Below are positions 1 to 45,908 of a DNA stretch of 45,908 nucleotides, piece after piece (within the stretch, counting starts at the first letter, position 1; every line of letters starts with the position of its first letter). Both the position numbers and the translations under genes were made by a program. This stretch comes from Octopus bimaculoides. Taxonomy: Eukaryota. Location: positions 1,833,568-1,879,475 of the forward strand of contig NC_068986.1 of assembly GCF_001194135.2 (NCBI RefSeq), given 5' to 3'. Under the pieces are notes generated by a model that saw only the letters and a list, made by a program, of their open reading frames with translations, did not search any database and was not told the origin of the DNA.

Positions 1-32
1 CTGTTAATACTTCATTTAGAGAATTAACATTG

Positions 33-74
<42 letters not shown>

Positions 75-1242
75 TATCTGTATACATATAGATACATATA
101 AAGTTGTAAAGAGGGGTGTGTAAATTGTGAGTTAAAAACCTGTTGGATAAAAAGTCGAATGCTTGATATTTACATGCTACTATTTATAGTTTTATATGAC
201 GCAATTTTCAATGTTCCCCCACAAGAATTCTTTCATCGAGTATATGTATATGTAACGTATGCGTGTGTGTGTGTGCATGCGTATGCGTGCATGTGCGTGT
301 CTGTATGTAAGCATGTATGTATGTACGTTTGTATGTATGCATGTGTGTATGCAAGTATGTATGTATGTGTAAATATGAAAGAATTATATATATATATGCA
401 TAGAAACACTGAAATGCCGATATCGTTTCGTAATCAGGATCGTGGAATAGAGACGAACTTGCAAAATGGTTTTTCTGTGAATATTTTATAACACAAGCCT
501 TTACACCATCTGAGTCTTAGTTTCTGTGTGATAACCATTATATTATATTACGCTTAAGTATCCTCACTCAGTAATTGATGTGCAATTTGAATAATCTAAT
601 TATATATGTGACAGATAGTGGCTTTGCAATTCACTTTACACTTTATGAAAACATCTAAGTGTCCAACGTTTCAGAATTATTTCCCTGTAAGTCGCTGGAA
701 TAAGCTTCATATAGTATGCCTAATTTATATATCCACAAACTGTGAACATAATTAGATTATCAACGGTACATGAGTCTGACAGCATATGTGAAAAATATGC
801 AGAGAACACTATCTCGTATAATGAAACTGCTATTTCATGATACACATCTGCGATACTAGCCAGATGTTCGTCAACGGTGCATTGTTTTAGCAACGTAGTG
901 ACAAAACATTTGCTCATTAAGTCTATTAAGTAATTAACTTCAGTTATTAAAAACACGCGTGAGTTAAATTAAGATACATTACGCTAAGGTTGCTATTGCC
1001 AAACGCAGTATTGTCCCCGGAAATGGAAAAAGACCGGCGTCCTTGAGAAAAGTGCATTCAGTGATTTCATTTAATTCAACGTTGATCATTTTCACTTACG
1101 AGATAGAGAATTGTGTGTGTGTATGGATGGATGGATGGATGGATGGATGGATGGATGGATGGCAGGATGGAAGGATACATACATGCATACATACATAATG
1201 CATGCATGCATGCATACATACATACATACATACATACATACA

Positions 1243-1480
1243 TTGTGAGTAAATGCCGAAGTGACAATCTGGATAAACTAAGGTTTTCAGAAAAAGAAAT
1301 CAACCAGCTCGCACAAACACAATCTGTAAGTGGAACAGTAAAAATATGCAAGTCTTTTCTCAAGTTTAAACTGTGATATTGTTTCTGTTATCGACATTCC
1401 AGCGATGGCGCTGTGTATCTTTGTTACAAATCAAGTCCTTCCTCAGAGAAAGAATTTAAATGATTAAAAACAGAAGAGAA
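1243..1480 (+). mobile_element. 3' stub of a REL-endonuclease non-LTR retrotransposon (R4/Dong-like)
   Basis: [30 protein letters not shown] plus a short 3' UTR, embedded in (CATA)n. Confidence 0.55.
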
Positions 1481-1646
1481 CATACATACATGTGTGCGCA
1501 TGCTTATATATCGGTGTGTGTATGTGTATGCATGTATGTGTATGCATGTATGTGTATGCATGTATGTGTATGTATGTATGTGTATATATATAATGCACAC
1601 ACACACACGAACACACGCACACACATCTATACATATATTTTATATA

Positions 1647-1879
1647 CAGGGTGACCATGAAATCTGAATTATCTGAAGTAACTCTTCATCCATGAATGTG
1701 CTCAAATGGACGGAAATGTGGAGATACTACTCCGAGTTCTTTTGAATCTCGAAAAGTGCATCGAGCTTTGCATCACTTATTGTGAAAACCATGTTAAAAT
1801 GTTACTCATTAATGTAGTTGAATAAAATTATTTAAAATGTTTATTTTCAACTATGTATCCAGACTTTACGGTCACACTG
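1647..1879 (+). mobile_element. Tc1/mariner non-autonomous MITE
   Basis: Imperfect TIRs CAGGGTGACCATGAAATCTGAAT / ATCCAGACTTTACGGTCACACTG with TA on both sides. Confidence 0.75.
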
Positions 1880-1960
1880 TACATTTGTATATGATACATG
1901 ATACATTATATTATGTTATTATATTATATCATATTATGTTATATTATATTATATTATAAG

Positions 1961-2175
1961 TTAGTGAGCTGGCATAATTGTTAGCACGCTGAGTGAAATG
2001 CTTAGCGGTATTTCGTCCGTCTTTACGTTCTGAGTTCAAATGCTGCCGAGGTCAACTTTGCCTTTCATTCTTTCGGTGTCGATAAAATAAGTACCAGTTG
2101 AGCACTGGGGTTGATGTAATTGACTTATCCACTTTCCCAAAATTACTGGCCCTGTGCCAAAGTTTGAAACCAATA
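1961..2175 (+). mobile_element. tRNA-derived SINE (family A)
   Basis: GAGCTGGCA..TTAGCACGC..GAGTTCAAAT..CTTTGCCTTTCAT..GTCGATAAAATAAGTACCAG. Confidence 0.85.
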
Positions 2176-2699
2176 GTGTATTATATTCACAGAGGTGAAC
2201 TTTGCCTTTCATCCTTTCAGAGCTGAAAAAGAAGAAAGAAGTAGGAGGCAAGCATTTGAGTCGATGATATATGATATTGATTAACTTCTCTCATTTACGC
2301 TGCTAGCCTTGTGCCTTATATTAGAAGCCGTTCATCATACATATATTCATAACTACATGCATACAAGAATGCATGCATACATGCTTGCTTGCTGGTAGTC
2401 AAATCATAAACGAGGACGATCGTCACTGACAAATTATCTTAGCTGAGATGTCAAAGACAGTGGTCTGTCAGTAATGCTTGTGCCACACCGCTAAACCTCT
2501 CACCTACAAAGCCAAGTAACCCAGAAACAAGCAAAAACAAAACCTCCGACTTCACAATGAGGTGAGTATTATTTCAGAATTTCCTTCTTCCAGACAAACG
2601 TCGAAACAAAAATCAGGGGCCTCTCACTCCCAGCTGTTGGATGGCCGTTGATTCTACGGAATTCATTCGTCCTTTGACAGGTTTTATTTTTCATCCCTC

Positions 2700-3413
2700 G
2701 GCTAATGACTGAGTTGCAAGCACTTGTTTACATTACTCGGCTGTTTATGAGAGTGACGTCCAAAATATAGGAATGTGCATTGGCCATCGTCTATCGTTTG
2801 CTTTGACTGAATAAAGCCTAGCCATTTGGTCAAGACGTCTATGCTTACCTTATTTTTGTTATAAAAAAGTATGGTGTCAGGCTTCTTTTGGGGGTTATTT
2901 TCAGAAGGGACTTCTAGATGTTGATGTAAGACACTCAAAACATTTTTTGCACGAGTACGATGTGTTACAGTAGGTTTCTGCGTGGATTTCAAAACCACAG
3001 TTTCATGAACTGGTTTCACCTGTTTTACTGCTTCTGATAATTCCCTTTTCTTCTGGACGGGATGCCAGTCCATCGCAGCGTTACTCAATTGTTGCGACTA
3101 AACTGCAGTTTTGTTTTGCGAGGTGTAAAGGCTATGCAATTACTGAATATCTAAAACGTTGTCACAGGTAAATAAAAGCAGGTGCAAGTTTCAAAAGTCA
3201 CCAATGCGTCACTTGACGCGTGTGGTCCTAATAGGTAGTATGGGGTGGGGTGGGGTTACAGTTGATGCAAACAATCTATAATTTATATTGTATATAGATA
3301 CCATAAAACTATGAAGACTCAAGCACCATAATGTCAAAATCTACAATAGATTTTGAATTGTGTGCAATAAAGATTTCAAAATGTGTCACTTGACGTACTC
3401 AGTTCTTCTAGTG
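2700..3413 (-). mobile_element. piggyBac-family transposon relic
   Basis: KKPDTILFYNKNK and a frameshifted DQMARLYSVK..RRWP match the C-terminal piggyBac transposase block. Terminus-like CACTAGAAG..CGTCAAGTGAC abuts TTAA at 3414-3417. The other end was not found. Confidence 0.75.
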
Positions 3414-5321
3414 TTAACATTTTGTAGTTCTTCAAACATTTACAAAGAAAGATAGCAAAAATACCTGGTACATATTATACTGCTGAATATGATGACGCCA
3501 ACTTAGTTGTTATTTTTCGTGCGGATGGCGACCCTGGATCATTTACAGCTAACATAGTGTTAACATATTTATGATCATTGAAAGAATAAATAGAAATAAT
3601 TATGTGGTAGAGGACGAAAAAGGAGTATTAGTCAATAAATAAGATTATTTTAATTTTTTTAAGCAAATAAGAGAAACAACTCATGAGCTGTTTTGATGTT
3701 ATCATGGCCTCATCAGCACGGACTTTTAAACATTTTTCGCAAACCATTAATCCTGGGGCATTATATTCTTTTATTTCAACTTATTTCAGTGTTTGATATG
3801 TATGAAAACAGCGCGTAAGTTTATGCAAGAAAGTTTGCCATTTACATAAAAATCAAATTCGTGTTGGATTTCAGTAAGCAACTTAAGAATAAGATTAACT
3901 TTTATTTAAAAAAAAAAATAACACAAACACACTTGCGCTCTCTCTCCCTCTCTCTCTCTCTCTCATTTGTAGCGATCATTCCATCCAATCAATTCTACCA
4001 GGCTTGTTTAAATTATTCCTATTTCATAATTTAAAACTCTAGTAAACTCTATTTTGCGACTGTCTATTGTATTTCGGATCAAAAACTAAGCATTTCGTTG
4101 TTGTTCTTTAAAATGAATGAAATAATGCGATAAAATACGCTTAAACGAATCTTGGATTGAATATTGTGTGCATATTCTTCAAGACCATACCTTCTTCAAG
4201 TACAATGGAAAATTACCTCGAAGGGAGGTGGAATACACAGTCTATAATGACTTCACCATATTAGACGAGTTAGCTGCGACACACATACTAATAATAACTG
4301 ACTGCAAACGAAGAATAGGCACAGAAGAATAGGTGGATTGCATGTTAAAACGATTTATACTGTACAGCTGGCTGAAATGGTTTCTCTATAATCTCTGTGA
4401 AACTAGAAACATGGTTAGAGATGATCAAGTGGATGGAGAGGAATATTGTTGTCATTGTCCTAAGCAGCTTCTTTTTCTATACAGATCGGTCCCTACAGAA
4501 AACATCTGCGGAAGTCCATTGGCAATATGAATGAACTATAAGAATAGATTTGATTTTGTTCTTCATACTTCGTTACACCTTGTCATAGTCACCATCGAAG
4601 GTTTTGATTAATTAAACCAACGCTCAGAACTAAAGTAACAGCTATAGCTGCTGTTGCATTATGCTGTCTTCTCCCTAAACTAAGAATATGTCAGCAGAAC
4701 GCGGTTGCATCTATAACGGAGTTGAAAACGAATGCCAACTTGATCACAGTGCTTTTATTTAGCTCTATCTAAATTTTATAACAGAATCTTGGGATGAAAT
4801 TTGTCAAAATTATACGAAGGAAATATTGTGGAATCTTGGAATATACAACAGAAACTAAAATTAATTTGCTATATATTCCTTGTAACCACGATTATTAAAG
4901 ATTTTAGTATGTCCAGGTTAGGAAGTAACTCACTTGAATTATTAACCTACGATTGTAACAAAGAAATGTTTCAGTAATGTTCGATAAACTTTCGAGATTG
5001 TTACAAATGCAAGGCCCCCACCATAACTGAAGATCAACAACTACGACTAACAACTGCCGTGTCAAGTTAAACCGCTAATGGTATGACATCAATTAAAGGA
5101 CATTTTGAATTTGACATCACATTAAATACAAAACAACAGAACAGGGTAAAATATGTGAAAATATAACACTTCAATTATTGTATTGGCATGAAAAATTAAT
5201 TCACAGATGCAACATCAATGACAATCGTCTTTGAATGCATTGTTCAGATTTAATGTTGAATAGCCCTTAGAACAAGGATAAGAAACTTCTTTTTGTAATG
5301 ACCCACTTGTGTATTATATCA

Positions 5322-5661
5322 TATTATTTATTATTATTTATGCGCCCTTTTTCAAAGCCTAGCCAGGCCCATGGGCCCGGTTTCCCGGTTTCTATTGCAT
5401 ATGTGTTCCCCCCAGCTGGACGGGATGCCAGTCCATCGCAGCGTTACTCAAGAAGCAAGAAGAAAGGGTGAGAGAAAGTTGGGGCGAAAGCGTACAACAG
5501 GGATCACCACCACCCCCTGCCGGAGCCTCGTGGAGCTTTTAAGTGTTTTCGCTCAATAAACACACGCAACGCCCGGTCTGGGAATCGAAACCGCGAATCC
5601 TCCGACCGCGAATCCTCCGACCGCGAGTCCGCTGCCCTAACTACTGGGCCATTGTGCCTCC
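5322..5661 (-). mobile_element. Full-length tRNA-derived SINE (family B)
   Basis: Head GGAGGCACAATGGCCCAGTAGTTAGGGCAGCGG..GGTTTCGATTCCC with A and B boxes, body GCGATGGACTGGCATCCCGTCCAG, (TAA)n tail. Confidence 0.85.
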
Positions 5662-6133
5662 GTTTTATAACTTACATATTACCGCATATCTCATGTTTCT
5701 ATCAACGGCAATTTTTATGCAAGAAAAGCAAAATTAAATAAATCGTGACGCAAGCGTTTATCTAAAAACCATTAAATTATTTATTTTTTAGAAAAGGTCT
5801 GTGACCTCCAGAATTCGCCTTTTGTGAGCCGCAGTGCACCTGCTGCCAACCTCTAACTAATACATGGTTTCAAATAGTCAAAACAGAAGGTCGTCACTGC
5901 TTTTCATATAGTCATTGCATTAGTTTTTAATACGTCTATTACCGTCTCCTGTCGAGCACGAAATTGTAGATTCTATATGCACTGTTCATTAGGTGTGATA
6001 TCCTACGACTACGACGTATCTCAAAGTTAGTGGAGTCGGTGGAATCAGTCCCCACATAAAAATACACTGGTAGTTGCTGTTAACACACTAATCCACATCA
6101 TATTTATTTGTGGAACCAAGAGGTTTATTAAAC

Positions 6134-6547
6134 ATTCTTTTCGACTCTAGGTACAAGGCCCGAAATTTTGGGTGAGAGGGCCAGCCGATTAGATCGACCC
6201 CAGTACGCAACTGGTACTTAATTTATCAGCCCCGAAAGGATGACAGACAAAGTCGACCTCGGCGGAATTTGAACTCCGAACGCTAAGCGTTTCGCCCGGC
6301 GTGCTAACGTTTCTTATTTCTTTACTGCCCACAAGGAGCTACACACAGAGGGGACAAACAAGGACAGACAAACAGATTAAGTCGATTATATTTGTCCCCA
6401 GTGCGTAGCTGGTACTTAATTTATCGACCCCGAAAGATGTAAAACAAAGTCGACCTCGGCGGAATTTGAACTCAGAACGTAGCGGCAGACGAAATACCGC
6501 TAAGCATTTCGCCCGGCGTGCTAACGTTTCTGCCAGCTCGCCGCCTT
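6134..6547 (-). mobile_element. Two tandem family-A SINE copies, minus strand
   Basis: Reverse complements of the family-A core at about 6134-6312 and 6313-6547, with different 3' tails. Confidence 0.85.
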
Positions 6548-6712
6548 AGGTTTATTAAATATTCTAACCGTGACTAAATGTATTTTAAAGTGTTNNNNNN
6601 NNNNNNNNNNNNNNNNNNNNNNNNNNNNNNNNNNNNNNNNNNNNNNNNNNNNNNNNNNNNNNNNNNNNNNNNNNNNNNNNNNNNNNNNNNNNNNNNNNNN
6701 NNNNNNNNNNNN

Positions 6713-6916
6713 TATATATATACATATACACATACGTATATATATATACATATATATATACACATATATATATATATTATATATATAGATAGATATACAC
6801 ACATATATATACATATATATATACATATATATATATTTATATATATATATAGCGAGAGAGAGGGGGAGAAAGAGAGAGAGACACAGAGAGAGAGAGACAC
6901 AGAGAGAGAGAGAGAC

Positions 6917-6975
<59 letters not shown>
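6713..6975. repeat. Compound microsatellite (TA)n-(GA)n-(GACA)n; similar tracts at 34-70, 240-400, 1113-1240, 13391-13460, 18213-18255, 18800-19075, 21100-21200, 21675-21935, 23695-23725, 28386-28860, 32508-32535 and 43884-43918
   Basis: Directly visible. These tracts explain most of the low-complexity ORFs in the track. Confidence 0.95.
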
Positions 6976-7114
6976 GGCAAGCAGGCAGACAGTGCAAGCC
7001 CTCCGAAACTCTAGTTTGGTGTCTGGCATGCTGGAAGACCACTGGGAGTGAGGCATCCCTCACTGCACGTGGTTTGTTAGCGATTTTTCCTTAGTTTTCC
7101 TTCTTTGTCTTTGG

Positions 7115-7550
7115 ACAGCGTTTCATCCGACTTTACGATCTGAGTTGAAATTCTGCCGAGGTCGTCTTTACTTATCATCTTTTCGAGGTCGACTTTGCTT
7201 TTCACCTTTTCTGGATTGACATTCCTTTTCATCCTTTTCTGGATCGACTTTCCTTTTCATCCTTTTCATCTTTTCGGGGTCGATAAGGTTGATCACTGGG
7301 TTCGATGTAATCGACTAGCAGCCCATCCTCCTACAATTGTTGGTCTTGTACCAAAAGCTGAAACCAATTTGAAACCAATATATAGACGCACAGTAAAATC
7401 AGTAAAATATGGAAACATAATTTTCAACAACTAAAACTTTATCTGCGTATATATTACGTGTGCGAGAGTGTAGCTGAGCATGTGTGTACATATATCACAC
7501 CCACACCCATGTGGGGCTTCCATATACTCAACTATGCTCGCTTCACCCTC

Positions 7551-7581
<31 letters not shown>

Positions 7582-7800
7582 CAAAAAATTCGAAGCTTTG
7601 CACCTATGTAATAAATCAATAATTTTATAGATATTAGCTTGTTAGAATCGGTTGAGCATCGGAAAGGAACATATCTTGTGGTATTTACTCAGTTTTCTTA
7701 TATCCTAAGTTGGAATCCTGCTGAGGTCGATTTCGCTTTCATCTTTTTGACTGGAGAGCAATAAAATAAAGTACCAGTTTAATTTTGAGGTTGATTGAAT
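7115..7800 (+). mobile_element. Degenerate family-A SINE copies
   Basis: The core CTTTTCATC..GTCGA is locally reiterated at 7170-7285. A second diverged copy lies at about 7630-7800. Confidence 0.65.
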
Positions 7801-9301
7801 CGACTACAACTTCTTCCTATCAAATTTCTACCGATTTCTAACATCGGTACGAAGCCGATGTAAAAGATCAATATTTTTTCTAGGTTATGGTTCATTGGCA
7901 GAAGAGAAAATGGTACAATGACATACTAAATGAATTAGTCATTCTTGATTCGATCATCGATGTTTTGAGTTCAATGCTCGGCCGTAGTCGATAAAATAAA
8001 TATCAGTATTGTTTTATTATATACTAAAGGAAATTCGATCGAATTCTGATTCGCCCTAACAGAAATTGGCCAAGTGCCGAATAAGAAGTAATCGATATTA
8101 ATATTTCCTATAAATTTCCTTCACTTGAAGAGCAAGGAGAAAAGGAAGAAGCGTCCTACGCAAAGAATGTTCTTTCGGTATGTAAAAATGTTTTGTGCAC
8201 TGGCTTTTCCGAAGTCACATAGAAGTAAGTGTGAGGAATTCGATTGTAGACTTTGGATCGAAAGGTTTTTGTCTTCGATTTACCATGTTTAGTGGCATTA
8301 TGTAACATAATAACTGGATTTCGTTTTGGAGCGTGTTCAAATATTGAAAAAGTACACTACAATCAGCTATATTGCACATATCAACTAGTTGGTCTACCCG
8401 ATAGAAACTGTGTATTAAGTAGTGTTAAATGTAGGGATCGTATTGTTCTCTACGCACGAATGAATGGAAAATATATGCGTTTTATTTGAACAACTGCTTT
8501 AAGAGATGACATTAATTAGAATGTCTTTTACAAGTAAGTCAGCGGCGCGAGGCAAGTTAATATTTTTTGCTTTAACTGTTTAGTGAGAGAAGAAGAGGCA
8601 ACACCCATGACCCTTTCCAGGATTTTGGATACTGATGGAAGAAAAGGATAGAGTTGTCCTCAAAGGACTCGCAAAAGGCACCTATGAGCCAGATAGTTGT
8701 GTTAAACCGGTTTGTCCCCCTCCCCAATACAAAGGAACGTACCCTCCGATGAGCTTTCATATTGGTCTTGACGAACAATTTCAATTAACAAAACTTTGAT
8801 CAATCTGAGGCTATGGTAGAAGACAATTCTCCAAATTATTATGTAATGCGAGCGAACCCAAAGTCATGTAATTCTGAAGTAAAATTCTTATACACGCAAT
8901 CATGTCTGCACTGAGTGGAAATCCAAAACTTGTAAAAGACTCGTCGATCGTCATTGAATTATTATAAATTTGAGATGATTTATGTATGAATAAATTTATG
9001 CACAACTCATCTGAAATTTTTTTCACCAAACATTATAATTCATTTGGCATGTAAGTGTAGAAATGTAATTAATAGCCTCCTTTACAGAAAATGCCTGTCG
9101 AAGGAGCTAGTATATCGAACCAATGTAAAAATCAGTAGATGGCATGGATAAAAGATATATCAAATTAACTGAATACGCCTTGAAAATCCGATATAAACAG
9201 TATAACCATTCTTCCAGACATCGAAATATATTTTGTACCTAAAGATCAGAGGTATATACTATATACATACATTCATTTTATAATATCGATTAGTAGAAAG
9301 G

Positions 9302-9505
9302 CTGCGAGCTGGCAGAATGGTTAGTACGCCGGGCGAAATGCTTAGCGGTATTTCGTCTGTCTTTATGTTCTGAGTTCAAATTCCGCCGCGGTCGACTTTG
9401 CCTTTCGTCCCTTCGGGGTCGATAAATTAAGCACCAGTTGCGTACTGGGTCGATCTAATCGACTATTCCCCCTCCCCAAAAATTTCGGGCCTTGTGCTTG
9501 AGTAG
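9302..9505 (+). mobile_element. tRNA-derived SINE (family A), near-intact
   Basis: Complete head, core and tail motif set. Confidence 0.88.
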
Positions 9506-11984
9506 AAAAGAATATCGTTCAGTAGAGTTTTCATTTGCGATATTTCTTCATGCTCTCCATGTTATAAGTCCAAGTTCCGCCAAGGTGAACTTTGTGTTTC
9601 ATCATTTCTACGTTGATAAATAAAGTACTCACCAAGTGTTAATGCAGCCTTCTTCTCTCCCTCTAGCAGTTATATCTTGAATGTCCTGCTGGGTCTAGAG
9701 TGGGTCGGTCAAGATGCTTGTGTCTGCTTTCAACTGCATGGGCTAAATAATTCATTGCCAATAAATGTTATAATATCACTATGGTTTTCTATTAAATATA
9801 TACTCAATGTATGCTTAATATGTATCATTACCCTTCATTTTATGGGGGGAAATGTCTAGATGGGCTCTTTTCAGTCAAAAGTTGTTAGCGTGGTTCACCC
9901 AAAAAACTGAAGAATCTGAAATAAAAAAAGACAGGACGTTACACAGAATAATGAAAACATAAGAATGGTGTTGCCATAGTGCGCAAATCAGATGGGGAAA
10001 GTTTTATCAAAATCGATTCACAGAAAACTCGTATATATGCTCTTTTTATTAAAACTGAAGCTGAGAGATTATTTTGTGACTTAAGTTTCATGCCACAGCG
10101 ATTCTCAGGCGAGATTGTTACAACTCTATATTGGTAACCAATACTCGAGTCGTGAAACAAACTTTCAATTTTAATGAAAAAAAGAAACATATCGTCTACA
10201 AAATGTATTGAGCACTCCCTTCTCGTTTGTTCGACATTAAGCAAGATACGCAAACATACACACTCAAACACACACACACACTTATATATATATATATATA
10301 AATATTTGGCAGTAATTTTATGTTTATCAGTGTATCTATGTAAGAGTGTGTGTCTGTATTTAAGTATATATTTCCAAAATTTCGTTTATAATCACAGTCT
10401 GTTAGAAATACGATAACGATATGGAAAATTTGCTTTAAAATTTTTTGATGTTCAATCGCTCGATTGGCAAGCAAAAGTCAATAAATAAATGTGATTGGCA
10501 TCAATGGTTCTTGCTATTAGATACAATGTGTCTACTATCTAATAAATTGGTTTCAGACATTCAAAGCCTTTGTCAAAGAAATTTAAACGATCTTCATAAA
10601 TGTCTGTCTTGTGTATGTGTGCCTATACGTCTGCACAGGTTTAGTAATGACATGAGAATATTTCCCCAGTGATGCCGTCTGCAAGTAAAACGTATAGCTA
10701 AGTAGGAGCTAATATACGTAAATATAGCGAGACAAAATATAATTTAATCAATTAAAATTATAACCGTGATGAAAAAAAATCGAGGAAGGTGTATTGGCAG
10801 AACTGTTATAGGATAGTGTAAAATGCCTTGTGGAATATGTTCCGGCTCCTTGCATTTTGACTGAAACACTTGTGATGACAATGGTGTTAAATTATATTGA
10901 TCCATGTCGGCGACCATTCCCTCGGTTAAACTCTGGTAGCGTAGAGAGAGGAAACTAACTTTCATGTATGGAGAACTACATGCCTTCCTCAAAAACTTTT
11001 GCGGTTGTCTTGTTTATACATATGGAGATGCGTGGTCAAACTTGACTGACGGAGAGCTCCCTTGTCATTGACGATAATTTTCATTAATACTATTCATTCG
11101 TCCTCTCGTTATTTTCGTTATTGATGCAATTTTAATGTATCAAACCTTTTCTATGTCTCTACATTAAATATATTCCTTCTTACATGAGCTCTTCGTCCCC
11201 TAGGGATCATAGGCCATCAACAGCTTTTCTCCACTGTCCTCGACTCGGGTGTTTTTTTTTTCTGCCTCTATCATCTCCCCGGCTTTGTTGGTTTTGAATT
11301 GTCATTAATGCTTCTGTTTACGTTTTTCTCGGTGGAGCTGTTGACCCTACCACAAACCCACTTTTGCCTCTGGGAAAAGGTATCTATTCATCTTTCCAGC
11401 ATAGGAACCTCCCCCCACACACACACACACACAGACACACACACAGCTTGTGCTCCGCTGGAATAGATCTTAGGGTCATTGAAGTACACAAACTACACCG
11501 CAACTAGGATTAAGCCTTGTTGTGGATTAAATATATTAGTTTCATTTAAATACCGGCAACATTGTTTCCCGTTTGATTCTGTTGGAAATGTGTCACGACG
11601 CTCCATCAAAAACATTCTAGTGGTGGCCATCCTGTCTTTCTAAGACGTGTTCGTTTTTATTAGAAGAAATTTTGTCTGCTATTTATTGCAATCCGTGGCA
11701 CCATATAGAGGCTCCTTCCCTAGCTCGAATGTGAGAATTTAATTCCATTGTGTGGCGGCTTTGAATACAAATCCCTACACATGAGTTTCATACAACCAGA
11801 CTAATGAGAACTTGCGTGTGCTCTTTAAAAAGGTATGAACGTTACGAAATCTACGCTTCTCCATCATTGGGTGTGAAGTGAATCGCTTCCTAGATTCATA
11901 ACTAGGATTCGAAACCCAGACTAAATTCTTTTACACAAAGAAATTTATGAGACGCAACTGGCATATTTAGATGAGTCTTAAGGC

Positions 11985-12150
11985 AGCGAGATGGCAGAAT
12001 CGTTAGCGCGCCGGGCGAAACAGCGGTAGTTTGCCTTCCTTCACGCTCTGAGTTCAAACTCCGCCGAGGTCGACTTTGCCTTTCATCCTTTCGGGGTCGA
12101 TAAATTAAGTACCAGTGAAACACTGGGGTCGATATAATCGACTATTTTCC
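11985..12150 (+). mobile_element. tRNA-derived SINE (family A)
   Basis: Head and core motifs present, with an internal deletion. Confidence 0.85.
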
Positions 12151-12923
12151 CACCCAATTTCATTTTTATGAATACTTTACGACTGAGATTCAATTTAATA
12201 TTTATTTATCAGAATAGTGTATTTACTTTTTATACAGCTATCCTTCTGCGTATGTCTATGAAACTGTTACGACGTTGATTGGCGTTAAATGGTGTTTTCT
12301 CTAAGTTTGTACTTATGAACGTTATTTGAATCTGTCAATTAAACAGGAATAAGCGTAGCAAATTGTATTGCTGAAACTAGTTTACTGCAATTCTGAAATA
12401 ATTGAATTTTAGCATTGAATAAGTGATCGTATTGATGTCTATTATAGGTAAGTGAAATTCTACATATTATAGTAGCCATTTTTATTTATATTTACTTTAT
12501 TTTATTTTATCTGTTTGTTTTTATTTTTAAAGATAGAAGATTTAGGCAAATTACTCAAATCGGGTGATTTACAAGAGTCGGTTTTATCGATTCTGGAAAA
12601 ACCTTTTCCAAAATTAGATCTGTTTGAATCCTGACACAGAAACGTTAAGTACTGGACGCAATAGTTTTTAATATGGAGTTTTATTGCAAAGGTTTCCAAA
12701 TCCTAACGTTCTTCCAGGATCTTGATATGGCTCAGTTCAATGTCATTTCAGTATGATATGACATATTTAAAGTCAAACAAATTATTTCCAATCACATGGC
12801 AATCTGAGAATCACATGGCAGTTTGATTGCTAAACTACATACGCGCGCGCGCACACACACACATACACATACACTCACAGATCACACATATATGCATATA
12901 TATATATAAATATATAAATATAT

Positions 12924-13188
12924 AAAGGATAAAGAGAGCAATGGTAAGGTTGGAAATATAATTTTATGGATAGAGTCTTACAAGTACTGTTCTCTCTTTC
13001 TTTCTTTTTTCAGCACATCACACTCACTATCACTTCATACTAAAACTCTCCGCCTATGGATATAATAATCGATTCCTTTACTATTTCTGTCTCCGATGAA
13101 GGGAAGTACTGGATCTTCCCAGAAACAGCTGTAAGACTCTATCCATAAAATTATATTTCCAACCTTACCATTGCTCTCTTTATCCTTT
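12924..13188. repeat. Perfect 59-bp inverted repeat around a Penelope-like stub
   Basis: 12924-12982 is the exact reverse complement of 13130-13188. Confidence 0.9.
13089..13137 (+). ncRNA. Minimal type I hammerhead ribozyme motif (U4C variant)
   Basis: GTCT-CCGATGA-A-GGGAAG(tactggat)CTTCCC-A-GAAA-C(AGCT)G-TA^AGAC. Palindromic stem-III loop and GUA cleavage triplet as in PLE minimal hammerheads. Confidence 0.55.
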
Positions 13189-13386
13189 TATATATTTACA
13201 TATGCACACGCTAATACACGACTTATAATCCCCAATCCTGTTCATACAACGACTGGGGCAAAACTTGTCGGTATACAGCACTTACTCGGTATTACCTGTA
13301 TCCTTTTGGGTTTGGTTAAATCCAATACCCTCCTCAACCTGATATATATATAAATATATATATAAAATGGTGACAATTTACCCATC

Positions 13387-13441
<55 letters not shown>

Positions 13442-13604
13442 GTGTATATATATATATATAATGTAATATATTATTATTGATATCAGGAAATTAATATTAG
13501 AAAATTCTTCAGAAAGATATATACGTGTGTAAAATAATTGTTGTATTAAAAATATAAATATATATAAACATATGTAAATATGTAGAAATATAAATACATA
13601 ATAC

Positions 13605-14320
13605 TAAATATGACAGTTTAAAAGTTTCGAATTAAGTTTTTAAAACATCTTACGATCGTTTCTCAGAGTTGGTGAAACAATCGTAAGATGCTTTACAAAC
13701 TTAATTCGAAACTTTTAAACTGTCATATTTATTATCATATATTTATATTGTTGTATTTGGGGATGGTCATATTGCCAGTTTAGCCAATAGAAACACACGC
13801 ACTGTATATTTGGTGTTAATTTGCTTCAGCTTTATATTACATTAATCCTATTTCGGCCAGAGTTCTTTCGTCACACTTCTGTGACCACATCAGTGGTCCT
13901 TTGCTTTCTTCTTATATGTGTGTCCCTCTTTGCTAACGATCAGCAATTTTGTATTTTGTATTCCTACTCCTAATAGGAATACAAAATACAAAATGATTGA
14001 TCGTTAGCAAGGAGGGACACACATATAAGAAAGAAGAAAGCAAAGGACCACTGATGAGGTCACAGAAGTGTGACGAAAGAACTCTGGCCGAAATATGATT
14101 AATGTAATATAAAGCTGAAGCAAATTAACACCAAATATATAGTGCGTGTATAGTTCGGTTGGAGGAGATACTTGAGTTTGTTCGAAAGCTTCATAGCGCG
14201 GTCTTTCCTCTTGTCCTTGATGGCTTGGGATACAAGTGTTCTTGCTGTTAGTGTATAGTAATCCGGTGGGAGAGCGTTGGATTTGTGTCACCAGAATAAC
14301 AGTTGAAGTCGTAACGTTTA
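13605..14320. mobile_element. Penelope-like terminal-repeat region arranged as inverted repeats
   Basis: Arms 13795-13966 / 13974-14149 and 13605-13662 / 13674-13731. They contain a hammerhead motif and lie near the PLE RT relic. Confidence 0.6.
14045..14089 (+). ncRNA. Minimal type I hammerhead ribozyme motif (imperfect)
   Basis: GGACCA-CTGATGA-G-GTCAC(agaagt)GTGAC-GAAA-GAA-CTC^TGGCC. Stem I has a bulge and stem III is vestigial. Confidence 0.5.
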
Positions 14321-14456
14321 CAACTTACAACTTCCATGTTTGCAACCGAATTTATAAATACATTAATCATTAGTAACTTATTTGTAGATTTACAAGCTGG
14401 TGGTTTATCATTGAGGAAAAATTTCTTTTAATTTTATTTCGTTTTTGATATATTAA

Positions 14457-14543
14457 TAGTGTTAGCTTATGGCGAACACCATTAATATAGTGTTAGCTTA
14501 TGGCCAACACTATTAATATAGTGTTAGCCATAAGGTAACACTA
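14457..14543. repeat. Three 31-bp-period quasi-palindromic units
   Basis: TAGTGTTAGCTTATGGC(G/C)AACAC(C/T)A twice, then TAGTGTTAGCCATAAGGTAACACTA. Confidence 0.85.
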
Positions 14544-14699
14544 TATTATTACATTTTGTATTCTGAACATTTTTATATTTTCGTCACTTTTATAGTTATT
14601 ACGTATGTATTTGATATATATAACAGACTTTATGGATGGTTTATGTATTTTAAATACATGTCGTATCTGATGTATTGACTGTGTTGAATTTGTGCCTGT

Positions 14700-15200
14700 T
14701 ACGTACAATGGCTGGGTCTTTTAGTTTGCGAGAATATCCATTGTTGGTTATTGTTTGTTTTATTCTGTAAATCTTTTTAATCTACTTTATCTGTTGCTTC
14801 ATTTGCTTTCATTCGTGGACGATAATCTGAATGCTATTCTAAGTCGATGTTTTACCTCTGACATTTGAAAGTTTTATATCTGAGTAGATATTCACTCCAT
14901 GAAAGTACAAGCATTTATTTCTACCTTCGGTGTACACACACACGATGTATGGTATTTCCCATTAGAGTATATGTCTAGTAACAGAGTCATTGAATTGCTT
15001 CTGGAAGTTTTATTCGTAATGTTCTGGATGTTGAATTTCAGTACAAAGTTTTTTAGAGTTTTTTTTTCTTTTGCTTGTGATTTTTCTTCTTTAATTTCTC
15101 GACAACTTCTGGAGTGTCCTACTATGACGAGTATATCACCTACATACCTCATATGTATTGTCTGCTTCGGTCTTAATACCATTTTGTTTTACATTGAGGT
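14700..15200 (-). mobile_element. Penelope-like element reverse-transcriptase relic
   Basis: MRYVGDILVI (YVDD-like motif), LLDI..YHTS, and a downstream IKQTITNNGYS block typical of PLE RT C-termini. Many disruptions. Confidence 0.7.
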
Positions 15201-15723
15201 CACAGAAAAACCCGCGTTGGGCGAGATAAGTGAAACGTTCTAATGACACAAAGCAATCTCGGTACTACAATAAATAATTACATTCTAATTCTGTTTTGAG
15301 TACTTTTTCTTGTTGTTCGTTAACGTAGATGTACATATATTTTACCTTTTAGTCTGGAGAAAAGACATTACTTGGCCACCGAGAGTGATGTAGTGGGGGG
15401 AATATGTCATCTTCAAACTGAAAGCCTGGTCCGAATGCTTGTAATAGAGTGAATTCCGCTAAAAGCATCCGGAGGTGGCGATAAACCGGACGACTGGTTG
15501 TAGACTTCAGTCTATACATATATANNNNNNNNNNNNNNNNNNNNNNNNNNNNNNNNNNNNNNNNNNNNNNNNNNNNNNNNNNNNNNNNNNNNNNNNNNNN
15601 NNNNNNNNNNNNNNNNNNNNNNNNNNNNNNNNNNNNNNNNNNNNNNNNNNNNNNNNNNNNNNNNNNNNNNNNNNNNNNNNNNNNNNNNNNNNNNNNNNNN
15701 NNNNNNNNNNNNNTATATATATA

Positions 15724-16470
15724 TCAGGCTGAGTAAAAAGTATGCAACGTTTTGAAACATGAAATTCATCACAGTATATTTCAACAATGCGGAAATTTTA
15801 TTCATCAAAGTAAGTACCATTATAATTAATACACTTTTGCCAACGAGTTACAAGTTTGTTTATTCCGATAACATAAAATTCTGGAGTTCTGGAACTTTTG
15901 AACTCTTTGAACGTACTTTCAGCATCAGTTTGATTTTTGAACTCCTTCCCTCGCAGGAAACCATCAAGGTGCTTTAAAAAGTGGTAGTCAGTAGGAGAAA
16001 GGTCTTGAGAATAAGCTGAGTGGGGAAGAACTTCGTAGCCAAGTTACCTCATCTTCTGGAGTGTCATTAGTGAAACGTGTGGTCGAGCATTGTCATGAAG
16101 AATGATTGGCTCTCTTCTGTTGACCAGTCTCAGACGGAAGAGTACCAGTTTTTCGTTCATTTTGGCAATTTCACGACAACATGTTCCTGCAGTAATGGTT
16201 TTTCCGGGTTTTAAGAAGTTATAATGGATGGGTCCAGCAGTACACCACCAAACAGTCACCATAGCCTACTTTTTGAAGAGCTCGGGTTTAGGGAAGGTTT
16301 TCGGTGCTTCATTTTGGTCCAACCACTGCGAAGAACGTTTTTTATTATTGTACAGAAACCACTTTTCATCGCAAGTTATAATACAGTCGAGAAATGGATC
16401 GGTCTGGTTACGGAGAAGCGATGAGCAAATTTCATATCTGCACATTTTCTGATTTTCATTCAAATCGTGT
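15724..16470 (-). mobile_element. Mariner (DD34D) transposon, 3' part, degenerate
   Basis: Translates to HDLNENQK..IITCDEKW..LHDNARPH..YSQDLSPTDYHF..RWQKCINYNGTYFDE* with disruptions. TIR-like end TCAGGCTGAGTAAAAAGTA follows a TA. Confidence 0.92.
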
Positions 16471-16491
16471 TGTAGCGTACAACTTAAGGGA

Positions 16492-16538
<47 letters not shown>

Positions 16539-17469
16539 TATATATATACATAAATACGAACGTAGTAGATAACAGCTATCCTTCGACCGCACTTTGGACC
16601 TTGTTGTGTCTACTACTCTGATTGATTGGTATTGGCACAATTTGTCTCTTGATGCAACCCAACCAATCGCAGCCTTCAGATAACGTCACGTGAGACAGTC
16701 TCTTCTAAACCTCAGTTTGCGCTGACCACTCCCTATAAAACTCCAGCGACACAGCGAGTCGATGTCTTTCGGCTCCAGACCTTTTGAAGTCTAGCCACTG
16801 ACCACAGAACACACAGCCAGTTCCAGCGACGGCACAACTGCAGCCACATGGAGACTCATCAACATTTCTTCCACGCAGCATTCGTCCTAACGTCAGCATC
16901 ATCTCTCTACGTACACACCAACCAACAACGCTCGCACAGATTCTATCTCTACACTGTTTGTGAATTACTTCACCATGGTTAACAGTAAATACAACCTGCG
17001 ACAACCTTCTGTAACAAGTAACCGGCTCTGCATCGTAACCACAGCTTCTTTTACGACATGTGCCTCCCCGGCTCTGCGTTGCAGCCTCAACTTCTTGATA
17101 CAGCATCTCAGTTACTGTGTACCTTGACTACGAACTGGTATTTCCCAGCCTTGTGTCTGGACTTTCTTCTAACGTCATTATAGACTTTTTCTATGCGCTT
17201 TACTTATCGCAAACGCATACATCCATGTTTGTACACACACACTTTGTATACATGATGGCCAGTCTATTATTATGTTTATATGTCGCACTCACACACACAC
17301 AAACACACATGTTAACCTATCAATAAAATCTTCTCTTAAACATTCTACCCCGGTTGTGTCTCTCTTTTCCTTCTGGCACTTATCCTCTTTTCGTATTTTA
17401 TTTGTATCGACCGTGCGATGTACTAAAGGAGCCAGTCTCGTCACTTCTCCTTCCGCACGGTCGTTTACA
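16471..17469 (+). mobile_element. Solo LTR (Ty3/Gypsy-like), 999 bp, inserted into the mariner
   Basis: TGTA...TACA termini, 4-bp TSD GTGT (16467-16470 and 17470-17473), TATAAAA at 16734-16740, AATAAA at 17322-17327, CCAAT boxes upstream of the TATA. Confidence 0.85.
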
Positions 17470-17900
17470 GTGTGGTACCCATTTGTCGAGCTATTTTGAT
17501 TTTCCGATCGCCTACAAATGGTTGCAGGCTGTTTTCTGGCTAACTTGAAGTATTTTTGCCAGTTTTCGAGTGGTCTTACGTGGATCTTTCTCAGTGATGG
17601 TCTTTGATTGACCGTCATCGATGACAGATGTGTGTCCACCACGCTCACGATCTTCAAGGCTCAGGTCTCCACTGTGAAATCGTTTAAACCATTTTCGAGC
17701 TGACCACTCACTGGTCATTTCCTCACCAAACGTTTCGTTGATATCACGGGCAGTTTCCGCTGCTTCATGTCCTTTTCTGAAGTTCAATGGCGAAATTGCT
17801 CGAATACCGCGCTTTGACAGTTTTATTTCAGATGATTGTAACAACGGTGAAAAAATATCAATGTTAATTTATTGATGCATTTGAACAAGTCTATGTCTGT
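17470..17900 (-). mobile_element. Mariner transposon, 5' part of the same copy
   Basis: HTH region KRGIRAI..AAETARDINETFGE..ARKWFKRFHSGDLSLED followed by LDKWVPH, which joins HDLNENQK at 16470 once the insert is removed. Confidence 0.92.
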
Positions 17901-18212
17901 ACTTTTTTTAAAAATTCAANNNNNNNNNNNNNNNNNNNNNNNNNNNNNNNNNNNNNNNNNNNNNNNNNNNNNNNNNNNNNNNNNNNNNNNNNNNNNNNNN
18001 NNNNNNNNNNNNNNNNNNNNNNNNNNNNNNNNNNNNNNNNNNNNNNNNNNNNNNNNNNNNNNNNNNNNNNNNNNNNNNNNNNNNNNNNNNNNNNNNNNNN
18101 NNNNNNNNNNNNNNNNNNNNNNNNNNNNNNNNNNNNNNNNNNNNNNNNNNNNNNNNNNNNNNNNNNNNNNNNNNNNNNNNNNNNNNNNNNNNNNNNNNNN
18201 NNNNNNNNNNNN

Positions 18213-18260
<48 letters not shown>

Positions 18261-19774
18261 TGCATATACGTATATGTTTATGTATATATTAATGTTTGCT
18301 TCTATATCAAGTTATATACAAATATATTTTAACATTAAACTGAGATAAATCAATGCTTTTTAGCATTTATTTTACACTGCAAAAATTGACAGTGATTCGA
18401 AGACTGATTTTCTTTGATCTGTGAGTTCCATTTTGGCTTTATATAGACTTTTCACAAAATATCCCAGTTTAAAATTTCTTAATAGAAAACTAATAACATC
18501 AACGCCAATTTGATCTATACTGAGCGATAAATTATGTTATCTAGAAAAAAACCAACGTTATATACTAAGAACGTTGCGATCTAAATATAACGTCAGTTTA
18601 TACTTTTACTTTCACACCTGACTGAACCCAAACAATAACAAAATAATTACATCAAACTAAGGTAAATCTAAAATCTCTTTACCTTAATTTTTTACAAATA
18701 CATATATATGACTTTCTCACTTTCTCGAGCGTCAAACTAATACACCTGATTGTTGTTCATACACCTGTCTTCGTCTTTTGCTTTTCTGTAAATTTCAACT
18801 ATGTATATGTGTATATGTGGATGTATGCATGAATGCTTCTATGTTTCATATACATTTTGCTCTGTGAGTGCGCATGTACCCAATGACTTTACTCTGTGTG
18901 TGTGTGTATGTGTGTGTGTGTGTGCATGTGTGTGTGTGTGTGCGTGTGTGTGTGTATGCGTGCTTGCGCACATGTCTTTCATCTTTGGTTCTTGTACATG
19001 TGTAAATGTATTTATATATTTCCGTGTCTTAATGTGTGTGTATGGGTGTATGTGTGTATGTACGTATATTAGCACGTAGATTTTCCTACAATACTAGCGA
19101 TAACACCAATCTCTGACCACCCCACCTCTCTCCCCCCCTCTCTCAAACAAATGTAAGCGGCCAAAACATTAAATCAAAGTTAAGCCTATCAAACGCATCT
19201 CTAAACCCTCCTGTGAACAAATAGTTGCTGACACAGGCCAAGATTAATTTCCTTCCATTGCAGTTTTGACCCTAATTAAGCGTTAGATCGATATTAAAAT
19301 CAATCGCTGAAAGTGTTTCAGTTTAAGAATGATGCTCCTTGATTAGAATAATGTTGAATATCATCATTTAAAATGTTGAGCAATTCAATCACGAAAATAC
19401 AACGTTTACTTTAATTAATTAATTCAATTCAATGACAGTGGAATGACTTAAATACTTATTTAGAAAACTACTGCTAATCAGTGGGCTTAGGTGAAACGAT
19501 TACAATTAAATACAACTCTATCTTGGTCATACAATCATAATCTTGATTGAATGGTTGTTAACTCTTGATGTAACAAAATCAAACTGAAGACATCATATGA
19601 CAGAATCTTTTATTACTTATACTGGTATTGTTATTGTTGTTGGTTAGTCATAGGGTAGTAACTGGTAGTAATCAATTATTTAATTGGCAGTACGATTCCA
19701 GTCAATTAATTGGACCAATATATTGCAATTAATTTTTCATCAATTAATTTTTTACAACACCTGCTTCCAGGGTT

Positions 19775-20290
19775 GATAATATAAAGTACCTATCAAGAAC
19801 TGAGTTCGATTTAATCGACTAATAACTGCCCTCACCCTAAATTTCAGGGCTTGTACCTATGTTAAAAACAAATAGGGCTGTAGATTGGCAGAACTGTTAA
19901 AGTTCTATATACAGCCTTGCAGTATTTGTCTCGGTTCTTTGCGTTCTGAGTTCAAATCCTGCTGAGGTCAATTTTGTCTTTCATCTTCGGTGTCGATAAA
20001 ATAGAATACCAGTCAAGTTCTCGGGTTTATTTAATCCCTTAAAACCTCACCCCCAACTTTATGACCTCGAGCCTATGTTACAAACAATTATGATTGCTGA
20101 ATCGTTAGCGCGCCGGGCAAAATGCTTAGCGGCATTTCGTGTCTTTACGTCCTGAGGTAAAATTCCGCCGAGGTCGACTTTGCTTTCTCTCCTTTAGGGG
20201 CCGATAAAATAAGTGCCAGTTAAGCATTGGGTTCGATGTAATCTACTAACTCACGCCCTCAAAAACTGCCGGTCTTGTGCCAAAATCTGA
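19775..20290 (+). mobile_element. Cluster of three family-A SINE copies
   Basis: Copies at about 19775-19865, 19875-20070 and 20095-20290. Confidence 0.75.
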
Positions 20291-21119
20291 AAGCATTATT
20301 ACCATTTCCTGTCTGTATCAAATTTTCCCATGTTTTTTACACAACCTTGCACCTTTTTTGTATTATTTCATAAATAGTCACAGAACAGGTATTCCGCATC
20401 TTATACTACATTCCATTTTGGTATCTCTTGTTAATCTATATCCAACGCAGAGTCAATTAACAAGTGTTCGTATGCTCTACGTGGGCTTCGAGCCCCTTCA
20501 CATATTTTCAACTGGTTCCATCTTATACTTGGCATTGATGGAACATCTAATTATCTTTCTTTACACAATTGTATCGTAGAATCTTTAGAAACACACGTTG
20601 CTATAGAAATTATAAAACTTTTCTCGCCTTTAGTCTTCTTCAACAGTGGCTTTTTACAAAACCTGCGCGGGTTTGGCTGTTTTTTTTTTTTTTCTGGAAA
20701 GTTTGTTTTTTTTTACATCCATTTAATGGCTTTCTGTCATTAAACACCTAGTTTTCTTTTTTCATCTTTACTGGCAACACCCGTTCGGATATCGTGTGGA
20801 GGACCGCCAGCCAACAAGTTATATTAATACTGTGTAACAGATGTAAATTGGGGAGGGGTTGTCTGCTAAAATAATTTAATATTTTCCCCGCTTGCAAATT
20901 ATTGTTTAGTATACAAAATGTTCGAGACGTTTATTTTATTTCGGAACTCCGTTTGTTACGAGATATGATTTCAGATACAAACTACAACAATGGCGGCAGA
21001 ACCAATGAATAACACTTTCATATAAATGGTTGAAAGGGCAGCCATAAATATGCATAAAGTTATAACAGAAATCCAGAGACAGAACTTATGAAAAGACATG
21101 TGTGTGCCTGTGTATACAC

Positions 21120-21150
<31 letters not shown>

Positions 21151-21678
21151 CATATACATATACACACATATATACGTATACATACATACATACATACACA
21201 TATATATAATGCCTAGTCGGACTAACAATATAATTTCTGCGAGACGTAGAACCGTTTATTCCTACTGAATATATTGTCTTGAGAAATATACCATTCGCTC
21301 TCTACAGAAATCTGCTTCGCAAATAGATATCATCAGATTTGACTGAGAAATGATATCTGGAAAAATAAGTTTATTTGTTGTATGTTGTAATTCCTGTGCG
21401 ATGTAGATTTACTGTCGATGTTGTCAGACTTCTATTACGTGACGAGACAAATAGAATTACATTTTTTTTTTCCATGACACGATTCCTAAAGTTGCTGTCT
21501 TCGAAATAATAACGGAAGAGACTGTTTCATTTATTTATTTATTTATTTGGAGAGTGGATGAGTTGATGGGTAGGTGTAGAGGGGGGGGAAGATTTTCGTC
21601 TCTAACAATAAATGTTTATCGCATAAAATGTCGGAACATTTCGAAAATACCAGTGAAATAAATTATAACATACGCACG

Positions 21679-21726
<48 letters not shown>

Positions 21727-21934
21727 TATACATACGTATCTATGTATATACATACGTACCTGCGTATATACATACGTACGTACGTATCTAGGTATATGCA
21801 TACCTACGTACATACCTATATATGTAAGTGCATATGTACATACATTCATAATACATACATGCATACATACATACATACATACATTCATAATACATACATA
21901 CATACATACATACATACATACATACATACATACA

Positions 21935-22297
21935 TGGAGCACTAGGATGTGAAACACACTGCCAAAATACCAATCTTGAGAAATTAGGCTTCTCAAAACG
22001 AGAAAAGAGAAAGCTGATTCGAAGACTACAGATCCAAGCTAATCACTGGAACTGTAAAGATCTGTGAAACTTTCCAGAAGTTTATTATTTAAGTATATAG
22101 GAGCATATCTTGACATGCAACGATATGCATGAGAATACGTACATAAAACAAAACATACAAACCTGCACGTATACATACATACATACAAAAATAGCCTGTT
22201 GTTGATGTTGAAATTCCAATGAAAGAGCTTTGGATCTAGGCTGGAAACCGACTCTTTCTCTATTGGAAAGCAATTTTGAAATAAAACTTAATAATGA
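21935..22297 (+). mobile_element. 3' stub of a REL-endonuclease non-LTR retrotransposon (R4/Dong-like)
   Basis: GALG..NLEKLGFSKREKRKLIRRLQIQA/ITGTVKICETFQKF plus 3' UTR, flanked on both sides by (CATA)n. Confidence 0.65.
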
Positions 22298-22460
22298 CAT
22301 ACATACATACATACATACATACATACATACATACATACATGCATACATACATGCATATGCAATGAATAATTTCTTTTGAAACTTAATAATGATTAAATAA
22401 AAATAAATACATTAAATACAAATGAATTAAGTCCAAAAGTAATTAGTTTTAAGATATATC

Positions 22461-22718
22461 TCGCAGATGCTCCGCAATGCATCGTCAGGGATGTTTCTAG
22501 GATCTCAGGGGTTTCAGTCTTTCAACATGAGACCTTCTCGCCCAGTTGACCCAGCCGTGGTTAATTATGTCCCATCCTGCGTCCCAATCGCAGCAAACCA
22601 TTGGTCTGCCCTCTTTATTCAAAGCCATCTAATGGCCTTCTCTGTAGCTTCAATGTTGGGAATTATCGTTCACCTCTTTGCTGCGCCAGTAACTCCAAGC
22701 CCAGTCAGAGCTTTGCGC
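22461..22718 (-). mobile_element. 3' end of a HERO-like non-LTR retrotransposon
   Basis: RKALTGLGVTGAAKR..EATEKAIRWL*IKRADQW..GTQ followed by GGCTGGGTC..CTGGGCGAG..TGTTGAAAGAC, matching HERO 3' ends as I recall them. Confidence 0.6.
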
Positions 22719-23161
22719 CAAAAAAAAAAAAAATTATAAATTAGATAAATAAATATTGTTGAAGGCTTGGCTGAGTGGGTTCGACCCCATTGCATGCCGT
22801 CTTAGACAAATATCATTTTCTGTTGCCTTGGACTGACCCATCCCTTGTAAAGGAAATTGAATAGATAGAACCTGAATACAACTTGTTGGGTCGGTTGTAC
22901 ATATAATTCGAGAAGGGCAGCTTCGTCACGCGTTTTGTCATTTTCATTGTACATGAGATCTGTGTAAAGGCTCTGCGTAGCTGCAGAATGCTTTGCACGT
23001 TACACATTAATTCGATATGATCGATTAGGGATTGTGATTACTTAATCAGGTAAGAATCGGGGGCACGGCATTGACAAGCTTCAGTAAAGGTGAAGCACCT
23101 CTGTCATTTTCGTGAGTCACTCTAGCGATCATGTTCGTCTTGCTTCAATATATATTGTGTC

Positions 23162-23360
23162 TAAGGTGGCGAGCTGGCAGAAATGTTAGCCCGCCGGACG
23201 AAATGCTTAGCGGTATTTCGTCTGTCTTTACGTTCTGAGTTCAAATTCTGCCTTTCATTCTTTCGGGGTCGATAAATTAAGTACCAGTTGCGTACTGAGG
23301 TCGATCTAATTGACTCACTGCCTCCCCCAAAATTTCGGGCCTTGTACCTAGAGCAGAAAA
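23162..23360 (+). mobile_element. tRNA-derived SINE (family A)
   Basis: Head and tail motifs present, with a core deletion. Confidence 0.85.
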
Positions 23361-23691
23361 GAATATACATTGTTTCTTTAACACAAATCCATGAAGAGAT
23401 TTCATCTCAAACAATTCCACAGCATGATGCCCTTCAACGGTGTATATGCATTCAGCATGATACGCAAATGGGTGATTTTAATAAAAAATATTTTTCTTTT
23501 ATTTCAATCATTTGACAGCAGCTATGCAGGAACACCGTCTTGAAGGCTTTATTCCAACAAACCGACTTATTTCTAAGCTTGGCAGTTATTCTATCGGTCC
23601 CCTTTGTCGAACCGCTAAGTTGCGAGGCCGTAAACAAACCAATACCGATTGTCAAGCGGTGGTGATGAAAAGACAGAAACATAACGCACAC

Positions 23692-23727
<36 letters not shown>

Positions 23728-24269
23728 ACATAAATATTATATAATTATATGTATATATCCATACATATATGTACATACCGACATCTATATGTATACATAC
23801 TAGCATATATGGGTACAGGACATCACACAAACACATTAAACACAATGAGAAACGAAAACATAAAGACGAGGACAGAAAATGAACTTTTTTTCGAAGAACG
23901 AAAAAATACAAACAGAGAAATGAGACATGCAACATAAAGAATATTACCCATCTTCAGTTGTCCCTGCTCCATCTACTCTGCGCTTCGAAGGCAAGGACAA
24001 TACGCGACTTCGTTGGAGCAGACCTTCCTGCAAGCAAATTAATTAAAATTTGGAAATTTTTGCGGAGAGTGAAAGTGTTAACAAGAACAGGACAGTGACA
24101 ACAAACTTTCGGGGCTGTGTGGCCAAGACGATAGAAAAATTATTATGTTTTTGAACGCGAAGTTAGGTGTGAATGAGAGAGAAAAAAATTGACGTCTTTT
24201 CNNNNNNNNNNNNNNNNNNNNNNNNNNNNNNNNNNNNNNNNNNNNNNNNNNNNNNNNNNNNNNNNNNNN

Positions 24270-24786
24270 GGAAATCCGCCGGCCCAATGGTTTCCCTTCA
24301 TGACAGAATTAATAGACTATTTAAGCATTTTATCTTATCAAAATCATCCAATGGTTGCGGAACTGTTTCCGGGGGGAAACACAACCTTTCAGGATGATAA
24401 TGCACCAATTCACACAGCTGAAGTTGTTACTGAATGGCACGGAGAACATTCCAGTGAAGATGAACATCTTATCTGGCCACCACAGTCACTGTAACTAAGC
24501 GGTTCGGCAAAAGATTCCGATAGTACTAGGCTTAAAAACTTTTCTGGCGATGCGTTTTAGAAAAAGAAGTAAGGAGTCGATATCCTCCACCATCATCACT
24601 ACAAGAACTGGAGACTGTTTTAGCTGAAGAATGGACAAAAATTCCTTTGGAAACAATTCAAACTTTGTACGAGTCCGTACCTCGTAGAATTCAAGCTGTA
24701 ATTACTGCCAAAGGCGGTCCTACCCCCATATTAAAATAAATTTGTTTGAAATTTTGAGGTGTTTCCATTATTTTGTCCAACCCCTG
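24270..24786 (+). mobile_element. Tc1 (DD34E) transposon 3' relic
   Basis: FQDDNAPIH, WPPQS and LAEEWTKIPLETIQTLYESVPRRIQAVITAKGGPTPY*. Right TIR ends CAACCCCTG followed by TA. The left part runs into a gap. Confidence 0.88.
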
Positions 24787-26019
24787 TATCTGCTCAATGT
24801 TCAGATGACTGTCAATGTGTTAACGAAACATGGATATAATAAAAGTGTCATGACAGTTAATTGCTTTCAAAGCGTGTGTCAGGGTTGGGGCACACAAACA
24901 AGGCGAAGGAAACACGCTACCAATCGGATTAGTAGATGTTCAACTTGAAGCTTACACAAATAACATACTCTCATTTTAAGTTTCAGATAACAATAGCTTC
25001 TACTTTTGCTAGAAGGGAAGCTTTTATACATTACCTTTAACGTTTAGATTGCAACAGTATATAACGTGACGCTGATTGATTTAGCTGATCTCTGACACTG
25101 TGGGAAAGAAAGTTCGTAACACCACCAAGACATGTGACAGAAATAGAATAAACGAGTCATGGAGATTCCTAGTGCAGCATGATTAGATTCAGGAATTGGA
25201 TATTGGTTATGACATTTAAAGTAGGTACTTAAGGGAAGCGAAGACAGTGAAGTGCCGTGAAAGTGCAATATCACAAAATGTACAATACTTGATCAAATTT
25301 GGATGGAAATCGAAGTGTTTTCGACGAGTAATAATAGATTTCCTATATTTCTCTTTTATCAGTTTATCAATGCAAAATGAATTTTAAGAGTTCCAAGTTT
25401 ATAATCATCCAATTAATATTGGAAATGTTTTAACGATTCAGCTGTGGCTGTCGTGAAATCCTGAAACTTTACCATGTTCTGATAACAGGAAAATCTCATA
25501 CCTTTAATAATTCTTCTAGTAAATTGCGATCGACCTTCAGACTAACGGACTAATTTCACCGAAAACTCAGTGGAATTACTCCGTTGAATTGATAATATAT
25601 TTTTTTATTATATGGAGAAAACTTTTAGTTGGCTACCAAATCGAAATTAATTATATAAACTATGTTCTCTGTATACTGAAAAAAACATTAGATGATAAAA
25701 CATAAAGAAGAATATTCTGTGTGGTCAAGAGTTTGTGCAGAAACGAACAACCAATTTATTGATCCTCGATTTCAATATCAAAGATCACAGACTTGGGTTA
25801 TGATAGTCAAAGGAAAGCATATTACAAGAAGCAATAGGAACTGCAACATCGCAGTTATGGCAGGACCAACAGCTTATACGATAAATCAAAGAGTGTGGTT
25901 GGGGAAGGTTTCTATGTGGTCGCTCGACCTGCTAGAAATAGTTCTTTATTTCTTGATTTACACCCCGGCGTCTTGAAAAGGAACGTTATGTTGAATGATG
26001 TAACGCTAGTTATGCTATG

Positions 26020-26225
26020 AGGCGGCAGGCTGGTAGAAATCGTTCACACATCAGACAAAATGGTAAGCAGTATTTTTTCCTGCTTTTTACGTCGTGAGTT
26101 CAAACTCTGCCGAGGTCAACTTTGCCTTTCATCCCTTCGGTGTCGATAAAATAAAGTACCAGACAAGTACTGGGATCGATTTAAGCGACTTGCTCCCTCT
26201 CTCTCTACCCTCAAAACTGCTGGCC
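26020..26225 (+). mobile_element. tRNA-derived SINE (family A), diverged
   Basis: Core GAGTTCAAAC..CTTTGCCTTTCATCCCTTCGG..GTACCAG. Confidence 0.75.
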
Positions 26226-28810
26226 TAGAACTCTGCAACGGGCCCGCTTTTCGTTCCGTGGATGTTGTGACCTCGGTCACGTGAACGCCTTGGAATCCGG
26301 ATAACCGGCCTTTTAAGTCCTGGCATTCGAGAAACAAAAAAAGAGATGTACTATGCTTTGATAATAGGTCTTCTCCATCAAAACTAACCTAAGACAAAAT
26401 AATAACAGCAGTACCAACGATATCGTGTGAAAAATTATTATTTCGACTTGACAGAAAAAGCAATCTTCGTGGAATACTTGCTTATGCGTACGAAATAGAT
26501 AACCTGTCTGAATTAGTGGCGTTACAAGGAAATGTGGGAGTGTGGACTATACCAGGAGATATCACCAGAGGAGGTAACATCACAATACAAGTCAATCCTT
26601 TGATACTTTTCGCGAAATGTTCCAGCAAATATTTATTGTTTTCATAACAAATCTCAATGGATTTGGTCCAGAAAAAAATACTAGAACTCCTTCTTCGTAT
26701 TTACACGAGATGACGTCAATAATGGATGGGAGACACCATCATTTACTGTACTGGGTGATAGCAAAACACTAGTGGCGCTGCCGTCTGAATTACCAAAACA
26801 TCAGAAGACAACTAAGAAAATGCTTAAAAATCAATATCTGTCTTATTCAAAGTATCACTTTCAGCATCTCTGAGAGAATAAATCTTGCGGTAAATAATTA
26901 TTAAAGTTTAAAACTACGTATGGCTTTATCCACACATCTAGAACTAAGCATGTGCGAGATGGCAATTCACAGGGATGTGAAAAAGAGTGAAAGTATATCT
27001 ATCTATTAAAAGCGCCTTTCAAAATATAACTATTAATCAGCTCTTTAACATATTTAACTTTGTTCAATTAATTATTACAAGAGCTTTATATTATTCCACA
27101 ATACTGGATGGGGAGCTTCAATTTTCATAACATAAAGTAGTTATTAGAAAGCTGACTTCGTTATTTTTAAAAGTGATTTTTCCTTTTGTAGGAAGTGCAA
27201 AACTTAATCAAACATTTCCTTGGGATGCGGGGCATAGGAAAGGCTGGGGAGCTATTCTCTTATCTTTTATCCTTTACTTGTTTCAATCATTTGACTGACG
27301 TTATGCTGGGGTATCGCCAGGACTTTTTTTAAGCCTACTACTATCGGAATATTTTGCCGAACCGCTTTATTGTCTTGGCGAGAGATAAAACCTGTGAATG
27401 CAAGATATCATAGGTAAAGGTCAAAGTTCGTGACCTTTTGACCTCCGGTGACCTTTTTACAGAATAAATTTGCTTATCATTTGCATGAACTTGTAGATCT
27501 TGACCAGGCAATCATTTTAAGTGGTCATTTGAAATATTTTGGCAAAGAGTTGCAAAGTTAGAGCTGTTTGAGTTTTCCATACCCCTAATTTTCTGCCTCC
27601 AGCTGTAAAAGTGGTGGGGGTCTTCCATCCCAGCTTCTTTTTTGCTGGCAACATGAAATTTCTGGCTTGTCAGACCCAGGGCTACATGAAAATACCCATT
27701 AAAGTAAATCACAAGGGGGGTGGGGTCGTGACCCCCCTCACTAGCCCATGGTCTAAAAGAAGTTGTATTCTTGGGATCTATTCTACTCTAATATTATAAG
27801 AAAAGTCATGTAAATTCGTTGGGTGGTTCGATGCATTTCTTAAAAAAAAGGTTCACCAGATTTCATTGATTATTCGCGCACGCACATGCACGCGAGCACT
27901 TATACGCAGACATACATACACACGCACATTGACACACATTCATACACACACACATGCCTGCACATGTACTGACGTACATACTGATGTCTACTGGGTTCAA
28001 AAGTAGGTGGGCTGATAGTAGGGAAGATGTGGATTGCATTGGTTTACATGTTAGTGACGGTAGGCATATATTGTTGATGTGGCAGTGGTTACATTGTCTT
28101 TGCTAATTGTTGTTGTTGTATACACACGCACACGAACACACACAATAGACACGCTTTCATCTGCTTAGTCTGTGGGGGTATTTCAACTGATCAAAATATA
28201 AACTCTCTAATGTCCATTTTGCCGTGAATATTCAAAATGCAAACTTATATTATTACATGTTTTGTAATTTAAATTGGGTGTGAAGTGAAACAATTGTAGG
28301 CAATGTAAATTAATTGATAAATTAATTTATACCCATTGAATCTAACTATTTTCAAGCTTATTAATAAATATATATATATGTATGACTATATATATATATA
28401 TATATATATATNNNNNNNNNNNNNNNNNNNNNNNNNNNNNNNNNNNNNNNNNNNNNNNNNNNNNNNNNNNNNNNNNNNNNNNNNNNNNNNNNNNNNNNNN
28501 NNNNNNNNNNNNNNNNNNNNNNNNNNNNNNNNNNNNNNNNNNNNNNNNNNNNNNNNNNNNNNNNNNNNNNNNNNNNNNNNNNNNNNNNNNNNNNNNNNNN
28601 NNNNNNNNNNNNNNNNNNNNNNNNNNNNNNNNNNNNNNNNNNNNNNNNNNNNNNNNNNNNNNNNNNNNNNNNNNNNNNNNNNNNNNNNNNNNNNNNNNNN
28701 NNNNNNNNNNNNNNNNNNNNNNNNNNNNNNNNNNNNNNNNNNNNNNNNNNNNNNNNNNNNNNNNNNNNNNNNNNNNNNNNNNNNNNNNNNNNNNNNNNNN
28801 NNNNNNNNNN

Positions 28811-28863
<53 letters not shown>

Positions 28864-29151
28864 AGTGAGACAGACAGGAAAATAGAGCTGAGATCATATA
28901 CTCATTATTAATTGGTTCTTCAAATGGCGCGGATGTCGACTTTGCCCTTCATCCTTTCGGGATCGATGAAATAATTTGCAGTCAAGTACTGGGTTCGATA
29001 TTATCGACTTACCCCTACCCCCAAATTTCAGGCCTTGTGCCTATGGTAGAAAGTTACAGAGTGAATCAAGGGTCGTGAATTTCATATATAAGCACCAAAT
29101 CGTATGTGTGTGTGTGTGTGTGTGTGTGTATAAATATATGTATATATATAT

Positions 29152-29470
29152 AGGACTCCGTCGGTTACGACGACGAGTGTCTCAGCTGATACGATCAACG
29201 GAACAGTTTGCTCGTGAAATTAATGTGCAAGTGGCTGAGCACTCCACAGACATGTGTACCCTTAACATAGTTCTCAGGGAGAGTCAGCATGACAAAGTGT
29301 GTGACAAGGCTGACCCTTTGAAATACAGGTACTACTAATTTTTACCAGCTGATTGAACTAGAACAACGTGAAATAAAGTGTCTTGCCCCAGGACACAACG
29401 CGTCGCTGAGAATTGAACTCGCGACCTTACGATCGTGAGGCGAGTGCCGTTACCACTAAACCGCAGGCCT
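29152..29470 (-). mobile_element. tRNA-head SINE with CORE-like domain (family C)
   Basis: Minus strand GGTTTAGTGGTAAC..GAGTTCAATTC..GTGTCCTGGGGCAAGACACTTTATTTC. Confidence 0.75.
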
Positions 29471-29929
29471 TCACGTAAATAGACATAGATGTACGTGTGT
29501 GCATAATCTAAGGGGAACAACTCTCAACATTGAACGCCAGGGTCTGTTTACTCTCGTTGAGCTGGCAAAATTGTTAGACTATTGTTAGAACAAAATGCCT
29601 TGCAGAGCATTTGTTTCTGCTGTTTATGAACACAGTTCAAACTATGTTGAAGTCAACTTTACCTTTCGTGCTTTTGGGTTCGATAAAACAAAGCAGCAGT
29701 CAAGTCCTGGGGTATAGGATGTTGACGAAACCTTTCCTTCAAATTTGCTAGCCTTCACAAACAATTAAGTACTTCTAACTACTTTATTATAAATTTTCCA
29801 AAATAAAATCTGCGATATTCGTCATCTGCATGCAAAGCTAAAATCAAAAGTACATTTTTTGAAAATTTTCAGATTAAGTTTTGTGGTTAGAAGAAAACGT
29901 AAAAGATCCGAACAGAGAACTAAATGAGA

Positions 29930-30127
29930 TGTCCCCCCCACCCCACAACATCGCTTGACAACCAATGCTGGTGTGTTCACATCCCCGTAACTTGGCAGTT
30001 CAGCAAAAGAGACCGATAGAATAAGTACTAGGCTTACAAAGAATAAGTCCTGGGGTCGATTTGCTCGACTAAAGGCAGTGCTCCAGTATGGCCACAGTCA
30101 AATGACTGAAACAAGTAAAGAGTAAAG
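29930..30127 (+). mobile_element. SINE 3' half (family D); related minus-strand copies at about 23510-23690 and 27255-27367
   Basis: CCCGTAACTT..CAAAAGAGACCGATAGAATAAGTACTAGGCTT..GACTGAAACAAGTAAAG. Confidence 0.7.
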
Positions 30128-30868
30128 TCCTAAGCGATGTGTGTTACAGCTGGTCTGTTCACCAAAATACATGTTGCGTCAGTGGCCCTGTATCAGGTTC
30201 CAGAGAAAGTATCAGTTATCCAGGTCAGCTTTGCAAAGAGAAGCAGTTTACTGCTGTAATCACGCTAATGTTCATATATAACAGACAAAATGCTAGGGGG
30301 TGGGGGTGGGGGTGAGGAGTAGTGTTGATTAGATAAACCCCAGTATTTTATTGGTACTTATTTTAATGGTGGTAGGTAAAGCTGACTTCGCCAGGATTTG
30401 AGCTTTGACCATTGCTGATTGAAGAAACAGTGGACATGTTCTGTCCTTTAAAAACCTGGCTTTTTATAAATGCAAAAGAAATATCGACAATTAAGAGATG
30501 AAGAGATGAGGAAATACTAATGACACTGGCACTAAAGGTGACAGCAAGCTGCGCAGGTCTCTGGCTGAAGCCTCAACAGCCTCTTTCCTGTCCACAGAGC
30601 TGCATTATTTCCATGAATAAAACAAAATACTTAACCTGTTGTCTCAGACCTCTGAGTTGTAAACAGCCACCAGGACAAGGCACAGGGCACTCTTGTAAAC
30701 AACAATTGCACAATATCCTCAATGCATTTTGTCAACTTATAATGCCAAATCTAAATGACCAAAAACAGAAATAAATTGGACAAAAGGAACCTAAGGGAAG
30801 AGAGAACACCAAAATACACACACACAAAACATATATACATAACATTTTCCTCAGTGGATTTATGAATA

Positions 30869-32001
30869 CAGGTACACAATCCTTTATCCAGAACCCTTGG
30901 TGGCAGTTGTGCTCTGAATTTTGGATTTCAGAACAAAAGCCAACTGCCTCAGATTGTAAACTAAACATCAAAACAGACATCCTACTATGGTAGCAAAAGC
31001 ACATGCATACATACTCACAATTACTGGGGAAAATAAAGATTACAAATATTATTACAGTATATTTATAGAGTAATATACTGGAAAATGAAATAGTGAGATA
31101 ATTAAGATCACAAATAACAGAATGCATAGAGTGGGATAATTTAAAAGAAAAATACACAACCCACAAGTCCAGGTATACACATTACCATATTTCTGTGATG
31201 TGACGCACAAGTATTCACTAATTTGAATAAAGAAAGACTATAAATGGTATTACAATTTATTTGTATGCTAAAGTCATAAATTGGTTCAAACTAAGCTAAA
31301 GATGTAGCTGCAGTTAAGTTGTAGAACAGGGCCCATCAATGTCACCATCATCATCAGGTTGCAAGCAAACTTCCAACGATGAGCCAAGAATGAGATCCTC
31401 ATGTGATGGAAGTGGCACTATGAGAGAGGGCATTTTTAAAGACTTCTTCAAGTGTCATCTGTCTCATTAGCATAGGTTTCTGTCTAAGCTATGTCTCTTT
31501 GAGTAAACTCCCATAATCTGTTTCTCACCAACAAATGTATGTTGTGCAAGGTCAGCTATTAACTGTTCACAAATTTTTTACCATATCGCCTGTAGGAATG
31601 TTTCCATATTCTTCAGTGAGACACTGCACAGACACCCCACTTTCTGTTCTATTGATAATGATGTTCCCTTTTCTTTTTCTCAGTTATCCATTGGGGTCTC
31701 TGCAGTTCTTTTTAAACAATTTCAGGATAAATTATACGCAAAGTCACAAGGAACAGCACTAAGACAGCAAATTGCAAATGGACGTCTTCTCTCTCTCTGA
31801 GTGCTGAGTCACACCTGACATTTGGCAATAAGTGGTGGCCGCCCTGCCAAGCATTGCCACGTCATACCTGAATTGGGACATGGTGATCAGCTGTTTGCAC
31901 ACCTAAATGACGTATTATGATGCACTCCACCCTTCATAAAAAAGTTTGGTTTCAGGGGCTTTTTGGATGTTAGATTTCTGGATAAAGGGGTTGTGTACCT
32001 G
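30869..32001 (-). mobile_element. pogo/Tigger-like non-autonomous DNA transposon
   Basis: TIRs CAGGTACACAATCCTTTATCCAGAA / TTCTGGATAAAGGGGTTGTGTACCTG with TA TSDs. Decayed CENP-B-like N-terminus (RKRK..GVSVQCLTEEYG) on the minus strand near 31600-31690. Confidence 0.8.
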
Positions 32002-34052
32002 TATGCTGACAAGGGCATTGTTGTGGGAGAAATATTTTCAAATCAAGGGAGATAACTAAGATGATTTCAATACGACTGAAGAGGTTTATATATGTGCATA
32101 TACTATGAGATATATATATATATATATATATACACGAGACAGACAGACGGGATTTAATGACAAATCTTGTGTTTAGAGCCAGGTCAACAGACCTACAATC
32201 AAAAGAGGAAATCCCATCTTTTTAGAATAAAAGGTCATTATTTAATGTTTTTCTTGTTTTTTTAGGGCAGATAAATAAAATACCAGTCTAGGGCAATGGA
32301 GAGGTGGAATTATTAGAGTCGAAAGGGTTGCTTTTGTTTTGTAGTACTTGTTCTGGCTCTCTGCATTCTGAGTTCAAATCCTGCTATGGCGTTTTTGATT
32401 AGTCTAACTTAATCACCTGGCTTGACACCACCCTGTATGCCTTAGGTGAGTCACTCTGTTGTATTTAAACCAGGTCTCTAGTTTGAAACTATCTTGCTCT
32501 CTAATAATACTACTACTACTACTACTACTACTACTCAAAATTCCTATGAACGATCATTGGCACTTCCTTTCTACCAGACTAAGCAAATAACTATAAAAAC
32601 CCAGTGACCATAGAAGTTCTCATGGACACAACTGATTCAACACTTTAGCATTTAAACCAGACATATCTGGCCCAAATATTCTATGCTTATTTTCAAATTG
32701 GCCAGACCCAGCCTCTCATGCTGACTTAAAAGTCACATCATCAAAATCTCGAAGCTACAAGATAATACACCATCATCATTAAACATCCATTTTCCAAGCT
32801 AGCATGGGTTGACAGGAGCTGGCAAGGGGTCGTAATGCCCTTCCTAACCCCAATCCCTTTACAAAGTGTACTGCATGCTTTATATGTGGCACTTTGATTT
32901 TTTGGACATCAATTCTGTTGAGACAGGCAGGTCTGCTTGAGAACAACAATGTGCCACATAACTTTGTCCTTTGTCATCTCCTTTGGAAGGCTCAGCAAAA
33001 CAATGTCAATAACTAAGCATTACATTTCACAGAGGAATCCAAATGTTAAAGGGTTACAAAAGGGGTAAGATAACTAATGATTGAATTGTAATATAGTCAA
33101 ATTTGTTTTATCATTCAGACAGTATGTCCAACGTGTCACAAGAGATTTGATTGCAAACTATCAGGCCTGTTGCCATACAGAAGCTCCCTCATACCGTACT
33201 ATAATGTAATGTAGTTGTTTAGTCTCAGGCTAGCCACATTATCAAAGTAACTGAAAGCTTGTTACGTAGGTAACCTAATCAACAAGAGTGGTGGATGTCA
33301 AGACAGCTGTAATTGCCAGGCTAAGGACAAAGGTAGGAAAAGAGAGCTGTTACTTTAGTTGACAACAAACATCTCTCATCAGGTGTTGGGCAAACTGTAT
33401 GATGTGAAATATTTGCATAGAAGCACAACCTAAGTGCTATGCAAAGGCCAAAAAAATAAAAATCATGCAAATGTGCTCTTCTTAGTGTGTAACAGCAATT
33501 GTGAATAAACAAAAAAGCACAATTTTACTGATAGAGAAATTGAACACAAGAGACATTCACTGTTGTGTGTTAGAAAGACTGCAATGATATAGACATGTGT
33601 ATGAAGAATGATTAAGTAAAGTGTCAAATGATTGTTGAGTAAAGTGGATGGAGCATGCAAAATAAGAAAACTGAAGATATGCACAGGTGTTGAGGAATGA
33701 CCTTGTGATGCCAAACCTTACTTAGATGATGAAAAACTACAAACAGGTGGAGAAATGCCATGTTGAAAGCAAATCATTCAAACCATGCCCACAATGTAAT
33801 AACGATACTAATAATGTTCCAGTTGTGACTATGCCATCTTTTTTTTTTTCAGCAATTTACAACTGATTTTATTTCTCAAAGCTTGCCAATTGATATCCCA
33901 AATGACTGCAAACTAGCTTTGATCAGTAGAAGGAGCACATTTTGAACAATTTGAATATACTGTAGTAAAATTCTGATATTTCATGCTATATACATCATAG
34001 TAATTGCATAATTCTTCTACTTTGGATGTTTTCCCTTTTCTAATATTTGTTC

Positions 34053-34722
34053 ATCATCATCATCAGCGGTTAACGTCCGCTTTCCATGCTAGCATGGGTT
34101 GGACGATTTGACTGAGGACTGGTGAACCAGATGGCTACACCAAGCTCCAATCTGATCTGGCAGAGTTTCTACAGCTGGATGCCCTTCCTAACGCCAACCA
34201 CTCTGAGAGTGTAGTGGGTGCTTTTACGTGCCACCGGCACGAAGGCCACTGGCAACGGCCACACTCAAAATGGTGCATTTTACATGCCACCTGCACAGGA
34301 GCCCGTCCAGCAGCACTGGCAACAATCTCGCTCAAATGTCTTTTCACGTGCCAGGAATGAGACGTTGGTAATGATCACGCTCAAATGGTGCTATTTACGT
34401 GCCACCGGCACAGAAGCCAAACAGCTGGTGCTCTGGCAACGATCACGCTTGGACGGTGCTCTTAGTGATTTACTGGTACAGGTGCCATCACGATTTCACT
34501 TTCCAATGAAGGAGACATTGACATGGGGGCCAGTCATCGAATTTAGTTCGATTTCGATTTCACTTGCCTCAACAGGTCTTCACAAGCAGAGTTTAGTGTC
34601 CAATGAAGGAAAGGTAAGCATAAGTGGGCTGGCTACATCCCTGGCAGAGGCCTTGGATTTTGGGGTTGCCGAGTCTTCTCACGCACAGCATATTTCCAAA
34701 GGTCTCGGTCAGAAGTCATTGC
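34053..34722 (-). mobile_element. SINE/RTE-tailed repeat with (ATG)n tail and internal GTGCCACCGGCAC-type units; fragment also at about 32770-32892
   Basis: CATCAT tail, TTTCCATGCTAGCATGGGTTG and GGATGCCCTTCCTAACGCCAACC motifs. Confidence 0.65.
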
Positions 34723-36472
34723 CTTGTTATTGTATTATAACAACTACTGGCAGAACTGGATTTCTCGTCACATTGTCTAGTTATTGGAACACAGGCACAA
34801 CTGAATTCACTCCCTTGTTCTTTTTTTTCCCCCCGCCCTCTCTTCGGCATTAATTGTATCACATTATCAACTGCATAAAAGGACTAAATTCAATGATCGA
34901 ATACATTTTTATAATAAAAAAACAAAAAAGAAGAAACAGCAGTAAAAATTTGTCATATATTACAATTCACATACAATTAACAAATAATTACAATTTGTTT
35001 CTATTTACCAAGATTCTCTACTGTTTATATAATTACTGATATGAAAATTCAATGTCTTGTCAGCAAAGAAAAATAAACTTAGCAGAATCATGGTCAATGG
35101 ATGCAGGAAGAATAGTCATTTGTTTAAGACGCTTGTTTTATAATTACAGTGGTTAAGAGTTCAATCCCACTGCACAGAACCTGGAGTTGACTGAAGCGAT
35201 GTGAGTGAAATTTGATAGACGGAAACTGTGTAGCAGTCTACTGGAAGAACTGCTTCTTCTGTTTGTAGGTGGTTCTTATATCTGTTGCCAAGTTTAACAA
35301 AACCATATACCCAGTGCATTTCAGACGAGTCCACTATTCAGACCAGGTCTCTACACTGAAGATAACATCTTCCCATCAGCCTTGGGGGCTCTGAAAAGGC
35401 ATTATTGATGTATTCTTAGCCCTTCTCTAAGCTATAAAACAATTATGAAAGAGTTACTAAGTCACAAGAGAATTGTATTTTGTACGGCAATGACTTTGAA
35501 GTTTGGATAATCAGAAATGACAGATCTGTACATCACAATAATATACTGACATATCTTATGACACTTAAATGTCTTTAAAAAATGAGGAACTTGATTTATA
35601 TGTCCAAAGAATATTCCTAAGTTCCACTTTATTAAATCAGAATCATCAATTATCAAGGTTAGTAAAAACATATACTAAAGTACCTTTCAGTCAAAAATTG
35701 TTTTGTACTAGAAAAATCAATGTATTAGTGCATAAATATTTCGCCTTTTCTTTCGTGACCGAATATTATACTTCACCATCATCATTCGTTCTTTTTTTCT
35801 TTCTTAAAAACTGAGATTACTTTTAATGTTCCTGAAACAAAATGACACTAGCATTCTTTCATGTCATCATATACACGTTTCTTAGGAAGCAAAAGAGAAA
35901 GCTAGCATAGGTAGGTATTTTAGCAAATTTGACCATTTGCATTTCGTGTCAATAACACCATACCGTACTGAACCATTAAGTAGGAATGGAACATACAGAG
36001 AATCAGATAGACTAAGGCAAAAAAAATAATTTTAAGAAATAAAATATGGTGCATTGTTAGAACCCAGCACCTTTATTTCTAAGCTGTTTTACTTCAAGAC
36101 TGTAAATTCCTTGTTTATTCCAAAATGAACCACCAGCTTGTTTAGTCTCTCATTATAACTACGCTAAACATAATTAGGGATTCCAAGCTTCTGTATCTGG
36201 CATAAACTTGGACAAGGAAGTTTCTGGAATGTTTACTCTCCTGACAGTATTGCTATTTTCTTGTAAACATTTTGGTGTTCATTAAAACCATTTTTTACCC
36301 TTTTCGTACAATATAAATTTTTCACTTTATCATTATCCTTTTTCAAAGAGAAAAACTTAAAATATCAATTTTGATTCTTGTCAAGAAACAAAAACTTTAT
36401 CAACATTTCTAACTGTTCAATTAAGTTAGATTCTGCTGAATATTTTACCTGTAGCAGTTAATAAATATGCTT

Positions 36473-36478
36473 TTTATT
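36473..36478 (-). terminator. Proximal AATAAA, candidate poly(A) signal
   Basis: AATAAA starts 14 nt after the final TGA. Further AATAAA hexamers lie downstream (near 36075 and 35615), so the site used is unknown. Confidence 0.3.
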
Positions 36479-36491
36479 CGTGTCTCTCAGC

Positions 36492-39395
36492 TCAGTCACA
36501 ATCAGACTCATCAGACAACAAGTTCACAACATCATTTAAGACTTTCTGTTTTTCTTTACATATTATTTGACTCGTTACAAAAATGCATTTTGACTTTCCA
36601 GGATGCTTTACTTGAATATGTTTCAAAATTTGCTGTCGTTGACTATTTTTAGCCTCACAGTGCGGACAGTGCACATATTTCAGCAAGTTCAGTTGCAAGT
36701 GCTGCAAGAGCTCAGCACTACATTGAAATATGAGGCCACAATATGCGCAGCAGAATTCTTTCTCCTCTGAGTGAACGGAATCATTGTGTTGTACAAACAT
36801 TTTGACAAGATTTGTGTTAAAACCACAAAGGGAACAAGAATAAAGAAGAAACATGTCTGTAGAGACATGAGTAGATAAGTGTTTTAAAAAGCAGTCAATA
36901 ACTGGAAATGCTTGGCCACAGTGTGCACAAACATAATCCTTTTTCTGTTTACTATGTACACAACGTAAATGCTCTACAAATTCATCTTGCACAAGGCTAG
37001 AAAAAGAACAATTTGAAAATCCACATATATAAAAGTTCCCACCATAGAGTTCATTTTTCTCTTTAGGATAGAGATTTACATTAATACTGGTAGTCTTTAA
37101 ATCGAGTGGCTCTGTTTTTATTTTAGTAACATTGTCAACATTTGAAGAAACTACTAAATTAGATTCCTCAGATGTGGACTCTTTTTTTGATATCACATTT
37201 GAATGTGGAGATTCCACAATCAACTTCCCAGATTCAGGTTCAGTTACTCTGGATAAATTATTTTCAGCAGGTTCAAACACTGTTCTATCATCAATCACAA
37301 TCGCATTAGAATCTAATGTTTTCTTTACAGACTCCAAAGTACTCTTAAGTGATTGTTGAGACGGTTTACTTGACTCCAAACAGTCACCAGACAAAGGCTC
37401 CACCAGATCCAAGTCAATAAACGTTCCATCTGATAGATTCCTCTCGACATCTCTCACAGACCAAACTGCTTCCACCTTAATGTTGTTGCCACAATCTGAC
37501 TGGTCAGGCATTTCTTCCTTTTCACCTGGTTGGAATAATAGCTTTGGATAAATCTCAGGTTTATGTCCAAGTAGTTTAGAAATTGTTTTATTGTTTATGA
37601 GTAAACTGTTGTAGGAAGTAGCAGGAGTCTGTTCCAAATATTTTGAAGTATTTTTGTCGGAAGAATTTGGTTTCAATTTTGGTTTGTAGACATTGATGCC
37701 AATTACACTTTGGTTTGACACAGGAGGGTTCGTTTTAGGTGCATCAGTCACCATAGTCTTATACGTGTAAATATTATTAGATGACGACACACTAGGAGAA
37801 ACTACATTCGAGTTGGTTGTCAGTGAATTAGACTGAACATTAGAGGGTGGGATATTTGATGGAGAATATATGTTTGAATAAGGTGTAGTTGCAATAAGAT
37901 TCATTACACCAGGCTCCAAAGATTGAGGGAATTTTGCATATGGCAGTATTTTGTATTTGGCAGTATTAACTGGTGAAACTACAGGTAGAGTAGGTGTTAC
38001 CAAATTAGGGGGAATAAAAAATCCTAAAATGTCTTGATTTTGGTTATTAACCTGAACATTGGTTGCAAGTGCATATGGAGCAAGGGAAGTGGTAGTTGCA
38101 GTTGGAACATTGGAAGCAAATGCCTTTGTAGCAGATGATTCAGTCACAGAAGTGAGAGGAACTGAACTTACAGGTATTTGTTTGTTTGAAGATCCAAAGA
38201 GAAGTGACTGGTAACCAAAAGAATTGACTGCGCCTGGAATAGTAATAATAATAGGTGACACAGCTTCAGAAACTTTGGCTGAAACTGGAGGACTCTGAAC
38301 TTCAGGTGTAGCACAAACGATTTGAAAATTCTGTGTCGAAGGTGTTTGTAAAGTGCCTAAATAATTTTTTCGTAATATATTTGGCAATATATTTGGCAAT
38401 AAAACAGGAGATTTCTTCTGAAGAGTTGCATATTTTTTCTGATTGGGTGAGTAAGACATTTGCTTTTGTGAAAGATTAACAGGTGCAGCTGTTGCAGGTG
38501 ATAAAATAGCAGGTGAATCACTTTTTGAAGATCCAGTAGAGGTTTTTTCCTTGTTGTGCTTGGCCATCTCTTGAGATGGAGTGTCAGTCGAGGCATCACT
38601 GATAATTAGAGAATTAGTTTGTCCCGGTAATCCATCTAATTTCAGTTGGCCGTCTAGTCACTTGACTGGCGGCACACACTGTTCTCTGAAGAACTGTTCC
38701 TCAAAACTCTTTCTTGGCTGACATGCCTGAAGATTATTTTTCTTTAAAATAGGGATCCGATTCAAAAATGTTTTCGCAGCAGACATACTTTTCACCATTG
38801 AAGGTGACTTTAGAGAAGACAGCTGAATGATTTCATGAGATGAGCAAGCAGTTTTGGTAGCAGTGACAGGTATAGGAGAACTTGGCTGTGGAGCAGGCGT
38901 TGAAGAGCTAATATTCTGTTGATCCACATGGGAATCAGTTACAGGAACTGATGCCACTTTCTCAGGGTTTACAATATCCTCAAAAGGAACAAGACTAAAT
39001 ATTAAATTCTTACTTGCATGTTTTACAGAATGGTGGCTTTTAATAGAAGTGACTTTAGAAAAATAGCCACGACAATGGAAGCACCGTAACAAGAAAGTAG
39101 TTGTAGCAGGAGTTTTACCTTCCAGGTATGGCTCTTCAAGTTGAAGCAGGAGTTTCTTATATTTCTTTTTATTTTCATTGTCTGGCTGATTAGTTGTAGC
39201 GATCCTTTTCTTGTTGAAAGAACGACACATTGAGATGTGTGCATCAAATAAGCCACTGTCATCTGTAGTGAATTTACAACCAGAACACCGCTGTACACCA
39301 TACTTTGACCAATCAACTGAACTCGCTGGTTTCGCTTTCGCATTATTTTCACCACTTTCTGCTGCCTTTGACTCGCCTCTCTCATTCAGATTCAT
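36492..39395 (-). CDS. Multi-zinc-finger (C2H2/C2HC) protein, 967 aa if the single in-frame TGA at 38660-38658 is read through
   Basis: ORFs 38658..39473 and 36492..38567 are in the same frame. The 90 nt between them translate without stops (LDGQLKLDGLPGQTNSLIISDASTDTPSQE). First in-frame ATG after the upstream stop is at 39395 (AAAATG). Fingers: CSGC..HISMC and CFHC..HHSVKH before the TGA; CGFSNC..HLRCVH, CAHC..HLSTH, CSLC..HNDSVH, CAYC..HLQLN (degenerate) and CPHC..HIQVKH after it, with an S/T/P-rich linker. Confidence 0.8.
38654..38660 (-). promoter_or_regulatory. UGA-CUAG leaky stop (readthrough) motif
   Basis: Minus strand reads GTC AAG TGA CTA GAC GGC. UGA CUAG is the established readthrough context of e.g. 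AQP4, OPRL1, OPRK1, MAPK10, LDHB and MDH1. Confidence 0.7.
38658..39395 (-). CDS. Short (terminated) product of the zinc-finger gene, 245 aa, two fingers
   Basis: ATG 39395 to TGA 38660-38658: MNLNERGES...EQCVPPVK*. Confidence 0.7.
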   Translation of the reverse strand: MNLNERGESKAAESGENNAKAKPASSVDWSKYGVQRCSGCKFTTDDSGLFDAHISMCRSFNKKRIATTNQPDNENKKKYKKLLLQLEEPYLEGKTPATTTFLLRCFHCRGYFSKVTSIKSHHSVKHASKNLIFSLVPFEDIVNPEKVASVPVTDSHVDQQNISSSTPAPQPSSPIPVTATKTACSSHEIIQLSSLKSPSMVKSMSAAKTFLNRIPILKKNNLQACQPRKSFEEQFFREQCVPPVK

Positions 39396-39581
39396 TTTTG
39401 GTTGTTTATTTTCTTTTACCCTTTTTCCCAACACTGTTTGCCTTCGTATCAAAAGTTTCTGTATATCTAGCACATTAGAAACTTTATCAAAACATATGTT
39501 TACTTAGACTGTTTCCAACATGTGAAGAATGGAATGACACCTTTTTCGTAAAAAAACAAATCAGTTTCCAAATAGCGGTAC

Positions 39582-39607
39582 CTGGAAAGAGAAGAAATAC
39601 AAAATAT
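39582..39607 (-). promoter_or_regulatory. 3' splice site opening the large zinc-finger exon (exon starts 39581)
   Basis: Minus strand tattttgtatttcttctctttcCAG|GTACC has a strong polypyrimidine tract. All three frames close before ATG 39395, so 39581-39396 is 5' UTR. Confidence 0.75.
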
Positions 39608-41222
39608 GAACTTTTAAAGCCAAACAAATTTGACAGAAATTTAAAAAATTAAATTATCACTCATAGAAAACTATGCCAAACAATATTCATGAAGTGTATA
39701 TATATTAAAAATATAGTTTAACACCCCCACACACATACCACCACCAATACCGGAAATCTTGCTTATCTAACTGGAAATCCCCTTCCATACTGGTAGTCTC
39801 CTCTCTCATTACCAGCGATCTCACCCATGGCCCCCACTTCTCTCTCTCTCTTGCCCGGGACTAACCTAACCAGATAGCAACCCACCCATTTACTTAATCT
39901 AACATTGACATATTTACATTCATATTTATGTTTCATATTTATATTTGCAGCACCAGTAATGCTTGTTTTTACAATGCTCATAACACTTTCATTTACAATG
40001 TTTCCTTCTCTTACCCCCAGCAGGGACATGTTTCAATGGTGATAAGTTAAAAACAAGAGATGGCCAAGCATAAGTTAAAAACGAGTAAGTTAAAAATAAA
40101 AGATAAAGTTATTGATGCTATATAAATCTATAAACTTTTGATAGAAACTGTTTTTGAATAATGGATGATAAACCAATAAATAAAACAATCTAAATATTGG
40201 GTCGAAAAGCCCGTTTGAACAGAGAAGTCAAAGGCTGCTTGTTGGACTCAAACCCACTTTTCCTGTGGACATGACAGACACTATCATTGGAGCACTATGG
40301 GTTCAAGTCCGTGGACAGCCAACTTCTATCTAAAAGGAATTTTCAACTCAATATCAACATACTATTTGTTTATAGCTTCATCTACTTCAAGATTCACCAT
40401 TCAAAAAAAAGATAAAGTTAATCCTGGTGGGCTCTTCTTGTTCTCCTTTTTCTTTTTTTTTTTTCTTTTTTTACACAGCCAGAACAAATACTGCAAGACA
40501 CTAATGATATTAATGACTAGCATAGTAAACAATAAACCAACAATTACTGCTTACTTTCATCAAATGGGTTTCAGAGTTTTCAAAAACAAACACTCTGGAT
40601 CGTATCAATTCCTCCAGCTCCAATATCACTTTTACTTCTCACACTAATTGAACTAGAACTTCCCCTGTTGTTTCATTTTTGCCAATGTAAACTACTTGCA
40701 GTTTCTTCAAATCCCAGATTCCTTTTTCAAGCCACAGCTCTGATGTATATAAAAATGAGTCACAAAGCAAGTATATGTTGACTGTAGCTAACTGGTAATA
40801 ATGTCTAAAATTAATGAATGTATTGAATGATTGGGTATCCCCACTTAATTTTCTTTATTATAGACAAAATATTTCTGTCATTAGTTTTAAATATTAATTT
40901 TTAAATGATGCCCTTTCTGAAAATCGAGATGAATTTTTTTTTGTTTTTTTAATTATCTTAAGTGACAATTTCGAAATATTTTGTTAAAACTGTGCATTGG
41001 TTGGATCTTTTTTAAAACGGGGGCCACATTTTTCATTAATGTTTTACGTAGTGTTTTTGGTACCGAAAGACTTTCAAACTTCGTATACTTATCTATTTTG
41101 TGTTATAGAACAGAAAAATATTTTTGTATTCGAATTTATTTCATCTAAAAAATTGTCTTATTTCGATAATTTCAACCAATCACTGACGTCCATTCAGCCG
41201 ATATACATTAAGTGCCGACTAC

Positions 41223-41942
41223 NNNNNNNNNNNNNNNNNNNNNNNNNNNNNNNNNNNNNNNNNNNNNNNNNNNNNNNNNNNNNNNNNNNNNNNNNNNNNN
41301 NNNNNNNNNNNNNNNNNNNNNNNNNNNNNNNNNNNNNNNNNNNNNNNNNNNNNNNNNNNNNNNNNNNNNNNNNNNNNNNNNNNNNNNNNNNNNNNNNNNN
41401 NNNNNNNNNNNNNNNNNNNNNNNNNNNNNNNNNNNNNNNNNNNNNNNNNNNNNNNNNNNNNNNNNNNNNNNNNNNNNNNNNNNNNNNNNNNNNNNNNNNN
41501 NNNNNNNNNNNNNNNNNNNNNNNNNNNNNNNNNNNNNNNNNNNNNNNNNNNNNNNNNNNNNNNNNNNNNNNNNNNNNNNNNNNNNNNNNNNNNNNNNNNN
41601 NNNNNNNNNNNNNNNNNNNNNNNNNNNNNNNNNNNNNNNNNNNNNNNNNNNNNNNNNNNNNNNNNNNNNNNNNNNNNNNNNNNNNNNNNNNNNNNNNNNN
41701 NNNNNNNNNNNNNNNNNNNNNNNNNNNNNNNNNNNNNNNNNNNNNNNNNNNNNNNNNNNNNNNNNNNNNNNNNNNNNNNNNNNNNNNNNNNNNNNNNNNN
41801 NNNNNNNNNNNNNNNNNNNNNNNNNNNNNNNNNNNNNNNNNNNNNNNNNNNNNNNNNNNNNNNNNNNNNNNNNNNNNNNNNNNNNNNNNNNNNNNNNNNN
41901 NNNNNNNNNNNNNNNNNNNNNNNNNNNNNNNNNNNNNNNNNN
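41223..41942. other. Assembly gap; other gaps at 6595-6712, 15525-15713, 17920-18212, 24202-24269 and 28412-28810
   Basis: N runs, mostly bordered by (TA)n or (TG)n. Confidence 1.
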
Positions 41943-41976
<34 letters not shown>

Positions 41977-42563
41977 AACTACAGGAAGAGGTCCGTGGGA
42001 AAACTCATTTAAATAAGAAAAGATCCTCGGTAGTGAAAAGATTGAGAACCACTGCATTAAGATAATGAGAGAACACAGTGCGTCTGTGGGCCAGAAGCTG
42101 GCGCGTGTCTGCTAATATAAAGAGTAAACTATTTTCTACTAAACAGTGTAGGGAAAAGTTTGAAGACAATGATGAAAAAACGCAAAAAATATAACAATAA
42201 GAGTCACTTCTATTATTACATGGAAACTGATGAGAATTTATAATTTGTTTATCCAACATAAATGTTGTTAATAATTACTGTGAGAAGCCCAGTTCTGCTT
42301 GGACAGACTTATAACATGAAGCTAAGTAGACAAAAGTAAACATTAAGATAATTTGTCCAAATATTGAGGATTTCATTGAGTTAAGGGGATACTTAGCTTT
42401 AACATTGAGCGAACCACATAAATATATAAAAGAAAAAAAAATCGTTCTCGAACTTGACGGCTAATTCTTTTACAAGCTTAAAAATGCGGAGTGTACTTCG
42501 ATAGGATGAAGCCAAAAACACTTGGGGTACTACTTTTAGCCTGTGTTGGATGGACACTAAATA

Positions 42564-42639
42564 CCGGAAATGCGTGAGTTGAGATGGATAACCATTGTAA
42601 CTTTCCAATGGTTATCCATCTCAACTCACGCATTTCCGG
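42564..42639. repeat. Perfect 34-bp inverted repeat with 8-nt spacer
   Basis: CCGGAAATGCGTGAGTTGAGATGGATAACCATTG-taactttc-CAATGGTTATCCATCTCAACTCACGCATTTCCGG. Confidence 0.95.
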
Positions 42640-44344
42640 AGGAAAATTTGAATAGTTTTAAGTTATTAGCGGGACATATTTGTAACTTACAGAAAAATGA
42701 ACAGCTGTTTAGAATAATATTAGGAGAAAATAAACAAAACAGAAGAATTGAGAAAAATTAGTTCCCTCGTAGAGAAACGACAAAATTAAAATTAAAGAAA
42801 AAAAGAGAAAACAACAACAACAACAACTAGTCGGGAACGATTTACTCAGCACCCATTGCCAGTTGGTTTGGTTGCCTAGGAAGTAAATAGTCACGTAGAT
42901 CAACAACGTATGATGAAACCACACTAAAAATAAGCAACTTGTAACAATTTACCAATATTTTCATATATTCTGTGGTGTCGTAGAACGTTAAATCTCGTCT
43001 AATCTAATCCCCACCGCAGTTCCACCATAAATGATTTATTTTGCGCGCGTTCATTTATAAATATGCAGGAATACAACGACGAATCGTTTACCATGTCGCT
43101 CAGTTGTCTACAACTAACAGTCATATTCACACACTATGGCCTTAAAAAATATAAAGATATTGTAGTGATAATGTAGTGAAGGATATGCAAAAAGAAATTA
43201 CACTGTGCATAATGTAGTTGTGATGTGATCATGGCTGAAACGCCTTTGGTCATAGAGCTGGTCACTGAGGACTGACCTAGGGCCAAACAACTTTTGAGGA
43301 GTGAGTGAAAGACAGAAAATAAACCAAGCGTAACAACAATGTATGTTCAGTTGTTCTGAGAAAACAGAATGTCTACATTGCGATCGTTTTTGCAGATCTA
43401 TAAACTTTGTTAGTGGTGGTGCTTCATCACAGCTTATTACTGTAGAATTACCATTAATTTTCATTATGTCTATATGATCTATTCCCAATGTATTTTAATT
43501 TTTCGGCTATTATCCAAAATGCACCAGGAGACATTTAACGCACTCGATCGGTTAAAATATTCACTAAATTAACAACTGTTGAAATAGTAATTCATATCGG
43601 CAATACGTAAATTATTCAACACTCAGCAATCAAAAACCTTTAGTATTTTAGTGAGACAGTTTTTATTATTGACACAGGTTTGCCTGCCCAGAAGGAAGAG
43701 GGAAGGCTCTAGGTGGTCGCTAAACCCACTACAACATACAGATCATAGAGCGTAGGAAACACTGGATAAAGTAGTCCTAGATACAACAAAAAGTAGGGAT
43801 GGACACAGCTGGACTGCCTTTCATTGTGGATGCATTTGCTTAATCAGAGCTAAACAAGAAACCACATGTCACTTAAAGCTTTGATAGATTAGATAGATAG
43901 ATAGATAGATAGATAGATATGGGAGAGACGGAGTTGTGGAAATAAGGCTTTCCAAGAGAAGGTCCATGGTACCGCGAGACAAACTAACGCCAGTTAATGT
44001 AGGATGCTGAGATAAAGGTGATACACGTTGGTTCTTATGTGTGTGTGTGAATGTATGAAACTGACGCTATTAACAATGAAATCTCGTACAAAAGGGTGGG
44101 AACTGTTACGAGACAGAATATTCAAACCAAAGCATAAATTGTCAGAAACGGTGCCCGTTCTTACTAGAACGAGTAAAAATAAACACTTTTTATTATTTCT
44201 TTTTTAAATAGATAAATACCTGAACTGATTTAAATATGCATAAAGTTTATTAGATATCGTATCAATTAAGGATTGATATTGAACATATGTAAATAAGTAT
44301 GAGTAATTAGGCTTTAATGAAGATAACGTAAAACAATGAAACAT

Positions 44345-44431
44345 ACTTACAGTGAGCAACAAACATCGGTCAGACGAGAAACTGACAACACACAAAGCAA
44401 ACGGCCTTTTATGCCACATGCTATTTATATA
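44345..44431 (-). promoter_or_regulatory. Candidate TATA box, short non-coding first exon and GTAAGT donor
   Basis: Minus strand TATATAAA at 44431-44424, TCAGTT at 44385-44380, perfect donor GTAAGT at 44350-44345. TATA-to-Inr spacing (about 46-48 nt) is longer than canonical. Confidence 0.3.
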
Positions 44432-45052
44432 GCGAGAAGAGCATGCTGACGTTTTCTTCGTTCGTTGGTCAATTTTTCCACTTACAAACGGAAGTTTATT
44501 GTTTATACATTGGTTATTAGTTTCGTATAAATATTTTTAGGAAAATATATTCCACAAATACATTTCATATTTAGTGGGATAGAAAAAAATTCCCTGAAAC
44601 ATTTTATACAGACAAACTGCTTAATAGTTTCTTTTTTATGCAAATTAATGTTTTTTTTTATGCAAATCCACTTCAACTATAAATTGCTTATTGAGCTGCG
44701 CAGAAATATTTATCTGAAAATTTATGCGCGCAGGCTTAACAGTTTGGTGAAGAATTTCGCTTAGCAACCGCATAGTTTTACGTTCAATCTCAATTTACAC
44801 GGCACATGAAGTACGTGTTTTCTTTATAGTATTGGATTAAATAAATATAAAGGAATCACAAATTCCATCAAGAAATTGGTTATGGGATTCGAAAATATAT
44901 ATTGGGAAAAGTATTCTAGTTCCGTGTTGTTGTTGTTTATTTTCAGGTTACCGCTGAACGAGCTACTCAGTTCATCGTATTTTTTCCAATTATTGTGTAC
45001 TGCGAACTTCATCGATTAACGTATCATTTTGGAATTTGTTTTACCGAGTTAT

Positions 45053-45330
45053 GCGATCTTTCGGTAATAGACACCATAACTTCCGGTCGTTGTGCGCACG
45101 CGTACTGATTACATTATCGTATAGTGTTTATGTGTTTAAAGTTTGAAAATTGTATGAATCTGAGGGGAGAAGGTTTGAGTTTAGTGGGCCATTCATTTTT
45201 TTTTTTCTATTTAATATTGTCTTTTCATATTTTCAAGTCATTTAAAAACAAACGCACTATACGACAATGTAATCAGTATGCATGCGCACATCGACCGGAA
45301 GTTATGGTAGTCTAGTACCGAAAGATCGCC
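45053..45330. mobile_element. Foldback MITE with about 100-bp TIRs and 9-bp TSD (MULE-like)
   Basis: 45053-45150 and 45232-45329 are inverted copies. CCGAGTTAT is directly repeated at 45044-45052 and 45331-45339. Confidence 0.7.
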
Positions 45331-45908
45331 CCGAGTTATTTTTAGTGGGTTGGAGGGGGCTACTTTTTCTAGTGAATCAAACGACTACGTAGAGACGCCT
45401 CCCTTTACTTTAATAATGGCAGATCTCCACGCTAAATTATTAATTTTTTTACTTTTCTGCGTCCATTTACCGCTGAGATTGGTGTTTGCTCCGACTCATT
45501 ACGTTCTGAATTCAAATTTCGCCAAGGTCTGCTTAAACTTTCAGTCCTCCAGGGTCGATATACTAGTCAAGTATTGAGTTGATATAATCAACTAAGTTAG
45601 CCATAGAAATTTGGGGGTAACTCTCCTTCATAGAAGGTAGACTTTTTTTTCTAGAAAAGAAAGTTCTTCTATAATAATAAACGCGAAATCTGTCTGTCTG
45701 GGACCTCTGTATCTCAGTCTACATTTGCTTTACGTCGACATATTATACCTATTTGGAATCAAAATGATCTGAGGATTGAAAATCTGCCTTCATTTCGTTC
45801 TTCAACATCCAGCATTGGAATCTGATTTAAAAACATTTGGGTTGCTATTTTTAGTAGGTAGAGAGTGGCTGATTCACGCCATCTTGGTTGGTGTTTGTCA
45901 GATGACAC

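Follow-up and report, generated by a model that had tools for sequence, protein, structure and literature searches.

A conserved in-frame UGA-CUAG in an octopod zinc-finger gene is a candidate site of programmed stop codon readthrough

A C2H2 zinc-finger protein gene of octopods, single-copy and syntenic, is predicted to yield two proteins, one short and one long, from a single mRNA through programmed readthrough of an in-frame UGA codon. We put the probability of this reading, which is drawn from sequence comparison, at roughly 0.68. The gene lies on the minus strand of a 45,908-nt window of the Octopus bimaculoides genome (contig NC_068986.1, positions 1,833,568 to 1,879,475; coordinates below are those of the window). 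Experiments have established UGA-CUA(G) as a readthrough signal, whether or not a 3' stem-loop accompanies it (PMC4132726; PMC3159437), and we regard readthrough as the best explanation because the UGA-CUA(G) and the stem-loop 3' of it match the known architecture of stimulated readthrough. An earlier note on this DNA had proposed readthrough, and that interpretation now draws support from conservation of the stop, the ω values, a downstream hairpin, a peak of third-position identity and the ORF of an outgroup.

The frame opens at ATG 39395-39393 and extends over 968 codons with a single internal stop. Because an in-frame TAA at 39506-39504 closes it upstream, 39395 is the first in-frame ATG. 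ORF1 comprises 245 codons and ends at TGA 38660-38658, which CTAG (38657-38654) directly adjoins. Past this TGA come 30 stop-free codons, an ATG at 38567, 690 further codons and the TGA at 36494-36492. Both the single TGA within a 968-codon frame and its exact context, TGA CTAG, had been described in the earlier note and are confirmed. Of the stop contexts known, UGA-CUAG is the leakiest. The whole coding region appears to lie within one large exon. The features of the locus are as follows.

39582-39590, minus strand: putative 3' splice acceptor, ucuuuccag/g, where the large exon begins, recognised by its sequence only
38661-39395, minus strand: ORF1, the N-terminal protein of 245 codons, from the reading frame, its orthologues and an ω of 0.28 against Argonauta
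38658-38660, minus strand: candidate readthrough stop, an in-frame UGA identical in five assemblies
38654-38657, minus strand: CUAG tetranucleotide 3' of the UGA, invariant in 5/5 sequences
38599-38661, minus strand: candidate mini-intron, AA/GUGACU...AUUAUCAG/U, 63 nt long (48 nt in Argonauta)
38568-38657, minus strand: linker of 30 codons from the UGA to the first downstream AUG, stop-free in frame 0
38598-38646, minus strand: hairpin 1, predicted by RNAalifold and RNAfold
38564-38579, minus strand: hairpin 2, CCAUCU-CAAG-AGAUGG, with a 6-bp stem in which all 6 pairs are invariant
36495-38567, minus strand: ORF2, which runs for 691 codons from the AUG nearest downstream of the stop, with an ω of 0.29 overall and 0.11 in the fingers
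36492-36494, minus strand: final stop, a UGA in the context UGA-G, with a different 3' context in Argonauta

The acceptor motif is likewise found in Logan contig L002.

The two ORFs divide the zinc fingers unequally. Two Cys/His fingers occur in ORF1, at about 39287-39225 (C-x2-C-x12-H-x3-C) and about 39083-39018 (C-x2-C-x12-H-x4-H), and ORF2 has a Ser/Thr/Pro-rich middle followed by five C-terminal C2H2 fingers at about 37037-36603; the count of two plus five given in the earlier note thus stands. The C-terminal 186 aa match the solved C2H2 arrays of PRDM9, ZNF568 and CTCF with E-values of 1e-17 to 1e-10, and the only Pfam family returned for the finger array was zf-Di19, at a sub-threshold score. 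The N-terminal half had no match in PDB or Pfam. A query with the finger domain alone gave no matches and missed the gene's own protein too, and is hence uninformative. We rejected a transposon or a retroviral gag-pol-type gene as the identity of this locus, given about 22 kb of collinearity with O. sinensis and ordinary C2H2 fingers.

The homologous codon and the bases after it also read TGA-CTAG in O. sinensis, O. vulgaris, the octopod Logan data SRR11869391/94 and Argonauta hians. With the same motif in four other independent assemblies, the stop is neither an assembly error nor a private allele, two of the possibilities that had been named as fatal to the proposal. In all five sequences ORF2 is in the same frame as ORF1, the linker is free of stops, and the 722 codons past the stop contain no additional stop or frameshift. 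Counting from the UGA, 24 of 26 nt are identical between Octopus and Argonauta, and the true final stop, which served as a control, is followed by no similarity between the two. Between the same genera ω is 0.28 for the N-terminal half, 0.29 for the C-terminal half and 0.11 for the fingers, with dS (outside the linker) at 1.0-1.3 and so near saturation. These values point to purifying selection on both ORFs, and the downstream part is therefore probably still expressed as protein. The comparison suggested in the earlier note, namely retention of TGA-CTAG at the homologous codon together with a dN/dS below 1 on both sides, accordingly came out in favour of the proposal in the four further assemblies.

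In O. vulgaris and A. hians the annotation lists orthologues of ORF1, 244-248 aa long, as proteins in their own right, and three independent genome annotations retain the stop, calling either the two halves separately or the longer ORF alone; splicing-out of the stop is found in none of the three. On account of the repeats at their ends and their intron-like flank, the Logan contigs L002 and L005, which show collinearity with the genomes and differ by 3 nt, are probably genomic rather than transcripts.

The linker evolves in a manner distinct from that of the flanking ORFs. Between Octopus and Argonauta there is no difference at any of the 25 alignable third positions and there are 12 changes at positions 1 and 2; third-position identity in the two ORFs is 51-57%, and the chance of 25 identical linker third positions is roughly 0.55^25, or about 3e-7. 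The windows at the stop and linker form the sole sustained stretch of 100% third-position identity in the gene. Linker dN is 0.25, the same as in its neighbours, and linker dS is 0. Judged by these substitutions, the linker is constrained as RNA and not as protein, and identical third positions next to changing first and second positions fit two conserved hairpins. A peak of synonymous-site conservation is typical of recoding signals (PMC3159437). An alternative or antisense coding frame was considered as the source of the pattern and rejected, since all such frames carry stops; the alternative frames of the linker contain 4 and 3 stops, with 6-7 in total across sequences. The single indel of the linker, a 15-nt deletion in Argonauta, is in frame, being a multiple of three. 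Composition-matched shuffles are open with P 0.15-0.24, so that the open linker alone is weak evidence, and its open frame may have been frozen by RNA-level constraint instead of being kept through translation. The 30 codons after the TGA had been called stop-free and protein-like; the former description holds, and the latter is not confirmed, as their substitutions are not protein-coding in pattern.

Two hairpins are predicted 3' of the stop. Hairpin 1 begins after a spacer of 11 nt from the UGA and is built from a 5' arm, ACUGAAAUUAGA (38646-38635), and a 3' arm, UCUAAUUAUCAGU (38610-38598). Its folding energy is -13.3 kcal/mol in Octopus and -11.7 kcal/mol in Argonauta, with z-scores of -3.1 to -3.7 (RNAalifold, RNAfold). 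All 12 of the 12 pairs of the lower stem are kept in the five sequences, and the Argonauta 15-nt deletion touches the apex only. In Argonauta a double change has turned one A-U pair into G-C, and covariation amounts to this one pair among five sequences, not significant in a shuffle control (103/500). Hairpin 2 encloses the ORF2 AUG (38567-38565), and the lone Argonauta difference in it falls in the loop. Immediately past hairpin 2 there is a sharp drop in nucleotide conservation.

The outgroup protein P0007 offers a view of the gene before the stop. It has the N-terminal domain at residues 108-245 and the finger array at residues 1150-1340, and it is encoded by one 2053-codon genomic ORF that is intronless throughout its 6.2 kb. 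Since P0007 carries both halves, the halves were ancestrally one protein, and the uninterrupted outgroup ORF indicates that the octopod stop is derived, gained inside an ORF. The outgroup codon homologous to the stop was not found, the region being unalignable. At a roughly corresponding place, contig L006 (ERZ21867824) has an out-of-frame TGACTAGAC, which is absent in its sister L007 (SRR9969967) and may be a chance occurrence.

Taken with the octopod comparison, we lean towards a history in which an octopod zinc-finger ORF gained UGA-CUAG and a hairpin before Octopus and Argonauta split, so that attachment of the finger array came to be decided by the ribosome. In the mechanism that we propose, translation would initiate at AUG 39395 and proceed through 245 codons, and the majority of ribosomes would terminate at UGA 38660-38658 to give a two-finger protein of 245 aa. 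In a minority the UGA would be decoded by a near-cognate tRNA, for Trp, Arg or Cys as other systems suggest, and translation would go on in the same frame across the linker (30 codons) and ORF2 (691 codons), yielding a 967-aa protein with the five-finger DNA-binding array. The leaky UGA-C context, CUAG and the hairpin 11 nt past the stop could favour readthrough, and hairpin 1 would stand at the mRNA entrance of the ribosome while the UGA occupies the A site. We infer that the mature mRNA retains the UGA, that ribosomes pass it, and that the hairpins stimulate this passage.

Separate initiation of ORF2, a mini-intron and A-to-I editing would each dispense with readthrough; even jointly we consider them a doubtful account of the locus. 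It is unlikely that a nonsense mutation split the ancestral ORF by gene fission and that the halves are now made separately, ORF1 from the full mRNA and ORF2 from AUG 38567, either on a shorter transcript of its own or because ribosomes initiate internally or reinitiate there. On this view the conserved linker would serve as the ORF2 promoter, a 5' leader or a set of regulatory hairpins. Such a split would agree with independent purifying selection on each ORF, with the two proteins listed by annotators, with the evolution of the linker unlike that of protein, and with the 6-bp hairpin 2 around the ORF2 AUG, directly past which conservation ends. However, it leaves unexplained the use of UGA over other stops and the presence of CUAG, a context with an a priori chance of about 1/768, and it makes a coincidence or frozen history of the shared frame, the stop-free linker and the indel of 3n length. 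Reinitiation, which in eukaryotes is very inefficient after an ORF of 245 codons, would be expected to be poor after ORF1, and a hairpin covering the AUG would impede scanning and not aid it. The in-frame mini-intron, spliced from some or all transcripts, would remove the UGA and join the ORFs, with the unspliced form terminating. Its GT and AG are kept in 5/5 sequences, its length is 3n in both lineages (63 and 48 nt), and CUAAU branch-point-like motifs and a pyrimidine-rich tract lie upstream of the AG; these motifs, however, form the 3' arm of hairpin 1 and would be sequestered. Regulated retained introns typically have conserved sequence, and the high conservation here is compatible with one, but that at +7 to +26 far exceeds the needs of a splice donor. 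The donor itself is very weak, with A or C at -1 and C at +5 in place of G, and scores about 0-1 bit against a typical value of about 8 (a rough estimate from generic metazoan 5' splice-site frequencies). Lengths of 48-63 nt are also at the bottom end for animal introns, the 6.2-kb outgroup ORF is without any intron, and three annotations keep the stop. A fused spliced product of about 946 aa was absent among the matches in 5.8 billion proteins including Logan, which is a weak negative because octopus RNA-seq coverage appears sparse in that collection. We therefore hold splicing of the stop to be quite improbable.

Stop-loss editing, in which ADAR would convert A 38658 to inosine and so give UGG (Trp) and fuse the ORFs, is suggested by the massive coding-sequence editing of coleoid cephalopods and would make the conserved flanks a double-stranded ADAR substrate. 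Cephalopod editing sites typically show strong surrounding nucleotide conservation, and a small local hairpin in Octopus has the UGA at its edge. That hairpin, however, is broken at four pairs in Argonauta, and the stop is not within the conserved hairpin 11 nt downstream. The target A is preceded by G, which is the 5' neighbour that ADARs favour least, no database contig or protein contains a fused ORF, and the specific conservation of CUAG goes unexplained, all of which makes editing very improbable. Insertion of selenocysteine at the UGA, with the adjacent hairpin as a Sec redefinition element, would fit an in-frame UGA and a nearby 3' hairpin, as in some selenoprotein mRNAs (PMC4132726). 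We rejected it for want of a SECIS: neither a SECIS nor any Rfam family was detected at E <= 1, whether in positions 34000-40500 or at the orthologues of this locus, L002 and L003. Moreover, no homologue has Cys at the UGA position, and the site is in a poorly conserved, disordered-looking linker without a redox motif, so that selenocysteine is an exceedingly improbable reading. A stop a quarter of the way into the ancestral ORF does resemble a null allele, and the gene could in principle be a decaying pseudogene or nonsense allele with a non-functional second half; the stop, though, is common to five assemblies at dS >1, and the ω values downstream (0.29) and in the fingers (0.11) are well below 1, which leaves this reading a negligible chance. 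Frameshifting into ORF2 was likewise rejected, as the +1 frame meets a stop one codon on (GAC UAG) and the -1 frame stays open for just 15 codons.

Programmed readthrough, the reading that we prefer, has counterparts in several known systems. One is Drosophila kelch (headcase is related), which likewise has one UGA between a functional ORF1 and a long ORF2 on one mRNA, and whose extension, like that of the octopus gene, is hundreds of residues long. Its products are 77 and 160 kDa, and conserved 3' stem-loops stimulate tissue-regulated readthrough (bioRxiv 10.1101/2020.06.22.165522). Kelch differs in being an unrelated protein, an insect BTB-Kelch ubiquitin-ligase adaptor, and in having a stop context other than CUAG. 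Its readthrough was shown by western blots and reporters, whereas for the octopus gene we infer it. The vertebrate genes OPRL1, OPRK1, AQP4, MAPK10, LDHB and MDH1 share the identical stop and the four bases after it, with long conservation. CUAG stimulates readthrough in vertebrate genes, and conservation just past the motif is at the nucleotide rather than the amino-acid level, as in octopus (PMC4132726). The vertebrate extensions, however, are targeting or regulatory tails of tens of residues or fewer, whereas the octopus extension has 722 residues with the main DNA-binding array, and the vertebrate stop is an ancestral ORF end, whereas the octopus stop lies inside an ORF that is continuous in the outgroup.

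Type II viral signals, found in alphavirus nsP3/nsP4 and in the replicases of tobra-, furo- and pomoviruses, consist of UGA-CUA or UGA-CGG and an extended 3' stem-loop. The octopus site resembles them in its UGA-CUA, short spacer, stem of at least 12 bp and large gated downstream domain, and the synonymous-site conservation peak by which the viral signals were detected is also present here (PMC3159437). The viral structures are about 100-150 nt long and their spacer is typically 7-8 nt (PMC3159437), whereas the octopus signal is in a cellular, syntenic gene and has a hairpin of 49 nt at a spacer of 11 nt. Stop-loss editing in coleoid cephalopods (UAG to UGG) can likewise join adjacent ORFs separated by one stop, and editome pipelines accommodate ORFs joined in this manner (PMC8382921). 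It needs a duplexed A and a favourable neighbour, whereas the octopus A follows G and is outside the conserved hairpin.

Insects and crustaceans account for most confirmed cellular readthrough genes, and vertebrates for a few. Abundant readthrough has been inferred within Pancrustacea only (PMC5100048), which agrees with the suggestion that readthrough of this kind was undescribed in cephalopods; the literature searched contained no such report. If readthrough is true of the octopod gene, molluscs would have their first described case of a programmed-readthrough gene, and the UGA-CUAG signal of vertebrates would be general across bilaterians. Regulation could be tissue-specific, as in Drosophila kelch. 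What is gated is also unusual: instead of a short tail, the extension would bring a putative transcription factor its main DNA-binding domain, and at 722 residues it is three times the terminated product. The short and long proteins should therefore differ in kind; there might be, for example, a finger-less competitor or cofactor beside a DNA-binding form. The continuous outgroup ORF would also give a rare view of the origin of such a site, with a stop gained within an ORF and not an old end extended. Cephalopods are a model for proteome diversification by editing, and recoding at the level of the ribosome would be a second layer.

The gene lies on the minus strand and has the layout proposed in the earlier note, in which one TGA followed by CTAG interrupts an otherwise open frame (245 codons, the TGA at 38660-38658, then 30 and 691 codons). 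The features, all on the minus strand, are:

39590-39582, putative splice acceptor (ucuuuccag/g) of good quality, just before the TAA at 39506-39504
39506-39504, in-frame TAA closing the frame upstream of the ATG at 39395
39395, start ATG of ORF1, 245 codons to the TGA at 38660-38658
38660-38658, internal TGA, with CTAG directly 3' of it
38657-38568, linker of 30 stop-free codons between the TGA and the ATG at 38567
38646-38598, predicted hairpin 1, beginning 11 nt past the stop
38579-38564, predicted hairpin 2, a perfect 6-bp stem (CCAUCU-CAAG-AGAUGG) around the first AUG of ORF2
38567, ATG of ORF2, with 690 more codons to the final TGA at 36494-36492

Given the position of the acceptor, the entire coding region probably lies within one large exon. 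The first 245 residues carry two Cys/His fingers, and the last ~190 residues carry five C2H2 fingers that match the solved arrays of PRDM9, ZNF568 and CTCF (E 1e-17 to 1e-10), in agreement with the two-finger (245 aa) and seven-finger (967 aa) products proposed earlier. The only Pfam match of the gene is a sub-threshold zf-Di19. Two tiny upstream ORFs occur in the 5' leader (39495-39487 and 39521-39504, minus strand). The former, ATG TTT TGA, is also found in O. sinensis and in an octopod assembly from Logan; the latter is an in-frame ATG...TAA whose stop closes the main frame upstream of the ATG at 39395.

The window is draft animal genome sequence that contains N-gaps, microsatellites and a mariner fragment, and its closest named relatives are Octopus sinensis and O. 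vulgaris (88-89% amino-acid identity), which places it within Octopus. The N runs, at ~6.6-6.9, 17.9-18.2, 28.4-28.8 and 41.2-42.0 kb, mark gaps in the assembly of a short-read scaffold and are flanked by TA/CA-type microsatellites; none falls inside the gene. The mariner-type transposase fragment is at 16266-16640 on the minus strand (Pfam Transposase_1, E 4e-5).

Searches with the read-through translation matched the downstream ORF only, which is annotated alone in O. sinensis (682 aa) and is a 687-aa ORF in Logan octopod assemblies, whose contigs look genomic. Searches with the first 245 residues recovered stand-alone proteins of 244-248 aa in O. vulgaris, the Logan octopod and Argonauta hians, the last with 55% identity. 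The layout is the same in the DNA of every matching locus, Argonauta included: the homologous codon of ORF1 is a TGA, CTAG comes directly after it, and a stop-free linker leads to ORF2 in the same frame. The internal stop is both real and old. The window and the O. sinensis locus stay collinear for ~22 kb, which indicates a single-copy syntenic gene and rules out a mobile element. A block of ~5.2 kb (34850-40028) has 92% identity to O. sinensis, compared with 85-87% in its flanks, and reaches 1.6 kb past the final stop. A long alternative 3' UTR might account for it, as might some other conserved element.

The five sequences (the window, O. sinensis, O. vulgaris, the Logan octopod and A. hians) were aligned by codon, and selection was estimated by the Nei-Gojobori method. 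Between Octopus and Argonauta, omega is 0.28 for ORF1 (dS 1.03), 0.29 for ORF2 (dS 1.34) and 0.11 for the finger array (dS 1.32), so dN/dS is below 1 on both sides of the stop, and the interpretation in the earlier note passes the comparative test proposed there. These values, together with at least 720 downstream codons free of a second stop or frameshift in all five sequences, exclude a pseudogene, and neither ORF is decaying.

Only two further relatives emerged when 1.84 billion representative proteins were searched with a profile. For one of these, protein P0007, the coding sequence is one unbroken ORF of 2053 codons on a genomic contig of 242 kb (L006, ERZ21867824), and we infer that the contig comes from another cephalopod. 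The N-terminal domain (residues 108-245) and the finger array (1150-1340) are both present in P0007, which indicates that the two octopod ORFs are parts of one protein elsewhere and that the internal stop is probably a derived octopod feature. An element similar to the mariner fragment also occurs near this outgroup gene. At 11118-11153 of the same contig (ORF offset 1117), ~110 codons past the N-terminal domain, is TGACTAGAC, followed by CAACT and AAATTAG. Its TGA is out of frame (CTG ACT AGA, Leu-Thr-Arg) and the sister sequence L007 (SRR9969967) lacks it; it could be coincidental, or a remnant of the origin of the octopod stop. In L007, the Logan contig of the second relative, the frame switches near 3600 (3602-4645): there a 1181-aa ORF gives way to a 348-aa ORF that overlaps it, which an assembly error or a true frameshift could explain.

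The earlier note described the 30 codons past the stop as stop-free and protein-like, and only the former description stands. Among the 25 linker codons alignable between Octopus and Argonauta there are 12 differences at positions 1 and 2 and none at position 3, whereas third-position identity in ORF1 and ORF2 is 51-57% (probability of 25/25 ~3e-7). In a sliding window, sustained 100% third-position identity occurs only around the stop, with a rise that starts ~20 codons upstream and a collapse right after the ATG at 38567. Octopus and Argonauta match at 24 of the 26 nt that start with the TGA; past the true final stop the two share nothing. No other frame or strand of the linker is open, which rules out an overlapping gene as the explanation, and the linker seems to be constrained as RNA structure and not as protein. 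Past the final stop, all four Octopus sequences have an AATAAA at 13 nt and a donor-like CAG/GTAAA at ~40 nt (both within window ~36478-36445, minus strand), and neither is kept in Argonauta. Speculatively, use of this donor would place an exon junction in the 3' UTR, so that termination at the internal UGA, though not at the final stop, could trigger nonsense-mediated decay.

Both hairpins were predicted with RNAalifold and RNAfold. The 12-bp lower stem of hairpin 1 is unbroken in all five sequences; in Argonauta one pair is changed on both sides (A-U to G-C), and a 15-nt deletion takes away the apical region only. The hairpin folds with a predicted free energy of -13.3 kcal/mol for the Octopus sequence and -11.7 for that of Argonauta, at z -3.1 to -3.7. 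Hairpin 2 is kept to Argonauta, where the loop is the sole changed site, and nucleotide conservation breaks off abruptly just 3' of it. Covariation is limited to one compensatory pair across the five sequences and was not significant against a shuffle control; conservation, thermodynamics and the location of the deletion are the main grounds for the predicted hairpins.

Stimulated readthrough has an established signal, and the octopus gene shows that combination: a UGA, a C in the +4 position, the CUAG motif and, past a short spacer, a predicted stem-loop. Four vertebrate genes keep UGA-CUAG across all vertebrates; it supports up to ~31% readthrough in HEK-293T reporters, where the UGA matters, as does every base of CUAG (PMC4132726). 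Alphaviruses and several plant viruses have UGA-CUA or UGA-CGG and, 7-8 nt further on (11 nt for octopus hairpin 1), a stem of at least 12 bp, which was discovered via a peak of synonymous-site conservation and lifts readthrough up to 10-fold (PMC3159437). Drosophila kelch is a cellular gene in which readthrough joins two long ORFs (77 and 160 kDa); 3' stem-loops are present there and the efficiency varies by tissue (bioRxiv 10.1101/2020.06.22.165522). The octopus gene, as predicted from sequence, likewise has two long ORFs and 3' stem-loops. Together with these precedents, the combination of signals makes programmed readthrough of the UGA the most likely reading, with a probability of roughly two in three. 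Most ribosomes would end at the UGA and release the 245-aa two-finger protein, and a fraction would insert an amino acid there and produce the 967-aa seven-finger protein.

Frameshifting into ORF2 was rejected, as the other frames reach stops after 1 and 15 codons. Gene fission, with independent initiation of ORF2, is a possible alternative that fits the separate annotation of the two proteins and the position of hairpin 2 over the ORF2 AUG, but it leaves the exact conservation of UGA-CUAG unexplained, and reinitiation is inefficient after 245 codons. Removal of a mini-intron (GUGACU...CAG) across the stop is also conceivable, given that its length of 63 nt in Octopus and 48 nt in Argonauta would preserve the frame. 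However, the two Gs that matter most in a donor are missing, the 3' arm of hairpin 1 is made up of the branch-point-like motifs, the outgroup gene is intronless, and no spliced product was found among the database matches, with the stop kept in three independent annotations. A-to-I editing of UGA to UGG might likewise occur, since stop-loss editing of UAG is recognised in coleoids (PMC8382921), although the target A is preceded by G and lies outside the conserved duplex. Selenocysteine insertion is disfavoured, as neither the window nor two orthologous loci yielded a SECIS element.

We found no cephalopod case of readthrough in the literature searched; the signal itself is of a known kind and the phylum is new. 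Readthrough here would be unusual in the size and content of the extension, 722 residues that include the main DNA-binding array, and in its origin, with a stop apparently gained inside an ancestral ORF.

Follow-up and report, generated by a model that had tools for sequence, protein, structure and literature searches.

A conserved stem-loop behind an in-frame UGA-CUAG stop in an octopod zinc-finger gene, a candidate readthrough cassette

Are the two halves of an uncharacterised octopod zinc-finger gene two proteins, or one protein whose second half lies behind a leaky stop codon? The question is raised by a single exon of about 2.9 kb in Octopus bimaculoides, which is split by the TGA at 38660-38658 (positions refer to the window, the whole analysed stretch of 45,908 nucleotides). 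A candidate splice acceptor AG lies upstream of ORF-A at 39583-39582. Four public genome annotations present the gene as two unrelated 'hypothetical proteins', with ORF-A as a separate protein of 244-248 aa and ORF-B starting in every case at the AUG at 38567-38565; we flag this splitting into two proteins as an annotation error of the public records. No record of the exact ORF-A protein of the window was found. Pfam gave no family for ORF-A, its only match on ORF-B is to zf-Di19 below threshold, and no tRNAs were found in the window. Just 3' of the stop lies a hairpin, which the preliminary description of the locus interpreted as a readthrough stimulator. We propose, with a probability of roughly 0.6, that UGA-CUAG and the 3' stem-loop together make up a programmed readthrough cassette, of which this hairpin would be the structured half. 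The features are collected in Table 1.

Table 1 Features around the in-frame stop, in window coordinates
Feature	Position	Strand	Remarks
ORF-A	38661..39395	minus	245 codons, from ATG 39395 to AAG 38663-38661; N-terminal pair of C2H2-like fingers
In-frame UGA	38658..38660	minus	Between ORF-A and ORF-B; same alignment column in five octopod assemblies
CUAGAC	38652..38657	minus	Adjoins the UGA on its 3' side; completes the UGA-CUAG leaky-stop motif
In-frame spacer	38568..38657	minus	30 codons (25 in Argonauta); block of synonymous-site constraint
Stem, 5' arm ACUGAAAUUAGA	38635..38646	minus	+12 to +23 from the stop; Argonauta has G for A38642
Loop	38611..38634	minus	24 nt; in Octopus an apical 5-bp helix, 38633-38629 with 38615-38611
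Stem, 3' arm UCUAAUU(A)UCAGU	38598..38610	minus	Bulged A38603; Argonauta has C for U38602 and a bulged U
Second hairpin CCAUCU-CAAG-AGAUGG	38564..38579	minus	3' arm holds AUG 38567-38565, the annotated ORF-B start
ORF-B	36492..38567	minus	691 codons, C-terminal C2H2 finger cluster; proposed readthrough extension

Five octopods were compared, namely O. bimaculoides, O. sinensis, O. vulgaris, a fourth Octopus represented by the Logan contig L002, and Argonauta hians, four of the five sequences being nearly identical. The UGA and the CUAGAC that follows it are invariant in all five species, and the two codons before the stop vary (GTC AAG, ATC AAG, and GCC ACG). A sequencing error or a recent pseudogene as the source of the TGA is ruled out by the identical TGA plus CTAGAC in the five octopod assemblies. 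Frame 0 of the spacer is open, with three to four stops in each of the other two frames. The sole indel in the spacer measures 15 nt, and the indels between species in ORF-B are in-frame only. The dN/dS is 0.28-0.56 in ORF-A; within ORF-B the finger cluster has 0.09-0.23 and the middle part 0.39-0.56. Judged from these alignments, ORF-B is under purifying selection and held in frame with ORF-A. The preliminary description took the stop to be leaky, and the conserved UGA-CUAG is indeed the best-characterised leaky context (Loughran et al. 2014, PMC4132726), a motif common to experimentally confirmed vertebrate readthrough genes, in which UGA-CUA alone gives about 1.5% readthrough and OPRL1 reaches up to about 31% (PMC4132726).

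The distant homologue P0007 (2053 aa), for which Pfam likewise gave no family, is encoded by one uninterrupted genomic ORF in the contig L005 and combines the N-terminal domain with the C-terminal finger cluster. It was found, together with P0008, as one of the only two additions made by an exhaustive profile search. Word-indexed protein searches for orthologues gave matches from octopods only, the search with the squid-like N-terminal domain found no orthologue, and a scan of the JGI metagenomes for the motif found no match. Three Logan contigs, L002, L006, and L007, run collinear with the genome and do not count as demonstrated cDNA; L002 cannot be treated as cDNA because it reaches upstream of the likely acceptor and is without a poly(A) tail. 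The in-frame sequence LDGQLKLDGLPGQTNSLIISDASTDTPSQE would be diagnostic of the proposed readthrough product.

The hairpin has the position and shape that had been claimed for it, with ACTGAAATTAGA (38646-38635) and TCTAATTATCAGT (38610-38598) joined by 12 Watson-Crick pairs and A38603 bulged. The helix is present in the MFE and centroid structures of the 60-nt, 121-nt, and 321-nt folds calculated by RNAfold. The 60-nt fold reaches -17.2 kcal/mol with a z of -3.67 and is equalled by 0 of 200 dinucleotide shuffles, a figure inflated by the post hoc choice of the window ends. At 121 nt, the size at which folding had been proposed as a check, the helix stays in the MFE structure with a smaller advantage over shuffles (z -1.94, with 10 of 200 shuffles as good), and at 321 nt the z is -1.03. 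Equally good 60-nt windows make up 0.7% of those within the ORF, 3% of those across the 45.9 kb, and 1.5% of the GC-matched ones, and comparable hairpins occur at three to four other sites in the same ORF. Codon-preserving controls gave p = 0.0055 by synonymous-codon resampling and p = 0.0065 by codon-order permutation, in agreement with the folding advantage expected by the preliminary description; for the Argonauta homologue the same two controls gave 0.0055 and 0.0005, respectively. The stem, present in the MFE of both Octopus and Argonauta, is AU-rich and modest, at -17.2 kcal/mol in Octopus including the non-conserved apical helix and -13.3 in Argonauta. Its first pair lies at +12 in both, leaving an 11-nt spacer after the stop. 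Judged from one sequence, the hairpin is unusual, not extraordinary; it rises above chance because it is conserved.

The pairing was also compared among orthologues, as the preliminary description had proposed. All 12 pairs are kept in the five octopods, 11 of them invariant and one compensatory (A38642-U38602 to G-C in Argonauta), although this covariation is a single event and its shuffle control (109 of 500) is without power at five sequences. The arms differ between Octopus and Argonauta at three positions, which are the compensatory pair and the bulge, and no pair is broken. The hairpin has been retained since Octopus and Argonauta diverged. In Argonauta the loop is shortened from 24 to 9 nt by the 15-nt in-frame deletion, which is confined to it; the apical loop is thus not a conserved part of the element, and the apical 5-bp helix is found in Octopus only. 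The second hairpin keeps its six pairs unchanged throughout the five species and shows a G to C change in the Argonauta loop. Constraint on synonymous sites, also proposed beforehand as a check, is pronounced when Octopus is compared with Argonauta: dS falls to 0 over the 30 post-stop codons, versus about 1.0-1.4 across the gene, and all 16 same-amino-acid codons in the spacer are identical, versus 59.5% gene-wide (Fisher p = 3e-4). The dN of the spacer (0.25, with 9 of 25 amino acids changed) is like that of the rest of the gene, and the spacer is the least divergent 75-nt window among 2332. Since the constraint extends beyond the stem up to AUG 38567, something besides the stem must also be conserved. 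Collectively, the comparison supports a helix that is real, conserved, and under RNA-level constraint.

Several other pairings were considered around this stem. An extension had been suggested in which GGC (38651-38649) pairs with GCC (38594-38592); this can form in Octopus but loses one of its three pairs in Argonauta, where GGC is AGC. An alternative AGATGGA/TCCATCT pairing is impossible in Argonauta, where AGATGGA falls within the 15-nt deletion, and TCCATCT pairs instead with AGATGG in the local conserved hairpin. A hairpin around the stop codon itself (38673-38649) was rejected as it occurs in Octopus only, with five of its nine pairs broken in Argonauta. A pseudoknot between the loop and downstream sequence was also set aside, for inspection by eye found only different 4-nt complementarities in the two genera.

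In the mechanism that we propose, the majority of ribosomes would stop at the UGA and release the 245-aa N-terminal protein, while a minority would decode it via a near-cognate tRNA, the UGA-CUAG context weakening recognition by eRF1. The mRNA entry channel holds about 11-12 nt past the A-site codon, so that with an 11-nt spacer the 12-bp stem would be placed at the mouth of the channel when the UGA is in the A site, where it may favour the tRNA further. Readthrough would add the 30 linker codons and the 691-aa finger-cluster part to give a 967-aa protein, with the architecture that the distant homologue encodes without any stop. The spacer, which is the same in both genera, fits the known stimulators, whose spacers are at least 8 nt (review PMC13517186). 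The interpretation of the hairpin as the readthrough stimulator may thus be regarded as partly supported; we infer the readthrough of the UGA, its efficiency, and the action of the stem rather than of the primary sequence.

Each part of the putative cassette has counterparts in known systems. The vertebrate genes OPRL1, OPRK1, AQP4, and MAPK10 carry the identical UGA-CUAG, conserved across orthologues (Loughran et al. 2014, PMC4132726), and resemble the octopus gene in conservation at the nucleotide rather than the amino-acid level just 3' of the stop and in an in-frame extension with a coding signature. In contrast, the vertebrate extensions span 13 to about 30 residues, whereas that of the octopus would span 721 codons including the main finger cluster. 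The vertebrate genes are also mostly without a predicted 3' structure, and the octopus case, predicted from sequence, comes from Mollusca. The alphavirus nsP3/nsP4 junction (VEEV, SINV) and Colorado tick fever virus (Firth et al. 2011, reviewed in PMC13517186) share a UGA followed by C(UA), a single-stranded spacer of at least 8 nt, and a stem-loop positioned at the mRNA entry channel. Compared with the octopus element, which belongs to a cellular gene and has an 11-nt spacer and an AU-rich stem, the viral structures have greater length and stability. The Drosophila kelch stop is UGA and the headcase stop is UAA, followed by a stem-loop of about 80 nt; headcase, which had been named as a case of UGA readthrough, is thus not one. 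What kelch and headcase do share with the octopus gene is a single internal stop that divides a long conserved ORF into a short and a much longer product, with a 3' stem-loop implicated (in part from PMC4132726), although the genes are unrelated, their contexts are not CUAG, and the octopus stem is much smaller at 12 bp. Mammalian ACP2 and SACM1L likewise have a conserved stem-loop a few nucleotides 3' of a UGA (42 nt in ACP2, starting 6 nt after the stop), but they lack CUAG and give little readthrough in reporters (PMC4132726). A conserved 3' stem is therefore no guarantee of stimulation.

This last point bears on an alternative that we consider improbable, namely that the hairpin is functionless and that its conservation comes from another constraint, for instance on a primary-sequence motif bound by a protein, for which the repeated UCUAAUU would be a candidate. 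The solitary compensatory event, the hairpins of similar energy elsewhere in the ORF, the z of only -1 to -2 in larger folding windows, and the poor reporter activity of structured candidates such as SACM1L and ACP2 (PMC4132726) would all suit it, but the differences in the arms break no pair, the stem outlasts the 15-nt loop deletion, and the distance from stop to stem is identical in both genera. The stop could also be removed from the RNA by splicing. If an in-frame micro-intron (exitron) at 38661-38599 (63 nt, CAA/GUGACUAG...UUCUCUAAUUAUCAG/U, with slashes at the junctions) were spliced from some transcripts, the UGA would be lost and ORF-A would join ORF-B in frame (..PPVN/DAS..); the hairpin, with the pyrimidine tract and the AG lying in its 3' arm, would in that case control usage at the 3' splice site. 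The GT at 38661-38660 and the AG at 38600-38599 enclose a multiple of three, Argonauta keeps both around 48 nt (again a multiple of three), 10-11 of the 14 nt before the AG are pyrimidines, and two CUAAU branch-like motifs are present. A crude scan along the entire ORF for pairs spanning 45-120 nt and a multiple of three found no other donor and acceptor at least as good. Splicing would account equally for the nucleotide-level constraint and the preserved frame, and known exitrons likewise lie within large coding exons, with GT..AG ends, a length divisible by three, and weak splice sites. We nevertheless hold it unlikely. The donor appears weak, without a G at -1 (A in Octopus, C in Argonauta) or at +5 (C), and scores 1.05 bits in Octopus and -0.53 in Argonauta, excluding GT, with a rough PWM, and GUGA at intron +1 to +4 follows automatically from any G before a UGA. 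The exact CUAG, with a chance of about 1 in 256, is not predicted by splicing, nor are the open frame 0 inside the 'intron' and the constraint 30 nt beyond the AG. Lengths of 48-63 nt are unusually short for exitrons, which are not defined by a stop in leaky context, and 48 nt is close to the lower size limit of spliceosomal introns. The fused protein was not found in the protein collections searched, and the junction is used by no gene model.

A-to-I editing of UGA to UGG (Trp) in part of the mRNA, with the conserved block as the ADAR substrate structure, has the biology of the group on its side: coleoids edit coding sequence massively, stop-loss editing is recognised by cephalopod editome pipelines (PMC8382921), and frozen synonymous sites of the kind seen here typically flank editing sites. 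The quoted stop-loss case is UAG to UGG (PMC8382921), however, and CUAG is not predicted by editing. The small hairpin at 38673-38649 can include the A of the UGA in a pair in Octopus and is the one broken at five of nine pairs in Argonauta, whereas the conserved stem lies 11 nt downstream and leaves the stop outside. No long duplex or inverted repeat with the UGA (A 38658) was found within about 1 kb on either side, and the target A has a 5' G, the neighbour least liked by ADARs; we give editing little weight. A similarly slim chance is assigned to two cistrons, in which ORF-B would be made from AUG 38567 via an internal transcription start, reinitiation, or internal entry, with the conserved 90 nt as a leader or control element. 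Met 38567 is kept in all five species, the constraint stops exactly at this AUG, all annotations begin ORF-B there, and in Octopus the AUG has a purine at -3 and a G at +4. Yet -3 is C in Argonauta, reinitiation past a 245-codon ORF is not expected, the UGA-CUAG is not predicted, and the homologue P0007 is one polypeptide. Two cistrons would further require several coincidences: ORF-B happens to share the frame of ORF-A (1 in 3), the indel happens to be 3n (1 in 3), and 25-30 codons happen to be free of stops although either of the other frames has three to four. As for selenocysteine, a conserved in-frame UGA with a nearby 3' stem-loop might suggest it, and adjacent loops aid some Sec sites (PMC4132726), but the Rfam scan of 33500-40000, which takes in the entire exon plus about 3 kb past ORF-B, found no SECIS or other family at E up to 1. 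The linker that holds the UGA is also poorly conserved and aligns with no homologue carrying Cys or Sec, and this reading has next to no credibility.

Readthrough and splicing might also be combined. In a speculative scheme to which we attach a low likelihood, the hairpin would act as a two-way switch. It would promote readthrough at UGA-CUAG and also hide three signals of the 63-nt in-frame micro-intron, namely its branch point, its pyrimidine tract, and its AG, so that the full-length factor would be obtained either by recoding or by regulated removal of the stop; the stop itself would have been gained in the octopod lineage by an ancestrally uninterrupted gene.

Cephalopods are the textbook case of proteome diversification through RNA editing, and a full-text literature search combining 'stop codon readthrough' and 'cephalopod' returned no paper describing cephalopod readthrough. 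If the proposed readthrough at this stop is true, molluscs would join vertebrates under the UGA-CUAG rule, and the locus would provide a compact 70-nt cassette in which the interplay of sequence context and structure could be tested. It would also be a kelch-like case, in which a stop codon gates the entire DNA-binding half of a transcription-factor-like protein.

The window belongs to Octopus bimaculoides (assembly GCA_001194135.2, chromosome CM046606.1). A single reading frame runs on the minus strand from the ATG at 39395 to the stop at 36494-36492 and is interrupted once, by the TGA at 38660-38658, which separates an upstream ORF-A from an in-frame spacer and a downstream ORF-B. The three parts together look like one exon, with a likely splice acceptor upstream of ORF-A. 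In O. bimaculoides, O. sinensis, O. vulgaris and Argonauta hians, public annotations divide the locus (36492-39395) into two unnamed proteins, of 244-248 aa and 425-691 aa, or else include the downstream ORF only. No above-threshold Pfam family match was found for ORF-A or ORF-B. Downstream of ORF-B, where identity to O. sinensis is still 92%, the opposite (plus) strand has a 211-codon ORF (34218-34853) without a Pfam match; it probably reflects 3' UTR or chance. Six assembly gaps (N runs at 6595-6712, 15525-15713, 17920-18212, 24202-24269, 28412-28810 and 41223-41942, the last adjoined by a (TA)n tract) explain the low-GC bins, and most of the long but artefactual entries in the mechanical list of ORFs also stem from them.

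Orthologous loci were compared from O. sinensis (L001), O. vulgaris (L004), a further Octopus (L002, Logan assemblies) and Argonauta hians (L003). In every orthologue the TGA occupies the same alignment column and is followed by CTAGAC, and the two codons 5' of it are variable. ORF-A and ORF-B can be aligned end to end with exclusively in-frame indels. The dN/dS values (Nei-Gojobori estimates, as for all dN and dS here) of 0.28-0.56 in ORF-A, 0.39-0.56 in the middle of ORF-B and 0.09-0.23 in the finger cluster indicate that both ORFs evolve as coding sequence. The spacer is open in frame 0 in Octopus and Argonauta, with 3-4 stops in each other frame. When 1.84 billion representative proteins were searched with an ORF-A alignment profile, two further homologues emerged. 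One of them, P0007, is 2053 aa long, and its genomic ORF (L005, ENA ERZ21867824 contig ctg119892l, 3001-9162) is a single exon without interruption. In P0007 the N-terminal domain occupies residues 108-250 and the C-terminal finger cluster residues 1150-1330; a much longer low-complexity middle joins the two, and a long additional tail follows at the C-terminus. The protein is more distant than Argonauta, and it does not align where the octopod sequences have the stop and its surroundings. P0008 and P0009 were recorded together with it and come from Logan runs.

Features of the readthrough candidate locus and of its Argonauta orthologue
Feature	Position	Strand	Details
Likely splice acceptor AG, uucuucucuuuccag/g	39583-39582	minus	about 185 nt 5' of the ORF-A start codon; conserved in L002
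ORF-A	from ATG 39395 to upstream of TGA	minus	245 codons; pair of C2H2-like fingers
Imperfect UGA hairpin, GCCGC.AGUC-AAGU-GACU.G.CGGC	38673-38649	minus	pairs G and A of the UGA in four Octopus sequences
Spacer	TGA 38660-38658 to ATG 38567	minus	30 sense codons
Stem 5' arm, ACUGAAAUUAGA	38646-38635	minus	sequence read
Stem 3' arm, UCUAAUU(A)UCAGU	38610-38598	minus	sequence read
Hairpin 2, CCAUCU-CAAG-AGAUGG	38579-38564	minus	6 bp; invariant in five octopods except a loop change in Argonauta
ORF-B	from ATG 38567	minus	691 codons; C2H2 finger cluster at end
Argonauta stem 5' arm, ACUGGAAUUAGA	L003 6759-6770		orthologue of 38646-38635
Argonauta stem 3' arm, UCUAAUU(U)CCAGU	L003 6780-6792		orthologue of 38610-38598

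The stem-loop 3' of the stop, put forward in the preliminary description as a readthrough stimulator, lies where it had been placed, with 12 pairs and A38603 bulged. It encloses a 24-nt loop, which in Octopus contains an additional 5-bp apical helix, and the 12-bp helix is present in the MFE and centroid structures for all window sizes folded. A 60-nt excerpt with the stem, its ends picked post hoc, folds at -17.2 kcal/mol (z = -3.67), and z falls to -1.94 at 121 nt and -1.03 at 321 nt. Codon-preserving shuffles, suggested there as a check, are beaten by the fold both under synonymous resampling (p = 0.0055) and codon permutation (p = 0.0065), as they are in Argonauta (p = 0.0055 and 0.0005, respectively). 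Equal stability is reached by 3% of all 60-nt windows across the 45.9 kb, by 1.5% of the GC-matched ones, and by 0.7% of those within the same ORF, at three or four separate places. By itself, apart from the comparative data, the hairpin is moderately unusual.

The Argonauta stem also starts 12 nt after the stop. The A38642-U38602 pair is replaced by G-C, the bulged A by U, no pair is broken, and a 15-nt deletion falls wholly inside the loop, reducing it from 24 to 9 nt. RNAalifold finds the helix in five of five species, where the named structure is paired in 100% of cells, with one compensatory and 11 invariant pairs. The covariation is suggestive rather than statistical, because the shuffle control (109/500) cannot discriminate with five sequences. 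Two accessory pairings proposed earlier do not extend to Argonauta: the GGC/GCC extension reads AGC/GCC, and the alternative AGAUGGA/UCCAUCU pairing is unable to form. UCCAUCU instead pairs locally with AGAUGG in hairpin 2, whose 3' arm contains the annotated ORF-B start, AUG 38567. The UGA hairpin was rejected as a conserved element, with five of its nine pairs broken in Argonauta.

Synonymous-site constraint, a further check proposed for the stem, is pronounced. The comparison of Octopus with Argonauta gives a dS of 1.03-1.38 for ORF-A, the ORF-B middle and the finger cluster, and of zero for the 30 codons 3' of the stop (no differences on 17.8 synonymous sites); given a gene-wide synonymous-difference proportion of about 0.6, rough arithmetic from the Nei-Gojobori counts puts the chance of this at roughly < 1e-6. 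Where the amino acid is kept, the same codon is used in 16 of 16 cases, compared with 59.5% across the whole gene (Fisher p = 3e-4). Of 2332 windows along the gene, none diverges less than the 75 nt from the stop onward (7 differences in 60 aligned bases versus 34% overall), not even those in the zinc fingers. In the same codons dN is 0.25, similar to the remainder of the gene. These values together place the constraint on the RNA and not on the peptide. The frozen block ends exactly at hairpin 2 and AUG 38567.

This end point would suit independent initiation of ORF-B at AUG 38567, for which coincidence would have to explain the shared frame, an indel of 3n length, the stop-free spacer and the CUAG alike. 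The specific alternative most worth checking first is a possible in-frame micro-intron (or exitron) containing the TGA, CAA/GU(38661)...CAG(38599)/U, with its 3' splice site inside the conserved stem, which the hairpin would then mask. The GT..AG interval is in frame in both lineages (38661-38599, minus strand, 63 nt; L003 6744-6791, 48 nt), it contains two CUAAU motifs besides a pyrimidine tract, and a crude scan found no other such 3n pair in the ORF. However, the donor lacks a -1 G and a +5 G, the 48 nt in Argonauta would be very short, GUGA arises automatically from any G before UGA, the fused product is absent from records, and such an intron predicts neither the CUAG, the open frame, nor constraint past the AG. 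In a coleoid, A-to-I editing could plausibly convert the UGA to UGG, but no conserved duplex surrounds the A, which is preceded by a 5' G. An incidental hairpin is an unlikely reading. Selenocysteine at the UGA is very unlikely; an Rfam scan of 33500-40000 (E up to 1) showed no SECIS element.

We consider a readthrough cassette, in which a leaky context acts with the 3' stem-loop and possibly hairpin 2, the probable reading (about 0.6). The sequence-level hallmarks of programmed readthrough are present, and from these we infer readthrough itself, its level and the contribution of the stem. The UGA-CUAG context resembles that of experimentally confirmed vertebrate readthrough genes, which share this motif; UGA-CUA alone gives about 1.5% readthrough, and extra flanking signals up to about 31% (PMC4132726). 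The stimulatory structures of MoMLV, VEEV, SINV and CTFV follow spacers of at least 8 nt, and the entry channel holds about 11-12 nt beyond the A-site codon (PMC13517186); the stem, starting at +12, is therefore positioned where such elements act. A full-text literature search for 'stop codon readthrough' with 'cephalopod' returned no paper describing such a case. The combination of a 3' stem-loop and a long extension makes the octopus locus similar to Drosophila kelch and headcase, as well as to the signals of alphaviruses and coltiviruses, and the cassette would yield a short N-terminal protein together with a minor full-length protein.
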